Source of the DNA: a virus
Lineage: Duplodnaviria > Heunggongvirae > Uroviricota > Caudoviricetes
Direction: 5' to 3' (one strand)
IMG/VR virus record: IMGVR_UViG_3300024999_000035
Location: 64,001-128,000 of that record
Length of the DNA: 64,000 nt
This document shows positions 1 to 64,000 of the stretch, piece after piece. The notes under the pieces are model-generated. The model saw only the letters and a program-made list of their open reading frames with translations. It ran no database searches and was not told the DNA's origin. Positions within the stretch are counted from its first letter, which is position 1, and the number at the start of each line of letters is the position of its first letter. The position numbers and the translations under genes were made by a program.

Positions 1-106
1 TCATATATTCACACTCTTTTCTAATTATTTCCTTAAAGATGTATACGAATTAGTTTTATAATTTAAGGGTGTCTTGTAAAGTTTTATGAAAATATTTTAT
101 GTATCC

Positions 107-292
107 TCAGTGATATAATTTCTCACTTTTAAATTCCACCATAAGACATGTATCCAAGTCAATAATATCATATTTCTTATTTTTCCCATGTATTACTAAC
201 ATTTCCTTTTGTAATTTCTTTAAAACCTTTAACTTGTCAAAGAAATCTTTATACGGTTCTACAATACAATCTCTCATTGCTAGACTACTCAT
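107..292 (-). CDS. Hypothetical protein
   Basis: 61-aa ORF with AGGAG RBS upstream. Confidence 0.55.
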   Translation of the reverse strand: MSSLAMRDCIVEPYKDFFDKLKVLKKLQKEMLVIHGKNKKYDIIDLDTCLMVEFKSEKLYH

Positions 293-524
293 AATTTATC
301 ATTCTCCTTAAATTTTATTTTTGTATTACTAATTTGTTCACATGATATGCTAATTTTCTAAAATTGTTACATTTTCATTAAATATTAATCAAAATAAAGC
401 ATTTAAAATCGTGTTTTTATCGGGTTGATTAGATTGGTTAGTAAATTGAAGTATGAGCAAGATATATAGAGCATGAGAGAGGTAAAATGAGGTATTTTTA
501 GGAATATTGATTAATTTGATGTGT

Positions 525-1094
525 TTAATCATTAATTATTTCTACTTCACATTCAGTTACACCGAATTCTTTAATCTTACTTCTTGACCACACGTTATCA
601 CCAACAAACAAATCAATCTTTTTATTTTTTATCAAACCTCCTTTATCTAAAGCAGTATAAATATTGTCATACCTCTTATACCTGTCTTCCTTAAATGCGA
701 GCCTTACTTTACTGCCAAGTGGTATAATATGAGGGTCAACAGAAATAATCCTAGCAGAATCAATTGTATGACCTCTTAAGTCATATCCTGATGCGGTTAT
801 TCCATATCCTTTTGAACTTCTTGATTTACCACAACTGTTAAAAGAAAGATCATAAGCACTTACAATAAACAAGTTTTCTTGCTTAGCAATAACTTTTTCT
901 GGTTTAAATTTCGCTATGTATTGTTTTCTCATTTGTTTTAATATTTCACAAACATCACTCCTTACATAATTAATATGTTTAGTATTTCTTATATCTTTAT
1001 TTACAACATGATTTCCATTTGTGCTTCCATAGAGAATAAATGCACTAATCACGCTGACAAACAATATATTATGTTTTAGTGGATTTTTTCTCAT
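525..1094 (-). CDS. Secreted 3D-domain (MltA-like) cell-wall protein
   Basis: N-terminal hydrophobic segment; GITASG...ISVDPHIIPLGSKV...ALDKGGLIKNKKIDLFV 3D motif. Confidence 0.9.
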   Translation of the reverse strand: MRKNPLKHNILFVSVISAFILYGSTNGNHVVNKDIRNTKHINYVRSDVCEILKQMRKQYIAKFKPEKVIAKQENLFIVSAYDLSFNSCGKSRSSKGYGITASGYDLRGHTIDSARIISVDPHIIPLGSKVRLAFKEDRYKRYDNIYTALDKGGLIKNKKIDLFVGDNVWSRSKIKEFGVTECEVEIIND

Positions 1095-1189
1095 TATTTA
1101 ACTCACTTTCTTTTGAATATAATTATTTATTAATCGTACTTTTTATGTATTATTGAGATACTACAATAATACCTCAATATTCAAGCATT

Positions 1190-2047
1190 TTAAGTTTTCT
1201 CCAATTTGTCAATCGCCTCCTGCCAACTTCCAAACTTATCTATAAACACAATAGCCATTGGGAACTTCATATCTTTATTACTAGGAATCCTACCTAATTT
1301 TTCTTGCTTCTTTTTCAATATTTTGGTAAGTTCTTTTTTAGTATACTCGTTTACAATAACTTTCTCAAGGTTATTATAAGTTCCAAAATATTCTTTGATT
1401 AATCCTTCTGGATAAATAGCAAGTATTTCTTTCTTATCTAATACTCTTTCTTTGCTTGCAAATAATTCTTTTAAATTTGATATGACAGATTCCTTAGAAT
1501 GCTTTTCGAAATCAACATCTTTATAGATGTCTTCAATTAAACCTGCTTTCATTAAAGATTTCTCCCATGAACCAAACCTGTTGCTATAAATTGCACTACT
1601 TGGTGTTTTCATATCAACACCTTTTGGAATTCTCTTTAACTCTTTTGCTTTTTCTTGAATAATATAAATCAATTCGTCATCTGAGTACCTTCTATGAACA
1701 AAATCAGCATGTTCGTTAGTTTGATATTGTTTGTTTGCCCATTCCTTTAATTCTGGATATACTTCTCCTAAACAAATATACATACTGGAATCATATATGT
1801 TTTTAAGCATTCCAACTAATTTATATTCCTCAAATACCTCTCTAGTGACTTTTACCTTAATGTCATCAATACTCCAATTTAAAATATCCTTAAAAACATA
1901 TTTTAGAATTTTCTCAGCAGTTTTAGAAGCAGTAACTCCGTCCCAAAATCCACTTGGATATGACCTTAACGAACCTTCCTTTACTAACTGATAAACTTCA
2001 ATATCATCCATCTCAAATGTATCTGTGGATCTTCCTTTAAACACCAT
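1190..2047 (-). CDS. DUF4046-like N-terminus plus homing-endonuclease-associated repeats (putative DNA-binding protein)
   Basis: YPSGFW...ILKYVFKDILNWS motif; two copies of ELxxIxxxKxxxLxRIPxxxDM...xxxFGSWxxA. Confidence 0.65.
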   Translation of the reverse strand: MVFKGRSTDTFEMDDIEVYQLVKEGSLRSYPSGFWDGVTASKTAEKILKYVFKDILNWSIDDIKVKVTREVFEEYKLVGMLKNIYDSSMYICLGEVYPELKEWANKQYQTNEHADFVHRRYSDDELIYIIQEKAKELKRIPKGVDMKTPSSAIYSNRFGSWEKSLMKAGLIEDIYKDVDFEKHSKESVISNLKELFASKERVLDKKEILAIYPEGLIKEYFGTYNNLEKVIVNEYTKKELTKILKKKQEKLGRIPSNKDMKFPMAIVFIDKFGSWQEAIDKLEKT

Positions 2048-2060
2048 GATTTTTACTCCT

Positions 2061-2462
2061 TTACAAATGCTGTTTAACTAGTGTTTTTACAACCGCAAGA
2101 CTATCTATGCAAACTTCTTTACTCTTATCATTCATTACTACATTGTTAATTTTTGTTCCATCCCTTCGTAATAATAGTATCATATTATTGAGTAAAACAC
2201 CAATGTCTTCTGAATTCAGATCAATAACTTCAGGAATTTCTTCTTTTATAATATCATCATTTCTTAAAAAATCATCAATTGTCATACCTAAATACGAACA
2301 AAGATTTATAAGATACGACATATCACTTATTTGTTTGATTTCTTCTTTGTCTTTAATTTCATTTAACCACGCAGGAGGAACGTTTGCTGCCCTAGCAAAA
2401 TCTGCAAAATATTTATGATTTAACCTTTCTTTAAATAAGAAAACTTTTTCTCCAACATTCAT
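2061..2462 (-). CDS. XRE-family HTH transcriptional regulator
   Basis: FADFARAANVPPAWLNEI...LINLCSYLGMTIDDFL HTH pattern. Confidence 0.75.
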   Translation of the reverse strand: MNVGEKVFLFKERLNHKYFADFARAANVPPAWLNEIKDKEEIKQISDMSYLINLCSYLGMTIDDFLRNDDIIKEEIPEVIDLNSEDIGVLLNNMILLLRRDGTKINNVVMNDKSKEVCIDSLAVVKTLVKQHL

Positions 2463-2480
2463 AAAATATCAATTCCCTTC

Positions 2481-2882
2481 TTATTGCCATTTTCCGTCAA
2501 TATATCGACTACCTTCCATTTGTCTAGATAATTTACTAAATACTACTGTTTTGGTTTTTGTGGTAAAAATTAAAACATCTAAGTCAGTCCACGCAGTAGC
2601 ATCTTTTTCAATAGGATTAAGAACCCATTCCTCACTGTTAGACATTATATCAGGTAAATAATTAATTCCTCTGTTAATCTTCTTTAGCAAGCGAAAATAA
2701 GTTTTCTTTAATAGAGATTCCAAAACATTTTCGCTCTCTACATAAATCAATTCCATCAAAACTTCCATTTTCATTTCAATGGAATACAAATCCTTAGACG
2801 CATAACCCAATTTATTCATTTCGTTCTTAAAAGAGAGAAGCAAATTATATCTTTTCCACATTTCTAACAATGTATTTTGCAT
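2481..2882 (-). CDS. Hypothetical protein in repressor operon
   Basis: 133-aa ORF tightly packed between SroF-like and XRE genes. Confidence 0.7.
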   Translation of the reverse strand: MQNTLLEMWKRYNLLLSFKNEMNKLGYASKDLYSIEMKMEVLMELIYVESENVLESLLKKTYFRLLKKINRGINYLPDIMSNSEEWVLNPIEKDATAWTDLDVLIFTTKTKTVVFSKLSRQMEGSRYIDGKWQ

Positions 2883-2887
2883 AATAG

Positions 2888-3934
2888 TTACCTCTCGTCA
2901 TTCAAATAAGAATTGATCAATTCTCGTGTTTTGAAGAGATATTTCTCTCCATCTGTTCCAAACTCGAATCTCTCATTGATTGAAATGTAATCGTCTCTGG
3001 TTAATTTATCTTTTTCGCCTTTTTCTTCCTTCAATTTTTTAGCATATTCAATAATAGCAGAAAAATATAGGTTGCTAATGCTAATATATGGTTTTCCTAA
3101 CCATTTTTGAATTCGTTGTATTCTACTAGCAAAGAATTGATAATCTACTTTCCCATCTTTGTTCTTTCCTGGAGTTCTAAAAACATATTCAGTTTTATTG
3201 ATTATTCTTCCCCTATCCGTACTTTCATATACTCCATCATCATTAGGTTTTGTCTTTAATCCATTGTTAGCAACATAGAAATCTTGATCAATAACCTTTT
3301 TTAGTAAATCTAACGTGTAATCATCTACATCCATCCATCTAAATTCACCATTGTTTTTAGTAAGATATAATCTCTTTTCTTTCCAACCGATATCTTTAAC
3401 TTTTAGATTAACTAGTTCCTCAAGAGTATTTCCTTTTTCAGTACGACCCCTGACCCCTAGATTTGGCAATTCAATAATTGCTCTGTCCTGATAATTTACT
3501 AATTTAGATTGAAACTCTCTACATTCTGATAGAGGAATATAGGAATTTTCTTTTGCTTGAATATTGATATACGATTTATAGTTACTAGTAATAATGGCAC
3601 TGAATCTATTCTCATTGTGTCTCACTAAATTCTTAGGGGATATACAAAAGTCAACATAAGTTTTTAATGGAGATAAAACAGTTTGAAATGCGAACTTGTT
3701 TTTGTTTTTATACTGAACAATTAACAATTCATCTCTTTCTTCTGTATTAAAGTTATAAATTGGTTTTCCTAATTTAACTTCGAAATCATCAGCTAATTGC
3801 AAAATATAACGATAATAACTTCTAGTTGATTTTAGTTGCTTTTCTAAAAATTCTTCCTTAACTTCTGGATCTACTTCGAATACTAATTTTTCTTCAGTTT
3901 GTGATTCGTTATTAATAATTTCAATTTTAGTCAT
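2888..3934 (-). CDS. Integrase-fold lysogeny repressor, SPbeta MrpR/YopR (SroF)-like
   Basis: Tyr-recombinase-like core (DRAIIELPNLGVRG...ELVNLKVKDI) but H-x-x-R replaced by SNLYFS; similar in size to YopR; directly downstream of a YopQ-like gene as in SPbeta. Confidence 0.75.
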   Translation of the reverse strand: MTKIEIINNESQTEEKLVFEVDPEVKEEFLEKQLKSTRSYYRYILQLADDFEVKLGKPIYNFNTEERDELLIVQYKNKNKFAFQTVLSPLKTYVDFCISPKNLVRHNENRFSAIITSNYKSYINIQAKENSYIPLSECREFQSKLVNYQDRAIIELPNLGVRGRTEKGNTLEELVNLKVKDIGWKEKRLYLTKNNGEFRWMDVDDYTLDLLKKVIDQDFYVANNGLKTKPNDDGVYESTDRGRIINKTEYVFRTPGKNKDGKVDYQFFASRIQRIQKWLGKPYISISNLYFSAIIEYAKKLKEEKGEKDKLTRDDYISINERFEFGTDGEKYLFKTRELINSYLNDER

Positions 3935-3949
3935 TTTAAAGCATCTCCT

Positions 3950-5335
3950 TTAAATTAATTTTTGAAAGAACTTATATAGATTTGTGCGCGTTGATTTTTT
4001 CATATCTGATTCTTTACTTAATTTAATATCATCCCAGAATGAATTTTCCATACTGAAATCTATTTTATCTAAAATCTCCTCAAGTATATCATCCCACTTT
4101 TTAACACCATATAAACGTTCAGATAATGCAATATATCCTGCAAACATATTTTTATGGTTGATATAACTTACCTTCTGAGTTGCTTCAGGATGCTCCATAA
4201 ACGCCTCAACATTCAACCCAATGATATAATCCATAACATTAGCAATATGGTTTGCAATGGGTTTTGTTTGAAGTTTGTTGGTTAATTTATCTCCGTAACA
4301 CTCTTCAATAGCTATAGCCAATGTTGACTTCTTTGCCATACCAAAATGTTCAAGTTCAAAATGTCCAATTTCTTTATCATTGTCCTTTATTTGATCTGCA
4401 AATTCAGAAGTATCAATATCTTTAATTGCATCTACGACTACATTGCCAAGACTAGCAGTATCCATATTCTTAATATGCTCTTGCTTCATTTTTTGTTGCT
4501 TATTGATTTCAACCATATATTTTTGTGCCCTAATTTCACTGTAATTTATTACAACTAATAGCCAATTAAATTGTATGTCAGGGTTAATTGCGTAGGCCAA
4601 GGAGTTTCCGACCTTCCGGTGCATACCGTCCACAAGGTTTTTAGTTCCTGATATAATAGACAGATCACCAGATTTTTCATCATAATATATTTCATCTGTA
4701 CCATCTTTAAGAACATTTACTACTATAGTAGTTGGGAATTGATCTCCCGAAAGAACACCATCTCTAATTTCTTTTGCATTGGTTTTGTTTAAATGTATTC
4801 GTTTCATTCCATATACATCAATAAGTGGGTCACGTTGTGTCTTAAAATTATAGATAAATTCATTCCCTGCATCTAATTCAGCGAATTGTTTTCCAGACAT
4901 ATATCCAGAATAAAATCCAGGAGCAATTCTGTTCATTTTAGGGAAAACAATAACTTCGTCTTTTTTGTCTACTTTCTTTTCAAATTTATAATCATTTAAG
5001 TTCTCAATCTCAATTTCATTAAAATAATTTTTGGGATCAATTCTTAATATCTCTTCAATTTCCCCCAATGATTCTTTATCTTCTGACTCTTTATGTGTCA
5101 ATGCATTATAAATACTCATAGTAAAGATAAATAATATTATTACATCTTTACTTTCATCGATATCCAAGGTAGATAATTCTCTGTTTTCATTTAGAATACC
5201 GATTGCTAAACTACCCTTCATATTTCTCTTATCAAATTCTTCTACAATTATTTTCCTAACCTTGTCATTACTTGAATACTTCTTGATTAACACATTTAAT
5301 TCTTGAATTAACTCTACTGATTTTTCTTTTAACAT
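3950..5335 (-). CDS. DGQHR/DndB-like ParB-fold protein, SPbeta YopQ (SroE)-like
   Basis: FPTTIVVN...LVDGMHR...INKQ motif; about 460 aa; ATG at 5335 follows GAAGGAG RBS (the track start at 5344 overlaps the RBS). Confidence 0.75.
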   Translation of the reverse strand: MLKEKSVELIQELNVLIKKYSSNDKVRKIIVEEFDKRNMKGSLAIGILNENRELSTLDIDESKDVIILFIFTMSIYNALTHKESEDKESLGEIEEILRIDPKNYFNEIEIENLNDYKFEKKVDKKDEVIVFPKMNRIAPGFYSGYMSGKQFAELDAGNEFIYNFKTQRDPLIDVYGMKRIHLNKTNAKEIRDGVLSGDQFPTTIVVNVLKDGTDEIYYDEKSGDLSIISGTKNLVDGMHRKVGNSLAYAINPDIQFNWLLVVINYSEIRAQKYMVEINKQQKMKQEHIKNMDTASLGNVVVDAIKDIDTSEFADQIKDNDKEIGHFELEHFGMAKKSTLAIAIEECYGDKLTNKLQTKPIANHIANVMDYIIGLNVEAFMEHPEATQKVSYINHKNMFAGYIALSERLYGVKKWDDILEEILDKIDFSMENSFWDDIKLSKESDMKKSTRTNLYKFFQKLI

Positions 5336-5388
5336 AAATATCACTCCTTCACATTATCGTCACAATATCTTAACATTTATATAATATA

Positions 5389-5418
5389 ATAATACCATGA
5401 CCTCCCTAATAATGTCAA
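5389..5418 (-). promoter_or_regulatory. sigmaA promoter of the sroE/sroF-like operon
   Basis: TTGACA-18-TATTAT with extended TG. Confidence 0.75.
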
Positions 5419-5440
5419 GGAATAATACTTATTTTTATAA

Positions 5441-5477
5441 ACAAACTGCTCAGTGGCGGGGATTCAGAGCAGTTTGT
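5441..5477. terminator. Hairpin/probable terminator upstream of the repressor promoter
   Basis: Perfect 11-bp IR ACAAACTGCTC / GAGCAGTTTGT; weak U-tail. Confidence 0.55.
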
Positions 5478-5498
5478 CATGCTTCAAATGTTAAATTA

Positions 5499-5897
5499 TT
5501 AGATTACACCAGAAGAAACAAAATTTTGTGAGCATGGACACATTCTAGTTTTTACCGTTCCACAATGATTTAATAATAATTCTTTCTCATATACAACCAA
5601 ATTATCACCTTGGAATACTATATGTTCATCAATAATTTTTTCTAAATTAAGACATTCTATATGAAAAGTAAAATTAAATTCTGCATCAACTTTCTTTTTA
5701 TTTAAGAAAACTAAAGCTTTCTCAGCATGTTCTTTGGTCGTGTATCCCCTTGCTTCTTGGGAGAATGTCTTAAATGCTATGTATTGCCATTTTTTATTAC
5801 TCGATTTGCCTATGCTTGATCTATTAGAAAAATTACCATTTTGATCCTTAATAACCCAAATTGATTGTTCATTTTCTTCTTTTTTACAATTTTCCAT
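5499..5897 (-). CDS. Hypothetical protein
   Basis: 132-aa ORF with AAGGAG RBS. Confidence 0.7.
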   Translation of the reverse strand: MENCKKEENEQSIWVIKDQNGNFSNRSSIGKSSNKKWQYIAFKTFSQEARGYTTKEHAEKALVFLNKKKVDAEFNFTFHIECLNLEKIIDEHIVFQGDNLVVYEKELLLNHCGTVKTRMCPCSQNFVSSGVI

Positions 5898-5977
5898 ATA
5901 TTCACTTCTCCTTTAATTTTATTTTATGGAAATTACTACAAATTGTATTTTGATTCTCTTAATACCTCCTTGTTAAT

Positions 5978-6006
5978 ATTATATCATGGGAGAAATTACT
6001 GTTCAA
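5978..6006 (-). promoter_or_regulatory. sigmaA promoter
   Basis: TTGAAC-17-TATAAT with extended TG. Confidence 0.65.
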
Positions 6007-6103
6007 CAACTATCATAACAAAAATAGTACATATGTTCGACATTTTATTCTAAATTGTTCGTCTGTCTTGATTAATTGTCTAAGATACCACATTACCATT
6101 ATA

Positions 6104-6916
6104 TTAATAACCATTAATTCCATTTGAATTAATCATATTCTCATATACTTGCAATTTAATCTGTTCTTTGCACAATAGATTGTTAACAAACATCAGCAAT
6201 AAAGTTATGAAAATTATTGGAATACAAATTATCCCAATGATAATATACAATTTTTCTACAAATTGTATGTAAATTAAAATATTGTTTCTTTCTATTAATT
6301 TTACAACATAAGAAACTAAAGAAATTCTAACCAATACTATTAAAAGTAAACTATATATAAAGAATTTGTTTTTAACTATGGAATTGAATAAATCAATATG
6401 AACTGTACTATTCCTTCTAATTATGACAAATGAAATGACACATAAATATAATACTCTCGCAGGAAGACCTAATAGAAAATTATAGCATACATTAGCATTA
6501 AAGAATGATATTGGTCTATCTAACAATGAGGCAATTAAGGGACAATATGAGTATTCTACTATTCCTACAATAACAAAACCTGAGATAGTGAATATTGCTG
6601 TTTTAATGATTAATAAGATATTAATGTCGTAACTGTTGTTTATAACTATAAATTCCATGAGTAAAATCATAATAATCATAGTTGAAATCATCATATTTTG
6701 CTGGGGTACAATTATTATGTATTTTAGGATATTTATCATTATGGATACAGGAAGTACAGCTAATGTAATCCATTTTAGGCTTTTATTCCACATGTAAATG
6801 TCTAGGAGATTATTTAGTTTTAGGAATATTAGAGTTATTATTGCTATGAATGCTTCTTCTGGAATTGATGTGAATATTATGTTTAGGAGGATGTGGGGTA
6901 GGGATAGTGTTTGCAT
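6104..6916 (-). CDS. Polytopic membrane protein resembling an AgrC sensor domain without kinase (copy 2)
   Basis: About 7 hydrophobic segments over the whole 270 aa; IPE motif shared with 8148-8963; no H-box or HATPase; agr context. Confidence 0.6.
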   Translation of the reverse strand: MQTLSLPHILLNIIFTSIPEEAFIAIITLIFLKLNNLLDIYMWNKSLKWITLAVLPVSIMINILKYIIIVPQQNMMISTMIIMILLMEFIVINNSYDINILLIIKTAIFTISGFVIVGIVEYSYCPLIASLLDRPISFFNANVCYNFLLGLPARVLYLCVISFVIIRRNSTVHIDLFNSIVKNKFFIYSLLLIVLVRISLVSYVVKLIERNNILIYIQFVEKLYIIIGIICIPIIFITLLLMFVNNLLCKEQIKLQVYENMINSNGINGY

Positions 6917-6956
6917 ATTATTTTCTCTTCTTTCTTTCTAATATTATTTGTTGTAT

Positions 6957-7022
6957 ATAGATGGTCATTATAATAAGAATGATAAAGATTAGTTAATAAT
7001 ATATGATATAATGACCATCTAT
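6957..7022. promoter_or_regulatory. 16-bp perfect inverted repeat overlapping a TATAAT box upstream of sensor copy 2
   Basis: ATAGATGGTCATTATA (6957-6972) / TATAATGACCATCTAT (7007-7022), 34-nt spacer. Confidence 0.7.
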
Positions 7023-7043
7023 TTTATTTTCATAATAATTATA

Positions 7044-7835
7044 TTACTTTCCAGTTTGTAGTATTAATCCACGATTACTACTTTGAAGGTGACGGATACG
7101 ACTTTCCTCTTCTTTATTTACATATTCATTGAGTTTATCTAAAAATCTGCTTACAGTAGATTCTTTAGCTTTAGTGTGTACCATACCAGCCTGTTTCATA
7201 ATGCCAATCGACACTTGCCTCATTATCTCGTCATTTGCCTCTCCTAAGAATCTTATGTGGCCATCTATAAGCAAATCTCTTTTTGTAATCACTCTCATTT
7301 GCTCTATGAGAAGTTCTGATTCTCTTTCTAATCCACTCTCTCTACCTATTCTTATATGCATGGGCATAGCCTTACCGAGTTTAGAAGATATTGGAATTGC
7401 CCAAGTTATTGTAGCCATGTTATTTCCTATGTTGTTCTGGGCAATACAGGCGGGTCTTATACCCCCTTGGATAGAATCTACAAAGTTACCAAAGTTTACC
7501 ATATATAGACCGCCCCAAAATGGTTTTATGTCTTTTAAATTGATATCTCCATCATTTATATCATAACCACAGGCGATCCTTAATTGATCAAAAGATACTC
7601 TTAATTCTGATCCATTAGCAATTTTTTGAAGAAGCCAAAGTTCTGGATATGTAGTTATTTTTGCATTAAAGATATTAACAATGTCTTTAATAGAATTGGG
7701 GATACCATTTTTTCCTGCAAATTCTGAAATGGTGTTATTACCAACAGCTATTTTTACTAAATTTGCGAGTTTCTTAAAATCCTTTACCTCATTTGATTTG
7801 ACTACCTCGATATTCTTTTTTGTATTGAAAAACAT
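7044..7835 (-). CDS. XRE-like HTH fused to a PemK/MazF endoribonuclease domain
   Basis: N-terminal TISEFAGKNG...PELWLLQKIA HTH; C-terminal GGLYMVNF...QGGIRPACIAQNN...AIPISS...EQMRVITK PemK motifs. Confidence 0.8.
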   Translation of the reverse strand: MFFNTKKNIEVVKSNEVKDFKKLANLVKIAVGNNTISEFAGKNGIPNSIKDIVNIFNAKITTYPELWLLQKIANGSELRVSFDQLRIACGYDINDGDINLKDIKPFWGGLYMVNFGNFVDSIQGGIRPACIAQNNIGNNMATITWAIPISSKLGKAMPMHIRIGRESGLERESELLIEQMRVITKRDLLIDGHIRFLGEANDEIMRQVSIGIMKQAGMVHTKAKESTVSRFLDKLNEYVNKEEESRIRHLQSSNRGLILQTGK

Positions 7836-7900
7836 ATTAATTCATCCACCTTTCTTAATTGAGTAAATATAAATTTTTTAAATGTTTACTTTATATTACT

Positions 7901-7929
7901 ATAATACATTACGGTGGTGAATATGTCAA
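7901..7929 (-). promoter_or_regulatory. sigmaA promoter of the HTH-MazF gene
   Basis: TTGACA-17-TATTAT. Confidence 0.75.
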
Positions 7930-7954
7930 TAGTAATTTAAAATTATTTTACAAT

Positions 7955-7985
7955 TCAAAAGGAGAGAGTATAAAACTCCCTCCTT
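7955..7985 (-). terminator. Intrinsic terminator after agrD
   Basis: AAGGAGGGAGT-tttat-ACTCTCTCCTT, 11-bp stem with one G.U pair, followed by U residues. Confidence 0.7.
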
Positions 7986-8002
7986 GGATTATGGGGTATG
8001 TA

Positions 8003-8122
8003 CTACGCGATACATTTAGGGGTTTTTGGTTGATGCCACACTGCAAAACAAGGCATTGTAGCTGCATGCACAGCAATAGAAGCAATAATTACCAAACCAC
8101 TTGCTAACATTTTATTTTTCAT
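8003..8122 (-). CDS. agrD: AgrD cyclic autoinducer propeptide MKNKMLASGLVIIASIAVHAATMPCFAVWHQPKTPKCIA (missed by the ORF track)
   Basis: Hand translation, 39 aa; GGGAGGTGA RBS at 8128-8136; hydrophobic leader, C-x4 ring CFAVW, HQPKTPK tail typical of clostridial AgrD; agrB nearby. Confidence 0.92.
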   Translation of the reverse strand: MKNKMLASGLVIIASIAVHAATMPCFAVWHQPKTPKCIA

Positions 8123-8147
8123 ATTTTTCACCTCCCTTGCTTTATAA

Positions 8148-8963
8148 TTATTTGTTAAACAGACAATCATCTTCGCTAGAAGGTAGATTATAAGCCTGTT
8201 TTACACTATTTAAAAGAGAAACGCAATGATTTATTATTAAATACAATCCAGTTATTACAATAGAAGGTATTAAATAAGTTGTACATATTATAAATACTAT
8301 CTGTCCAATTAATGTATTCATAATATTTAAAAGATTATTAAAAAGAATTAATTTTAGTATACATATTTCAAATATTAATAATGATATCATAGTAATTACA
8401 ACAAATCTTTTGAAGAAAATATTTACGCATATATATTCTAATATATTAATTTGAATTTTTATTTGTTTATATGTAATTATAAATATAATAATTACAAATT
8501 CTATAATTTTTGATGGGACTGAACAAATTAAAACTAAATAAATATTTTTAGATATTTCTTGATAATTTAAATTAAAAATGTAAAACCAAACTGGAGCAGT
8601 TAATAAATCAATTGCCATTAAACTTAAATACAATGGAATAAACCTTATTAATAATTTTACTTTTAGATAATTAACTTCTTCAATTTTTGTCTTTTCAAAT
8701 ACGTAAATTGATAAAAAAAATAACAATATTAAATTAATCAAAGATGCAACATTTTGTTGAATCGCAAATCCATAAAGAAGTATACTAATTATTAAAGAAG
8801 GTGGGATAATTAAAATTAAATACCATTTTATATTCTCTTTAAATCTATAAATGTCCAAGAATTCGTTTTTTTTCATAAATTTAATTAATAATATTACCAT
8901 AAATATCACTTCAGGAATCGCTATAAGAAAAAAGTTTATAAATATTTTTACTAAATTATCCAT
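8148..8963 (-). CDS. Polytopic membrane protein resembling an AgrC sensor domain without kinase (copy 1)
   Basis: 271 aa, hydrophobic throughout; co-transcribed with agrD; no kinase domain. Confidence 0.6.
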   Translation of the reverse strand: MDNLVKIFINFFLIAIPEVIFMVILLIKFMKKNEFLDIYRFKENIKWYLILIIPPSLIISILLYGFAIQQNVASLINLILLFFLSIYVFEKTKIEEVNYLKVKLLIRFIPLYLSLMAIDLLTAPVWFYIFNLNYQEISKNIYLVLICSVPSKIIEFVIIIFIITYKQIKIQINILEYICVNIFFKRFVVITMISLLIFEICILKLILFNNLLNIMNTLIGQIVFIICTTYLIPSIVITGLYLIINHCVSLLNSVKQAYNLPSSEDDCLFNK

Positions 8964-8995
8964 ATGTATTTCCTCCTTAATATTCTAATATATTA

Positions 8996-9024
8996 AGTAT
9001 AATACATATACAATGAGTTGTCAA
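8996..9024 (-). promoter_or_regulatory. sigmaA promoter of the sensor-1/agrD unit
   Basis: TTGACA-17-TATACT. Confidence 0.8.
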
Positions 9025-9052
9025 GTATTATTTTATTTTTATATTCGGTGAA

Positions 9053-9673
9053 TTACGTTGTTTTATTACTTTGTTTAATTGAATAATATAAAACCATTCC
9101 GGCAAATAACTTTATCAATATATCACCTGGACTCATTATTACATAAAAAATATCCCAAGTATCGGTTAAAAATATTAATTTTGTCGTGTAGTTACCCAAT
9201 ATATGAAAATCATTAAATACTGACGCTTTTTCAAACATATCAATCTTTGAAAACCCAATACTAATGCTGTTGCTTGGAAATACAGGCATTTTACCATTAT
9301 TATAAAACATAGCTAATTGATTTAATTTAGATCCTACTGTCGCACATAATGCCCCTATAATAACTGGTGATGTAAGCGATGTAATTAATTGTCCATTCTT
9401 TTTTATGTTAATATTTTTAAATACAGAAATATTAATTAGTTTATATTTAATAATTAACAATATGTAAAATAGAAATGTAACATCTTTTATACAACTACTA
9501 TATTGTAAAAACCAATATTCTCCGTGAATCATCAAATACACAATATATATGTTCAGTATACAAGTTAATATAATTGAATAAGCACTCCAATGTCTAAATA
9601 TTTTAAATATTTCAGACCATTTATATCCTTTGAATTTTGCAACCAAACAAGCAATAACTACTACTTCGATCAT
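9053..9673 (-). CDS. DUF5317-family membrane protein
   Basis: NNGKMPV...H......TKLIFLTD...SPGDILI motif; ATGA overlap with the agrB stop. Confidence 0.75.
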   Translation of the reverse strand: MIEVVVIACLVAKFKGYKWSEIFKIFRHWSAYSIILTCILNIYIVYLMIHGEYWFLQYSSCIKDVTFLFYILLIIKYKLINISVFKNINIKKNGQLITSLTSPVIIGALCATVGSKLNQLAMFYNNGKMPVFPSNSISIGFSKIDMFEKASVFNDFHILGNYTTKLIFLTDTWDIFYVIMSPGDILIKLFAGMVLYYSIKQSNKTT

Positions 9674-10356
9674 ATATGTCCTCCGTCAATCCATCTGAAA
9701 AATTTTGCTCCAATAGGTGTAATTGTAGATATTTCGAGCAATACTCCAAAAAAGACACTTGTACTAATTATTTGATGTGAATTTAAAAGCACAATACTTA
9801 AAAAACAACAAACTGTAACAAACAATATACTTCTATGCTTTTTTATATTACCATTATCACAATCTTTATCTGATTTATCTTCTCTTTCTTGAGGAGCATA
9901 TTTATAAGCTAAATATATACTAATTATATATCCAATTATTAAATATAAGTAATCTATATGTATTTGAGTTACTATCCATCCTAAAGAAAGAAAACATATT
10001 ATCATTGCCCCAAAACATTTATTAAAGGTAGATAAATGGGAACCGCCAGCAAAAACTCTTAAAACAGTGAAAATAGTCATTACAATAAAAACCGGAAGTG
10101 AAATACCTAAACATAAACATTTCGCTATAAATAAAACAATTAAATATTTAAGTATCTCACTATAAGCAAGAGTAATCCCGTTTTCTACCAATTGAAAGAT
10201 ATGCTCTGCATTAGTTTGTATATCTTTTTTCCTATGTGTTTTTATTACGTTGTTGACTTTTGAATAATGATCTTTATTAAATACCTCATTAATTGTATTT
10301 ATATTGATATTAAATATGCTTAAAGTTTTTTTAGTTAAAAAAGTTATGAAATCCAT
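9670..10356 (-). CDS. agrB: Accessory gene regulator B (AIP-maturing membrane peptidase)
   Basis: LRVFAGGSHLSTFNKC catalytic His/Cys motif; YKYAP; multiple TM segments. Confidence 0.92.
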   Translation of the reverse strand: MDFITFLTKKTLSIFNININTINEVFNKDHYSKVNNVIKTHRKKDIQTNAEHIFQLVENGITLAYSEILKYLIVLFIAKCLCLGISLPVFIVMTIFTVLRVFAGGSHLSTFNKCFGAMIICFLSLGWIVTQIHIDYLYLIIGYIISIYLAYKYAPQEREDKSDKDCDNGNIKKHRSILFVTVCCFLSIVLLNSHQIISTSVFFGVLLEISTITPIGAKFFRWIDGGHI

Positions 10357-10381
10357 ATTATACTAATTATATCTCTCCTTC

Positions 10382-10777
10382 TTAATTTGCATAAGCAACA
10401 TTATTTTTAGTTTCACCAAGATCAAACTGTATTCTCAATGCATCTGAAATCTTGCTCATTATGTAATTATCACAATGACCAATTTTTTCCACAAACATAC
10501 TTTTATTTAAAAGTTGTACTTGCTCGCAAAGTGCTACAGAAACTATCCTTAATCCAGTATCGGTTGAAATTTCCACGTGGGTAGGAATATATCGTTTTGA
10601 TTTTGTTGTCGTCGGCACCGCATGAATCACACTAGAATACTTACAACACATTGGATTCGCCACTACAATCATTGGACGCATAAAACCACCTTGGATAGAC
10701 CCTACTCCTTCACCTAGATTTACCAGAAAAATATCTCCTCTTCTTATCTCTTGTGAAACTTTATTTACTACTTGCAT
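10382..10777 (-). CDS. mazF: PemK/MazF-family endoribonuclease toxin
   Basis: RRGDIFLVNL...QGGFMRPMIVVAN...VPTTT...ALCEQVQLLNK; no MazE-like ORF adjacent. Confidence 0.88.
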   Translation of the reverse strand: MQVVNKVSQEIRRGDIFLVNLGEGVGSIQGGFMRPMIVVANPMCCKYSSVIHAVPTTTKSKRYIPTHVEISTDTGLRIVSVALCEQVQLLNKSMFVEKIGHCDNYIMSKISDALRIQFDLGETKNNVAYAN

Positions 10778-10917
10778 ATACTATCACCTTACCTTTATTT
10801 ATTCCCTTGGTAGATAGTATTGCCAACAGGTTGACCTTTATTCATTGTCCAACAAAATATTTATTTCTACATTCCAACCACATCCTTCCATCAACTTGAA
10901 CATCACACTTTGCATTC

Positions 10918-13090
10918 CTACTCCATTGGTGGAATCTTCAACCATTCCCACTTCATAATTCTTCTTACAATAGCAGTAAACAATACAATCATCAAAGCAG
11001 AAAGTAAAAACAATAAAGATCCTACACCTAAAGTTAATAATGTCTTTAATAATCCAAACATTTTCATTTCTTCTAATATACTTAATCCTAAAGTCCAAGA
11101 TCCAATCACTAATATTGATAATGCAACAATTAAAAGAATTCCACCAAATATCCATGATATAATTCTGCCCCATAAAGGTATTTTAGTTTCTGGTTTAAAT
11201 TCAATAATATCATCATCCATTATTATCTTCCTCCTCTTCATAAAATACAGGATGAGTAGCAATCATATCAATCAAAGTAACTCCCATCCACCAATACATA
11301 CTGGAATTACTTTTAGGTAATCCAATTATAGACAAAAGTATTATTGCTATCATTTGAATTAAAACAAATTTACTCCAATATCCTTTTATTTTATGCATAT
11401 AATCTCCTCTTTAAAATTAATTAATACTTATTACACTTCCTTTTATTACCATCTATAAACAATTTAACTTCTTAATATGTAAATTGCTCTGTAATAGCAG
11501 GATGCATCCACTTTTCCCAAGTAGTTTTTAAATCACACTCAAATATATTTGATTGCTCAACTAAAATCCCTGAAACTTTGGATAATTCTAATTTAAACAT
11601 TATTTTATCCTTTCTATTAAATTATTACTTTAACATTTACTTCCCTCCCCATGCACAAGCAAAAATATTCCAATCCACATTATAAAAAACCAAGCACTAG
11701 GACTTTGAGGTAAAATATTAATCGTAATATGTTTACGTTCTTTATTATTCTCACACATAATTAAACTCTCCTCCTATTTATATCCTTTTACTCACAACAT
11801 TCTTCACAAACATTTCTATGATAACCGCAATCAGGGCATATTTTAGGTTCTGGACAATAAATATGATAACTAGAAATATTTCCATCTTCTTCAATTCTCA
11901 TTTTACAAGCGTGATCTAATGGAAGTTCTTCTCCGCAAGAATGACATATACTACTGCTCATTTAATTTCCCCCCCTCCTTTTTTATACTTAATTTAAACC
12001 AGTTTATAAACTATCATTACTACCCTAGTGTTTTCAAAATGCCATTTAATTTCTAACACTTCCACTTCATCTTCATTACAATTAAGCCATTTATTAATAT
12101 CCTCTTCTAAATCAGATATTCTATCATTAATATTAACACGACTAAAAATCTTAATTTGAGTCAAACAATCATTTCCTTTCTACCCTTTAAAACTATTCTT
12201 TTATTTTATTTTATTTTACCTAAACTTAAAACACCAATTAGGAATATTACATTCTTTTCTAATATTATAAGGTCTACAAGCACATGTAATTTCTCTATTT
12301 CCTATACTACATATAACTTTTACATCATCGTCACAAAACCAATCATTAGGGTCTGGATCAGGCAATATTTGATGAGAAGAACAGTCAATACAATTCTTAA
12401 TAATATTATTATTCATTTATATAATCTCTCCTTTAGTAATTATTCCCACGCTTCTACCAAACTTTTACACACTTCATCGTAATTACATAATCTCATATTT
12501 AAACCTTTCTCATAACTCAAATACTCAGTAAACAAATAGTATTTACTTGCCATAAATTTACAATCTTCAATTTTATGACCATTCTCACTTTTACGCATTA
12601 AACAAGTATCATAACTTTGACATCCACAACATTTTAATTGACATATTTTACAGTTTGGTGTTTCTTTCATATGTCTTATTCCTTTCTTTTAATTAGTCTT
12701 CTTTAACAACCCAATACCCTTCTCTCAACCATTGTTTCATTCTCTTTTCTTCTATATATGATTGCTCTAATTCTCCATCTTCAATCCAAGTTATTTTATA
12801 CTTACCATCATTTTCTTTTTCTGCTCGGAATACGAAGTCACAATAAGGAAATAACTTTTTATTCTTTTCATCTAGTTCAAAATTAAATATGTCTTTCATG
12901 GGATACTCCTTTCTATTTTGAAGAATCAATTAACTCTATGATACAATTACTGATACCTGTTCTACATTTTTAGATGCAGGTTGAAGTTTCTCTTGATTTG
13001 CTTTTGCAAGAATTTCATTAAGACTACGAGTGTTTTGTGGTGCTCCAATTGCCTGTACGTCTACAATTTCTTGATAAGATGTTTTCATTA
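10918..13090 (-). other. Cluster of small hypothetical phage ORFs (10918-11262, 11213-11398, 12216-12416, 12440-12670, 12693-12929 and shorter ones)
   Basis: Consecutive short minus-strand ORFs with RBSs; no recognisable family. Confidence 0.6.
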
Positions 13091-13236
13091 TTAATTTCCT
13101 TCTTTCATAATTTTATTTATTAGTTTAAATGGAGTTTGTATTACTTTAAATTGGTTATGTATATACCTCTTTCCCCATGTCTCAATTCACATCCTTTCAA
13201 TATATAAAAGTTTTTCCTGAATCAACCTTATGATTC

Positions 13237-13266
13237 ATTATACATCGGTATTGAGTAGTTTGTCAA
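13237..13266 (-). promoter_or_regulatory. sigmaA promoter
   Basis: TTGACA-18-TATAAT. Confidence 0.7.
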
Positions 13267-13282
13267 GTATTTATTTTATGGT

Positions 13283-13834
13283 TTAATTCTCCTTATAATT
13301 AGGGCAATTCATTAGTTCTAACCTCAAATCATAATAATGTTCATATAATTCTGGACTGTGATATTCATACCATTTCAACCAATTATTATCTACCATCAAT
13401 TATCTTAATTCTGTTGCAGAAATAGGTATTTCAGAGCGTGGTACAACAATTTCCATAATATCTTTTATATCTTCAGGAGCAAACCATCCAGACCTAGATT
13501 CATCATTCCCATAAATCATAACATCTGGATTCTTTCCAATAATATCATGAACTTTATCAAGTAAATATCTACCCCATTCTACCGAAATATCATCTTCATT
13601 GGTTAAGTCTGGCAATCCACGAACAATAACATTATCGCTAGGATAAATTTCCTTAATCATTTTAATTCTTGTTTCTACACTAAATGGATTCCTAAATGTG
13701 ACTCTTTCTTGAGCAGAACCTACAAGAATTAACAATCTATCACACATAGTCAATGCTAAATCTGATAATGATTTGTGACCTATGTGGAATACATTGAAAC
13801 GACCTACCAATAATCCTATATCGTATTTATTCAC
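13283..13834 (-). pseudogene. Nicotinamide-mononucleotide adenylyltransferase (NadM/NadR-type) interrupted by an in-frame TAA at 13400-13402
   Basis: VGRFNVFHIGH (HIGH motif), GSAQ...RNPF, ISATELR; frame continues 38 codons after the TAA to a stop at 13283. Confidence 0.8.
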
Positions 13835-13905
13835 TTATCCTTCTCCTCTCTAATATTTATTTATTAATTTATAATAACACAATTTAACAAGATAAGTCAA
13901 CCTTT

Positions 13906-14499
13906 TTATTCAAAAACATTTATATCGTACACATTATTAATAGCATCTCTAAAGAATTCAATGTCTCCTAATCCAACTGGTTTAAAATTATGACAATCGG
14001 TTCCAACATTTAATCCGTATTTCTTTATTTTACATAATCCATGAACGTGACCAAATAAATTAAATTTAGTCTTATCGCAATCCTCTGGCCTATGAGTACA
14101 ATTATAACCTAAAAATGGTAATGTTTCTCCGCAATTATAAAATACTCTATGGAAATTAAAATCCTGCTCTAATTTTCTACATTCTGCATTAATTAAATCT
14201 ATATTACTTTGGTTAAAATGTGGATAATAAAAAGACTTAATAAATTCATCAATTGACATTCCTAAATCATCCATTTCATAATTACCACAAAGTAAAACTA
14301 TCTTTCCATTTAACACTTTTGAAACTTCATAATTACCGAAGTCACCTAGATGATATACAGTGTCTTCAGGGGTAACAACGCTGTTCCAATTATCAATCAT
14401 TACATTATCCATCTCTTCAACTGAATCAAAGGGTCTGCGACCAAATTTAAGAACTCTTTCACTTCCAAAATGGGTATCTGCTGTAAAATAGTAATTCAT
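13906..14499 (-). CDS. Calcineurin-like metallophosphoesterase
   Basis: ADTHFG, LGDFG, GNYE, GHVH motifs. Confidence 0.88.
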   Translation of the reverse strand: MNYYFTADTHFGSERVLKFGRRPFDSVEEMDNVMIDNWNSVVTPEDTVYHLGDFGNYEVSKVLNGKIVLLCGNYEMDDLGMSIDEFIKSFYYPHFNQSNIDLINAECRKLEQDFNFHRVFYNCGETLPFLGYNCTHRPEDCDKTKFNLFGHVHGLCKIKKYGLNVGTDCHNFKPVGLGDIEFFRDAINNVYDINVFE

Positions 14500-14618
14500 A
14501 TTTATTTCCTTTCTAACATCCTTTGAAATTTGATTTTTATGGGAATTTATGGTTTTAAAACCCTTGTGAGAGTAGGATTACAGGGTTGGGTTATTTTGTC
14601 AAATCATTAATTTACAAA

Positions 14619-15146
14619 TCACAACCCATATTTCTGATTTACTTGGCTACTAATCTTAGATTTCAACAAATCCATCTTAGGATTAATATCATTGATAACT
14701 TTTTCTGCTTGTTTTACTCTCTCAATATTAAATTCTAAAACTTCTTTTAACCATTTTAATCTACTACTCAATTTTTGCAAATCGTCTTCAGAATAAACTT
14801 TAGCAACACATTCCTCCGCTTTACGGTATGTATAAGTAATATCAAATATTTTATCCTTAATTTTAATAGAAGTCATAACCCCTGATTCATATGTCACTTT
14901 ATAATCATAGTCAATCTTACATTTCCCACAACTACGATTTCCCTTATCTACATTGTCACTATAGAAACCAGGAGCACACTGTCCTAATCCATAATCATCA
15001 AATTGACATGCTCCTGACTTAGTTTGATCTAACACTACCCTCTCAACATTATTACAATAAGGACATACAAAATTACCTACTACCATATCATAACATCCCA
15101 TTATATAATCAATCCTTTCAATTTTAATTTCCCTAGAAACCCACAT
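14619..15146 (-). CDS. Hypothetical protein with CxxC pairs
   Basis: CPYC...CGKC; C-terminal coiled coil. Confidence 0.65.
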   Translation of the reverse strand: MWVSREIKIERIDYIMGCYDMVVGNFVCPYCNNVERVVLDQTKSGACQFDDYGLGQCAPGFYSDNVDKGNRSCGKCKIDYDYKVTYESGVMTSIKIKDKIFDITYTYRKAEECVAKVYSEDDLQKLSSRLKWLKEVLEFNIERVKQAEKVINDINPKMDLLKSKISSQVNQKYGL

Positions 15147-15344
15147 TTCCTGGAACTATTCTAAAATACCAACTAATTTACTCATTAAAACACTTAAATT
15201 TACCGCACAATCTTTTATATGATCATAATTGTTGCTACAATATATAATAGAACCTAAATAAGAATCCATCCTAGAAATAATACTAGCAATTTCTTTATGT
15301 TCTTCTTGAGTTAAAATATATTGTTTTTTCATTATTTCATCTCC

Positions 15345-15704
15345 TTAAATTTCTTTATATGCTTTAACCAATTCTTCACCAAATTCTATATCTTTTCTAA
15401 TTTCACCTTCTACCGTTTTCTCATATTCTTTTATCTCTTGTTCGCTTAAATATTTTATGGCAGTAGGACACACATAAGTAACATTGACTTGCTTAATTTC
15501 ACCTTTGAATAATATATAAGTTGCTATGCTAAAATTAGATATTATTGCAACACTTAATAAAACTACAACCAATTCACTTTTAGGTATAATACCCTCTAAA
15601 TTTATGGATAATTCAAATAAACAAGCCAACATTATAGATAATGATATTCCCCATATTGTTCCTACTAGACTATGATTTAAATTATAATTAAATTTCTTAA
15701 ACAT
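15345..15704 (-). CDS. Hypothetical two-TM membrane protein
   Basis: Two hydrophobic segments; RBS. Confidence 0.6.
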   Translation of the reverse strand: MFKKFNYNLNHSLVGTIWGISLSIMLACLFELSINLEGIIPKSELVVVLLSVAIISNFSIATYILFKGEIKQVNVTYVCPTAIKYLSEQEIKEYEKTVEGEIRKDIEFGEELVKAYKEI

Positions 15705-15757
15705 TATTTATCTCCTTTCTCTAATCCTTCGAATACAATATTTCATTGTATAATATA

Positions 15758-15830
15758 TACTTAACTAACTTAACACAACTCATCGAAACTCAACTCAAAC
15801 CAACATATCTAAACCAAACCCAAAATGCTT
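15758..15830 (-). ncRNA. Sixth pentamer-repeat unit (putative guide RNA) after the accessory gene
   Basis: AAGCATTTT separator, then 11 regular NN-G(T/A)T periods (15767-15821) plus 2 degenerate periods. Confidence 0.8.
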
Positions 15831-15837
15831 ATCTTAA

Positions 15838-16302
15838 TCAAAAACTATTACTCAACACCAATTTACTCTTCTTTTTATTTAATAATTTTAACTCTGTGCA
15901 CCCACCAGCAATCATAGCATGAAGTGTCTTTGCTCTATCGGAAACATGTCTAAATGCTTCTAATCCCTCTTTTGACATTTCATTAACAGGGGCATATTGC
16001 AATACTTGATACCCCTTATCAATCTTATTAAATCCACTCTTAATATGTTTTAAAGATATATCAGTATATTCATCTGGATTAACGATTGAATATCCTTGAC
16101 CCGCTAAAGATTTAATAGTTTTACTTGCTTCAAGTAATTTCTTTTTTGTTTTACCAATAATAGAGTAATATTTTGGTGTATTTTGACTTTCTTTAATAAC
16201 TTCTTCAATTTCGCTATGTAATATTGTGGTAGCATAATCCATTTTTATAATATACTCAAATAGCAATTCCCATTTTTCTTTTTTGTTTACTAATTCATTC
16301 AT
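15838..16302 (-). CDS. Accessory protein (154 aa) embedded between array units, possible wHTH/coiled coil
   Basis: ATG at 16302 after AAGGAG; the track start at 16377 lies inside the array. Confidence 0.75.
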   Translation of the reverse strand: MNELVNKKEKWELLFEYIIKMDYATTILHSEIEEVIKESQNTPKYYSIIGKTKKKLLEASKTIKSLAGQGYSIVNPDEYTDISLKHIKSGFNKIDKGYQVLQYAPVNEMSKEGLEAFRHVSDRAKTLHAMIAGGCTELKLLNKKKSKLVLSNSF

Positions 16303-16333
16303 TTTTATATCTCCTTTATTATTTATTTTGCTT

Positions 16334-16682
16334 AAAGTGCCTAACTTAGCGAAGCCAATCGCAACACAAATTAACAAATCACAACGGAACTAAACTCGTC
16401 ATATCTGAACCTAAAATGCTCAACAAAACATATCTCATCTTATCTCAACATATCTGAACAAAACGAATCTCACCCCAACATAGAATTCATAACCTAACCC
16501 ATCTTGACTTACCTCATCGCATCTGAACGTATCTAAACGCAACTCGAAATGCTCAACTTAGCAGAACGTATCCCATCGTAACTCATCTCACCACATCTCA
16601 ATAAAACACAACATAAAATACTCAACCTAACTAATACAAAATAATAAAACTTAACACATCTGAATTTAGCAGATCCAATCCA
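16334..16682 (-). ncRNA. Array of five putative guide RNAs with 5-nt periodicity (G[T/A]T + NN), VIPR-like
   Basis: Units 16624-16680, 16555-16614, 16491-16545, 16422-16481, 16343-16412, separated by GAGTATTTT, GAGCATTTC, ATGAATTCT, GAGCATTTT, AGGCACTTT. Confidence 0.85.
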
Positions 16683-16693
16683 AAAACGCCCAT

Positions 16694-17272
16694 CTATTCT
16701 ACTTCTTCTACAACCGCAACAAATTGTCCATATTTAGGTCTGCTATCACATAATCCTACATATTTACCTGCAAAATCAATGCTTTGAATTACAGCTTCTA
16801 GATCAATTTGAGACTCTTCATAATTAACAAAGAAGGTAACTTGCCATGTATCGAATCTGGCTCTAGTTCTTAAAATTGAAGCATTATTTACTTTCATAAC
16901 TCTAACATCTCTGTACTTTAAATCTGCTTTCAATTGTTCTTTGGTAAGATTTTCTCCATATGCAAAAGGTATGTATAATGGTTCAACTGATAAGAATTTC
17001 TGAATTGCTGTACCTTTCTTAATAGATTTAGCTCCATTTCTAATTGTGGCCTCTACATTTTCTGCTGGCATAAAAGTTCCCATATTATCTTTCCAATACA
17101 AACCGCATTCCCACTCTAAATCTGCTATCATTTCATGATCTTCATCAGTTTTTGTTCTCTTACCCGTATATTTCTTTAGTTCCTTAGTTAGAGGATGAAG
17201 TGGGTTAACTCCTTGGTTTGAGTGCATAATTAATGGGGTAATACCTTTCCATGTAACTTTAAGTTTTTTCAT
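16694..17272 (-). CDS. RAMP/Cas7-like RNA-binding protein (putative Vipr-type effector)
   Basis: KGITPLIMH beta1, PAENVEATIRNGAK helix, RTRARFDTWQVTF, C-terminal Gly-rich loop AGKYVGLCDSRPKYGQF; array starts about 12 nt after the stop. Confidence 0.8.
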   Translation of the reverse strand: MKKLKVTWKGITPLIMHSNQGVNPLHPLTKELKKYTGKRTKTDEDHEMIADLEWECGLYWKDNMGTFMPAENVEATIRNGAKSIKKGTAIQKFLSVEPLYIPFAYGENLTKEQLKADLKYRDVRVMKVNNASILRTRARFDTWQVTFFVNYEESQIDLEAVIQSIDFAGKYVGLCDSRPKYGQFVAVVEEVE

Positions 17273-17318
17273 TTTTAAACTCCCTCTTTCTTTTTAATTA
17301 TTTATTGCTTACAAGTAA

Positions 17319-17347
17319 ATAATAACATGTTTATAGTAATTTGTCAA
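17319..17347 (-). promoter_or_regulatory. sigmaA promoter of the RAMP-array cassette
   Basis: TTGACA-17-TATTAT with extended TG. Confidence 0.85.
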
Positions 17348-17388
17348 TAATTATTTATTGATTTAAGCCCGATAAAATATTTGTTTCA

Positions 17389-17932
17389 TTACCAAAGAAT
17401 ATTTTTCATTATTTCATCTAATAATCTTTTAAATAAAATATTCATACCACCAATATTTAATCGATATTCAAAATTAACAATTATGTTTCTTAATTCATTT
17501 GCTAAATTATTTCTACCCTGTAATCTTGCGTCTTTAAGTTTTTTATTGTATTCTTCCCTAGTCATAATGACTTTTTCTATTTCAACTTCTTGCATTTCCT
17601 TAATGATTTCCATCTTACCACTCCTCCCTCTCTTTAGGATTCTCCCAATCTAAAAATTCCTTCTCTGCTCTTTCTCTACATTCTGGACAAAATCCTCTAC
17701 CCATTCCATCTGTACATAAATGAGCATTGCCATTTTTACCACAATACCAACAAGTATAAAAACTATTTTGTTTTGATGGATGCCAAGGACTGTTTGTACT
17801 ATCTTTATCTATGAATAAATGCCCACATTCTTGTTCAAACTCTTCATCAGTCATATTTTCAATGTGATCTGCGACTAATTTTAATTTTTCTTCCATTGGT
17901 AGATTTAATTTTTCTTTATCTGTCAATTCCAT
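17389..17932 (-). other. Two small hypothetical ORFs (17389-17613, 17615-17932)
   Basis: Coupled ORFs; the second has CxxC pairs. Confidence 0.6.
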
Positions 17933-17949
17933 TTATTTCACTCCTTTAT

Positions 17950-18633
17950 TTATAACATCACAATATCATTATAAATCAACCTATGTTTCTCATCAATCCA
18001 TCTGTCCTCGTGATAGTGTCCAAAATACCATTTCTTATAATCTAATTTCTCTTCTAATACCTCAAAATACTTGTTAATTGATGTTAAACTCTTTACCCAT
18101 AGTCCTGCCATCAACTTCTCGAAAATACTCTGAGAACAATCGTGTGAAATCACATAATCCACTTGAAAATTATGCTTTTCTAGATTATCTAATCCTTCTT
18201 CATATTCAGCATTTGATGGCATTTCTCGTTTCCACCATGATTTACCTTCTACTCTGTGTTGCTTATCAATTGAATCGGCTCCACCAAAAGTAAATATCTT
18301 CTTTCCATTAATATTAAAAATTTGACCACGCATTAAATGCATTACACTATCATTAATAAAATGTACTTTTCCACCATTCCATATTGAGACTGGAAGAGAA
18401 TCTAACATGTCATGATTCGAGTGATTACCATCACAAAAAATTGTCGTATATTTTTTATCATTTAACCACTTTAACCAATATTTTTCTTCTTTCGAATTAT
18501 CCCATACCAATCCAAAATCTCCACAAATTATCATATAATCTTCTTTAGATAATTCCTTTTGTAATGGAAAGTTTGTCATATTAAATCTTGACATTCCCAT
18601 ACTCCCATGAGTGTCGCCTGTGCAGAAAATCAT
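17950..18633 (-). CDS. Calcineurin-like metallophosphoesterase (second)
   Basis: GDTHG, CGDFG, DGNHSN, GGADSID, SHDC, FGHYH. Confidence 0.9.
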   Translation of the reverse strand: MIFCTGDTHGSMGMSRFNMTNFPLQKELSKEDYMIICGDFGLVWDNSKEEKYWLKWLNDKKYTTIFCDGNHSNHDMLDSLPVSIWNGGKVHFINDSVMHLMRGQIFNINGKKIFTFGGADSIDKQHRVEGKSWWKREMPSNAEYEEGLDNLEKHNFQVDYVISHDCSQSIFEKLMAGLWVKSLTSINKYFEVLEEKLDYKKWYFGHYHEDRWIDEKHRLIYNDIVML

Positions 18634-18649
18634 TTTACTTCCACCTCTT

Positions 18650-21316
18650 TATTTATTGAATGCAATTGATGTGACTTTTAAAATATTGTAATAACATACA
18701 ACCTTTCAAAAATTATTTATTAATAACCATATATTTCACTATTATCATCCAGTTACTTTTAGCATTTCTCCTAATAAACTCATAATCTTTTGTGTAAATT
18801 CATTATCATCTTCATGATCCATTCATTTATTATCAACAATCAATACTAAATCTTCCTCTAATGCTCCCTCTCCATCATTTCCACTACGTTTCACGATATC
18901 AAGTTGCCCAATATCCAATATTTGCACTCCAATAGATTCTCATACCACCTTTATTACCAGTATGAGCAGACCAAAAATCAACATGCTGTTTTAAGTAATT
19001 CTGCTTTAAATGGGCAATCTAAACAAGTAAACTTACTATTTTCTAGATTACAAACAGCGTATGCCATTAAAATATTTACGGCTTCTTCTCTGTTCATTTT
19101 ATACGACTCCTTTCTAGTAAAATAAATTCAAAGTTTTAACGCAAGTATCCTACATATAGAATTCTAATCAAATAATAAAAATATTCAGTTGTTGTAAATC
19201 CTTCTTCCTCAATACCACTATCTATTAATTTAATATATACTTGACTCTCTTCAAGAGCATCATCAATAATAACTTTAACACCATACCACTTAAATTCATC
19301 TTTATCCCAATAATACGGATTGTCAATATTAATTTCATCTCTTCTAATTCTAACTTCTTTAATACTTGATACTGAATTTCCATTATTTATAAAAGTTATT
19401 CTTCCTGATAATGGTAATCTTCCTATATTGAATTTTGGTTCTATTGTTTTATCTTTTAACAATTCTACCCCTCCTTACCTCATCAGTCTATAATATATTC
19501 TTCAATATATAGACTATCTCTTTGTCTTGGAATTTCTTCTACAATTTCATCAAATCTTTTTTGTGCTTGTGCTCTAGTTGCAAATACACCACAAAATTCA
19601 TAGTCAGTATAACTATTCATTTCTAGTAAAACAAATACCGTCATAAGATTCTCATTCCTTTTCCCTCTAAATCTTAGTTTGATCGTATTAAATTTGAAAA
19701 ACCTTATAATCTTTGGGAAATATAACTGGTTCTAAAATACAATAAATATCTTGTTTTTGTTTATTTTTAATCTTATATGCATTTATTGATTTATCATAAC
19801 AATCTTCGCTTTTATAAAATATAGAATCTGGTTCTTCTTCGATTACAAAATTATCATACATTTTTAATTGTTCAAATGTCATTTATATTCTTTCAACTCC
19901 TTTTAATAATTTGGAAAATTATATAAATCTAAAATTTTCCGCATCAATTCATTGCCAAAAATTGTAGGATATAATAATTTTCCATCTCCAAAATCCACTG
20001 TAATTAAAGGATAATTATCTTTACCTAAATAATAAATATAATTATTATTATAAAATTCAATATTAATTACTTCGTATTCAAGAATACATTCACCATAAAT
20101 ATAACAAGTGTTTAATGCATTAAAATAAGCATTCTCGATGCCATTTATATTATATTTTTCCCAATTGGCAAGACTTTTAAATTTGTTTTTTACTATTGAT
20201 GTTTCTTCACAATCTTTAAATTTAATTTTATCACCAATTTTTACTAATGATTCCATCATTTTTTACCTCCTACCGATCAAATCCTCGTTTTAATCTAAAT
20301 TATTATGTCTATCAATTCTTTCTACATTATATCCAAGTTTAGCATAATGCACCTTAAAATATTCTGCATTATGCCATCCTTGAAAACATATTGATTGTCC
20401 ATCAACTTCTAAAATCCAAGAAAAATGTCCATTAATAATTTTACATATATTCATAAATATTTACCTCTTTCTTCTTTAAATTATGGATTAAAACTAGATT
20501 TTCGAGGGAGTTTACAAATCAAAATATTCGTTCATCAGTTCTTGAATTTTATCTTCTATAATTTCCTTTTCAGATTCTTTATAAGAAACCATATCCATAA
20601 TATTCATTAATTTTAACCTTATATCTTTAATATCCTCTTCATCATATTTATATTCAATAATTCTTGTCTTTTTCATCTTAATTTCCCCCATTTTAAATTT
20701 ACATTTCTAATGTACTGTCCCTCTCTAACCATTCATCCACTTTATTATTCAAAGTTTTAAGACCTTTATCCACACTTAAAACTCCGTAGCAGGATTTAAG
20801 TTTATCAAAAGAACTTTTATTGGCATTCACTAAACAGATGTTCCCCATTAATATGTCGTCAACAGTTCCATATTTTAATAATCCTGCAATTATTTCATCG
20901 TCTGTATTTTTAACTTTAACTAGAAATTTCATATGTTTTCTCCTTCCTTGTCACTTAAAATTACAGAAAAATAATTCACTTTCATAAAATAGTCTACACA
21001 AACTCAAGCCATTCTCTCTTTAATTTAAACCATTCGAATCTATATATTGAAGTGAGATTTATGCTCTACTAAATACAGCTATCTTCTTATTGTTTGTTTC
21101 AAACCAAATACCAGAATATTCAATACCGTCTGCACTAATATACATTGCTTTACCATCAGGATTAAATGCAAACTTATCTTTCCAACCATACCCAGTCAAC
21201 ATACAATAATTTTTATCAAATGTTTCTGCTTCTCCAGAATCAAGTGTTAAAAAATGTTTCCAAGTATCTTTATTAGTTTGTCTTTCAACGCTAATATAGT
21301 ATTCATGTCGTAACAT
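18650..21316 (-). other. Cluster of small hypothetical ORFs (19136-19462, 19688-19882, 19903-20259, 20699-20932, 21059-21316), plus a probably broken gene near 18750-18990
   Basis: Short RBS-led ORFs; in-frame TGA at 18823-18825. Confidence 0.55.
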
Positions 21317-21476
21317 ATTTTACCTCCAATTAAATTTACTTTATTAAAGTATCATTAAACCATTCATGGCACGGAAAAATTGGTTTACCATAATCTTTAC
21401 AATTAGCCCATAAACAATTATTACAAGACCTTTTCAATTAAAAATCTCCTCTCTATAAATCCACATATTTCTGAGA

Positions 21477-21677
21477 CTACTCATTCTCTAAATCAATAAC
21501 TTTTTGAATAACCATTTTTAACGCATCTCTTTTTGCTTCAAGTCTTTTCTTTTCTAATCTAGTTTCTTCAAAATTATCATGTGATTCATAAGTATCTGCT
21601 AGTTGAGACATTGCGGTCAATCATCTTTCTAACAATTCCTTTAATTCAGTCAACACACAAAGACTATTATTTGCCAT
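21477..21677 (-). pseudogene. Small coiled-coil gene with an in-frame TGA at 21621-21623
   Basis: MANNSLCVLTELKELLER*LTAMSQLADTYES...DLENE* by hand translation. Confidence 0.55.
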
Positions 21678-21693
21678 AATCTTATCCCTTTTT

Positions 21694-22161
21694 CTAACTA
21701 ACCTCTAACCACTCAGGCACACTACCCTTATACTTCAATATATCCTTCTTCTCACCCACATAATAACCCCTATATGCCTTCACAGCATCATCATTCCTGT
21801 ATTCTAAAGGCATTGCTAAAGCAAATGGGGTTAAACCCTTATCAATTAAATCTGGAGCGTCTAAAGCCAATATAACATCTCCAGACTTATGATCTTTATT
21901 ACCATATCTATTACGATATTCATCATATAATGCTAATCCTAAATCTCTTAACCATAACCAATTAGATAAACTTTGTCTTACCCATAAGGTGCATGGGTGG
22001 TTTTTGTGTGCTAATTTATAAGGTGATTTATGAGATTCATTAGTATAATAATATGCAGAGCATAACATTTGCGTTGCCTCAATCAGCATTTTATTCACAT
22101 GAATATTGGCATGATATTCAGCACACTTTTTGATGTCTAAATCTAATACAAATATGTTCAT
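21694..22161 (-). CDS. Pyrimidine-dimer DNA glycosylase / endonuclease V-like protein
   Basis: MNIFVLD...HVNKMLIEATQMLC...YKLAHKNHPCTLWVR...EYRNRYG. Confidence 0.88.
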   Translation of the reverse strand: MNIFVLDLDIKKCAEYHANIHVNKMLIEATQMLCSAYYYTNESHKSPYKLAHKNHPCTLWVRQSLSNWLWLRDLGLALYDEYRNRYGNKDHKSGDVILALDAPDLIDKGLTPFALAMPLEYRNDDAVKAYRGYYVGEKKDILKYKGSVPEWLEVS

Positions 22162-22440
22162 ATGTAGTTCCTCCTTTGGGATATAAACCTAATATAATTA
22201 TTTTAGCATAATTATATGTAGAATACAATTAACTTTACCCTTACGGACTCCACAAATATCCATTATCATCTTCTATTTTTATTTCAATAAATCCTGCATC
22301 ATCTGCATCATCCCATGAATTTAAAGCATCTTGAACGTATTTTTCTACTTCAAATTGAGTATATTTTTATTGTATATTTCATTTCCATCCAAATATCCTA
22401 TTACTCTCATTTTAAACACCCTTCCCTAAAATAAATAATT

Positions 22441-23247
22441 TTAAATGTTTTCTATCATATCTCTAACCTTATCAATTTGCTCTTTTGCCATAATACGTCC
22501 ACCAGTATTGAGCATAATAAAATATCTGAGAATTTGTTCTCTGGTTAAATTATGAAGCTCAGCTTCCATGACAGGATAATTTTTAAAATGATTTCTATCC
22601 CTATGTGATAGTTCGCTAAATAGTTTTCCTTTATAAGCAAACCTATCTTCAAAGAAATCTAGAATTGCTCTTAGTCTTTGTTTTCCATCTACAATCTCAT
22701 AACCGAAACATGTTTCTGCCCATTTTTGATCATCATAATGTAAGAATGTAAACTTTCCTATATCTACATTGCTGAAAATTGAATCAATTAGAGAAACCTT
22801 ATCCTCTAAATCCCAAACAAATTCACGTTGATATTCTGGTTCAAAATTAATTCCAAAATGATATGCTTTACTAAATATATCACTCATATTACTTTGAAAA
22901 TAATTTAGTTTAATATCTGTATTTTTAACTATTGAGTCATCTTGGTGTTCTTTAAATTTTCTAATGTTAAACCAAAATATATATCTTTTTTGATTCAAAT
23001 TAGTAATAGGATTGCCATAGTTATTGTCGACAGAAGTATAATCAATCTCATATATTTTCCCATCGTTAAGAACATCAAACACATAAACATCTTTCAGATT
23101 GCCTATTTCAACCCTATCTCCTACATTGAATTTGTATGTAGGTTCTGGTATCAAATGAAGCCTTTCTACAAGTTGTTTTAGTTCAAATTGTTTTTGATGT
23201 TTTGCTTGTTCTTCAGGAGTTTGTTTTGGGATTTTTGGTTTTGCCAT
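22441..23247 (-). CDS. DUF262 (ParB/Srx-fold, GmrS-like) domain protein
   Basis: PEYQREFVW...LIDSI...IVDGKQRL...FIMLNTGG. Confidence 0.88.
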   Translation of the reverse strand: MAKPKIPKQTPEEQAKHQKQFELKQLVERLHLIPEPTYKFNVGDRVEIGNLKDVYVFDVLNDGKIYEIDYTSVDNNYGNPITNLNQKRYIFWFNIRKFKEHQDDSIVKNTDIKLNYFQSNMSDIFSKAYHFGINFEPEYQREFVWDLEDKVSLIDSIFSNVDIGKFTFLHYDDQKWAETCFGYEIVDGKQRLRAILDFFEDRFAYKGKLFSELSHRDRNHFKNYPVMEAELHNLTREQILRYFIMLNTGGRIMAKEQIDKVRDMIENI

Positions 23248-24268
23248 TTATATAACCTTCTTTCTTAAATACATCGAATCTTAATTTTCCTCAGCATATT
23301 TATTATCTTTCCAATATTCACTATATCCTTTTGCAATCATGTATTGCCTGTATTCAAATTTATCATTCTCTGCAAGTTGAAAATCAGGTTCATCAAAATC
23401 ATCGGGATACATAATTACCGTATCTTCAACTTCTATCTTGTCATCATCGTTGCCCCAACTTGTTTCAAAACTAACTTCAATTTCATTCTCATTAATTCTA
23501 CGTTCAATATGAGTAATTTTATTCACATTAAAAATATCTTTCCATAAGAATTCTATTTCTTCATCTGTCATTTCAGTAATTGATTTATATTTCATGGGTT
23601 TGCTCCTTTCTTTAACCTTTAAAATTCGTCATTTATAGTAAACTAATCTTGCTTTTTCTAAGTATTCATCAAATTGATCTTCTGAAATATTTCTCGAAAC
23701 AAACATTGCTGAAACATATCCTCGAAAGAAATAATAATTATCTGGACTTGGGTGATTAATAAACTCATTAAAATAATCTTCAATTTTATCCTCAAAAGTT
23801 TTCAAATTTTAACCTCCTGTATTTACGAATTAAATTACTTCTTCAAAGACATCACAATGGATGCCTATCTGAAAATGTATCCATCCAACTCTTCAATATT
23901 TCCCTTGCCTCAACTTTTGACAAATCAGAAAACTCTTCCATTAAATAAGGTGTTGCTCCAAACATATTGGTTACACCACTTTCTCTCAAATTATCAAGAA
24001 AATCATAATACTTTTCATTAGTATCCATTTTTATTCTCTTTCTCCTTCTAAAATCTCATAAGTAACTTCATCAGATTTACAAATAACTTCACTAGTTTCA
24101 CTAAATAATAATTCTCTATCTTCTTGATTGACATCAATCTCTGCCATTTGTTCAATGGTTGAACCGATTGGATAATAATCTGGTACGGGGATATATTCAA
24201 CAATAGTAGTTCTAATTAATCTAATTTTCTTCATTAATAATTCCACCTCTCAAATTTCCTCTTACCCT

Positions 24269-24298
24269 ATTCTACCATATCCCAGAGCAATAAGTCAA
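24269..24298 (-). promoter_or_regulatory. sigmaA promoter
   Basis: TTGACT-18-TAGAAT with extended TG. Confidence 0.6.
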
Positions 24299-25011
24299 CA
24301 ACTTTACAAAATTTTATTTTTTACTTCATAATTACATTTGGAACAGTTCTCTTTCCATATCCCTTAATCACATATCCATTATCTTCACAAAACTTCTCTG
24401 CCGATTGATAAGTGGAAAAAGCATCCAACCATTTATCTGTTTCATAAATAATTACTGCCCAGACATATTCTGATTTTTTAAGCTCATTGGTGTGAATTAT
24501 TTCTACTACTATCTTCCCCAATATTCTCCTTCTCCTTTCTCCATCCAACATACTCCTATTCTTAGTTATATTAATAAATTCAACGTCTATAATTTTATCC
24601 AACTTACTTTTTGATAATTGATGTTTTGTTGAGTTACAAATATCATTACTTCTTTCCTTGGATCTAAACAATATTGTAAAATTTTCTTCATTATTGATTT
24701 CACTCCTCTTTTTATACCTATAAATCCATTCTTTGAATTGATTATTTTGCCCATGAATCATTTTCAGAAGGAATATATTCTTCAATATAAACAGTAATAT
24801 AATCTTCTCCATGAAAAATATCATAATCAATATGTGTATGTCTGACAATATAAATCTGAGTATTATTAGGTACTCTTAATGTCATTCCAACACTAGGAAT
24901 TAATGTTCTTTCTACTTTCCCCAATCCAAAATGTGTCACACTATGAACAAAATTGATCTCTTTAAACATTTCTTATCCTCCTTTTAATTACAACCAATGC
25001 AAGACTTTAAG

Positions 25012-25347
25012 TTATTTTAAATATTCTTGCTTCATTCCATCTCGCTTTAAGTCCCAATCTGGATTTTTCTCTAGAATTTCCATCATCATTAAAACATGAC
25101 CAACAAACACAGTTTGAGTTCTGCCGACTTTCTCTAATTGTTCTTTAAGTGCTTCCCATTTTGACAATATCTCTACTCTAGTATTCCACTTACCAATAGC
25201 ATCATCTTCTGTTTTTCCATTGTGTTTATCCACCCATGATCCTTCAGTTTCACATGATTGACAACTTACCCACATAGAACCCCACTTGCCTTCGTCATTA
25301 AGTTCACCTTTACCACCACAAAATGGACATGGTTTAATTTCTTTCAT
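25012..25347 (-). CDS. Lar-family restriction alleviation zinc-finger protein
   Basis: KPCPFCGG...VSCQSC...AIGKWNTR; start refined to the ATG at 25347 after AGGAG. Confidence 0.8.
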   Translation of the reverse strand: MKEIKPCPFCGGKGELNDEGKWGSMWVSCQSCETEGSWVDKHNGKTEDDAIGKWNTRVEILSKWEALKEQLEKVGRTQTVFVGHVLMMMEILEKNPDWDLKRDGMKQEYLK

Positions 25348-26971
25348 AATAAAACACACTCCTTTTATAATACTTCCGTAATATCTTTAGATTCATTTTC
25401 CCAACTAGATAAAGGTCTAATAATAAATCCATATTTATCTGCCAACTCAATTTCTAACATATTGCCTGTTTCACTAACATTATAACGACTAAAAGTATTT
25501 TTATCTAAACCTAATTCTACTGCAATTCTGTTGGCATCTGCCATAGATTTTGCTTTACAAACTATTCTAAATTGCCATCTTGAATTCATTCCCCATATTT
25601 CCCTTGCTTTTGGCAAATGCTTATTTAAAGTAGTTCCATAATATTTATCTTTTTTCATTGCTCTTCCTCCTTCAATATACTAATATAAAAACATCAACTT
25701 ATCGTATTTTACTATTTTCATAAAATTTCTTTACTGCATCTTTCTTTAATTCATTTCGCCATCCTTCACAATTTTCATATTCACAATTACAAGGAAAGAC
25801 TTCATAATAATCATGAAATTCTTCAAGAGTACATTCGTTGGACTCCATGCATTTACTAATAAACTCTGCTTCACTAATTTTCATGTACACACTCCTTCTT
25901 TCTTAATTCCATCCAACCATTTACCTAATCTACTTTCTCTGACGGATAAAACACATTCGCATTTTCTTAATTTGCTAACATTTTTTTAATCCATAATGAT
26001 ACTACAAACATTAATTAGCTTTGATGAATAGTCTACTGTACCAAAATCTAGTAAAGTTAAAGTTGTTTCATCGCTAGTGTCTATGACTTTTACAATATAT
26101 TTCTTATCCATTCTGTATAATCTATCTCCTTTCTTCTCACTGATGACCAATTCTATAATATATACCAAACATTATAATTTCAGATACAGTAAGTTCAAAT
26201 AATTTCTTTCTTCCAAAGCTTGGTCTGAAAGGGATATTATTAAATATTAAAAACTCTTTTAATTGTATTGCCGAATAGTCTTTGAATATTTCAATTAATT
26301 CTTGTTCGGACATATTCATCAACTCAATTGTCTTTAACATATGTACTCACTCCTTTAATTTTTAACTCATAATATAAAAGCAACATTTTGTGCTAATTTA
26401 AAACTCTTCTAGATCACAATTTTCTGGTATTTCTAATTCATGCAATGAAAGACCGTCTCCGCTACCAATTTTAAAATTAAATTTTTTGCACCATATATCC
26501 CAATTTTGATTCCCTCTATTCCACTCTGTTTCATGATAAGGACACTCATAACAACAATCAACTTTAATAATCTTCATAAATATTCTCCTCTCATTATAGA
26601 TTAAAAATATAATTTGTTTGGGTTATTTATCTTCATATTCAATCAATATTTTTATCTTTTCTCCCTGTCCTACAATCCTAGAATAATAATCAAGTTTACC
26701 ATTTCTAATTCTCCAATCATGAATGTGGTCTTCTAAGAATACTCCTTTAAGATGTTGTAGATAAATATCATCCAAAGTTTCAACTGATTTACCCGTCATA
26801 GGATTAAATTTACATGAATCCCACATTGTCTTTTCATCATATAGCGTCCACAATCTAATAATCTTTATTGAATTAAGATCAATATACGGACTTAAATCTA
26901 TTTGATAATCAGTTATAATATCAATTATCTTTCGCATATGTATTACCTCCTTCGTTTAACTCCATATATAC

Positions 26972-27007
26972 ATTATAAACCATCCTGCAAGAGATTACAA
27001 GATGGTT
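26972..27007 (-). promoter_or_regulatory. sigmaA promoter overlapped by an inverted-repeat operator
   Basis: TTGTAA-17-TATAAT; IR AACCATCCTGCAA-N4-TTACAAGATGGTT. Confidence 0.7.
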
Positions 27008-27939
27008 AGAATAATTATTTATGTATTTATAGCATCAATTTTGTCTTTTAATTGTGCAAATCGAAATAATGTAAATACTATTCACACTTTTCTACTAAAA
27101 CCCATTCTGCCTTATGATCCTTATAACGATTAGGTACAAATTGCAAAACTCTAAATCCATGTTTGTTAAATTCTATTAATGCCAAGTATCTCTCGGATGA
27201 ATACATAGTTTGGGTATCTTCTTCCCAATAAGCGTTTTCATCCTTTAAAATTTCATCATATGGCATTATAAATTGTAAAATCATCATATCTTGTTCAATC
27301 ATTTTATTTTCCTTCTTCCTATTAGTTTATATATACTTTTAAACATTTCCCATCAATTCAATTATATCTTCAGTATAACCATCTTCAAACTCATATTTAC
27401 AATTATGAACATATTCATATTCTCCATTTTCATCAGCTCAACCATCACTAGATTCATATAAAGGACATTCTGTACAAATATTATTATATTTTTTACACAT
27501 ATTATCTCTAAATGCATACCATTCTTTAATTAAATTTATTTTATCTTGCTTTGTCATTATATTTAAACCTCCTCATCTAAAAAATCTAAAAATGATTTAT
27601 ATTTCCACCATATTTTTATACCAAACATAGGAAATGGAATAATATAAACAGCTTCATTTTTAGTATCAACAAATACCCCAACCCATAAATCGTACCATCT
27701 AAAAAATGGTTTAACTTTTAATTTTCTGCCTTTAAGATGCTCTTTATAATAATTATAAAACATTTCAGGAAAAAATTGTTGTTTATAATCACAATGTTTA
27801 CAATATGTATGCAAAACATTATTTTCATCAATATATTCTAAATCTAAATTTCCACATCCCTTACCACATGTCATAGGATGCACAGGAGCTTTATTTTGCC
27901 AATATTCAAATGCTTTTTTGTATTTTCTTTTCCAAAACA

Positions 27940-28362
27940 TTATTTATCTTCTCCTTTCAACAAATCTAAATCCTCATACTTATTACCAATAACTTGAAAA
28001 TTGTACATCTCATCTAATTTAATATATTTTGTGCGCAAACATTTAGGAACATTATTGATCAATACTGCATAAAATGCACAATCAATAAATTCAACTACAT
28101 AACAATCACCCTCCCATCCAACTTCCTCAATAATATCGCCTTCATACACTTCATTTTGCTTATCACTTTTATCTTTTAGGCCTGAATACTGCATCATTTC
28201 AATAGCATCGTAATTCATAGTTGTTAAATATCTTTTTTCTTGATTCTGTGCATTTAAAGCTCCCTCAATATACCTCTCTCCTATTGTGAATGGGATAAAA
28301 CCATCGAAATATATCATACTTTTATTTAATGGTTCCCATGCTCTAAATTTAATTTCTCTCAT
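27940..28362 (-). CDS. YopX-family protein
   Basis: MREIKFRAW...MQYSGLKDK...VYEGDII...VIGNKYE. Confidence 0.9.
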   Translation of the reverse strand: MREIKFRAWEPLNKSMIYFDGFIPFTIGERYIEGALNAQNQEKRYLTTMNYDAIEMMQYSGLKDKSDKQNEVYEGDIIEEVGWEGDCYVVEFIDCAFYAVLINNVPKCLRTKYIKLDEMYNFQVIGNKYEDLDLLKGEDK

Positions 28363-30653
28363 TTGTAATCATCCTCACTTTATTATTAAATCCTATTAAC
28401 ATTTTAAGGAATTTAAATTACACCAATCAATTTTAGTTCTTTTAAAGTGTCTTCTTCCTTAACATTTTCACTAAGCTCACAAGGAAGAAAATGACTAGAT
28501 TTATAAAAATACAAGTATTTCTTACTTGGTATTAACATCATATCTAAAAAATTACCCATGTATTTTTCCCAAATAGTATCCATAAATGTTAATTTAAATC
28601 CTATATTTTTTAAACCTTCTTTTTGATTATCAGTAAAATCTTTTTTATCTCCAAATAAACCATATGTATCAATAGTTTTTAATGTATAATTTCTCATTAT
28701 TATTTCTCCTCTTATTTACTTTCAATTATCTCTAATGAATCATCGTCTAATTCATTATTTACTATAAAATTATTAGCAGAATCTAATGTATCAAAATAAT
28801 ACGATTCCCAAGTTGCACCATTATCACGTACCCAAACTATATATTGTTTCATAGTTGCCACCTCGCCTCCTCTGTATGCTTTAAAACTTAACTTTATATG
28901 GTATTGTTTATTTATATAAATCATTTGAATCTTTTTATACATCTTAAAAATGGTTTTTTAATTTTAATATTTCCAACTATCAATTCATCATCTGTTTCTA
29001 GATAATTTGCTAAACAACAAGAATAATTATCATCGTCCTCGCCATCTTCGTCCATATAATCTAATGTGTTAATTTCATGTAAGAATTTTTTATCTTTAAA
29101 TACTTCAATTTTTTCTCCAAATCCATACTTATATATCTCTATGGTTACTGTTCCAATATTTGAATCTGCCTTAAATATTCCATATCTTTTATTATCTCTT
29201 AAATATACTCCCATCTCTATAATCACCTCCTTTATGATTTGCTTCGAAACATACATTTTAAACTATTCTGACAATTCTAACACCCAATATCCATCCTCTA
29301 CATCTTCTAAATCTACTCTATACTGTCTAGGATAAAACTTATCAGCAATTAAACTATACTCATCTTCTTCATTTGGATTTTCTACATATAAAACTTCTTC
29401 TCTATATATACCAATAATACCATCAAAATCAAATAACCAATCTTCATAATCATCTTCTATAATATTTCTGTATTTTGCATGTATTTTTGTACCTACCTTT
29501 AAAATTTCAGGATCAAAAATATTAATAGTAATTACTTTTTCTTTAAACATTATTTATTTAAACCTCCTCATTGATACTAAATATTTATTTTTTATCAATA
29601 ATCATAACCTTAATAACTCTACCATCTTCCTTAAAATAACCATATTTAAACAAATCCCTGACTCCGATGCTCTCCACCACTAAACTTTCATCACCTCTTA
29701 AAATATCTTCTATCTCATCAAATACTACTTTCTCAGATTTATTAGAATAATGTAGCAAAACAAATTCTTCACCAATTGAAACAATATCATAAGAACCATA
29801 TTCTTGACCTACATAAAGATCGGTAATATAAACACAACCATCATCTAATAAAACTCTATAAATATTATTCTTTAATTTTTTATATGCTTTTTTAACTTTT
29901 CGCTTGGCCTGTAAATCTGAACCATCATATTCATAATAAATAAGTCTTAATGGATATAGAATTATATCAAATGTTTTTATAATTATTTTGTCAATTACAT
30001 CTTTAATGTTTTGTTTTCTTGTATAAGTTGATATATTTTTACTCATCTCGCATCCTCCACAACTCTAATTTCATCATCATGCCAATCAACCTTATCAAAT
30101 GGAACAACAATTAATTTCATATGATTTTCTCCATGATATTGTTTATCATTAAAAGCATCTTTACATTTTTCATACTCACTACAATGCCCAAAGCAATCTG
30201 AATCAAAACCTTGTGCCCAGTCATCTCTAAACATATCCCATTTTTCTTTCATGCAATGTACATGATAAATAGTTATACCATTTTTAATAGCTTGCATTTT
30301 GTCCCATTTGATATTTATGTATTTTCTTTTGATTCCTGTCATTAAAGTTCCTCCAAACTCTTTCTTAACAATTCTAATTGCTCCTCTGCTCCTTCAATTT
30401 CCCAAGTTGCCAACATATCTGTCAATGCCTTGATATAACTGATTACACCCTGAATATTAACTATATTAATAATTACTACATTGCCCTCTGGTTTATTATT
30501 TTCAGTAAAACTATTGCAAAAACATATCCCTAAAGATTCTGGATTATCTTTGTGTACGATTTGACTAATTTGAGTGGTATTTTCACCAAGAGTTATGATT
30601 CTGGCTCCATTAGGGTGTTGTTGATCATTATTTTGTCCTCCTTTATAGATAGT

Positions 30654-31409
30654 TTATTTATTCAATCTCTCATTTGAAATTTCTATAGCTCTTTGGTTAA
30701 TATCACAACCTACAAAATCCCTACCTAATTTCTTAGCAACCACAAGTGATGTACCTGAACCACAAAAGAAATCTGCTACAATATCTCCTTTATCACTTCC
30801 TGCAAGTATGATCTTTTCCAACAATGCCTCTGGTTTCTGAGTATCGTATCCTACTCTATTTGTTTTATCATGAGCGTTTATGTATTGAATATCCCAAACA
30901 TCAATTGGATTAGTTAAAACATAATCTCCATTTTCATCATTAAATCTTTCAGTGTATGGATTATAACCTTTAGACTTATTGACATAAGATTTCTCCTTAA
31001 TATTATTATATTTGTATTGCTTAGTTTTCGAGTAAAACAATATATTGTCATGTTTCTTACTAAAAGATGATTTGGATGCACCACCATTTTTATATGACCA
31101 AATAATTTCATTCACAAAATTATTGTAACCGAAGATATCATCCATAATACATCTAATCCAATGAACTATTCTAAAATCCATTTGTAAAAATATTGTACCA
31201 GTATCTTTTAAAACTCTGTGCATTTCTTGTAATCTTGGAATATAGAATTCTTCTATTACTTGTTTAATTGGTTTTAAATCTATGTAATCTTTGAATTTCT
31301 TACCTGTTCCATATAAAATATCACAATATATTAAGTCTATATGATTATTAGGTATTTGCTTCATTAGTTCTAAATTATCTAGGCAGTATGTTTTATTTAA
31401 TTCTAACAT
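30654..31409 (-). CDS. Orphan N6A/N4C DNA methyltransferase (beta-type motif order)
   Basis: DLIYCDILY (motif IV variant), TQKPEALL, DFFCGSGTS (motif I). Confidence 0.9.
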   Translation of the reverse strand: MLELNKTYCLDNLELMKQIPNNHIDLIYCDILYGTGKKFKDYIDLKPIKQVIEEFYIPRLQEMHRVLKDTGTIFLQMDFRIVHWIRCIMDDIFGYNNFVNEIIWSYKNGGASKSSFSKKHDNILFYSKTKQYKYNNIKEKSYVNKSKGYNPYTERFNDENGDYVLTNPIDVWDIQYINAHDKTNRVGYDTQKPEALLEKIILAGSDKGDIVADFFCGSGTSLVVAKKLGRDFVGCDINQRAIEISNERLNK

Positions 31410-31427
31410 TTAATCTCTCCTTTTAAA

Positions 31428-31709
31428 TTAATTCATATTATCATTTGTTAAAGCAAAAAACTTAACATAAAAACTCCAATTCTTAACCAATTTATCTCTT
31501 GGATAATATCCTGCCTCTAATATAGCACCTTTGAATTGTTCATTAGAAATATAAAATCCATGTCTATCATTTTCAAAAACATGTTTATATCCATATGAAG
31601 TATGATTATTTATAGTTTTACGATGTGTGAATCTTCCTTTTATCCAACTTTGTAATTCTTCTTTTTGAGTTGTGGATAATCTATTATATTCTTCAGTCTC
31701 TAATATCAT
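31428..31709 (-). CDS. Hypothetical phage protein
   Basis: SYGYKHVFE...ISNEQFKGA; RBS. Confidence 0.65.
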   Translation of the reverse strand: MILETEEYNRLSTTQKEELQSWIKGRFTHRKTINNHTSYGYKHVFENDRHGFYISNEQFKGAILEAGYYPRDKLVKNWSFYVKFFALTNDNMN

Positions 31710-31769
31710 TTATTTATCACCTCCTTTTATATATTATAGGAAATAAAATTTTAAATCATTAATCCCGAA

Positions 31770-32030
31770 CAATAATATTGAGCGAATAGCGAAATATTTT
31801 GTGAAGGTCAGAGCGTGAATGAGGAACGAAATGAACACTCTACGGTCTTATTATTTGTTTCCTCATTCACATTAATTTGATATTAGTCCTTGCAGGAAGC
31901 TTTTCATTACAGTAATTTCGGTGTCCCGAAATTCCTTCCAGGAATTATATTATTATAATAATTATTTTTTTATTTGCCCTAATTATTGCTTCTTATTGAT
32001 ATATCAATAGAGGGCATATTTTAGGGCAAA
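31770..32030. other. Structured intergenic region, candidate replication origin
   Basis: 12-bp IR GTGAATGAGGAA (31815-31826) / TTCCTCATTCAC (31859-31870); GAGCGAATAGCGAA motif; repeated AGGGCA; next to the helicase gene. Confidence 0.35.
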
Positions 32031-32042
32031 TATTATTTATTA

Positions 32043-33503
32043 TTATTCTAATTTAGATATTATCCAATATGTTTTCTTATATTTATCAGATTTTCTAGAA
32101 TTCTCAGTTTTTGATATAATATTAAAATTTAAATTATTATCCTCAAATAATGAATTAATAGTTTTCATTCCTAAACTTCCATGACTGGCATCAGGTGTAT
32201 TAAACAATTTATCCATCAATAAATTCTTGAACTCCTCCCTTTCTTCCTCAAACATTTTTATTCCTATGTATTGGGCAATAATATCAGCAAGTGTTAAGGC
32301 ATCATATTCATCCTCTAATCTTTTTACAGTAGAATAATTAATATTAAGCTTTTGACAAATAATAAAATCATAATTGTTGGCAATCATTAGTTCAGCATTT
32401 TCTATATTTATAAGTTGTTTTATATACATAATGTCATTTCTTTCAAGATGTGTGTCGCCTTTACTATTTATTATTATATTTATACAATTGCTTAAATCCT
32501 TTCTACCGTATTTCTTAACAAATTCTTGTTCACCAAAATCAACTAAATATTTAACTTGTGAAATTTGAGTTTTAAAATTACTTAAACTCATTCTCAAACT
32601 TTTTATACTCCTATTTCTTATGTAAATATTAATTGTATCTTCTTCATGTAAAACTCTTTTTCTTCCTAGACATTGTGTTATTGTATCAATATCAAAATAA
32701 TCTACTATTATATGTTTTACAGATTCATCTTTAATATTTACTCCATTATCTATTACGCTAGTAGTACATAGGACTTGACATTCAAACTTTTCTTCCTCTA
32801 TTATTTGTTTCTTAATTTCTTGATTGGCTAATTTACTATATCTACTATTTGTACTACATAAAAATTCTGCATCTTTTAAGTCTAAACTTGCTTGATATAC
32901 TTTATCAACATTACCAAAATATATAGCCTTTTCTTCTAATGGCAATTCAAAGAGCATTTTCATAAGAACAGTATTATCCTCATAGAAATATGTATTAACT
33001 ATGTGATCTCTATTGCTGTCAAGTGTGTACTTTATTAGTTTGATTTTTCTATGTAATTCTAAATAATTTCTAACATGCTCACTTGTAGCAGATAAAAGAA
33101 TTTTTACTGAGCAATTTATATCAATCAACCATTCAATAATTAATTCAGTGTTTCTATTAAAGTCTGCGTCCCCAAATATATAATGAATTTCATCTGCCAC
33201 AATAAAGTCGTATTCGTCTATAGGAACACCATACATTATCATTGCTTCTATTTTTTGATAATTCATCAAAGTTATAATATCTTGTTTCTCTTCCGTTTTT
33301 ACTTCTTCTAAAAATTGCTCTTTTAGAATATCTCTATTTGTTAGAAATAGAATACTTAAATTACGCTCTTTGCAATAATAATATAAGTCATTTAAAATAA
33401 AGTAACTTTTGCCTCTACCCGTACCTGCTGTACCAAGAATCATATCACTTGGTTTCCAACTTATTATATCCTCTAATTTTATTAAATCACTGAAATGCTC
33501 CAA
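32043..33503 (-). CDS. SF2 DEAD/DEAH-box helicase, probable replication protein
   Basis: AGTGRGKS, DEIH, SAT, TTSVIDNGVNI, QCLGRKR. Confidence 0.9.
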   Translation of the reverse strand: MEHFSDLIKLEDIISWKPSDMILGTAGTGRGKSYFILNDLYYYCKERNLSILFLTNRDILKEQFLEEVKTEEKQDIITLMNYQKIEAMIMYGVPIDEYDFIVADEIHYIFGDADFNRNTELIIEWLIDINCSVKILLSATSEHVRNYLELHRKIKLIKYTLDSNRDHIVNTYFYEDNTVLMKMLFELPLEEKAIYFGNVDKVYQASLDLKDAEFLCSTNSRYSKLANQEIKKQIIEEEKFECQVLCTTSVIDNGVNIKDESVKHIIVDYFDIDTITQCLGRKRVLHEEDTINIYIRNRSIKSLRMSLSNFKTQISQVKYLVDFGEQEFVKKYGRKDLSNCINIIINSKGDTHLERNDIMYIKQLINIENAELMIANNYDFIICQKLNINYSTVKRLEDEYDALTLADIIAQYIGIKMFEEEREEFKNLLMDKLFNTPDASHGSLGMKTINSLFEDNNLNFNIISKTENSRKSDKYKKTYWIISKLE

Positions 33504-33523
33504 AGAATTTGCTCCTTATTTTA

Positions 33524-33724
33524 TTATTTCATTGTTTTATATCTATATATAGCGTTTTGTAAATCTGAACTATTATTAAATATGTATACTTTTTTATTTG
33601 GATCATGAATATCTGGCCTCATATTAATCATATGAAAACCTTGAGCCATTAATTCTCCTGCTAATCTCATTGAAAATATTATCATATATTTGTCTCTGTT
33701 AGTATTAGTATTGGTTGAAATCAT
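33524..33724 (-). CDS. DUF5659-like small protein
   Basis: IFSMRLAGELMAQGF...PNKKVYIFNNS; ATG at 33724 after GGAGG. Confidence 0.7.
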   Translation of the reverse strand: MISTNTNTNRDKYMIIFSMRLAGELMAQGFHMINMRPDIHDPNKKVYIFNNSSDLQNAIYRYKTMK

Positions 33725-34029
33725 TAAATGTTCCTCCGTTTGTTTATCATTTTTCACATCATAATTCACATCAATTATTATATTACAATCATATGTATCA
33801 TCAACTCCTTTCATTATCGCCAAGGTTGGCGATTTACTTCCTCATCCTTCTAACTCTATCAATTGTCTTATATCTTTTCTTACCAATATTCTTACCACTA
33901 TACCTCTCCATAGCAATTTCATATCCTCTTTTGAATTCAGGATCTTTACATTTTTCTTCAATGATTGCATCAATATCAACTTCTATAAAACACATATGTA
34001 TTCACCTCCTTAAATTATCTTATTTAATA

Positions 34030-34058
34030 ATTATAACATTTCACCAACCATATGTCAA
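34030..34058 (-). promoter_or_regulatory. sigmaA promoter of the replication module
   Basis: TTGACA-17-TATAAT with extended TG. Confidence 0.85.
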
Positions 34059-34117
34059 GCAATTTTTATTTATTAATTTAACAAAATAATTACAAATAAT
34101 AATCAAAACAACCTACT

Positions 34118-34687
34118 CTAAATCTCATCTGGATTAATAACAATAATCTCTTTGCCTTGTTTCTTAGCATAATTCACACAATTAGCAGTACCACCCTTAC
34201 TACCATTCCATACAGCAATAACAATATCTGAATTATCACACATGAATTTGTTCCAAATTTGCATCTTGGCAGGATGATATTCACCTACTGCTACACCTTT
34301 AAAATCATATCCTTCAACAGTATCAACAAATGTTAAAATATCTGCATGTTGTTTTTGTAATTCGTATCTGTCAACATCTCGTTCATACCATTTGCTTGCT
34401 TGTTTTTCAAAAGGAATTGCAATCTCAAGTATAATTGCGCAAGCATCATATTCTTTTGCTTCTTGTTTTAATTCTTCGCAAATAGAAAACATGAGTTGAT
34501 CAACCCCAATTGCTCCTCCGAAGATAAATTTAAATTCCTTCTCATTTTGATTATCAATAATGTCATTAATTACTTCAACTATTTTGTTTCTTAATATTCC
34601 TCTAAGTTTTTGATAAGAGAATGATTCTAAGTCATAACCTCTCTTAAGTTTGTCAGGTCTGTGCCCTGTAAAACAAATTGTTTTCAT
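34118..34687 (-). CDS. SLOG-superfamily YspA/DUF1273 protein
   Basis: CFTGHRP, GGAIGVD, IPFEKQ, VWNGSKGGTANCV; the usual RN motif reads WN. Confidence 0.88.
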   Translation of the reverse strand: MKTICFTGHRPDKLKRGYDLESFSYQKLRGILRNKIVEVINDIIDNQNEKEFKFIFGGAIGVDQLMFSICEELKQEAKEYDACAIILEIAIPFEKQASKWYERDVDRYELQKQHADILTFVDTVEGYDFKGVAVGEYHPAKMQIWNKFMCDNSDIVIAVWNGSKGGTANCVNYAKKQGKEIIVINPDEI

Positions 34688-37665
34688 TTAACATACCTCC
34701 ACTCATACTTAATAATCTCTTTCTTCTCTACTTCATAGGCCACATTATCTTGTGAATCACTTTCAAATACATAATCTTCATATCCATATCTAATATAAAA
34801 CAAATTTACCCTAAAACATTTTCTATCAGACATTCTCATATAAATATGCGAATAGTGTCTACCATGCTCATCTTCCTCAGATTCACCATCTTGCTCTACA
34901 TATTCCCATTCTTCATTATCAACTATTAATTTTGATTCATCTTTAATTGCTTGCATTTGTTCTTTAGTTAATTCAATTTTCATTATTTATATCTCTCCTT
35001 TCTTAAATTTATTAATATTCATCAAGTATTTGTGTTTTATTAATTTTTTGAAAAAAATAACGATGTACTGTTCCTTTTTCTAAAGGTTTTCTTGTACTTT
35101 GTGTATTATATTTTCCATTTAAACGGGCAAGTAACTGACCAATTTCATGATCATGTAACCAAATATCTTTTCTTTTCTTGGAGTCATTATAATAATCCTC
35201 ATACATTTTGTTTCCTGAGTAAGAAACTATCTGATAATTTTCACAAACCCAACTTTTTAACCAAGGCATATCATATATTTTAAAATACATAATATTAGAT
35301 GATCCACATTGAAAACATTTTTTATCTTCTGTCCAACCATTAAAAATTCCTTTCTCTTTAGCTTTTAATTCTAAGTTTTCTCTAATTTCTACTGAACTAA
35401 TAAAATGCTCTTTAAAAAATTCCTCTGTCATTGGAGTAGCCGAACCTCTACGATTATCACAATCTCCAAAACAATTATCGTATGTACATCCTCCACACCC
35501 TTTGAATAGATTTATATATGTACCTCTTTTATTCCATGTCATAAGATCCTTAGTGCCTTTATACCACTTTCCTTCTTGAAAACTTGATAGACGATTATTT
35601 ATTTCCCAGAATTCTTCACCAGGAACATCTTTAATGCATAAAAATTTATCTGGATCAATATAAAAATAATCATGAATTCTTTCTTTTTCTAGTTCATTAC
35701 TTAGAAGTATTGATTTTGTTAGAGAAATTTGTTTATCAAAGTATATTCCTTGATCTCTATATCCCATTTTTATTATCTCCTTCATCATTCTTTGTTTTTG
35801 GCAAACAATTTGTTTCAACCCATAATCTATAAACATCTTGACTCATGCCTAAGAACTCATATATTTCTTCTTTACTATCTCCGGTATGCCACTGTTCAAT
35901 ATAATCATCTATATCATCTAGAGTTAGTTTATTTGCAAGATATAATTGATAAAACTTTTCTGTGTTGGGCATGTTTAATTTTTCACCTCCTTTTAATTAA
36001 ATAATACAATTGCTTTATCATAAATTGATTTAGCATATCTATTTTCACGCTTTTGATTTAATTTTCCCATTTGACATGCTAGAAAATATAATTCATTTAA
36101 AGTCAATTCAAGTTTTTTCATTTTATTTTCCTCCCTCCTAAATACTATTAACAAGCTCAATAATTTGTCTAACATTTATATTCTCAACTTCACTATCCAA
36201 CAATACATTCTTAAATTCTTCTTTAGTAACAATATCCCAAGACCCATATCCATCTGGATATTCACTAATTTCAATGCCATATTCTTTCTCCCAATCACCA
36301 ATCTCTTTCATATGATGTTTAGTAATTTTTTCAATATCCAGTGCATGTTCTAAATAATAAGTTCCTGTAGAATATGGATATTTGTTAGAAAACATAGATG
36401 ATAAATCTTTAATGGTTTGTTTATCTAATTCAAGAATACTGCCAATAGATTTAATTTTATCACAGTATATTTTAACTTCTTGATATTCTTTATCTATTTC
36501 TTGAATATATTTTAGATATTCGTTCAATTTCTTAGTTTTTCTACTTTCTACATCATTCAAATACTTTTCTCCTGCTTGAATAAGACTTTGTTTTACCACA
36601 TTTCCAATATCATTATAGCAAGTATCGCATATGTAATTTCTAACAAGATGAGCATTCTCTTCTGGTAAGGGATAGTAATTTGTTACAGGATAATATTCTC
36701 TATCATGGATTTCTTCCTCTTGTCTTGTGAATACTTTGAATTGATAATCATATAGATCACATTTAATAATTTCTGAACTGCTCATTTTATTTTCCTTCTT
36801 TCATGTTTTATTTTTAATAGTTTCTTAATACTAATTCAAACACCTATGTATCATACTAGTTTCTAAATATTCTCCACCAGTTTTTAAAGCATAGGATAAT
36901 TGTTTTTCAAGATTGTCATTGTCCTCTTCAAGTTTAACCATAAAAGAAAATAACCTATTAAATGATTCTTGACTAATATATTTCTCTTTTTCAAAATCAG
37001 TTTTAATTTCTAATAGTTTTTGGATTATTTTATCGCTCATTATTGATCATACTCCTCAATCTGTCATATTCCTTTTCCGTAATTTCAACTGCTTTATATA
37101 CCTTAGAAAAATACTCCAATAACTTCTCATTTTTCTTATAACTAATACTGCAAAGTCCTGTGATATTATTTGATTTGTCTAATTCTTTGAAGTATTTGTG
37201 CATTATCTATTCCTCCTTCAATGGTTTATTTACTTCCCATACCAATCCACAATTGCAATGTAATTTATCACTTTTACTTCCATTTAATATTACACCATTG
37301 ATTGTAGCACCACAATTACATATTAATGAGAATAAATATGTTCTATCTTTTACAATTTGAGTCATTTCGGAAGATCCTGAATAATGACTATTGGTTTCTT
37401 TAAGTATTGAACATTTTTCAAATTTCAGCCTATATTCCTCCATTGCTTTTCTGCATCTTTCTTGATCTTGGACTTGATAATCCTCATCATAAAATAATTT
37501 GTGCAAATGAGTTTTAATATCCATTGTTTTAATCATTCCTTTCTTTAAACCAAATGAAAGTCGAATTTTATGGGAATTTATGGTTTTGAAAGTGGCTTGG
37601 GAGTAGGGCTGTAGGATTGGGATATTTTGGATATAGAGTAAATTATGATTATTTAACACATCCAT
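34684..37665 (-). other. Cluster of hypothetical ORFs (34684-34983, 35012-35836, 35757-35972, 36138-36785, 36831-37040, 37207-37665)
   Basis: RBS-led minus-strand ORFs. Confidence 0.6.
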
Positions 37666-37999
37666 CTCCTTTTTGTGGTTGAAGCAAATGTGGTTCTATA
37701 TTAAAATAATTAGCAATTTTTTGTACATGTTTTTGTGGAATATTTGATTCATTTGTGCAATATGCAGATGCTCGTGTTTTAGATAAAGATAATTCATTAC
37801 ATACATCTTTAGTAGGCAAATTATTAGAAATAATTAAATTCTTTATATGGTAAATTGATAACGATTTGTCTACAACTTTTTCTCTGGTATCCCAAATAAA
37901 TTCAATCTTTTTAAGCATGAGTATTTTTTCTTCAGATAATTTATTTTGTTTAAAATCTATCCAGTATCCTAGACTTCCTTTGCCGAATAAATCTTTCAT
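37649..37999 (-). CDS. Chimeric ORF: half helicase-associated (HA) repeat plus XRE-like HTH
   Basis: LGYW...LSEEKILMLKKIEFIWD, then KDVCNELSLSKTRASAY...KIANYFNI. Confidence 0.6.
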   Translation of the reverse strand: MKDLFGKGSLGYWIDFKQNKLSEEKILMLKKIEFIWDTREKVVDKSLSIYHIKNLIISNNLPTKDVCNELSLSKTRASAYCTNESNIPQKHVQKIANYFNIEPHLLQPQKGDGCVK

Positions 38000-38002
38000 A
38001 AA

Positions 38003-38774
38003 TTATTCTCCTTTCAGTCTTACTAAATCATTCTCTGCCCATTCTAATTTATTTTTCAATGATCTTATCTCCTGCTCTTTCTTCTCAATTAGCAATCTAT
38101 TTGATTTTACAGCATCTTTATTTACCCAATACAGTCCACCGCACGATAAAATGTTTACCTTATTAAAGAGTTATATTGAAGAGAACGGGAACTGTTTAAT
38201 TGAAACAAACAAAAAGTATAAAAATGAAAATCTTGGTTTGTGGGTGAAAAATATAAGACGAAAAAACTATATATTATCTAAAGAAAGAATACTTATGTTG
38301 AATAATATTGATTTTGTTTGGAATGTTCGTGATGACAATTGGGTAAGTAATTATACGAATTTAGTAAATTATTTAAATGCAAATAAAGAATATCCTTTAT
38401 ATAGAGACGAAAATTATAAAACATTATATCAATGGATAGCTCATCACACTATTAGTGGCAACACGAAATATATCATCCTCATTGTATTCATCATATTCGT
38501 GATCTCTTATTTTCTTTACTTCTCTAAAATCAAAGATGAATTCAAACTCATTAATATTTTCGTCAGTGATTTCATAACTGTGATTAGAATCATTAAAATA
38601 AGTATCTCTCATATACACTTTTCCATTATCATATTTATAAACTTTAAAAGTCCAATTTTTACAATGATATGTAGCAGATGTTTGTCCAATATAAAAACTA
38701 TTATCAATGATTGGTTCTTTCTTATAGAGATAATTTGTGTTTAGTTTGTCGTAGTTTTCTTTTGATAATGTCAT
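38003..38774 (-). pseudogene. Hypothetical gene split by an opposite-strand insertion
   Basis: N-half ends DIFRVATNS at about 38448; C-half SCGGLYWVNKDAVKS...LKGE* resumes at about 38146. Confidence 0.6.
38145..38446 (+). pseudogene. Inserted fragment encoding about 1.7 helicase-associated (HA) repeats
   Basis: LKSYIEENGNC...LGLWVKNIRR...LSKERILMLNNIDFVW...LYQWIAH on the + strand; no RBS or own stop. Confidence 0.75.
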
Positions 38775-38780
38775 TTTTGT

Positions 38781-41700
38781 TCATTCTCCTTCTTTTATGC
38801 GATATATAGCATCGTTTTCTTTACCTGTTAAAACAAAATCTAAAATAAGTAATTCTCCAATAACAATATTTAAATCATATCTTAATATTTCAAACTCTAT
38901 ATCATTTATATCCCCATACTTTAGACGATTATGTAAATATTCTTTTATTTCTTTAAGTTTTTCAACTCTTGTTTGTAATTCTTGCTCACTTAACATTTTT
39001 GTAACTCCTTTTTCATTTAAAATTGCTGTTTTAATTACTTGCTTTACTTTATTTGCCAAAATACTATATTTTCAGACTTAACACCTACAGGAATCGGATA
39101 TTTTGTTACCTCTAACCACTTTTCAAATAATCCGTAATTATACAAAGTCAATAAATCCCTTCTAATTATCAGTTTGTTTATTCCATATCTTTTATTAAAC
39201 ATATGCCATAAGTGAATACCCTCCGATAAATTTCCAGTACACGATAATAATGAGGAAGGATGTCTATACATATGCCTAAGTGGGATTTTTAAGTCGGATG
39301 CTTCAAATATGAAATCTCCATTCTTTTGTATTTTAGCAACCATGTTATATTTTTGAATATTGTCATATTTAATACCATCACTAATTATGAGTTTATATTG
39401 TTTTGCTTGTGATTCATCCCAAATTAAATCTAAATATTCATCATTATCTTTTTGCTTATCAAATATGTAGAATGGCAAATCCTCCGATATATATTTATGG
39501 TCTGTTCTAATGGTACATAATTCAAATTTATCAGTAAGATTGCGATATTCTTCATAATTATTAGGTATATAAAATTTGTGTAGATTTAAATTTAGATTAA
39601 GAATTGTATTTAGACTTTCAATTTTATCAAACATAATGAGGCCCTTCTTTCATTAAATACGTTCCCAGAAAATCGCAGTTTGCTAGGACATTATTAAACC
39701 CAATCTTTTCATTTTGTTAAAAGTATAATCGTCTACTATTTTAGTTTCTTCGCCTTTCTTTAAAGTATAGAATTCATAATCATCCATTAACCCCCTGTGC
39801 TCTAGTAACACATTTAAAATCAATTAATTCCCATTTATCCATAATTAATCATCCTTCCTAACCATCCATTAATTTTATTTGCTTAACTTTTCACCACAAA
39901 ATGGACAGTAATTAATATTTCTCATCACAAAATCATTGTAAATATTATATAACTCCCAACCTCTTGAAAGACTAAAATAGATAGTATAATCATTACATTT
40001 ATGTGGTTGATTTTTGCTTAGTAATTCAGAATCATATTCAGTTAACATTTGTGTATCTCCTTTCAAGGCTAAGTCTGATATTACTTATATTTATCCAGTA
40101 AATATGTTTGCTCATTCAAAAACTTTTGTTTTTCTGATTCTTTCTTCTTTGCTTTTCTATTCTTTAAAAGATTATCATATTTTTCATATAACCCACTTTT
40201 GATTTGCTCTTTGTTCCACTTCTTTAAATTTGCAACCTCTAATTTAATTTGTTGTTTCATTTCTTTGGGAATATCATGAATAAAATAATCTTCGTAAACT
40301 AGAATATCATCAACATAAATTCTTACATAGTGTCCTCCAAATAAATCTTTAAAGTCATCATATTTACAAAAAAATCTAATGTCATTATTTAAATATTCAT
40401 AGCTTGGTGCATCATAATGGTTATAAACTTCTGAAATTGTTTCTTTAATATCTTTGTATTTAATAATAATACTTCTTATACTCATTATGTATTTCATCCT
40501 TTCTATCCGTTAAAATCAACAACTTAAAGGACTATTCTTGCTCAACTTTATCAATCACAACTTTACCTTCTTTGTCATAAATAGGAGACATAGCTCTACC
40601 ATAACCAGAACTAATGTAATAGTAGTTAACACCAGATTTCTTATCTATTAACACATAAACATCTGAATTTGTGGCTCCTCCTGATGTAAAGCTTTTTACT
40701 GTAAATTTATTTCCTAATGCGTCATCGCCTTTATTTACACCACAGCCAGTTAATGCGACCATTGCAATAATTGATACTATTAATAACTTTTTCATAATTA
40801 TTTTCCTCCCACATCAGCATATTTACTATAAATCTCATTAACCTTTTCTAACTTCTTTTCACCTAAAATATTTCTCCATCTAGCAAAATATTCACCTTGC
40901 ATATTACCATAACTCTCATGAACTCCTACTCCCCATATCAATCTCATATCCTCAAGTCTCCACATTTGAGGTGCTTTGTGGTAGTTTATAAACAAGAAAT
41001 AGTGTTTATCAGTTCCCTGTCCATTTTCTATCATATCTTTGAAGATTTTTAACTCTTCTGGTTTTTTGACTGTTACTTTATGTAAAATCATTTCTGCATG
41101 GTCTTTATATAATAATCCTAATTTATTTGTAAATCCACCCTTTTGCCAAACAAAAGAGCCATTTTCCATAAGGTATTCAAATATTTGTAGAGCAGAGGCA
41201 GGAGTAAAATGAACACTTAATTTAGTTGTTAGGTTGGTTAACTCTTGTTTGGTTAATTTTCTTTCATAATCAATACGCATTTTGTTTTCCTTCTTTCATA
41301 TTTTATTTTATAATATTGTAACCTTAATCAAATATTCCATAAAGATACCAAGACCTATTCCAAATAATAAATACATTCTCATACCAAATTTTAATTGCTT
41401 AGAAGTGTACATTTTGCCAATAGGATATTTTGTATTTCCTTTTTCTTCAATGTTTTTATATCTTTTCTTATACCAATAATCTAATGCAGAACTGTACACT
41501 GTTCATCATCCTTCCATTCGAGTAATATCTTAATAATCTTTTCACGATTTGTTAATTGCTTCATCTTAATTTTCTCCTTTCACATTTTAGGCCAAAACTA
41601 TATCTTTCTTCCTGAAAAGAACCCCTCCCTGATTTGTATTGTCCCTTTGTAACATTTCATTTTCTAAATACTCTACTTCGTAATATTCGCCATAATATCC

Positions 41701-41814
41701 TGTAATTTTTACTTTTTCTAAATGGGATTTTAATTTACCTGTTCTGGTTATCATAACCCATGGGTAATCAGCTTCTTTTACATGTGCGATTGTCCCGATT
41801 TCAATTTTTGCCAT
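38781..41814 (-). other. Cluster of hypothetical ORFs (38781-39059, 39044-39634, 40081-40497, 40798-41280, 41587-41814)
   Basis: RBS-led minus-strand ORFs. Confidence 0.6.
40532..40795 (-). CDS. DUF6440-like lipoprotein
   Basis: Lipobox LTGC; VLIDKKSGVNYY...MSPIYDKEGK. Confidence 0.75.
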   Translation of the reverse strand: MKKLLIVSIIAMVALTGCGVNKGDDALGNKFTVKSFTSGGATNSDVYVLIDKKSGVNYYYISSGYGRAMSPIYDKEGKVVIDKVEQE

Positions 41815-42013
41815 ATTGACATTCCTCCTAATTTTAGATAATTTCTCATTTTCTCTTAAATTCTTTTCTCGCCATATCTTGAATTTCTCTTAACGCTTGT
41901 AAAATTGATGGAATTAAAATAGCTTTATGTCCTTTATTTAAACTATCAATTAATCCATCAATATATGCTTGAACAATTATTTCTGTTTCACTCATTTATA
42001 AATCCTCTCCTCT

Positions 42014-42691
42014 CTATAAATTCAATTCTAAATAGACATCATCCAGTTCATCTTGGGTGATTCCTATATATCGAAGAGTTTCCTTTGGTGATGAGTGATT
42101 TAATAGTGCCTGGATGCGTGTAACATCTACCCCTGCATCATACAGAGCGAAAGCAAAACTTTTTCTAAGTGAATGATTTGATGTTGGTTCTTTGATTCCA
42201 CATGCTTTTGCTGCTCTACTTAAAATGATATGTGCTTGTTGCCGAGTGATGGCCTCATTTCCTTTTCTAGAAGCAAACAAAGCAATCTGATCAGATGGAA
42301 CAATAGCAAGGTATTCTGATAAAGCAGATTTTACATTTGCATTGAATGGGAAGTTTTTACCTTTGCTAGTCTTATTCTCTTTTACTTTAATTCTATCACG
42401 TATCCTACCATTCTCATCAACCACATCTGAAATTTGTAAATCAAGTAGATCACTAATTCTCAATGCTGAATTAATTCCAAGTACAAATAATGTCCAATCT
42501 CTTAATGATTTTGATTTTAGATACTGCTTCATTGCTTCAATGTCTTTTTTTGATTTAATTGGCTCCACAGTACCCATACCATTACTCGTTTTAAGTTCTG
42601 CTCCACATTCAGTACAAATAATAGAATTTTTAATAGCAGGAGTTCCACATTCTTTACATTTTTTTGTAAATGTTTCTGCTTTCTTTGCCAT
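42014..42691 (-). CDS. Tyrosine recombinase (catalytic domain only) with an N-terminal zinc ribbon
   Basis: CKEC...CTEC; LRISDLL, KENKT, HSLRK, LNHS, TLRY catalytic residues intact. Confidence 0.92.
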   Translation of the reverse strand: MAKKAETFTKKCKECGTPAIKNSIICTECGAELKTSNGMGTVEPIKSKKDIEAMKQYLKSKSLRDWTLFVLGINSALRISDLLDLQISDVVDENGRIRDRIKVKENKTSKGKNFPFNANVKSALSEYLAIVPSDQIALFASRKGNEAITRQQAHIILSRAAKACGIKEPTSNHSLRKSFAFALYDAGVDVTRIQALLNHSSPKETLRYIGITQDELDDVYLELNL

Positions 42692-42705
42692 GATTGTTCC
42701 TCCCT

Positions 42706-42825
42706 CTAAATCTTCATCATAAGCCCTGAGTTTGGTTTGTAAGCCTCTTTACTATCATCATTAATACTAACATAGGCAACGACACTCAAAACGATTAGAG
42801 CAATGATTATAATTTTCTTTTGCAT
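42706..42825 (-). CDS. 39-aa signal-peptide-like protein MQKKIIIIALIVLSVVAYVSINDDSKEAYKPNSGLMMKI (not in the track)
   Basis: Hand translation; GGAG RBS; basic-hydrophobic-polar layout. Confidence 0.7.
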   Translation of the reverse strand: MQKKIIIIALIVLSVVAYVSINDDSKEAYKPNSGLMMKI

Positions 42826-42968
42826 GGTCACATCAACTCCTTTCTAATTATTAATTTATCTTGATTGGCAGTAGATACCTCAACCACGATAAATTATATT
42901 TACAGTAACGAATAGATATGACCATATTAACCACTCCTTATAATAATTATTTTTACATTATGTAATTA

Positions 42969-43190
42969 TTACATACAATAAGCAATTTCCAATAATCCAG
43001 TTTCTTTTAATATCCTTTTTACCAGTGGCCTACAAATCTCCTTAGACTTTCCATGATCTGTAAGTGTAATAGATTTTTTAGTATGTATGTTTTGAAATGT
43101 AATATGCGATCCCCTTTGTCGCAATCTGATCCAATTGTATTTATGTAAAATTTGGACTAAATCATTTAGGGAAAAACCTTTCATTCTCAT
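42969..43190 (-). CDS. hicA: HicA-family toxin, no adjacent HicB
   Basis: RQRGSHITF...ITLTDHG...LVKRILKETGL. Confidence 0.85.
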   Translation of the reverse strand: MRMKGFSLNDLVQILHKYNWIRLRQRGSHITFQNIHTKKSITLTDHGKSKEICRPLVKRILKETGLLEIAYCM

Positions 43191-43650
43191 TTATAGTGAT
43201 CACCTCCTCTTTATACCTTAAAAAGAAATACATTTTACTCATTTTAATGCTCTTATCTTGAATAAATCCATTTTTAAGATAAAATTTAATATGATTATCC
43301 GTATGTTCCGATTCAGTAACTAAACAATAACCTTTAGGCATTCTCCTATATATTTCTTGTAAAAGCATACTTCCTATACCTTGTTGTCTATGGTCAGGAT
43401 GTATTTCAATTAAATAATGCCACCAAATATTAGGGTATTTATCTTTATGTCTCCAATATTTAGTTGACGCATTTGGTTTATAAAAACTAAAACCTAAAAG
43501 TTTGTCATTGTCATCATAACAACCCAACCCTATTCCAATTTTACAATCTTTACTAGAATAATCTGATATATAATCCCAATCATCTTTGTTTTTCCAATGT
43601 TCGTTTATATAATCAATAAATTCGCTTCTTTTACATCTTTTTAGTTTCAT
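43162..43650 (-). CDS. GNAT-family acetyltransferase
   Basis: IEIHPDHRQQGIGSMLL...IKFYLKNGF. Confidence 0.85.
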   Translation of the reverse strand: MKLKRCKRSEFIDYINEHWKNKDDWDYISDYSSKDCKIGIGLGCYDDNDKLLGFSFYKPNASTKYWRHKDKYPNIWWHYLIEIHPDHRQQGIGSMLLQEIYRRMPKGYCLVTESEHTDNHIKFYLKNGFIQDKSIKMSKMYFFLRYKEEVITINENERFFPK

Positions 43651-43759
43651 AATCTACCTTCCTTTTAAATTAAAATGGTAATTTTAACGGTATTTTAGAA
43701 AAGTGAAACCCTTATGAGAGTAGGGGTGTAGGGTTTTCACCTTTCTACATTTCTTAGAA

Positions 43760-44650
43760 TCAACCACATTTTTGGTTAACAGTTTTGTAATACTTATAAT
43801 TACAATCTCTAATATCCTTAACATTATCGTAACAACCGATTAGTGAAAATTGATGCTCATATGATTTTCTTTTTACTGAATAATTTTTCTTATGAATTAA
43901 ATTATCCAATTCCTCATATAAATTATCTAAATCATCTTGAGAAATATTTTTGTCTACTAATACCTTAATATTGTATCGTGGACTACATATACAACCATTC
44001 TTATTCTCATCACGTATTCCTACAACTTTTATTCCAGAAAGCATATTTGGAAGCTCTTCAAAGAAATTAAAAGCAAATAATCTATCAAATTCATGAGTTT
44101 CATTTGTTTGTTTTTCCATTTCAATAAAGAGCTTCCATTGCCTTTCTACATAATCTTCTTGGGTTATAGATTCATCTCTTCTAAATTGGTTATAAAGTTC
44201 AGTTTCTTCGTTGAATTCTCTAATGCATTGATATCCGTGATAATAAAACTCTCCATCTCCCCAATCTACTTTTTCATAAGCAACTAAAGCATTTCCATCA
44301 GTATATGAATCAACAAAATATAACTTAGAGTCATCGCTAATTACTTTTACTTTCTCTAGAAATAAATCAATATTATTTTCAAAGCTTAAATATGTTGCAC
44401 TTGGTTTAAATTTATCAATTAGCCATTCATGTTCACCAAAAATTTGAAATCCTTTCTTAGTTAACCATATTCCATATTTCCATAATGGTGTTTCTTTTAA
44501 TGTAAAATGGCATACAGTATTTTCTCCAAATGAAAATATAAAATATCCATTACCAAACTCTTTTTTAGTTATGGTAAATTTCTCTGAAACTTGGGCTAAA
44601 ATATTTTCTAATCTTACCTTGTTATGTTTCTTTAATAATCTCTTTTTCAT
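43760..44650 (-). CDS. Hypothetical protein
   Basis: 296-aa ORF with RBS. Confidence 0.7.
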   Translation of the reverse strand: MKKRLLKKHNKVRLENILAQVSEKFTITKKEFGNGYFIFSFGENTVCHFTLKETPLWKYGIWLTKKGFQIFGEHEWLIDKFKPSATYLSFENNIDLFLEKVKVISDDSKLYFVDSYTDGNALVAYEKVDWGDGEFYYHGYQCIREFNEETELYNQFRRDESITQEDYVERQWKLFIEMEKQTNETHEFDRLFAFNFFEELPNMLSGIKVVGIRDENKNGCICSPRYNIKVLVDKNISQDDLDNLYEELDNLIHKKNYSVKRKSYEHQFSLIGCYDNVKDIRDCNYKYYKTVNQKCG

Positions 44651-44878
44651 TTAATTGTCCTCCTCTTTGCTTTCCACTTCTTCATCGTTAAGAATTTCAT
44701 TACACAATTCAATGCATTCGTCACAAATAAAAACTCCTGGCCCAACTATAAGTTTTTCAACTGCAGATTGACTTTTACCACAGAATGAGCAATGTACTTC
44801 TTTATCTCTATTAAGTTTTGCTAATTGATCATACTTCTTTGCTTTATCTACAATTTCATAAAGTAATTCTTTATCCAT
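44651..44878 (-). CDS. Stand-alone ClpX C4 zinc-binding-domain protein
   Basis: [34 protein letters not shown]. Confidence 0.9.
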
Positions 44879-44910
44879 TTTAAATTACCTCTTTCTTTAA
44901 TTAAATTTAC

Positions 44911-45393
44911 TCAAACTACAATCAACCTTCCACCACATTTACAATGATACTTTTCAGGAGTTCTAATTACACCTGATATACGATCTTTATATGATTTATT
45001 ATGGCATTTCTGACATTCAATGGTGTATTTAGCATTCTTTGATATCTCTCTTTCTACTCCAATATTCTCACAGGAATTCGTACGAGCAATTTTATATCCA
45101 TATGCTCTGTTCATTTTGCTTACATGAGATTTCCATATTGCTTGATGATTCATAGAGTCGGGACACGTATGGAGTATTTCATGTACTAATGTTTGTTTTG
45201 CCATTTTATCTTCTGCTTTATCGAATATTGAAGACAACTCAATAATGAATTTACCTGATTTTCTAGAGCATCTTCCAAATCTTTTTGCTCTGGTATTGAT
45301 AATTACATTTGGATCAATGTTTTGAGATATTGGAATGTTTAGTTGTTTTGCTTCTAGGATTACTTCTTGGAGAAGTTTATTGTATCTGCTCAT
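44911..45393 (-). CDS. SprT-like zinc metalloprotease
   Basis: HEILH...H...WK; C-terminal CxxC / CxC. Confidence 0.85.
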   Translation of the reverse strand: MSRYNKLLQEVILEAKQLNIPISQNIDPNVIINTRAKRFGRCSRKSGKFIIELSSIFDKAEDKMAKQTLVHEILHTCPDSMNHQAIWKSHVSKMNRAYGYKIARTNSCENIGVEREISKNAKYTIECQKCHNKSYKDRISGVIRTPEKYHCKCGGRLIVV

Positions 45394-46075
45394 TTTATGT
45401 ACCTCCTGATAAATTTATTTCTGTGTTTAGTGTATCACAAATCAAGAGTTATTGCAATAGTCAATACTACCTAATTCTTCCACAACTTCAACATCTTCTA
45501 ACCTTAATCCAATTGGAGAAAATTGAAGACAACCACCTTTTTCATAACATAGATCATCTTCAAGGTCTTTCCAATAATGATAGATACATGATTTGCAATT
45601 ACGGATTACTTTAATTTTTGTTTGAATATATTTATCTTTCATAAGCAATTCTTTTCTTCTTCCAATCCTTTTCTGGATCATTATTATTTTGAAAATATCC
45701 TGTCCATCCACAGTTTCTACATTCCAATTCATCTTTGCAAATATTGTATAAATGGTCTTCAAAATGCTTTCTTACTGTCCCTCTAATTTCAATATCTTCT
45801 TCTACATTAAATTCATTAGTATGACATATTGGACACTGGATTGTGTTACCTTTTACAATTGCTTTCATAATTAAATCTCTCCTTTTAATTATAATAAATA
45901 TAGTTAAATAATGAATTTTCTAAAAAATGGTATTTGTATTAATAATATACAACCGCCAACTACACCAGCCACAAATCCTGAAACTCCTAAATATTTGCAT
46001 GCAAATATTAATAGAATCTGGGAAGCAATGATCATGAGTATTCTTTTTTTCTTATTCATTACAAATAATCCTCCT

Positions 46076-46423
46076 TTATTTCTTTTCTGCCAACCACTTA
46101 TTCATTTCCTCTTTACTTAACTCGATTAGAATATCACTAATTTGATTCATTGTTTCTCTTGAAATCTCTGATATCTTTTCTTTTAATTCTGATTTATCTA
46201 CTACTGTTTGAAATGGTATACAACATCTTATGATATCGATATCAGATTCTAACATAGATAAATTCGTTTCGCTTATTGGCAATACGCCAACTCTAGGATT
46301 AAACCTACTAGAATTCCCTCCTATTATGTAATAAATATTTTTAGGGCCGTGTATACTAAAAACATCTCCTCTTTTAATTTCTACAACTTCATTGTGTTTT
46401 GATTTCTTATTAAATCCAAACAT
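46076..46423 (-). CDS. Divergent PemK/MazF-like protein
   Basis: IKRGDVF...VGVLPIS...VDKSELKEKISEIS...MNQISDIL; the RP motif is missing. Confidence 0.6.
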   Translation of the reverse strand: MFGFNKKSKHNEVVEIKRGDVFSIHGPKNIYYIIGGNSSRFNPRVGVLPISETNLSMLESDIDIIRCCIPFQTVVDKSELKEKISEISRETMNQISDILIELSKEEMNKWLAEKK

Positions 46424-46458
46424 ATCATTACCTCCTCAGATTTACTTTCTCTATATAC

Positions 46459-46496
46459 ATATTACACCACTTCACAATGAATTGCAAGATGGTGTA
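46459..46496 (-). promoter_or_regulatory. sigmaA promoter overlapped by an inverted-repeat operator
   Basis: TTGCAA-17-TAATAT; IR TACACCACTTCACAA-N4-TTGCAAGATGGTGTA. Confidence 0.65.
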
Positions 46497-46608
46497 AAAA
46501 ATTATTTATATATTTTACTTAAATTTATAAAAATAAAATAAAATGCAATTTTTAATGGATTTAGTGAACCCTGAAACGTAAGTATAGCTTGATTTTTAGT
46601 TTTAGAAA

Positions 46609-49600
46609 TTAATAATTAATTGGAATATAATCCTGTAATTTTTTATTCCACCTATATTTTTGTATTTTATAGTTTGGATTATTTCTATTTTCCCTTAATT
46701 TCCAATAACAAGTATTGCATACATACTTTCCTCTATATTCTCCTTCTAGTACAGGAGTTAATGTATGTTCAGGACTGTCACAAATAGGACAGTTTAAAGT
46801 CGCTTCTGGTAGTGACATTTTTACTTCCTCCTCACTTATCCTTCAATTAATTCTATATTATCCAAAAGACCTTCTACTGCGTGTTGAACCAACTCTATCC
46901 TAAGTCTCTCTATTGATCTAGATTTAGTCCAAGTCATTGCATTAGGAATAGTTTCATTTATCATTCTAATTACATGATCACTAGGAGTCCCAAAATGATT
47001 AATTTCCTTCCAACTTGGTTCTTGACGAATAACTCTAAAATTATGAAGATCATGTAATCTAATTAAAGAACCTATCTTAACTTTTTCCATAACGTCAATA
47101 GCTTTATTAATTAACTCTCTGTCTATTTTATTCACTCCTCTTTATAATTCACTCAAACCATTAAACACAAACCAAGTCTCTAATAACCCTTCATGGTTAA
47201 CATTAATAAAAATTTGATCTGATTTATCTAAAATATCTCTTAAAAAATAATAAATATTTTCAATATCTTCTTTCTGAGGTATATTGAGACTATGTTTGGT
47301 TCTTACAATCATATGCATCTCAAAGTTATTGTCTATGATTTTAGTGACATCTTCACCATAGAAATGATCAAACTTTTTCTTGATATCGTTTAAGAATTTT
47401 TCTACTTCTGATTTTTGTTTCAATTTAATTTCCTCCTTTTAATAAATTTATCTCTCCACAAATACTTCCCAACCTCTAGATTCAGCTTCACTAATAATAA
47501 TTTCTTTCCAATTTTTACTAATAGGAGGATGATCTTGATCTCTAATTCCCATATAAGTATAAGCCAAAGTAAACTTACCTCTTAATATTACTCCTGATTC
47601 GTTTAAAGTATCTAATAACGCATCTATTACTTTTGTAATTGAATTAAATGAGCAATAAGTTGATACATCTCCAGATATTTCGTTTTGTTTACCTTTTGAA
47701 CTAAAAAATGTCACATGAGTTTTTGCTACCCATTCTCCTTCATCTATTTGAAAAACTTCAATTATCTCTGATGTATGAATCATTACTACACTTCCTTTGC
47801 TTTCTTAATATTTAAATATTAGGATATAATTGTTTTTAAAGTATTTCTAATTGTACTAGATTTTTATCCAATTCTAGAATACAACCTTTAATTTCATCAT
47901 TTAAAGGAAACCAATGCTGAGGCATTCTAATTAAATAATAATCTTTAGTTTCGCCAATATAGAATCCAAATTGCTCTTTCTTTTGACCTTTAATAATTAC
48001 CTTTTGTAAATAATTCATTTTAAAATAACACCCTTTCAAATAAGTATTTCTTGGCATTATAAAATAGTTTTTATATGCTCTATCTTACCACATTTCTCAC
48101 ATTGAACAACGCTAATTACCCCTCGTTTAGATAATTCAGTCACAATAACAGAGGGCATTCTTGCCTCAGTAACATTCTTCAATTCGCTTTCGAATTTATG
48201 AGTTGAAAGCGAATTCCATTTATGATTACAAAACATAATTTATTTCATCCTTTCTAAATTAAACTCTCTTATTCCACGCTACAATAGCTTCTTCTTTGGT
48301 TTTATAGTTTTCTTTCCAGCCACAATTATATTCTTCACAATTGGGATTATACCAAATATCTCCATCATTAAATTCTACATGAGTTAGATAGGCTACACCT
48401 CCGCAAAATGGACAAGATTTTAATTGATCCCTGTACTCGGATGTAACTCCCATATTGAAAACTTGTTCTTTTTCTGGACATTTATCTGCTGAAATTAAAT
48501 TATAAAAATTATCAAATATTTTTCTAATATGTTCTCCTTTGTACTTTTTAGAAATTACAAAATCATTAAGAATATTTTCAACGTTTTGTAATAATTCTTT
48601 TTCAGTATCTTTTAATTCTTTAAACATTTTTATCTTCCTCTCTAATAACTTTGAAATGAGTCTTTGCTGGTATTTCCTCTAATTCAATATTTCTACTAAA
48701 CTGAAGAGAATTTATACCAATGTTCTTTATACAACTTAAGGAATTTTTGAATATTTGATTTCATTGTTTCTAATTCTTCAATACAAGAATTTTTATAGTC
48801 TTCAGGTATTTTATCACACAATAATATATCTTGAGCAGTAATTTTATTAAATTTATTTAAACCCCATTCTAACCAATCCAAATAAGCTTGATACCTTTCT
48901 TTTTCTCTATTCGTCCATATGCATGATGCTTCAAGCAACATAAAATATTTATCTCGATTCGGCAAATCAAATGATGCAAATTCGAAATCAATATTTAATG
49001 GATTATATAGTCGATCATCCATACAATAATAATAAGGTATTTCTGGTAGATTAAAAACTTCAACTAAATAGTTTAACATTCTAAATTTGTATCCCTCAAA
49101 AGTTATACACGGTATTATTGTTGATGTTGAATACCTTTCTATAACTTTACCTATAAATTTTCTTGGATAAAACCAATAATCAACGCTCAAATTTATTCTC
49201 TCCTTTCAATTGAAATTCCTGTTTTAATATTTTACCTAGTCTTTCCCCAACTTTCAGAAGGACACCATACTCCAGTTTCGCATACTTCTGAATATCTATC
49301 ATAATGTTTTTGATTTTCATGATAATTGTTATTAATTGATGAATATCTATGATCTATATTTTTATTAACAATCCTTACGCTTTGAAATTCACAACTTTCG
49401 TCTTCATTTGGTATACAATTAAAGCATATTGGCCCTCTAGTACATTCTTTACAGACATTTGGTATTCTTCTATATCTATTGCAGTTTCCTTGTGTATCTG
49501 GTATACAGTGTTCCTTCATTTTAATACAGTCTTTACACAGGAACATATAATCGTTACTCAATTTTAAATAATCTCCTTTTCTTTTTAATTATACAATCAA

Positions 49601-51165
49601 ATCTATCTTTCCTGGGAAGTTATCTTATCACTTTTCTATGCAAACAATCTTCTCCTGCTCCGCATTCCACACATCTTTTTGGGTTAATTTTTTCTCCATT
49701 ACTGTTAAATGCTTCAAAACCTAACCCACAATTATCACACCAAACAAGCTTAATCAGTTTATTGTGTTTCTCCTTACATTCATTTCCGCAAACTTTGATG
49801 CCATCATTAGTTATCTCCATATTTTGATAAGTAATATGTCTTTTCTTACAGACTGGGCATAAATCTTTGTCGGTATATATTCCTTTCATTTACAGTCAAC
49901 AACCTTTCTTATAACTTAAAATCGTGCTTTCAAGCTAATTGACAATACTAAATCTGCTCATTGAAACATGCTCTAAGTATCTACCATTTTCAAATACATT
50001 ACAATATTCCATTCCGTCAACTTTGTCTGTATAAGTATATTGGATATCATACTCTTTACCCATCTCTGTGTAATTTCTAGGGTTGATACAAATTGCTTTC
50101 TTAGTGTGACCCCATGATTTATTCTCCATTTTTATTCACTCTCTCTTTCTTTTAATTAGGATTTAAAATAGTATTTTTAAACTATTTCAGTCAATGGACA
50201 ATTCTTCATTTGTTCTTCCCAATTTTCAAAAGAGACATATTGCTCTTGTTCTACTTGAATACTGCAACAATCTGAGTTATTGTCTCTCAATGGGCATCTT
50301 AAACAATGTTTTTCTTTTTCAAATTTAATCTCTACAGAGTAATTTTTCATAGTATAAAACCGTCCTTTCATTTCCTTTTAAGTTGACCAAATAATTCTTT
50401 ATCAAATGCTTGAATCTTTTCATCCTCTTCGAAATATTCATCAACATTATCAAAATAGTTATCTTCTGTCTCAAGAATCCAATCTTCCCATTCTTTTTCT
50501 TCTTCATTGAACACTTGAAGTCCAGATGCATTACAATAATCGGGTTTAATTCTATTCTCTAACTGAAATAAATCATAACAAGCAAGAATATCCATAACTT
50601 TCTTACCTTCTTCTGCTGACTCGACTGGTACATATAACGTTGCATTATGACCAACTTGGGGAATGTGCCATACTCTTAATTTATTCATTTTAATTTTACT
50701 CCTTTAAATTGCTTGCCCTTTGTCAAGTCAACTTCTAATTAAACACCTTACTCCCAAGAACTACAACATCGTCCCTTTGATCTATGAATTTATTCATATC
50801 CTGTTCGTTTGAGAATTTTTGATAAAATATTCTGTCTTCGTGGTCCGCGAAAATCAACATAAACATTCTAAATACCTCCTTAACATTAGATTAAATTTAG
50901 ACTTTTAACGACTCTTTCTTATTGCTTCTTTCATATTTCCAACAAAATTATTAGAAAATCCAATTGTTGTTCCAATAAATACTAAATCATCATAGTTGGC
51001 TAAAGGTTTTTCTCCATGATGAACTGACGTAGTAACTACACACCAAGTATTATTAATACGAACATTAATATTCGCGTGTTCTTTATTTCTCGCCATTGCT
51101 AATTCTTGCATAACTTCTTCCATTTTTCTAGAATAATAATAATCCCATTTTTGTTCTTGATCCAT
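46609..51165 (-). other. Run of small hypothetical ORFs, several Cys-rich (46609-46818, 46836-47135, 47142-47423, 47448-47783, 48696-49190, 49232-49561, 49620-49889, 50368-50688, 50905-51165)
   Basis: RBS-led minus-strand ORFs. Confidence 0.6.
48259..48627 (-). CDS. Protein with a C-terminal Lar-family zinc finger
   Basis: LKSCPFCGG...EEAIVAWNKR. Confidence 0.75.
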   Translation of the reverse strand: MFKELKDTEKELLQNVENILNDFVISKKYKGEHIRKIFDNFYNLISADKCPEKEQVFNMGVTSEYRDQLKSCPFCGGVAYLTHVEFNDGDIWYNPNCEEYNCGWKENYKTKEEAIVAWNKRV

Positions 51166-51181
51166 TTTAAATTTCTCCTCC

Positions 51182-51448
51182 CTATTCCATCAAATTTTCA
51201 ATCTTAACCCCTAACACATTAACTAACTTTAAAGCATTTTCAAAACTGATATTGGTCTTTTTACTAACTTTCCGATATTGGTAAATCGTCTCAATACTTA
51301 ATCCAGTTTTGTCTGCTAATCCTTGCCCATTCCTGTGATATTCTGAGTTATCAATGAGTTTTACTAAATTACTTTTTATGACAGTAGAATCAGTTGCGTT
51401 ATATTTTACTATTAGTGATTCTAAATCCTTTTGCTGAATGTGATTCAT
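51182..51448 (-). CDS. XRE-family HTH protein
   Basis: GLADKTGLSIETIYQY...ISFENALKLVNVLGV. Confidence 0.8.
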   Translation of the reverse strand: MNHIQQKDLESLIVKYNATDSTVIKSNLVKLIDNSEYHRNGQGLADKTGLSIETIYQYRKVSKKTNISFENALKLVNVLGVKIENLME

Positions 51449-51500
51449 TTTTCTATGTATTCACCTGCTTTCTGACTGATTTATTTTACTTCTTGTGTAT

Positions 51501-51529
51501 ATTCTATCATCTGCCAATTGGTATGTCAA
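51501..51529 (-). promoter_or_regulatory. sigmaA promoter
   Basis: TTGACA-17-TAGAAT with extended TG. Confidence 0.8.
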
Positions 51530-51591
51530 CCCCAATTTAGGTTAAATAAAAAATATTATTTTTATGTTTTAAATCAAAGGAAATTGCACTT

Positions 51592-52062
51592 TTAAAGCAA
51601 ATACTTCCAAGTTCTCTCTTTAATAATATCAGTAACCGCCTGTCTTGAAATATTAAACATTTCACCCAATACAGCACAAGAATAATTTCCTGTAGAATAT
51701 AATTGCCTTATCCTAATAACCTTATCTTCAGTTAGTCTAACCATAGAATTCTTTTCTCCTGTTTGACTTTTAGATAATTTTTCACCATATTCAGGAGTGT
51801 ATCTATTGTTACGTAGCCCATACAAAATGGCTTCAATAGCTTCTGTACTCCATTTCCCATCTGACCATTTATGACCTTTTAAAGATGTAGTTCTTCCTTT
51901 TTTGCGATCTATTAATTCTAGACCTAAGATTTTAAAACTCCTCGCTATAGTGCCACGACTTATTCCATATGATTTACCTATTTCTTCACAGGATAATCCA
52001 GACTTATATAATTCATATGCTTTAAGTATTTCAGTTTTATTCCTGCTAAATGGAGTAGGCAC
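51592..52062 (-). CDS. Homing-endonuclease-type DNA-binding protein (HTH + NUMOD3-like + HTH), no nuclease domain seen
   Basis: KLSKSQTGEKNSMVRLTEDKVIRIR...FNISRQAVTDIIKERTW. Confidence 0.65.
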   Translation of the reverse strand: MPTPFSRNKTEILKAYELYKSGLSCEEIGKSYGISRGTIARSFKILGLELIDRKKGRTTSLKGHKWSDGKWSTEAIEAILYGLRNNRYTPEYGEKLSKSQTGEKNSMVRLTEDKVIRIRQLYSTGNYSCAVLGEMFNISRQAVTDIIKERTWKYLL

Positions 52063-52294
52063 AATTTCAACTCCTACTAGATTAGATTTTTAACTTAATT
52101 AATCCATTTCGTCTGGAATAAATTCAATCACAAATTTATCAACCAATTTCCACAAATAATCATTTGAAACGCCCCATTCCTTATATATGATATCTGTACA
52201 TTGATTTGTTAATGTTGCTTGATTGCTGAACTTTTTAGAAAATTTCATTCTCTCGAATTGTTCCTTAACTAAGTTATAAACTTTCTCTTCCATA

Positions 52295-52732
52295 TTAAAT
52301 GCCTCCTTTCAATTCTTTTTCCTTATTCTTTGCTTCATACATTTCCCACATCTCTTTATTTGTATAAGTTCCCTCAATACTAGGAGTACCAATATTAAAA
52401 GTATGGAACAATTTAAGTTCATCTGAGTTCTTCATTTTGTAAAACATTTTCAGACATAAATCGTCTTCAAAATTACCAATACCTACTCCTGCAATAACCA
52501 TAACTTCAACCCCATTGTTCATTGTGAAATTCTTACCCATTCTAACCATGCGACTTTTAGTTTCTTCTTGATTCTCATTCATTGCAATATATTCGTCATA
52601 TGGCATAATCACTGATACAGGAGCATTATTTTTTACAATCACCTTTGTCATTTGTTTTGCCATTATTTCAGGCAATTCCTTTTTTACCTCTGAAGCACTA
52701 ACCATTAGACCGTCGAGATTTTGAATTTTCAT
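52295..52732 (-). CDS. Phd/YefM antitoxin-like N-terminal domain protein
   Basis: VSASEVKKELPEIM...VIVKNNAPVSVIMPYDEY. Confidence 0.7.
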   Translation of the reverse strand: MKIQNLDGLMVSASEVKKELPEIMAKQMTKVIVKNNAPVSVIMPYDEYIAMNENQEETKSRMVRMGKNFTMNNGVEVMVIAGVGIGNFEDDLCLKMFYKMKNSDELKLFHTFNIGTPSIEGTYTNKEMWEMYEAKNKEKELKGGI

Positions 52733-52761
52733 TTGTCTTACCTCCTTTTATTTGTTAATTC

Positions 52762-52790
52762 ATTATAACATATGTTGAAATTTGCGTCAA
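52762..52790 (-). promoter_or_regulatory. sigmaA promoter of the Phd-like gene
   Basis: TTGACG-17-TATAAT with extended TG. Confidence 0.8.
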
Positions 52791-52923
52791 CACTTTATAC
52801 TGAATTTAGGTGTAAATTTTGACCAAAGAGATTAAATAAAAAAGACTCTTTAATTTATAATCAATTCAAATTGCGTTTTCGAAGGATAATATTCAATGGT
52901 AATTTTATCTTAATAAACAGTTG

Positions 52924-52954
52924 AAAAAATAAAAGAGCATTATTCGCTCTTTTA
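52924..52954 (-). terminator. Intrinsic terminator
   Basis: TAAAAGAGC-7-GCTCTTTTA stem followed by a U-tract on the minus strand. Confidence 0.75.
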
Positions 52955-52970
52955 AATACTTTCTTTTTAA

Positions 52971-53118
52971 TTAAGAATTATCCCATATTTCTTGTTCAGG
53001 TGTTTTTGGTGGAGGTTCAGGAGTTTTACCGCTATATAAATCTTCAATTTGAGTCTTAATTTCTGCTCCCTCCTGGAGTGTTCCACCAATCTGCTGTTTT
53101 ATTATTTGGATCTGACAT
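52971..53118 (-). pseudogene. Small gene with an apparent +1 frameshift near its start
   Basis: ATG 53118 to TAA 52971 is 148 nt (3n+1); removing one C gives MSDQIIKQQIGGTLQEG...EIWDNS. Confidence 0.45.
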
Positions 53119-53360
53119 AAAGCACCTTCTTTCCTAATAATTTAAATTAATTATCACAAAACTACTTAGGATCATGGATATTACTATTATCCATATTTAG
53201 TCTTTTTTCTAAGTCTTGTGCTCTCTTTTCTTGCCCTAAATCTTTAGCTACCGCAATTTGTTCTTTCACTATATTGACTTCGGTTTGGGTCATTTGACTA
53301 CCTGAGTCGAATTTGTTCTCATTGCTCATCTCAATCACCTCCTTCTATTTGACTAAACTT

Positions 53361-53389
53361 ATACTACCATGCATGTAAAATACAGTCAA
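53361..53389 (-). promoter_or_regulatory. sigmaA promoter
   Basis: TTGACT-17-TAGTAT with extended TG. Confidence 0.7.
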
Positions 53390-56300
53390 TAATATTCAAT
53401 CTCTAAAATGCGTCAAAAAATTACAAATATTTTAAACTAATTAAAAGTATTATTTCCTAGTATTTGATTTATGATAATCTGTAATAATTTGATACTCTTC
53501 TTGATAGCCAATCTTGTATGCTTCATCTAGATTATCAAAATCATCACCAAACATTGTAAAATCTCTCGCTCCATTGTCAGAAGGATCACTACTGTACCTA
53601 TACACAATAGTTTTTAAGTCTGTACCACAAATATAAAAATCTACCATTCTACCATTCTATCAAGTCGCAATGCACTTTTAATGAAAATACAGTCATCACA
53701 ATCATGTTTGTATAATGGTTTCTTATCTTCATTCATCCCTGCTTTTATTAAATTATTCTCAAATTCCTCAATGCTAATGTTCTCAAAATGCTCTTTAATT
53801 GCTTTTAATCGTTCAATAGTATTCATTGTATATTATACTCCCTTCAATTCCCAATCATTTAACCAAGTATCTTCAGTTCTCCGTTCTTCAAATTCTTCAG
53901 TAAAATTATAATTATCCTCAGTCATAATATATCCTCGATTATCCATGTAAATATATTCATCATTTGAAAAGTATCTATGAGTTACTTTATGCCCTTCGCC
54001 CATCGCAATATATGCTTCTTGTTTAGTCATTTAATTTTCAGTCCTTTCTATTATATGATAAGTTGCATGTTTGATTTGATTACAAATCCTTCAAATAATT
54101 ATTTAATAAATACATAAAAGTAAATACTCTATTTTTATCATGAATTTCAATTGTAAACTGCTTCTTATTATCATTGTAACTTTTAAAAACTTGTTCTTTA
54201 CTAAACCCCTCACAGTAAATAGGATTTATAGTTTCATCTTTTTCAAACAATCCCATAAAGTCAACGTTAATTTCATTCTCTGAATCAATTGATATTTTCC
54301 AATTATGAAAGTTATTTCTGATCACCATTGATAAGCAATATCTTTTTAAATTAATCTTATACACTGGTAATTTAATTGATTTAGAAGTATGAGTATTAAT
54401 GACTAGAACTGGATTGGCACTAAGTTCTTCATATCCGGCTTTAGAATTTTCATAGAATAGTTGGTTAATAGTATCTCGCACAAAACATATTTGATCTGAA
54501 AACGCTTGTTTATACATCATTTCTTCTTTAGGACTGTTTACCCTTACCCAAGTAGTTACATCTACTGGCAATTTTTTGGAATAGAATTCTTTAAATTCTT
54601 CAACTATTTCTTCAACGTTTTTGTCCTCATATTTACTTCTGTTAAAATCTAGATTATATCTTTCCATATCATCTAATAGATAATAGTTGTTTACTGACAT
54701 TATTATCATTTCCTTTCATCTTAAGCGTTTAAATCACTAGTTTTATTCATCACTAAATCACGATATTATTTTTTCATTTGAATAAAATCATCTAGATTAA
54801 CTGATTTTTGCTTATCACTAAATCTTAATTCGTATCCTTTACTTTGTAATTTGGCAAATTGTTTCATAGCAAATTTAAGATCATCTGATAAATGAAAAGA
54901 ATATTCTTCATTATCAATACTAACGAGCAATCCAGTCACTAAATTGTTATTGATATCATAACCTTTAGCATAATTGATTGTTACTACTTTTACTCATAAT
55001 AAGCATAACCTCCTCAATTTTGTTTTGCTTACGCTGGCTCCATAGAAGGATTTAAACTTATCAGAAGTGGCTTAAATCCTCTTAGGATGTGTGTAGAAGA
55101 ATATATCTAAACACACACATACCGATAGTTAAATCCAAAAACATGTTCTCTCTTCACTTTATTTTTCTGTTCAAGGTTGCTAAGTGCTTCTAGAGTTATT
55201 TCCGCAGATAATTTAAAGTAAACAACTATGTCTACACTATCAATATTTTCGTGTTGATGATTTTGGATATATTTAAAAAGAGCATTTTCTAAATAATGTT
55301 GCTTTACCATATGTTTTATCTTTCCTTTCTAATTTAGAATTGATACAACGAAAGAGTGATTTTATTTAGATTACTTTTTCTGAAATATTTCTGACCATTC
55401 GTTAGTTGTACAAATATACTCTTCTCTTTCATTATTAAAAGCGTGAAAATTAAAATCTTTATCAAAATGACCATGATAAATTTCTCCAGATATAAAACCA
55501 TATATAGACTTAATATAAACAAATTTAATCACACAAATCAATCCTTCCTTCTCTCAAATAAATGTTATATTTCCAAGGATTATTTAAGCAATCTCTTAAA
55601 CTTTTGGTTTATTATATCTCCTGATACAATCCTGTCTATTCCTGATTTATCTTTAATTAAATAATCACAATCTCCTATAGATTCGGCATAATAAATACTT
55701 CCTTGTTCAAACATTAAGGTCAGTCCATTTTTTACATCAATCCTAGCTTTTAACTTAAACATTTATATTCCTTCTTTCTTTAAACAGCTTAAAATCTGCC
55801 TTTTATGCTACCTCATCAGAATTGATAATATCTTCAATCGTATGTCCATATGTGTACTTAAATGATTCCGGTTTACTAACTTTAATATTTTTACCATTCT
55901 TTAATTTAAACAAAGTCTTTTCAATCACGCAATATCCACCACATTTATTAAATTGACTTTCATATCCGTATGATCTTATCTCTTGTATATTTGTATCTGA
56001 TGATTGAGAAATTGCTTCTAAACTTCTGAATACTCTACTAAAATAAACTGGTAAACATAATACATTTGCTCTAAATCCTGCCCAACTTCCATCATCGTCG
56101 TTTTCTGCCCATCTCTCAATATTGATAATAATATTACGATTGCCTTTTAATATTTCTTTAAACCTGAATAGAGGATTTTTAATTTTTGAAAGATATGTAT
56201 AAGCATTAAATTGATCTTCATCCCATGTTCCAAAGCCTACTTTCTGAATAGGATTTCTAAAGAATAATCCTTTTTCAATTCCTTCTTCAGACTTGATAAC

Positions 56301-56854
56301 AAATTTCTTATAGTTTTTTACAACATTTTCAAACATTTAAATGCACTCTCCTCTTTCTAATATTTATTTCTTGAGTTAATTATATTCGAGTTCTGGATAA
56401 ATTGCAATAGAGTTTTGAGTAAATATAAAAATAAAGTTGGAATACAATATTGAATCTGTTATACCATAATTTGGATGTCAGTATTAACCATTCCAGTCTG
56501 AACATTCATTAATATTAAAAATAAATTTAAGTTTGTGGTTCTTGAGACATGATTTATATTCAATATGATCACAGTCAAGATTAAGACAGAACCAACAAGA
56601 ATGTTTTATTTGCAGTTGTGTCATTGTTATTCACATCCTTAGATTAATACTGTTTCTCACTTTTGGGAAGTGATTAGTCCATATTTTTTAAACTCTCTAA
56701 TGTCCGTTATTCGGACGTTTGAAAAGTCCTTGATCGAAAATACGAGTTCTGTTATATCAGAAATTACACCAAATAAAAATAACATTTTATGGTAAATATT
56801 GAATTGTAAAAACCTAGTGTAGTAAGGGTTTGAGGGTTTGCGTTTTGTAATTAA

Positions 56855-57562
56855 TCAATAATATACTACTGCATCTTTAAATTTACCGTTTTTTAATCTT
56901 CTGTAAAAAGTCATGTGGCAAATGTTTAAAATTTCACACCATTCTATAATAGTATGTATTTCCCCATCTATTTCAATGTACTTCTTTTTATGTTCAAATC
57001 TTTTCGGTTCTATTAATTCTTCATTGCTCCAACCCCATGACATTCTATTCAAGATAATATTTCTAGTTAATCCAGAAATTTCTGCCCATTCTGTAACAGT
57101 ATGAGTCATGCCTCTAATTGTAATTAATTTGGTTTCATTAGTAAGAAGTTCACTTGTTAGTTGATTAAAATCCCATCCTGCATGATACCTTTGTATTATG
57201 GCATCATATGGTATCCCACTCTCCTCTGACAACTCTTTTAATTTTTTAACAACTCCATTGATTACAATTCGTACAGGAGGTTTAGAATTTTTAGCTTCTA
57301 TTTTAGTCTTTTTACTAACACACCTACAATTATTTATATCATAATTACCATTTGGGTCTTTTCTCTTAATGTTTTTATCGTCAGTATACCCATTATTTAA
57401 CGCCCACTCGAAAAATTTATCCCTATCATTTAACCATTCTTCGCAAATCCTAATTCCCTTTCCTCCGTAATATTTATAATTTGGTAAATTTGTGTTATAA
57501 CAAATTGATTTCATATTAATAAACGCTCTTCTCAATCTTTTGGTGATATTTTTGTTTTTCAT
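56855..57562 (-). CDS. Degenerate HNH-type homing endonuclease with C-terminal DNA-binding repeats
   Basis: YGGKGIRICEEW...F.EWALNNGY...GNY..NNCR; the usual IDRID reads IKRKD; three I(N/R/D)GxxxTxxEW-type repeats; ATG at 57562 after GGAGG. Confidence 0.75.
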   Translation of the reverse strand: MKNKNITKRLRRAFINMKSICYNTNLPNYKYYGGKGIRICEEWLNDRDKFFEWALNNGYTDDKNIKRKDPNGNYDINNCRCVSKKTKIEAKNSKPPVRIVINGVVKKLKELSEESGIPYDAIIQRYHAGWDFNQLTSELLTNETKLITIRGMTHTVTEWAEISGLTRNIILNRMSWGWSNEELIEPKRFEHKKKYIEIDGEIHTIIEWCEILNICHMTFYRRLKNGKFKDAVVYY

Positions 57563-60120
57563 TTTAAAAATCATCCTCCAATAATTTATATAAATAATCT
57601 TTGCTAATCGCATAAACCCACCTGTACAATTATGTCTGCTGTTATATTGAAATTGTTATACAGCATGGGCTTAAATCACTAGCACAGATTATTTATATAA
57701 ATTTAAAACCTATTGAAAAATGTTCTGTACCTGCTTCACAATCCCCTTCAGGAACAACATTCATTTTATCAGGATCGAAAGTTAAATCATAATCTTCTGA
57801 ATCAATTAATAAGTTAATTACATTCCCTGATATATTATCTCGAATAGCGTCACCAACTTGAACAGAAAATCCATTTTCCCATGTTGCATAATATCCAAAT
57901 TCATAAGCATGTACTGCAATTTCTACAGGTTTGTTTTGATTCTCTTTTAACCAATTATAAAATTTATCATGATTTGACATTAAGATCATTCCCTTCTTCA
58001 CCCATTTTACTATTGATAGGAGTTATAGAATAACTACCTATTTACCTTAAATCATTTGCTTGATTTATGTATTTGCTTATTTCAATTCCTTCCTGATTTG
58101 TTACTCCATTTCCAATAATCTGAAAATGTTCTTTGGCAAATTCTTTTGTAACATCTAAAGAGATAATTTCTTTCCTGCGTTTGAATAAAATAATTATACC
58201 ATTGTTCCCTTTAGTTGCATAAAGCTCAGATCCATTTATTACATTTGCCCATGTAAGATGTATATCTTGATTCCTTAATGATTCTGGTGTTACCTTTTTT
58301 ATAAGTTTAATGTTATAAAGTTTCTTCATTATCTTATACCATCCTCCTGTTATAATGATACCACCTAGCAGAGTCCTTATAAACCCTGCCAACGCTCTGA
58401 GCTTAAGGTCTTTTTTGACTGGCTCAGACCAGTGTTATTTGTTATTTACTTTTACTCTTTTTGGTTTTACTTTTAAAGTTTCCATTTTCATCATATGATT
58501 CTGGATTTGCTCCTGGTACATCCCATCCAAACATTGAACCTGTTAACATTGCTGATGATTGAGCTTTTGTTATTCCTAATTTTTCATTTATTTCATCAGG
58601 GTCCATTTGCTCATAACAATTATCAAGATTGTTATAACCTTTTTGACCACGTTGTAATAGAATAGTCTTTCCACTCAATGGTTCTTTTGAGTAACAAAGT
58701 TCTGGCAATCCTTCAAACATATTAATGCACTCTCCTTTTAATTTAATTATACTCCGATAAAGCTTGCTTTTCGAAGGTACTAGATATAACTTCTTCCTAA
58801 TTTTAATCCAATAATAAAACAATTCATAAATGGTATTTCTACCGTTTCAAAAACATTTTTCTTTTCTGCATAATCATATACACAATAAACTAAATCTTGT
58901 TTGATAACTTTAAATCTTACTATGCCTGATTCTATAAGATCCTTATTCCACTGTTCAATCATTTTAAAAACTCCTTTCTTAAACCCCAAGGAAATAATAG
59001 TTTTATTCTATTGAAATCGGTTGTTCAATATATCCACGATAGATAGTAAGTCTATTTCTTTCCTCTTCTGCTGCCCAATGATTCAATCCTTTTGAAATGT
59101 ATTTTTGTTTTTTCAATGTTCCATCCTTGTATAGATTTGATTTTAGATGGTCAAAAGTCCCATCTTCTCTTTTTATAAAATATCTAACGGACTTATATAG
59201 AATCCTTTACTCAACAATAGACCATATCTTACAATTTAATGATTCTAATACAATATCTCTAAGTATATTATGCTCGAATCCATTTACATTGATATATACA
59301 AGGTCTTTAATCTTATCTTTTGGGATATTGCCTAGAGTTTTTTCAATCCATTTAATTTCTCCTTTGTTTGAAATTGCTTTCTTGCTTTGATCTTTGTATA
59401 ATTCCTGTATTACTTCAAATACATCAAGATAGGGAACTCCTTCAACAGTTAAAACTAATAAAATTTCTTCGATGATAAGATTAATGTCATATTCCAAATA
59501 ATTTGCAATAACCTGTTGGTCGAGTTCGTTAGTATAATGACTTCCTTCCGGTATATCACCATCATTGAAAAATCGATAATAAGAACGACCAATTTTTCTG
59601 TATTTTTCTTTGAGTTCTTCATTAATTGGTAGATATTCAACTAAATCGCCATCAAGTTTTTCAGCTAGAAATGTTTGATATTTACCATTTGAATTCCAAT
59701 AGGTATTTTCTAATTTCAACATAATAATTCCTCCAATTAATTTATTTGAAATATCGTCAACGTCAGATACTAAATTGTTATGCCGATACTGACATTATAC
59801 CACAACTAATTCCCTTAAAGCATGTTGTTTGCTAACCTTGTGCGTTCCATAACCATTCTTTGATAGTCGATGTTTATATGGTTTATCATTAAATAATTCT
59901 GCATTATATTGAACTTGATCTCTGGTAAAAAGCCCAGTTAAAACTTTCCTTACATTTTGTCCTTCAGTCCATAGATATATCTTGATAAAAGCCCTTTGAC
60001 CATATTTCACAGAGAATCCTTTTCTCTCCCATTGAACATAAGTACATAGATTATCACTATCAAAATTAATATTTCTAGTGCTTATTTCAAGTGCAATAAT
60101 TTCTTCATTTGTTAGTTCTG

Positions 60121-60278
60121 ACATAATTACTCGGCAACCTCCTTAATGGTTTTGTTATTGATAAAATGAGATATTGCCTTGATAACTTATATCCCTTAAT
60201 TTATACATGGTATAATCTAATAAGATATTTTTTATATTAAGATTATACCATGTATCCACAAATTATGCTGCTACTTTT
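60121..60278. repeat. Duplicated intergenic regulatory cassette, copy 1
   Basis: Shares ACATAATT..TCG.CAACCTCC, AAAATGAGATATTG.CTTGA.AA, CCTTAATTT.TACATGGTA.AAT, ATTATACCATGTAT and CACAAATTA.GCTGC.AC with copy 2. Confidence 0.85.
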
Positions 60279-60730
60279 TGTTTCCATTTAAACATCCATT
60301 ATAATTATCTAATACATGTAATTTGTACTTTTTACAAAATCCCATATATATTTTGCTTTTTGAATTCTTACAATTTTTACATTCATAACATTTCATGTTT
60401 AACGCCTCCTATAGTAATTTAATAACTTAATTGTTCTTTAATAAATTTTTGGATTTCTCTTTCTGAAAAATGGTATTCTTTTCTTAGATGTTCAACAACT
60501 TTCATGGTTTCTCGATACTTCTTATTCCATGAATAGTTATCTATTTCCTCTTGTGAACCGCCTGTTAAAAGTTCTATCTCATTTTCATAATATCCTTTTT
60601 CAGTTTTAATCATTATTAATCACCCTTTCACATGCAATTAATTTTTACTTTTACTGACATTATACCATAAGAATTGCTTACCACAAAATAATATTATGAT
60701 TAGATTTCGATGTATTTATGTTTACATTTA

Positions 60731-60905
60731 ACATAATTGTTCGACAACCTCCCAACCTTCATTGTTATAGCAAAAATGAGATATTGACTTGACAATTTGT
60801 GTTCCTTAATTTTTACATGGTACAATACAATTTTCAATAATTATATTTACATTTTATGCATTATACCATGTATTCATAAGTTACACAAATTAAGCTGCAA
60901 CCTTG
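60731..60905. repeat. Duplicated intergenic regulatory cassette, copy 2
   Basis: See copy 1. Confidence 0.85.
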
Positions 60906-63900
60906 GATTTCTTTGACTTTTTATCCTTCTTAACTTTACCAGAAGCAACAATAACCACGTCAGATAACTTCATAATCTTAGTGACTGTCCGGTTGTTCCA
61001 TAATGTCAATCTCACTTCTGCATAGGGTACAGGTTCAAGGTCTGAATAATATGCGATATTGATAATTTCACCTTTAAAGAAGCGATAAACTATCTTTTTG
61101 CCTAGATATAAGGAATTAAGAATTGAGGCATTTAGAGATATATTTTGGGAGTTTTCAGGTTTTTGCATAATGATTACCTTCTTTCAAATTTTATTTTAGG
61201 ATTTTATAATGGTATAGAATATGTAAGATTATTTAGAAATATGAGCAATTAGTTTTTCAAAGTTTTCAAAAGTAAATGGAATTTGATGTACGTCACAGAT
61301 ATTTTTAAATTCTTGGAGTAATTTTAATTTGCTCATTGTTTATTTCCTCCTTTATTTATTTTAGGATTCAAACATCCTCTAAACCGCCTAAACTCATCAA
61401 GTGTACATTTTATCTGTTATAGAGTTTAGAAGGCTTAGAGGGCACTCGTGGCCCTAATATTTAACGGGTCATGTCTCTTACTCTGAAATATTCTCTTGCT
61501 TCCTGCTCTGTGTCTGCTTTAATTTTACCAATAATTTGATTTTGTTTCGCCCATGCTTCATTGTCTGTCAATTTAATATCTATACAAGTTGTTCCCATGC
61601 TTACCACTTCTGCTACCAAAAAGAATGTCTTTGAACCTTTGTCTATTTTTAACATTTGTTATTCCTCCTTCTAATACAATGAAATTATTGTTTGCTAGGA
61701 TTTAGATTTGTCTTTGTCTCCTGTTCAATATTTTCGCATTTCTTCTTTCATTTTGATAAATATATTCTCCAATACTAATTTTTGCGTCATGCGAAGATCC
61801 AAGATCAACACCATATTTATAAAAAGAATCTGTATAAGGAAGGAAATATTCAAATTCACCTGTACCCTCAGTGTTTTTTCTCCATCCACTAATTAGCCAA
61901 CCATTTTTTGATGCTTTAATTTCATATCCATATTCTTCCTTGTTATAATCTTGATAACAATCGATCTCACTTTGAAAATGCCCTTCGTGTGTTTCATAAA
62001 AATAATTTGACATTCTAACCACTCCTTTAATTAATTTTACCTCGAATCAATACACCATAATTGTTATATAGATTATAGGCTTTTGGTGTATTGAATCCAA
62101 ATTCAATTAATTAAATACCATAATTTCCTGCAAGATATCCTAATGCTTCTTCTTCAGTTTTCCCGATATATTCATGTCTGTTATGAGTCCCATACCAATA
62201 ACCAGAATAACCTAATGGTAATGAGTCATCATATCCAGGCCATGTTTGAGTATTGGCCTTTGATGTGAAACGAAGTTCGGTTGTTTTCCCTCCGATGTTG
62301 TAAGTTTTGATAAGTGTAGCATCTTCCATTTTTCATTACTTCCTTTCTAATTAATTTCTGACCTCAAACCGTAACACAAATTTGAATTTGTTATAGAGTA
62401 TTTTGTGTTACAGGGTTTCAATTCAGAAATTAAAACTCTTGATAAGATACTTCAGCAAGATAAATTCCTGCTTCGCTCTCAATTCTGAGATCATCGGTTA
62501 CAAATAAATCAATTTCTTCGGCAAGATATTTTTCAATAACTGGGATATTCTTTTTATCGAGAATCGTGTACCCCATTTCTTCTAGTTCTTCTAAGGAGTA
62601 AAATCTTCTTTGCATTATACATTCCCTCTTTTCTAAATTGATTTAAAGAGTCCATGATTAAAATTTGGGTTCGTGTTATACAGATTATACCATTTTTAGC
62701 AAAGTAAATGTAAGTTTCATTTGATTAGAAGATCCTCTGAATTAAAGAAGTCAATTAATGCAGTTCTAATCTTTTGAGCTTCAAAAGTGTTATGCTTCGC
62801 CAGTGAAAGTTTAGTAAATAATTGTCCGGCAATTTCTTTAGTTGAAAGAACGGAAAATAATGATTGTTTGATAGATTCAGTTTGCTCATCATTTAAAGTC
62901 AAATTAATATGCATGGTGTAACCCTCCTTAATTAATTAATTTAGGCTGAATACTTTTCCAGATACCATTTAGGCCACAATTTAGACATCCATTCTTTCCC
63001 TACTTCAGCGCATTGCAATCTGATTAAATTTACTTCTATTGCAATAGGTTTCGCATAAAATCTCATGGTGTGTCCGTTATAACCATCTGGAAGAGTTATA
63101 ATTTTTCTTTCTGGTTCTGAGCAAGATCCATCACTATGTACGCTTAATTTTGTCATGTTTTATACTCCTTCTAGTTTATCATATTTTACTTTAATAAACT
63201 CCAAAATATCCATAACTATTATTATACTTTTGTTATAGATATTCTAGGCATCATTAAAATAATTATTTATATTATTCCATATAATTTAGATGTTTTTCTG
63301 AATGTTTTTAATACTCCACCGTTTGTTGTCCAGTGACTTTTAAAACTAGAAAAATCTGAACATAGGCGAACGGTTATAGTCTTTGGTGTTTCTTTGACTA
63401 TTTCAGTTACATCAAATAAGAAACCGTCTGATTCTGCTAATTGAGTCCCGACCTTAATTTGGCTTGCTGTTATGATCATATCATTCATTTGTTAACACAC
63501 GCTCTTTTATCTAAATTATGTAAATAACATTCAGTAATAGAATTTTGAACGTCACAGAAACCCGTTCCGTACCCACTTAATTTATTGCAAACATCTTCAA
63601 AGTCTTTTGTGTTAACTCTTCCTGCTCGTTTAATTCTTTCAACTCCTAACTTAATATAACCAATTCTTTCAGATTCTTTTTGCTCTGCATTGTTAACCTC
63701 ATAACCTAGATAATTACGTTCTTTAAGAGCTTTTAAACACTCATTAACTGAAGTATAACCCATTTCAAAAACTGTAGTTTGATAAGGAGTACCAAAAGGA
63801 AACCCAATAGTATTGCATACATTATATTGAGTAAATTCTCCTGTTTCAAGATCAATAACTTTAATCTCATTCCAACCATGATTTTTATATTCCTTTACGT

Positions 63901-64000
63901 ATGTTTTGATCATTTAAAACACTCCTTTTTGATTTTATTCGAGCTTAAATGCTCTCCGTACCGCACTATATTATATTTGAATTTTAATACATTACAGCAC

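Follow-up and report, generated by a model that had tools for sequence, protein, structure and literature searches.

A candidate phage cyclic-peptide communication cassette related to clostridial agr operons lies upstream of SPbeta-type repressor genes

The Bacillus phages SPbeta and phi3T use arbitrium, in which a linear hexapeptide imported through Opp is received by the TPR protein AimR; in SPbeta, aimR-aimP share the strand of yopQ and precede it by ~2.4 kb. An earlier note on the DNA studied here, made from its letters alone, had placed MazF in this lysis-lysogeny decision, and published work bears this out: in phi3T, MazF promotes lysogeny and spares the repressor operon (PMC10769878; 10.1101/2025.11.27.690993). 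In the agr system, as in agrBDCA of Staphylococcus aureus, AgrB processes and cyclizes AgrD, and the AgrC histidine kinase and AgrA act by phosphorylation. Phages can also carry agr genes: as the same note stated, the C. difficile phage phiCDHM1 has agrB, agrC and agrD (PMC3901668).

Here we describe an agr-type cassette in a phage whose full record is 178,304 bp and whose hosts are Clostridia of soil and groundwater. The window is a stretch of 64,000 nucleotides of this record. The reading we prefer, held with about as much belief as doubt, is that the locus is a kinase-less phage derivative of a clostridial agr operon, forming a phage-to-phage cyclic-peptide module that feeds the lysis-lysogeny switch. 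All 12 genes named earlier are in place, in the same order and all on the minus strand. The promoters and terminator reported with them can also be read, as near-consensus promoters and hairpins with T runs, and by this reading of the sequence, promoters and terminators divide the genes into three transcription units:

10382-10777, minus: mazF, opening the module, stand-alone MazF/PemK endoribonuclease, 131 aa (PF02452 PemK, 3.6e-20; phrog_1936)
9670-10356, minus: agrB, membrane peptidase that processes and cyclizes AgrD (PF04647, 8.2e-24)
9053-9673, minus: DUF5317 membrane protein (PF17248, 3.4e-12)
8996-9024, minus: promoter-like site TTGACA-17-TATACT, 5′ of 7TM-1
8148-8963, minus: 7TM-1, 271 aa, with a conserved IPE motif at the N terminus and seven predicted membrane helices
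8003-8122, minus: agrD, 39-aa precursor (TIGR04223, 28 bits, cut-off 19)
~7957-7986, minus: intrinsic-terminator-like G+C-rich hairpin and T run closing the 7TM-agrD unit
7901-7929, minus: promoter-like site TTGACA-17-TATTAT, 5′ of HTH-MazF
7044-7835, minus: HTH-MazF fusion, 263 aa (PemK domain, residues 108-214, 2.8e-14)
6957-7022, no strand: perfect 16-bp inverted repeat with a 34-nt spacer, in the gap between HTH-MazF and 7TM-2
6104-6916, minus: 7TM-2, 270 aa, orphan paralogue of 7TM-1 (26% identity, E 8e-12)
5499-5897, minus: conserved 132-aa hypothetical, final gene of the HTH-MazF unit
~5437-5476, minus: terminator-like hairpin and T run, 3′ of the 132-aa gene and 5′ of the repressor operon
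5389-5418, minus: promoter-like site TTGACA-18-TATTAT with extended TG, for the yopQ-yopR operon
3950-5344, minus: YopQ/SroE-like (tblastn to SPBc2 yopQ 8e-9 over 80% of the query; phrog_5732, 5e-55)
2888-3934, minus: MrpR/YopR/SroF-like master-repressor gene, integrase-like fold (PF22822, 5.3e-13)
2481-2882, minus: conserved 133-aa hypothetical of the repressor operon (59-74% identity in relatives)
2061-2462, minus: possible Cro/C1-type HTH protein (HTH_26, E 0.033, under cut-off)

The probable start of the YopQ-like gene is the ATG at 5335. The MrpR-like protein also has a weak match to PF22823 (16 bits, under cut-off), and family searches with the 132-aa and 133-aa hypotheticals gave no match. 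The last gene, previously labeled 'XRE', is retained in relatives; its one match, to HTH_26, is weak. Each of the three promoters (9024-8996, 7929-7901 and 5418-5389) agrees with the consensus at 11 of 12 positions, and the layout promoter-7TM-agrD-terminator-promoter is repeated in the 12 loci whose intergenic regions were read. Promoter-like sequence precedes 7TM-1 in most related loci, the G+C-rich hairpin 3′ of agrD has equivalents in related loci, and a hairpin similar to that before the repressor operon occurs in several relatives. The 16-bp inverted repeat, which could form a hairpin in RNA or serve as a palindromic operator, is kept in locus L009, and in L004 a matching change affects both arms (ATAGATGG to ATAAATGG).

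No match to an AgrC-type kinase (HATPase_c_5), a LytTR regulator or AimR was found in the whole 178,304-bp phage, so the cassette cannot operate as classical agr or arbitrium; the lack of AimR and AgrA noted earlier for the window thus holds for the full record. A 244-aa tyrosine recombinase is present and no large serine recombinase was found; we infer a probable temperate lifestyle from the repressor homologues only. A 149-kb MAG contig shows no integration because it is phage from end to end.

The position of the cassette is conserved. It is present in nine of 10 IMG/VR relatives retrieved via YopQ, upstream of YopQ-MrpR in all 21 IMG/VR contigs retrieved with an HTH-MazF profile, and upstream of yopQ/mrpR homologues in two Clostridiaceae MAG contigs and in a further contig lineage (L037/L038). 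Every one of the ~25 cassette-bearing relatives has 7TM-agrD-HTH-MazF-agrB directly upstream of the repressor genes, even at YopQ identities of 24-40%, and no phage contig examined had the cassette apart from yopQ/mrpR genes. The synteny survey thus shows that the agr genes beside the sroEF homologues are conserved and are not a sporadic insertion, and the arbitrium-like position proposed for them agrees with the SPbeta arrangement. The free mazF is retained upstream in most relatives, and agrB lies either as here or behind HTH-MazF. One phage retrieved via YopQ, L011, has mazF, DUF5317, yopQ and mrpR and lacks 7TM, agrD and HTH-MazF, so the cassette is dispensable for that phage. We found no description of the phage cassette in the literature searched.

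The predicted AgrD ring is the five-residue CFAVW, followed by the tail HQPKTPKC. Equivalent agrD ORFs occur in all related loci containing that end of the cassette, with ~20 distinct rings beside a conserved (H/Y/N)QPxxP tail. The ring position is Ser in most relatives, for which a lactone is predicted, and Cys in this phage and two others, for which a thiolactone, the form proposed in the earlier note, is predicted. A small secreted-peptide gene beside a hypervariable polytopic membrane protein might also suit a bacteriocin-like cyclic antimicrobial peptide with the 7TM proteins as immunity, since this is a common bacteriocin-immunity layout. We find this highly implausible, as the precursor passes the curated AgrD cut-off, its five-residue ring and QPxxP tail are as in clostridial autoinducers, its gene occurs together with AgrB, and bacteriocin transporter and modification genes are absent.

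In pooled comparisons, in which independence is overstated because the loci are mutually related, the strongest correlate of ring similarity was the 7TM protein (rho 0.59, permutation p 0.0005), followed by AgrB (rho 0.47) and HTH-MazF (rho 0.33); YopQ, representing the phage backbone, showed no correlation (rho -0.04). Pairwise identities of AgrB, 7TM and HTH-MazF are intercorrelated (rho 0.71-0.81). AgrB and 7TM show no such link to the YopQ/MrpR/XRE block (rho 0.05-0.29), for HTH-MazF the link is partial (rho 0.41-0.51), and the 132-aa hypothetical co-varies with that block. The cassette is thus exchanged between backbones as a unit. L007 and L034 share 97-100% identity in their mazF, HTH-MazF, agrB, repressor and 132-aa genes and 92% in DUF5317. 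They differ mainly in a ~900-nt patch running from 7TM residue ~70 to its end and through agrD, where 7TM identity is 67% and the rings are SWLFT and SWLWS. Ring diversity and 7TM co-variation look like signs of peptide-type (pherotype) diversification.

7TM-1 has no Pfam family; its AlphaFold model (pLDDT 74) has seven long helices. The 7TM protein, hypervariable among near-identical phages, is always encoded immediately upstream of agrD and co-transcribed with it. A profile run against 1.84 billion proteins gave 228 relatives (clusters); none of the 150 matches listed, of these 228, exceeds 326 aa, too short to include a kinase domain. We rejected an AgrC sensor domain as the identity of the 7TM protein on this length limit among the matches listed and on fold searches that returned no AgrC; 'sensor', applied earlier to both proteins, was an inference, and neither is AgrC-like by sequence or fold. 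The family is instead distantly related (hhalign 96.9%) to a ~155-aa membrane protein whose gene separates DUF5317 from agrB in the agr operons of clostridial chromosomes. 7TM-1 is our candidate for the peptide's cognate receptor or specificity partner. Alternatively, since the proteins nearest to it are small ones encoded in chromosomal agr biosynthesis operons (PMC2706048), it could be a maturation or export factor co-evolving with AgrD, as AgrB partly does. 7TM-2, which has no agrD of its own, belongs to a separate and more conserved clade found in eight of 20 loci (44-92% identity within the clade; 25-43% when each is compared with its own phage's first 7TM protein), and for this orphan a receptor fits better than an export or maturation factor.

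The HTH-MazF fusion comprises an N-terminal five-helix Cro-like domain (top profile match phage Cro, weak, E 0.085), a MazF RNase domain and a ~37-residue C-terminal helix. Its profile matches PDB MazF/EndoA (5e-31) with the catalytic Arg invariant and Thr or Ser at the Thr position, its fold has a TM-score of 0.88 to a MazF chain, and the RNase looks catalytically intact. It is found in every cassette, co-varies with agrB and 7TM, and is our candidate output protein. The free mazF has no adjacent antitoxin gene, and no AbrB-type MazE was found across the whole 178-kb phage.

Firmicute MazF cuts at UACAU, which we take to be the motif of the phage proteins too, by extension from Bacillus, Staphylococcus and C. 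difficile MazF. Against synonymous-codon shuffles of the coding sequences, the yopQ- and mrpR-like genes of 18 loci contain 20 UACAU where 51.8 are expected (z -5.66; yopQ-like, 13 against 28.4; mrpR-like, 7 against 23.8); of 757 five-letter words, one alone is more strongly depleted. Here too, pooling related loci overstates their independence. The depletion is strand-specific, as the reverse complement occurs 74 times against 72.6 expected, and was seen in no other gene family of the module. UACAU density is 0.50 per kb in the repressor block and 2.22 per kb in the flanks (20 of 20 loci); in this phage by itself, the block is in the lowest ~15% of 3.2-kb windows. Depletion confined to the two repressor mRNAs gives indirect support to MazF as the output of the module, and UACAU-poor repressor mRNAs match the published phi3T case.

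It is also conceivable, though quite unlikely in our view, that the cassette is a toxin module gated by the peptide and serves competition among phages or retention of the prophage. MazF and HTH-MazF would then be toxins of superinfection exclusion, abortive infection or addiction, and the strain-specific cyclic peptide and its 7TM protein would mark 'self', sparing only cells or phages with a matching peptide type. Two apparently intact MazF toxins with no recognizable antitoxin, an extreme diversity of peptide types that suits kin discrimination, and exchange of the cassette between backbones as a unit, like defense islands, would accord with this idea. However, the cassette is never away from yopQ/mrpR in the phage contigs examined, and UACAU depletion confined to the repressor genes points to a lysogeny-promoting MazF as in phi3T. 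The toxin-module and communication-module readings are mutually compatible.

The origin of the cassette raises another explanation. DUF5317 heads the agr operons of clostridial chromosomes, was found in 56 of 149 genomes searched, and in Clostridiaceae genomes adjoins a small IPE-motif protein and agrB. The phage could carry a captured host agr biosynthesis operon as a moron, its peptide activating or jamming host agr sensing through a kinase encoded elsewhere in the host, with DUF5317 and 7TM for maturation or export and the MazF genes as unrelated host-shutoff or anti-defense functions. Clostridiaceae chromosomal operons do have the order DUF5317, IPE-motif protein, agrB, agrD; the 7TM family is related to their small membrane protein; in C. 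perfringens, agrBD share a transcript with the two ORFs upstream, and toxin production was restored by a plasmid with all four genes (PMC2706048); phiCDHM1 is a precedent for phage-borne agr genes (PMC3901668); and bacterial agrB-7TM-agrD loci without MazF exist. Yet a moron should track the host's peptide, whereas close phage relatives have ~20 rings, and ring and 7TM differ between phages otherwise 97-100% identical. HTH-MazF accompanies every cassette and co-varies with AgrB and 7TM as a unit, the orphan second 7TM has no obvious use in biosynthesis, a fixed site before the repressor operon over deep divergence is atypical of morons, and the UACAU-depleted repressor mRNAs link MazF to the switch. 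On balance, we consider capture as a moron rather unlikely.

If the cassette does feed the lysis-lysogeny switch, how might it work? We propose that AgrB, possibly helped by DUF5317, would release a five-residue thiolactone or lactone peptide that builds up as infections proceed and whose ring is recognized at the membrane by the cognate 7TM protein. As the 7TM protein has no kinase, it would relay the signal through protein contact, and would most likely hold or release HTH-MazF or alter the activity of this fusion. Active MazF would cut host and phage mRNAs containing UACAU; the yopQ- and mrpR-like mRNAs would survive because they are purged of this motif, tipping the cell to lysogeny, as host MazF does in phi3T. 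With the orphan 7TM-2, the phage may be able to sense a different peptide as well, one made by the host or by another phage.

Among known systems, phiCDHM1 likewise combines agrB and agrD in a phage; however, it also has agrC (PMC3901668) and has neither a MazF fusion nor an SPbeta-type repressor neighborhood, and no similarity to our agrB or 7TM was found in 50,697 GenBank phage records. With the chromosomal clostridial operons of the CPE1563-CPE1562-agrB-agrD type (PMC2706048), in which CPE1563 and CPE1562 are candidate members only of the DUF5317 and IPE-motif families, the phage shares DUF5317, an IPE-motif protein, agrB and agrD in one operon, and AgrD tails of the YQPxxP form. Unlike these operons, it has a 7TM protein ~115 residues longer, with seven helices and a cytoplasmic tail rather than ~five helices, places agrD directly behind 7TM in its own transcription unit, and adds HTH-MazF and MazF, whereas a GGDEF/HD-GYP protein gene follows the chromosomal operons examined. 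Like canonical agr, it has AgrB and AgrD, a hypervariable patch over the peptide and its membrane partner, and many specificity groups; in contrast, it lacks the AgrC histidine kinase and AgrA/LytTR, neither sequence nor fold search relates its membrane partner to AgrC, and its output is probably an RNase fusion instead of phosphorylation. Differences from arbitrium are a 7TM membrane protein as candidate receptor in place of AimR, an AgrD-type cyclic (thio)lactone made via AgrB in place of an imported linear hexapeptide, phage-encoded MazF, one copy fused to an HTH, in place of host MazEF, no AimX that we could identify in this phage, and hosts that are Clostridia rather than Bacillus. As in arbitrium, however, peptide genes precede yopQ (sroE) and yopR (sroF/mrpR) by a few kb and share their strand, peptides are greatly diverse among related phages, and a MazF RNase is probably tied to the decision with the repressor operon spared, so that the cassette looks like a candidate for a second kind of phage-to-phage communication.

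Each gene of the module that the earlier note had listed (window positions 2061-10777) is present at its assigned position, and family scores above threshold were obtained for MazF/PemK, AgrB, DUF5317, the MazF domain of an HTH-MazF fusion and the N-terminal domain of MrpR (YopR or SroF in SPbeta nomenclature). AgrB is a membrane peptidase of family PF04647 (8.2e-24, 84 bits against a cut-off of 23), DUF5317 matches PF17248 (3.4e-12), and the 39-amino-acid agrD ORF scores 28 bits with TIGR04223, which has a curated cut-off of 19; its product reads as a five-residue ring, CFAVW, followed by the tail HQPKTPKC. The 464-amino-acid homologue of YopQ (SroE) aligns in tblastn with yopQ of the SPbeta reference SPBc2 over 80% of the query (8e-9, 22.6% identity). 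Its gene lies directly upstream of, and adjacent to, that of the MrpR homologue, which matches PF22822 (5.3e-13, above cut-off), phrog_5830, annotated as "integrase" (3.6e-45), and PF22823 with only 16 bits, below the cut-off of 27. The gene that had been called XRE exists, but its label derives from a sub-threshold match to HTH_26. Near-consensus promoters (11/12 positions) and two hairpin terminators, as read in the sequence, arrange the module into three units:

Layout of the module and its principal features in the window
Minus strand, start of the module: mazF, agrB and DUF5317, then a promoter, 7TM-1 and agrD, then a terminator
Minus strand, next unit: a promoter, HTH-MazF, the inverted repeat, 7TM-2 and a hypothetical gene, then a terminator
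Minus strand, last unit: a promoter, yopQ, mrpR, a hypothetical gene and the HTH gene
8148-8963, minus strand: 7TM-1, a predicted seven-helix membrane protein
8003-8122, minus strand: agrD
6957-7022, between HTH-MazF and 7TM-2: perfect 16-bp inverted repeat, ATAGATGGTCATTATA, 34 nt, TATAATGACCATCTAT
6104-6916, minus strand: 7TM-2, the orphan paralogue of 7TM-1
5499-5897, minus strand: hypothetical gene encoding a 132-amino-acid protein
2061-2462, minus strand: HTH gene

The inverted repeat is retained in one related locus (L009) and carries a matching change in both arms in another (L004), and could act either as a palindromic operator or, at the RNA level, as a hairpin or attenuator before the orphan 7TM gene. 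As a recurring operator it was rejected: just one further copy was found, with three mismatches, at 11441, which is not above chance. All protein-atlas scores for the 132-amino-acid protein were below 0.9. Just upstream of the module, positions 11788-12670 hold small ORFs rich in CxxC pairs (57, 66 and 76 amino acids).

Are the agr genes a sporadic insertion beside the repressor genes, as the earlier note had allowed they might be? They are not: the cassette is conserved upstream of yopQ-mrpR. A search of IMG/VR with YopQ gave 10 relatives, 9 of which have the cassette directly upstream of yopQ-mrpR, and a scan with a YopQ alignment returned the same 10 loci. The exception (L011:2278-4351) keeps mazF, DUF5317, a small hypothetical gene, yopQ and mrpR, and is a natural cassette-less variant, of use as a control, without the 7TM protein, agrD, HTH-MazF and agrB. 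When an HTH-MazF alignment was used instead, 21 viral contigs were found, 12 of them new, and all 21 carry 7TM-agrD-HTH-MazF-agrB upstream of yopQ-mrpR, even in lineages with a YopQ just 24-26% identical to that of the window phage. With two contigs from metagenome-assembled genomes (MAGs) and a further contig lineage (L037/L038) of the same layout, the cassette is kept upstream of the repressor genes, on the same strand, in ~25 loci. Two gene orders occur: agrB-DUF5317-7TM-agrD followed by HTH-MazF(-7TM-2) in the window, L004, L009, L062, L064 and L037, and DUF5317-7TM-agrD followed by HTH-MazF-agrB(-7TM-2) in most other loci.

Within this fixed position the cassette varies as a block. AgrB, 7TM-1 and HTH-MazF vary together in pairwise identity (rho 0.71-0.81), and YopQ, MrpR, the next hypothetical protein and the HTH protein form a block of their own (rho 0.75-0.94). 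Between the blocks, AgrB and 7TM-1 correlate at rho 0.05-0.29, with HTH-MazF in between at 0.41-0.51; the free mazF tracks the backbone, not the cassette. In L002 and L005, YopQ is 91-94% identical to that of the window phage, whereas the cassette proteins are only 24-36% identical. We regard the conservation, the co-variation and the position beside the repressor genes as robust. Large ORFs inside or beside the cassette in relatives, none of which occurs in the window, were considered as parts of the system and rejected, as they resemble homing endonucleases and vary in position:

Homing-endonuclease-like ORFs in related loci (DUF4379 treble-clef zinc fingers, NUMOD)
L002:3081-4892
L003:3138-4736
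L004:3457-5061
L009:7984-9777
L009:1381-2040

The two 7TM proteins, which the earlier note had named sensors, are paralogues of each other. No likeness to the polytopic N-terminal domain of AgrC-type kinases emerged in sequence or fold, and the name sensor needs that qualification. Neither belongs to a Pfam, NCBIfam or PHROG family. The AlphaFold model (pLDDT 74) shows seven long helices and a C-terminal helix, and the charge distribution is compatible with an N-terminus outside and a C-terminus inside the cell. Searched with a 7TM profile, 1.84 billion proteins gave 228 clusters, and the 150 of these that were listed are all of 326 amino acids or fewer, thus too short for a kinase domain. Foldseek comparison of the model with Swiss-Prot models, AFDB clusters and the PDB retrieved no AgrC; the best named matches were MreD, an ECF S component and a generic 7TM kinase N-terminus, all at E >= 0.01, and no fold search, including that of the ESM Atlas, gave a convincing match. 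Given the short relatives and these fold searches, the 7TM protein is, as far as the tools tell, not a truncated AgrC, although at a pLDDT of only 74 the model may conceal a very distant relation. The predicted complex of 7TM-1 with HTH-MazF scored 0.25, the mark being 0.32.

Relatives of the 7TM protein point to a bacterial source. Chromosomes of Clostridiaceae encode, between DUF5317 and agrB, a ~155-amino-acid protein with an N-terminal (G/A)IPE motif like that of the 7TM protein, in the order DUF5317, IPE-motif protein, agrB, agrD and then a GGDEF/HD-GYP protein. In hhalign, these ~155-amino-acid proteins match helices 1-5 of the phage 7TM family (96.9%, E 1.3e-10). Two such operons, with rings CIWYF and CYWMM, are:

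Chromosomal agr operons
L050, G146:C9:7500-18000
L051, G082:C8:75000-85500

In both, a 564-amino-acid membrane GGDEF/HD-GYP protein is encoded behind agrD, which hints at a link of agr peptides to c-di-GMP in bacteria of this type. The layout is that of the C. perfringens operon CPE1563-CPE1562-agrB-agrD, in which the two upstream ORFs are without known function (PMC2706048); CPE1563 and CPE1562 are probably relatives of DUF5317 and the IPE-motif protein. DUF5317 is common in Clostridiaceae (56/149 genomes) and full-length 7TM proteins are rare (3/393); weak 7TM-profile matches of 228 amino acids in this family resemble unrelated, permease-type proteins and were excluded. Two bacterial loci (L035:7269-9543 and L013:199-2069) hold a trio of agrB, a 324-326-amino-acid 7TM gene and agrD with no kinase and no MazF, the former adjoining uvrB and a divergent small HTH_3 gene, and kinase-less agr trios therefore exist outside phages too. 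From the likeness to the chromosomal operon and the profile link, we conclude that the phage cassette copies a host-type agr operon and elaborates it: the small membrane protein grew longer, agrD came to lie directly behind it, and HTH-MazF and MazF were added.

If the 7TM protein is not AgrC, what is its relation to the peptide? Wherever a locus includes this end of the cassette, an agrD ORF lies directly behind the 7TM gene. A hydrophobic leader and a (H/Y/N)QPxxP tail are common to the AgrD precursors, which differ in the five ring residues: CFAVW (window), CFAAW, CRFWF, SYFIS, SMFFS, SMVVW, SAIIW, SWVIW, SWLGA, SWLFT, SWLWS, SWLFS, SWFWL, SAFLW, SAWTF, SAFWT, SWYLL, SLMWL, SFMWL, SWAFS and SHLLF. 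Among the proteins compared across 20 loci, 7TM-1 is the one whose identity goes most closely with how many ring positions two loci share (rho 0.59; p 0.0005 in 2,000 label permutations), followed by AgrB (0.47) and HTH-MazF (0.33), and YopQ shows no correlation (-0.04). The closest 7TM-1 to that of the window, at 68% identity, belongs to a phage with the ring CFAAW and a YopQ only 26% identical. A closely related pair of loci, L007 and L034, narrows this association. Their MazF, HTH-MazF, AgrB, 132-amino-acid protein, YopQ, MrpR and next two gene products are 97-100% identical (AgrB 99.5%) and DUF5317 92%, and the 7TM proteins are 67% identical. Nucleotide identity falls to 56-75% only at ~2700-3600 of L007, a patch that runs from 7TM residue ~70 through agrD and includes the rings SWLFT and SWLWS. 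In staphylococcal agr loci, a similar hypervariable patch spans AgrD and the AgrC sensor. Such a pattern speaks for direct reading or handling of the ring by the 7TM protein.

We therefore consider 7TM-1 a candidate peptide receptor, and think this role somewhat more probable than not, because it tracks the ring most closely among the components, because it diverges where AgrB remains 99.5% identical and because an orphan paralogue without agrD, forming its own more conserved clade, is found in 8/20 loci. It could instead be a maturation factor, as the location of its chromosomal relatives within biosynthesis operons would favor, but both its close tracking of the ring and the orphan copies argue for the receptor.

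As for the output, the fusion's MazF domain matches MazF structures of B. anthracis and B. subtilis in the PDB (profile 5e-31), with the aligned motif SEQGGvRP ... lTSr, and superposes on 7bxy with a TM-score of 0.88 (rmsd 1.7 Å). In the fusion family, R127 never varies and Thr or Ser occupies the Thr position; these correspond to the catalytic residues R25 and T48 of B. subtilis MazF, in the numbering of 4MDX. The N-terminal ~90 residues form five helices, for which Pfam gave nothing, the protein atlas only scores below 0.9 and the best profile match, a weak one, was phage Cro (E 0.085). Behind the MazF domain is a helix of ~37 residues, and it is speculation that this helix or the N-terminal part acts as a built-in antitoxin. 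PF04014, the only antitoxin family searched, found no AbrB-type MazE in the phage genome. No mazE lies beside mazF; directly upstream, in the usual place of the antitoxin gene, positions 10918-11262 encode a predicted 114-amino-acid membrane protein, ~50% identical in L002 and L003.

Which transcripts would such RNases spare? UACAU is the motif cut by the MazF proteins of Bacillus, Staphylococcus and C. difficile, and we assume the same of the phage MazFs. Because phi3T MazF has been reported to degrade most phage mRNAs and to spare the operon containing sroF, we counted UACAU on the sense strand of 20 loci. It occurs 0.50 times per kb in the yopQ-mrpR block versus 2.22 in the ±10-kb flanks, is less frequent in the block in 20/20 loci and is the most depleted among 30 words of equal base composition. 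Against synonymous-codon shuffles that keep protein sequence and codon usage, YopQ genes of 18 loci hold 13 copies where 28.4 are expected (z -3.5) and MrpR genes 7 where 23.8 are expected (z -4.1), in statistics that pool loci related to one another. When the two repressor genes are pooled, only AAAAA among 757 five-letter words is more strongly depleted than UACAU (z -5.66), whose reverse complement is at expectation. In the same test, UACAU is not depleted in mazF, agrB, both 7TM genes, the hypothetical gene after MrpR or the HTH gene, and is mildly enriched in DUF5317, HTH-MazF and the 132-amino-acid gene. The signal is thus strand-specific and gene-specific, and it holds across lineages whose synonymous sites are necessarily saturated. 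In the genome of this phage alone, the repressor block falls within the lowest ~15% of 3.2-kb segments, and per-gene counts in the window are too small to interpret; a single-genome control with SPbeta, where expected counts are ~2, has no power.

The virus record (178,304 bp, of which the window is bases 64001-128000) is rated complete by CheckV, has ~28% G+C and carries nearly all genes on the minus strand; the same DNA was found in groundwater, soil and sediment metagenomes. Of 185,579 species genomes, just one matches, a Clostridium sp. MAG, in a 13.9-kb contig, and a more distant relative is a 149-kb contig in another Clostridiaceae genome bin. A soil or groundwater Clostridium is therefore probably the host, as the binning and the clostridial character of the genes suggest. 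The 149-kb contig (G341:C25), searched for a prophage junction, is phage throughout, with no integrated copy seen. The sole Phage_integrase-family match above cut-off in the 178-kb phage is an ORF of ~225-244 amino acids at 42014-42691, and a search of it for a large serine recombinase like SPbeta SprA gave nothing. The region's nucleotide sequence had no megablast hit among GenBank phages or PLSDB plasmids, and tblastn with AgrB and with the 7TM protein likewise found nothing among GenBank phages. Full-text literature searches returned only reviews mentioning phiCDHM1 and no paper dealing with DUF5317.

Taken together, the cassette is a candidate peptide-based phage decision system, a new variant with agr and MazF parts and no two-component relay. 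A phage communication switch acting via MazF is the best-supported explanation, to which we give even chances. In SPbeta-like phages of Clostridia, AgrB would make cyclic (thio)lactone pentapeptides that are secreted and strain-specific, and a new kinase-less seven-helix receptor would sense them. The DNA-binding MazF RNase fusion might then turn the signal into lysogeny by destroying UACAU-containing mRNAs, which the repressor mRNAs, being UACAU-free, would outlast, and the orphan second receptor could permit eavesdropping on other peptide types. The joint reading, a second, independently evolved phage-to-phage communication system that combines AgrB-made rings, the 7TM protein, HTH-MazF and eavesdropping, is more tentative, and we hold it to be slightly less probable than its opposite. 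The ~20 natural peptide/7TM pairs are a ready specificity series, and the cassette points to a possible function of DUF5317 and the IPE-motif membrane protein, uncharacterized proteins of clostridial agr operons.

How does the cassette compare with known systems? It has AgrB and AgrD in common with agrBDCA, whose AgrC and AgrA are without a match: at E <= 1, the 178-kb genome has no hit to PF14501 (HATPase_c_5, the HPK10-type kinase domain) or to PF04397 (LytTR), nor, by sequence search with SPBc2 YopK, to the TPR receptor AimR. The claim that the window lacks AimR and AgrA thus extends to the whole genome. To our knowledge, no peptide system encoded by phages other than arbitrium is known to set the lysis-lysogeny ratio, and arbitrium is confined to phages of the Bacillus group. 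If the cassette does arbitrium's job, SPbeta-like genomes gained peptide communication at least twice in the same place and from unrelated components, sensing of agr-type cyclic peptides can dispense with a two-component system, and the MazF step of phi3T is an old, transferable feature of the switch, here carried by the phage. In arbitrium, the AimP pro-peptide yields a linear hexapeptide, whereas the sole peptide gene of the cassette is of the AgrD type. Since aimR-aimP of SPBc2 lies ~2.4 kb upstream of yopQ on the same strand, the "arbitrium position" ascribed to the cassette is a fair description: both loci stand upstream of a repressor operon of the sro (yopM-R) type, on its strand.

Follow-up and report, generated by a model that had tools for sequence, protein, structure and literature searches.

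A family of large SPbeta-like phages carries a peptide-signalling cassette at the place where its Bacillus relatives keep the arbitrium genes. The cassette consists of six genes, which encode a solo MazF, AgrB, a DUF5317 protein, the membrane protein TM1, AgrD and a fusion of an HTH domain with a further MazF domain, and it is a fixed unit in about 20 related loci. With its two MazF proteins it is a novel combination of known elements, namely MazF, phage-borne agr and an SPbeta-type switch. We propose, with a probability of roughly 0.45, that the fusion is the intracellular output of the cassette and, as a DNA-binding dimer with endoribonuclease or regulatory function, biases the choice between lysis and lysogeny.

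Organization and genomic setting of the cassette

The stretch of DNA that was analysed, here called the window, comprises 64,000 nucleotides, bases 64001–128000 of an IMG/VR virus record (IMGVR_UViG_3300024999_000035). The record has a length of 178,304 bp and 28% G+C and is graded as complete by CheckV. Every gene treated here lies on the minus strand of the window. No near DNA match was found when a phage collection was searched with the window, and no relatives of the fusion were found in 185,579 species genomes.

Downstream of the solo MazF gene, the window encodes an AgrB-like peptidase/cyclase (9670–10356, 228 aa), which matches PF04647 with an E-value of 8.2e-24 and NF002210 below the cut-off of that model. 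The DUF5317 membrane protein (9053–9673, 206 aa; PF17248, E 3.4e-12) is a constant cassette member as judged by synteny, and we found no mention of its family in the literature. TM1 (8148–8963, about 271 aa) is a polytopic membrane protein without a kinase domain and a candidate AIP sensor, with a promoter-like site at 9024–8996. It has no match in Pfam, NCBIfam or PADLOC. All of its 21 homologues are 258–278 aa long and none has a kinase domain. The ESM feature match of TM1 to a cluster named “putative sensory transduction protein kinase” (0.91) serves as a lead only. The AgrD propeptide (8003–8128, ~41 aa) has the core ..MPCFAVW/HQPKTPK.. and scores 27.9 bits against TIGR04223 (quorum_AgrD), the cut-off of which is 19. 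Across loci, about ten different 5-residue cores are seen in AgrD, and the residue that closes the ring is either Cys or Ser. The AgrC kinase domain (PF14501) and AgrA/LytTR (PF04397) are absent from the 178-kb genome, and PADLOC gave zero matches among the cassette proteins.

Beyond the fusion gene lies TM2 (6104–6916), a 270-aa paralogue of TM1 that is missing in some relatives. Further downstream are two lysogeny-regulator homologues, a SroE/YopQ-like gene (3950–5344), which aligns with SPBc2 yopQ in tblastn (E 8e-9, 80% of the query), and a SroF/MrpR (YopR)-like gene (2888–3934), which matches MrpR_N_CB (PF22822) with an E-value of 5.3e-13, above the cut-off of the model.

Two orders of the cassette genes were found. 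In type 1, represented by the window and six IMG/VR loci (L003–L008), the order is solo MazF, AgrB, DUF5317, TM1, AgrD, fusion and, where present, TM2; some of the six loci have an additional gene, for a protein of ~530 aa, behind that of the solo MazF. In type 2, represented by 17 metagenome loci (L097–L113), the order is solo MazF, DUF5317, TM1, AgrD, fusion, AgrB and, where present, TM2, and the fusions are ~33% identical to those of the window’s type. In all loci for which the retrieved DNA extends far enough, the cassette of either type is located upstream of the SroE-SroF pair, which in some loci is 85–95% identical to that of the window. The gene order in SPBc2 is aimR, aimP, a stem-loop, (aimX) and yopM to yopR, and the tandem order of sroE and sroF is as in SPBc2. 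From this order and the position of the cassette it follows that the fusion gene lies in the arbitrium-output slot, behind the terminator of the pheromone gene.

Signals around the fusion gene

A terminator-like hairpin with a U-run (7956–7984, minus strand; dG −17.2, z −3.5) is located 3′ of agrD. It is followed by the predicted fusion promoter (7901–7929, minus strand), with the boxes TTGACA and TATTAT spaced by 17 nt, and then by a leader of ~60 nt and an RBS. The GC-rich hairpin, the TTGACAT with its −10 box and the leader are kept ahead of the fusion in 17 loci from both cassette types. The suggestion, made from the sequence alone, that the fusion has its own promoter is thus well founded. 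As a candidate operator, an inverted repeat in the leader with arms of 6–8 nt was rejected, as it scored no better than shuffled sequences in 13 of 15 loci and better in two.

Between the fusion gene and TM2 we found a 16-bp inverted repeat with a loop of 34 nt (6957–7022, minus strand; dG −19.7, z −4.9). In L003–L006 its arms are conserved and its loop is variable, with one compensatory change in L005. Sites at 26978 and 46463 had been named as repeats together with it. Neither site matches its arm within three mismatches, and all that they share with it is a short ACCATCT core.

Domains and catalytic residues of the fusion protein

The fusion gene (7044–7835, minus strand) encodes 263 aa with an XRE-type HTH, an EndoA-type MazF domain and a C-terminal helix. 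The sequence-only reading had described it as a fusion of XRE-HTH and PemK. The PemK part is confirmed by a match to PemK_toxin (PF02452) over about residues 108–214, with an E-value of 2.8e-14 and 53.7 bits against a cut-off of 23.1. The nearest solved structures, for both the fusion and the solo MazF, are those of B. subtilis EndoA/MazF and S. aureus MazF. When compared with 4mdx by Foldseek, the AF2 model of the fusion gave an E-value of 3.8e-10, a TM-score of 0.87 by target and an rmsd of 1.6. Both proteins also fall in “MazF-like growth inhibitor” families of PHROGs.

Within the MazF/PemK domain (7188–7514, residues 108–216), Arg127 and Ser150 align with Arg25 and Thr48 of the B. subtilis enzyme, which are its catalytic pair (PMC7354611). 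In MazF7 of M. tuberculosis, a Ser at the Thr position supports function (PMC7354611). Of 51 fusions, 43 have Arg at the first catalytic position; the remaining eight, which come from one subclade and are found among the 34 close homologues, have His. At the second position all 51 fusions have Ser or Thr, and in the alignments this residue is kept throughout the fusions together with the PTH and EQ motifs.

The HTH domain (7560–7787, residues 17–92) was assigned from AF2 and fold comparison as a divergent, five-helix domain of the XRE type. When the N-terminal ~100 residues were folded alone by AF2 with an alignment of 14 sequences, five helices were obtained with a pLDDT of 83. Almost all structural matches found with VIA-align and Foldseek are domains of the XRE/Cro/cI type. 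The best VIA-align matches are the XRE regulator 2ofy (Z 9.0) and SinR (Z 8.4, rmsd 1.7 over 61 residues); further fold matches are C.AhdI, ImmR, CapH, ComR, PrgX, the 434 repressor, HipB and HigA. The Foldseek matches have probabilities of 0.9–1.0 yet E-values above 0.1. At the sequence level the N-terminal domain has no meaningful match in the PDB, the Pfam models HTH_3, HTH_26 and HTH_31 do not match the fusion itself, and PHROG 18248 does so with an E-value of 0.005. In the remote profile relatives P0065, P0068 and P0074, Pfam HTH_3 covers the matched stretch. The assignment as XRE-HTH plus PemK is therefore considered correct, because the fold matches the XRE type and because HTH_3 is found in these remote relatives.

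The C-terminal helix (7062–7163, residues 225–258; ..ESTVxRFLDKLNEY..) is conserved and amphipathic according to AF2 and the alignments. We considered it as a hidden MazE-like neutralising peptide and rejected this, as neither phmmer against the PDB nor our own MazE HMM showed similarity. The AF2 model carries no confidence in the arrangement of the domains relative to each other (pTM 0.53). When the two cassette types are compared, the HTH domain differs most in its predicted recognition helix, and the fusion as a whole in its C-terminal region, with 18% identity between types and 57–66% within types. We ruled out that the fusion is a pseudogene or a chance ORF, because it is conserved over ~50 homologues.

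The solo MazF and the absence of an antitoxin

The solo MazF gene (10382–10777, minus strand) was found at the coordinates proposed for it, with its stop 25 nt ahead of the agrB start at 10356. It encodes an EndoA-type protein of 131 aa, which matches PF02452 with an E-value of 3.6e-20 and 72.6 bits (cut-off 23.1) and EndoA in the PDB with an E-value of 1.4e-16. Arg34 is the catalytic Arg, kept in 30 of 30 solo MazF relatives, and Thr56 or Thr57 aligns with Thr48 of B. subtilis. The QGG..RP signature ascribed to both MazF proteins is present as SIQGGIRP in the fusion and SIQGGFMRP in the solo MazF. An RBS precedes the solo MazF gene, and visual inspection of the 140 nt upstream revealed no promoter-like site.

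Neither gene has the adjacent, co-transcribed MazE of the AbrB/SpoVT or RHH type by which a type II MazEF system is recognized. No MazE-like small ORF flanks the fusion or the solo MazF in the window or in the relatives, in agreement with the sequence-only reading, and the absence extends to the genome: the MazE-type families PF04014 and PF01402 are absent from all 178 kb. An RHH-type MazE HMM, which we built from genes adjoining clostridial chromosomal mazF, gave a best E-value of 1.7 against the genome and six related loci translated in all six frames. Among 80 chromosomal EndoA-type mazF loci from Clostridia, 11 have an RHH MazE. In the eight clostridial loci inspected, mostly from Lachnospiraceae, mazF directly follows alr. 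Solo MazF-like genes are held by 97 other phage records, and the two inspected have no annotated antitoxin. The lack of a neighbouring antitoxin is no peculiarity of this phage.

In both cassette types, a similar short tail closes most of the fusions and solo MazFs; it reads ..NN(V/I)AYA(N) in the solo proteins (..NNVAYAN in that of the window) and ..Q(R)VA(S/F)(L/F)A in the fusions, for example of the ..QRVASLA type. The tail is missing from chromosomal MazFs and from the window’s own fusion. The tail resembles C-terminal degrons of the ssrA type. If the tail is a degron, intrinsic instability could explain toxins without an antitoxin.

Distribution and co-variation of the fusion

We identified 34 close homologues of the fusion, all of 257–272 aa. 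Searching 1.84 billion cluster representatives with a profile of the HTH domain returned the fusion family and distant HTH-PemK clusters, of which there are at least five further ones at 50% identity (P0057, P0058, P0062, P0066 and P0072). The distant fusions P0057 and P0058 were not found in IMG/VR. No fusion was seen outside the cassette among the loci recovered. In a maximum-likelihood tree all fusions group together with moderate support (82/75), as a clade separate from that of the solo MazFs; the placement of both phage clades outside that of chromosomal EndoA is weakly supported (86/40).

Co-variation was measured in 15 loci as the correlation of pairwise-identity matrices. For the fusion, rho was 0.84 with AgrB, 0.81 with TM1 and 0.51 with DUF5317, and −0.18 with the solo MazF, −0.07 with TM2, −0.15 with SroE and −0.06 with SroF. 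The split into types 1 and 2 is clear in AgrB, TM1 and the fusion, partial in DUF5317 and absent in the solo MazF, TM2 and SroF. TM1 co-varies with AgrB, with the AgrD type and with the fusion, which is the sole HTH protein that co-varies with the core of the cassette. Inside the types, the correlation between fusion and TM1 was 0.74 in type 2 and 0.17 in type 1 (n = 15). As the fusion does not track TM1 within type 1, the global correlation is partly due to one deep type split and linkage. The co-variation with AgrB and TM1 thus makes the fusion part of the signalling core, though not closely tied to the pherotype.

The solo MazF is constant in the cassette yet freely exchanged. In L099, for example, it is 88% identical to that of the window, and the fusion is merely 32% identical. 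This is evidence against a cognate or dominant-negative pairing of the two MazF proteins. Such a partnership, which had been put forward for the fusion, is disfavoured by the sequence comparisons, with uncorrelated matrices and freely recombined alleles.

Proposed role of the fusion and alternative explanations

The premise that MazF activity promotes lysogeny in SPbeta-family phages agrees with the literature for host MazF in phi3T, where AimX inhibits the MazF effect (PMC10769878; bioRxiv 10.1101/2025.11.27.690993). We suggest that the fusion would dimerise through its MazF domain, as MazF proteins do, and so bring a pair of HTH domains to the DNA. Its targets are probably its own promoter or those nearby, which it would repress, and autorepression would cap its level, substituting for an antitoxin. 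By cleaving specific RNAs it could bias the lysis-lysogeny decision, as host MazF does for phi3T. The AgrD peptide and TM1 would supply the signal, which would be passed on through contact between proteins instead of phosphotransfer. The solo MazF would act as a second, independently exchangeable endoribonuclease that would be co-transcribed with agrB and would be no cognate of the fusion. Of the roles offered by the sequence-only reading, a DNA-tethered ribonuclease as switch effector appears reasonable, because the HTH-MazF architecture with its catalytic dyad is conserved, the gene is integrated in the cassette, the cassette lies upstream of SroE/SroF and the phi3T literature implicates MazF. 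The idea of a ligand-gated fusion is weakened, as within type 1 the fusion does not follow the AgrD/TM1 pherotype. It is doubtful whether one can go as far as to see in the cassette a kinase-less form of phage communication, in which TM1 senses the cyclic peptide and directly contacts HTH-MazF as the repressor/RNase and decision effector of clostridial SPbeta-like phages.

Alternatively, though we regard this as fairly unlikely, the fusion could be a complete toxin-antitoxin in a single chain, or could serve the prophage in defence or in takeover of the host. Its HTH would then be the DNA-binding half of a former XRE-type antitoxin, and the protein, autoinhibited or autoregulated, would fire on superinfecting phages or shut the host down, its adjacency to agr reflecting a shared moron region and not signalling. 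The antitoxin HTHs of HipB and HigA are indeed among the structural matches, a promoter and terminator of its own are moron-like, solo MazF-like genes occur in the 97 other phage records (with no annotated antitoxin in the two inspected), and MazEF is reported to restrict phages with arbitrium (Cui et al., 2022, cited in PMC10865869). However, the fusion has no PADLOC match and is absent outside the cassette in the recovered loci, its position in the lysogeny-control region is fixed, and its co-variation with AgrB and TM1 does not extend to other genes that lie just as near. An unlikely explanation is also that catalysis is irrelevant and the MazF domain a decoy, tethered or autoregulated by the HTH, that binds host MazE and so frees MazF, or that pairs with host or phage MazF in inactive heterodimers. 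The catalytic Arg in 43 of 51 fusions and the preserved Ser/Thr, PTH and EQ motifs speak against a decoy, as does the missing co-variation with the phage’s solo MazF, whereas the His that replaces this Arg in 8 of 34 close homologues fits it. A precedent exists in phi3T_93, which binds MazE, releases MazF and promotes lysogeny (PMC10769878), and the phage has no MazE of its own; but many Clostridia chromosomes, which may not belong to the phage’s host group, have alr followed by mazF and no mazE to titrate.

A very unlikely reading makes the fusion itself a peptide receptor of an RRNPP-like kind, with the AgrD peptide or a small phage protein bound in the MazE-binding groove; the ligand, once taken up, would switch DNA binding or RNase activity. 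The MazF groove binds antitoxin peptides by nature, the HTHs of the peptide-sensing ComR and PrgX are among the fold matches, the cassette lacks a kinase and a response regulator, and fusion, AgrB and TM1 have the type split in common. Within type 1, however, fusion identity is independent of the AgrD core and of TM1, and TM1, which co-varies with AgrD, is the more obvious receptor. We also know of no report of the uptake of a cyclic agr peptide.

On the strand in sense orientation, ATAACA (AUAACA) is concentrated in the early operon, where 54 of its 92 copies lie within 16 kb (genome 120–136 kb). Elsewhere the sense strand has ~1.5 copies per 8 kb and the opposite strand 3.7. This strand-specific word may have its readers in the two MazF paralogues. 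Neither UACAU, ACA nor AUAACA was depleted in the sro or cassette genes, in an analysis whose positive control also failed, UACAU showing no depletion in SPBc2 yopM-yopR.

Comparison with known systems

EndoA/MazF-EndoAI/MazE of B. subtilis and S. aureus have the same fold as the phage proteins and are closest to them in sequence, with the catalytic pair and the RNA-binding motifs PTH and EQ in common. Unlike these systems, the phage has no MazE in its entire genome, one of its copies adds an N-terminal XRE HTH and a C-terminal helix, and a C-terminal ..VA(Y/F)A tail, missing in chromosomal MazF, is present on most phage copies. Toxins that operate without a separate antitoxin gene include EzeT and CapRel SJ46, in which a toxin domain and a regulatory domain are combined in one chain. 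The extra domain of those proteins is a neutralising antitoxin, whereas that of the fusion is a predicted DNA-binding HTH. EzeT is cited in PMC10865869. The phage MazFs of PHROG 1936, found for example in Lachnospiraceae phages and Lactobacillus phage ATCC 8014-B2, are stand-alone proteins that share 36–46% identity with the solo MazF. Those of the two records inspected have no annotated HTH and adjoin neither agr nor sro genes.

Should the fusion prove to be the switch effector, cleavage of RNA by MazF-type enzymes would emerge as a general and portable core of the SPbeta-type decision. The cassette would then provide a first case of agr signalling that lacks a two-component output, and it would illustrate how a phage can use a toxin in the absence of an antitoxin, for example by autorepression or a degron-like tail. 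Its many peptide variants on a fixed architecture provide a natural set of alleles for tests of specificity. Phage-borne agrB and agrD are shared with the C. difficile phage phiCDHM1 (PMC3901668), which carries a full agrC kinase, whereas the cassette has kinase-less membrane proteins only, together with two MazF proteins and DUF5317.

In Bacillus SPbeta-like phages the arbitrium signal modulates host MazF (PMC10769878), and the related phages described here, which belong to another host group, put an agr-type signal and MazFs of their own in the arbitrium slot. That host MazF tips the Bacillus relatives towards dormancy is the reason why two phage MazFs matter. The likeness to phi3T/SPbeta arbitrium is one of position and layout: both systems occupy the same slot upstream of yopQ/yopR homologues, both have a pheromone gene followed by a terminator and an output gene, and a MazF enzyme is involved in both. 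They differ in that the signal here is a cyclic peptide of the agr type, made by AgrB/AgrD, and not AimP, and in that the MazF homologues are encoded by the phage, whereas phi3T relies on the MazF of its host.

Conserved tails and variable signals in the phage cassettes

The solo MazF and HTH-MazF fusion paralogues of both cassette types (P0001–P0048 and the MazF ORFs of loci L003–L111) have an extreme C-terminal motif in common, which reads ..NNVAYAN in the solo proteins (window 10382–10408 for the window copy) and ..QRVASLA or ..RQVAFA in the fusions. Comparison of the C-termini showed that this motif is absent from chromosomal MazF, and the window's own fusion lacks the motif of its relatives. 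The tail may be a degron or a docking tail.

The cores of the propeptide AgrD (window 8003–8128; AgrD ORFs of L003–L008, L098, L099 and L102) vary between related phages and include CFAVW, CLAAW, SAFLW, SMVVW, SWVIW, SFAFT, SMFFT and SWFFA, among others; the ring is closed by Cys in some and by Ser in others. Identity of TM1, the candidate AIP sensor, tracks these variants, which look like phage pherotypes.

Several relatives have an insertion between solo mazF and agrB that the window lacks: it encodes a protein of roughly 530 aa, rich in Cys and Zn-ribbon-like, in L005 (3850–5454), L006 (3833–5434) and L008 (2154–3692), and its gene is split in L004. In one relative, a degenerate PemK-like ORF without the catalytic RP motif (L096:1444–1812; G001:C1:39139–39447) is present as a third copy, some 4 kb upstream of the solo MazF gene. 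On a single metagenome contig, two fusion genes (L099:3282–4064 and 5773–6552) occur with AgrB and a TM protein between them, which suggests stacked cassettes.

Repeats and ATAACA sites

An inverted repeat with perfect 16-bp arms and a 34-nt loop (window 6957–7022; z −4.9) separates the stop codon of the fusion gene from the RBS of TM2. As it has no U-run, we rejected its reading as a plain terminator. In L003–L006 the arms are conserved and the loop is variable, and in the L005 counterpart a G-C pair is replaced by A-T, a compensatory change. Two further inverted repeats (window 26965–27005 and 46450–46490) overlap promoters upstream of other minus-strand genes and resemble each other, both reading ..ACCATCTTG.AAT..; they share a 7-nt core with the 6957–7022 repeat but are otherwise unrelated to it.

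ATAACA occurs 92 times in the genome on the sense (minus) strand, and 54 of these copies fall within 16 kb (genome 120000–136000; window 56000–64000 and beyond). Outside this region, sense-strand ATAACA is about 2.4-fold rarer than that of the other strand. The fusion gene contains two copies.

Comparison with chromosomal mazF loci

An RHH MazE was recognisable in only 11 of 80 Clostridia chromosomal EndoA-type mazF loci (L009–L088). In all eight loci that were read, mostly from Lachnospiraceae, the alanine racemase gene precedes mazF, and the interval between them, which holds no mazE ORF, spans about 60–260 nt, mostly about 80–110.

Follow-up and report, generated by a model that had tools for sequence, protein, structure and literature searches.

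What is the function of a 349-nt stretch of phage DNA (16334–16682) that follows a strict five-letter rule immediately behind the gene for a small RAMP-like protein? The stretch lies in the 64,000-nt segment analysed here (the window, positions 64,001 to 128,000 of IMG/VR record IMGVR_UViG_3300024999_000035, to which all unlabelled coordinates refer); the record itself is a complete 178-kb virus. A sequence-only reading of the window had taken the array for a series of guide RNAs and had likened it to recently reported VIPR systems. The comparison was correct, as the system is indeed published (bioRxiv 10.64898/2026.04.26.720920, 10.64898/2026.04.26.720927). [quoted passage not shown] The NN bases of the vrRNAs read double-stranded DNA, with one target base skipped per repeat, and thereby silence competing phages or satellites. 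Most of the loci are on viruses and consist of little more than vipr and a vap gene; they fall into seven types and obey "GGY/NN or a related consensus" (10.64898/2026.04.26.720920). Our analysis leads us to regard the present locus as, very probably, the VIPR system of a 178-kb groundwater phage, comprising a promoter, vipr, a non-coding guide array, a vap1-like gene and a sixth guide, and acting, by homology, through SUSP1-like silencing.

Just 3' of the stop codon of the gene at 16694–17272, the minus strand parses into pentamers of two variable bases (NN) plus a G-W-T triplet, exactly as the sequence-only reading had described. The array and a solo unit beyond it are made up of the following features.

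16628–16690, minus strand: U0, degenerate first unit, immediately 3' of the vipr stop codon; about seven good G-W-T periods, then AT-rich decay; a separator-like GGGCGTTTTT stands before it
16615–16623, minus strand: separator 1, GAGTATTTT
16555–16614, minus strand: U1, candidate vrRNA guide, 12 NN+GWT periods
16546–16554, minus strand: separator 2, GAGCATTTC
16491–16545, minus strand: U2, candidate vrRNA guide, 11 periods
16482–16490, minus strand: separator 3, ATGAATTCT, more divergent than the other four within the array
16422–16481, minus strand: U3, candidate vrRNA guide, 12 periods
16413–16421, minus strand: separator 4, GAGCATTTT
16343–16412, minus strand: U4, candidate vrRNA guide, 14 periods
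16334–16342, minus strand: separator 5, AGGCACTTT
15822–15830, minus strand: separator 6, AAGCATTTT, just before the solo U5
15767–15821, minus strand: U5, solo candidate vrRNA, 11 periods, beyond the vap1-like gene
15754–15762, minus strand: degenerate separator-like motif after U5, AAGTATATA; its counterpart in the sibling phage is AGGTATTTT

The four regular units (U1 to U4, within 16343–16614) measure 60, 55, 60 and 70 nt and hold 49 periods between them. Over these 49, the first triplet position is G in 47, the second is T in 26, A in 17, G in 3 and C in 3 (T or A in 43/49), and the third is T in 47 and C in 2, hence always a pyrimidine; the column counts thus agree with the earlier description of four clean, pyrimidine-ended units. 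The distinction it drew between constant triplets and variable dinucleotides is just as evident, with near-random NN columns (0.15–0.16 bits) against 1.7 bits in triplet columns 1 and 3. Autocorrelation at lag 5, a check that the same reading had proposed, reached 0.491 over 16334–16682 as compared to 0.305 ± 0.024 in 2000 dinucleotide-preserving shuffles (z 7.8; shuffle maximum 0.39). Values of 0.48, 0.47 and 0.43 were obtained for the array at lags 5, 10 and 15, and of about 0.27 at other lags, and no other 349-nt stretch in the window comes close to its lag-5 signal. Throughout the 178-kb genome, the only strong arrays of the NN+GWT kind were this one and the solo U5; the sole other run (8 periods with 2 misses) was at the level of shuffled genomes (0–4 runs).

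Unit lengths of 11–14 periods fit the published 9–16 per guide. The sequence-only reading had named a translated low-complexity ORF among the findings that would speak against guides; no ORF of more than 36 aa crosses the array, so that it is not such an ORF. Besides, the array RNA folded no better than its shuffles (z +0.69), and an Rfam search of the array returned no family, no ribozyme and no hammerhead, arguing against an array of the ribozyme-interspersed type. Given that U0 and separator 3 are degenerate, our reading does not require every unit to be active. Directly 3' of U5, at 15733–15751, lies a 7-bp A/T-rich hairpin (ATACAAT / ATTGTAT) that falls below the strength required in our terminator scan.

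Each unit keeps a phase of its own, and this phase shifts by −1 at every 9-nt separator. All five separators given in the sequence-only reading were recovered (separators 1 to 5 above), and every unit, the solo U5 included, has the motif at either end. Within the clade to which the window's Vipr belongs, the gap between units is exactly 9 nt in 22 gaps from seven loci (Vipr identity 47–100%), with the consensus R-W-G-C-A-T-T-T-Y, of which G3, A5 and T7 are invariant. If the phase of the unit before it is carried on, a separator provides one more NN and then G-C-A, that is, a purine at the Y-pocket position, where purines are excluded, followed by four U-rich bases that move the register by −1. 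We infer from this arrangement that the separator may end one filament and start the next, by virtue of the purine in the pyrimidine pocket and the −1 shift, and that its exposed U-rich linker could be the unprotected site at which the transcript is cleaved.

What kind of protein, then, is encoded ahead of the array? The remaining parts of the locus are these.

17319–17347, minus strand: sigma-70-type promoter upstream of vipr (TTGACA, 17-nt spacer, TG-extended TATTAT; 11 of 12 consensus matches)
16694–17272, minus strand: vipr gene, encoding the 192-aa Vipr, a minimal Cas7-like RAMP with the G-loop G-L-C-D-S-R-P-K-Y-G (PHROG 4652, PDB 36pp match, AF2 model)
15838–16302, minus strand: vap1-like accessory gene, 154 aa, start codon ATG at 16302, preceded by an AAAGGAG ribosome-binding site (phrog_5926, synteny, hhalign)

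In a phmmer search against PDB sequences, the 192-aa protein matched the SUSP1 Vipr protein 36pp over residues 1–186 (E 2.4e-25), at an identity of only ~30%. It is assigned to PHROG 4652, where its function is unannotated, and no Pfam family was found for it, a sub-threshold JHBP match being all that appeared. Its AF2 model (72 homologues in the alignment; pLDDT 96) resembled, in a Foldseek comparison with the PDB, Csm3/Cas7 of type III and VII complexes (E ~3e-6, TM 0.5–0.58). Among AlphaFold-DB clusters, ranks 1 and 3–6 were A0A661D0E2 (TM 0.94), X1U2U4, A0A0F9A1L0, A0A2D6XG06 and A0A1F4YLN4, which are exactly the five founding Vipr UniProt entries named in the discovery paper (10.64898/2026.04.26.720920). 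With homology to 36pp and the five founding Viprs among its six best structural matches, the "RAMP" protein of the sequence-only reading is a true Vipr. Its ORF is intact and its functional residues are conserved. It belongs to a populous family, with 2290 clusters at 50% identity reaching E <= 1e-3; the closest Vipr of an isolated phage is 38% identical, and a megablast search with the locus found nothing among isolated phages. Relatives at 57–64% identity occur in metagenome-assembled genomes (MAGs) of Lachnospiraceae and other Clostridia, while the window phage itself comes from groundwater metagenomes.

The 154-aa ORF 3' of the array is a Vap1 homologue. It is found in synteny with vipr in L001–L003 and L012–L017 as well, and a profile of its family aligned in hhalign with a profile of genes at the vap1 position (from Felixounavirus Andreotti, Pseudomonas, Rhodocyclaceae and other loci) at 98% (E 2.4e-13), the two having the motif G-x-G-Y-x-h-V-x-P in common. 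A single-sequence AF2 model of the ORF was too poor for a structure search (pLDDT 66). On the basis of the Vipr and Vap1 homologies, both protein families are common to the window locus and to type II VIPR. No terminator-like site was detected in 15600–17500, and with a promoter and no terminator ahead of the array, a single transcript of vipr and array is the simplest reading. Among the sequencing runs matched to this sequence, none was an RNA run. Neighbouring genes contain no cas domains, nor are there CRISPR repeats, Cas6, Cas5, a large subunit or adaptation genes around the locus. Upstream of the vipr promoter, 17615–18633 holds the genes for two proteins, a metallophosphoesterase of 227 aa (phrog_1649) and a Cys-rich, zinc-ribbon-like one of 105 aa; the second is kept in the sibling phage and was not found beside vipr in other loci. 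A Prevotella MAG (L017:2501-3889) carries vipr (with a C-E-M-R G-loop) and a vap1 homologue, with no period-5 array detected within ~1.5 kb on either side.

If the protein is a Vipr, why does its array not read G-G-Y? In the SUSP1 structure, H17 and D177 recognise G1 of the repeat, R138 and W178 flank G2, the Y3 pocket is formed by E71, M72, R179, C173 and T175, and K33 touches the backbone beside the skipped base (10.64898/2026.04.26.720927). Residues were mapped by means of an HMMER alignment that is ungapped around the G-loop. Compared with SUSP1, the window Vipr has kept H17, K33, E71, R137 (R138 in SUSP1), D176 (D177) and R178 (R179), and has replaced M72 by N72 and W178 by S177. Where SUSP1 stacks a Trp on G2, the window Vipr hence has a Ser, and its repeats have G at position 2 in just 3 of 49 periods; retention of the G1 and Y3 residues together with loss of W178 fits a repeat that keeps G1 and Y3, but not G2. 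The suggestion of a divergent subtype using GWT, made from the array alone, thereby gains a counterpart in the protein. As GGY>GAY is listed among the substitutions that abolish silencing in SUSP1 (10.64898/2026.04.26.720920), function with G-W-T would require a change of the pocket.

This relation extends beyond the window. We assembled 25 loci from IMG/VR, GTDB genomes, public assemblies and one isolated Felixounavirus and called their arrays without assuming a motif; 21 loci had arrays. Wherever Ser occupies the W178 position and an array is present (12/12 loci), the repeats have a base other than G in second place (T/A, T, C/T or C). With Trp, Tyr or Phe at that position (5 loci), the second base is G in 90–95% of repeats, and with Cys, Ala, or Asn in a D-N-R loop (3 loci) in 87–90%; the pooled range for loci of the W, Y, F, C, A and D-N-R types (7 loci) is 87–95%; the E-N-R clade, with Asn at the W178 position (2 loci), has 62–73%. 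In a quick maximum-likelihood tree of 160 Viprs, whose deep support is weak, the well-supported branches require Ser to have arisen at least three times, and the Ser lineages with arrays are likewise three (the window clade, L034/L043 and L033). A further clade, with H17Q, D-to-E and E71Y/M72A, has x-G-A/NN repeats, a covariation that supports the repeat register. These associations are correlations, that of Ser drawn across related proteins, and may be causal. We tentatively propose, as something possible rather than probable, that one residue of the G-loop (SUSP1 178, Trp/Tyr/Phe as against Ser) dictates which base comes second in the handle, that Ser Viprs use a naturally orthogonal G-H-Y code with at least three origins, and that the window's clade employs a 9-nt stop (purine in the Y pocket, −1 shift) in place of a pseudoknot cap.

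Two other groups of loci are of interest in this respect. Viprs of another clade, at 41% identity to the window protein (L005:3600-4100, L007:3580-4480 and L008:3580-5100; H17Q, C-E-N-R G-loop, E71Y/M72A), have x-G-A/NN pentamer arrays behind them; the last of the three fixed bases is here a purine, and the separators are AT-palindromic, of the GGTTTAA..TTATTAA type. This looks like a further non-canonical code for VIPR. In L008, a 245-aa ORF with a DNA-methyltransferase-like SPPY motif (L008:4012-4749) splits the vrRNA array into halves; it is absent from the otherwise near-identical L007. The second case is a Lachnospiraceae MAG (L016:3130-3420) whose Vipr belongs to the window's clade (52% identity) and combines Cys for Ser in the G-loop with canonical GGY repeats; it offers a natural near-isogenic contrast for the Ser rule.

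How stable is the array within its own lineage? Two IMG/VR contigs, L001 and L003, encode a Vipr 100% identical to that of the window, with DNA identities of 95% in vipr and 93% in the vap1 region. Their array yields no blastn alignment with the window's array and consists of six different units built from the same triplets and separators, and their version of U5 differs by two changes, both at NN positions. In contigs from the same groundwater runs, 16323 is joined to 16698 via 408 other letters, versus 374 here, and both forms of the array co-occur as DNA contigs in the same runs. In runs X1 and X4, the variant with the other array had about twice the contig depth of the window's variant, with dozens of SNPs in vipr and vap1 (15700–17400). 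More widely, arrays of the same grammar follow Vipr genes of 34% to 100% identity. Homologous loci had been proposed as the place to look for conserved triplets with turnover of the NN bases, and this is the pattern that the sibling and the related loci display. With this wholesale swap between near-identical flanks, the array behaves as an exchangeable cassette bounded by the vipr stop codon and the vap1 ribosome-binding site. Such replacement between co-occurring siblings is what one would expect to see in a population at a locus caught up in an arms race.

What the guides might read was addressed by target searches and by the composition of the NN bases. In the genome of the phage itself, the guides' top matches did not surpass those of guides with shuffled NN order at skips of 0, 1 or 2, and guides of the sibling and relatives gave nothing above controls against the genome of the window phage. 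IMG/VR was scanned under a 1-nt skip rule with exact seeds of 9–10 NN (18–20 bases), a seed length that renders the target searches insensitive. U2, U3 and U5 had no exact-seed matches there. Six matches of U1 lay in unrelated proteins that encode DV[DE][DE]TGTLK and were judged to be chance, favoured by codon bias. The best candidate for U4, and its sole seed match there (extending to 23/28 NN), was in a RuvC-like resolvase gene of a provirus (L021:9719-9760; IMGVR_UViG_2507149024_000001), with the skipped base at the wobble position; with about 1–3 seed matches expected by chance, it does not stand above that level. Among JGI metagenome contigs, U4 had no match, and three matches of U2 were unrelated and did not extend. 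U4 (<=3 mismatches) was not found in five Clostridia MAGs carrying relatives plus 401 sampled Clostridia genomes, nor was U3 (<=2 mismatches) in the 401 sampled genomes.

The 199 NN of three arrays fit sense codon positions 1–2 of this phage's ORFs with a gain of 57 bits over genome dinucleotides, and this model beat the next one by 48 bits. In published VIPR, the skipped base falls on the wobble position (10.64898/2026.04.26.720920), and skipping of the wobble base here as well would produce a fit to codon positions 1–2. It also hints that the guides are in sense orientation. The codon-like composition could instead reflect preferences of the RNA or the protein. Both the skip rule and the target class are thus predictions that draw on homology together with NN composition.

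These observations allow other explanations to be weighed. The locus might be a VIPR-family system that works unlike SUSP1, following another skip rule, targeting RNA instead of double-stranded DNA, or binding without silencing. Its G-W-T handle, its lack of a pseudoknot tail and its Ser in place of W178 all differ from SUSP1, no 1-nt-skip target emerged from IMG/VR, JGI metagenomes, 401 Clostridia genomes or sibling phages, and the discovery paper notes VIPR types with nuclease or helicase accessory genes (10.64898/2026.04.26.720920). Yet the window Vipr conserves the thumb Arg and K33, the residue that contacts the backbone beside the skipped base, its accessory protein is a homologue of Vap1, as in the silencing type II systems, and a fit of the NN bases to codon positions 1–2 is itself a prediction of the 1-nt skip; the empty searches, for their part, needed exact seeds of 18–20 bases. 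We consider a departure from the SUSP1 mode of action unlikely on this balance.

More improbable still is that the array has no guide function in this phage, being either a relic, inert or in decay, or a pentanucleotide microsatellite prone to slippage. The degenerate U0, the divergent separator 3 and the lack of an identified target would suit such an origin, but a microsatellite would homogenise the NN positions, which differ as sharply from the triplet columns as described above. Nor would a relic be expected to keep unit lengths inside the published range, to recur with the same grammar behind Viprs from 34% to full identity, to be swapped as a whole between siblings with triplets and separators retained, or to follow an intact vipr with conserved functional residues. 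One might also suppose that the period-5 DNA itself is a protein-binding or structural element (iteron-like or bent DNA) and not an RNA gene, as the repeat is known here at the DNA level only. This seems to us scarcely credible: the pattern is strand-specific, co-oriented with vipr and located behind the vipr promoter with no intervening terminator, the homologous SUSP1 arrays were demonstrated to be Vipr-bound RNAs (10.64898/2026.04.26.720920), and a 5-nt period with a −1 shift per unit misfits helically phased DNA sites.

Under the preferred reading as a SUSP1-like VIPR system, one promoter would drive vipr and then the array with its four regular guide units and degenerate first one. By homology with SUSP1, Vipr protomers would polymerise along each guide RNA, one per pentamer, burying the constant triplet and displaying the two variable bases. 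Reading of double-stranded DNA would then fall to the joined NN bases, with every third target base left out, and the predicted outcome is silencing of a competing mobile element.

VIPR was described only in 2026, and experiments so far have all been on GGY systems of Enterobacteria and Pseudomonas phages. Against this background, a large AT-rich groundwater phage provides a clean, naturally occurring case of a different handle, with a protein change that fits the solved structure, and its locus offers a very compact format for a multi-guide array. The pairing of Ser177 or Trp with G-W-T or G-G-Y constitutes a directly testable rule for guide recognition by Vipr. If the orthogonal code holds true, co-resident VIPR systems could avoid the hijack of each other's guides, guide hijacking being a known counter-strategy of satellites (10.64898/2026.10.15.759431), and the Ser-type Vipr with its handle would represent a second minimal programmable scaffold.

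How does the locus compare with known systems? It is closest to type II VIPR as found in Escherichia phage SUSP1 and a Pseudomonas fulva prophage, with which it has in common a Vipr homologous over its full length, including the residues that contact G1, Y3 and the skipped base, a Vap1-family gene, tandem pentamers of three fixed and two hypervariable bases (11–14 per guide), a solo guide apart from the array, and a phage-borne setting devoid of cas genes and of self-targeting. It differs from them in its triplet (G-W-T versus G-G-Y), in Ser versus Trp178 and in gene order, which is vipr, array, vap1 and solo guide in the window but guide, vipr, vap1 and array in SUSP1 and P. fulva. Spacing is different too: units in the window lie 9 nt apart with a −1 shift, whereas tracts in the SUSP1-like Felixounavirus locus L032 are ~60 nt apart, including a ~40-nt pseudoknot tail. 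SUSP1 vrRNAs carry this structured 3' tail of ~40 nt, whereas the window units, given their 9-nt gaps, the lack of excess folding and the lack of an Rfam match, do not. Having neither the canonical GGY nor the structured tail, the locus falls outside the SUSP1 and P. fulva clades, despite common Vipr and Vap1 families.

With class 1 CRISPR-Cas (types III and VII), the similarity concerns Cas7/Csm3, in that both proteins have an RRM/RAMP fold, a thumb and a glycine-rich loop and place one protomer per fixed step of the guide RNA. The step itself differs, being 5 nt with three buried bases for Vipr and 6 nt with one flipped base for Cas7/Csm3. Unlike class 1 CRISPR-Cas, the phage-encoded window locus contains no CRISPR repeats, no Cas6, Cas5 or Cas10 and no adaptation genes. 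We therefore rejected membership in class 1, as only the Cas7-like fold is common and the locus has no repeat-spacer array or partner cas genes.

Non-canonical VIPR arrays have been recognised before. A survey based on the periodicity of language-model entropy reported GAC/NN, CAC/NN, WGT/NN and TGH/NN arrays in 21 clusters (10.64898/2026.10.21.760802). These resemble the present array in having a period of five, in lying beside Vipr-fold proteins and in a fixed triplet that departs from GGY. The text of that paper names neither G-W-T nor G-H-Y and, unlike our analysis, does not tie the motif to a G-loop residue. The discovery paper additionally lists the repeat classes NNNGG, YNNNG and NNNNG as well as "staggered" arrays (fig. 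S18; 10.64898/2026.04.26.720920). Like these, the window array has a relaxed consensus and is compact, the end of one vrRNA being the start of the next. Written in that paper's register, the window motif would be Y-NN-G-N, which is outside the three classes named there and subsumed just by the loosest, NNNNG. Thus, both the VIPR kind of system and non-canonical triplets within it are already published, and what the present locus adds is the covariation of Ser or Trp with the handle and a 9-nt separator that shifts the register.
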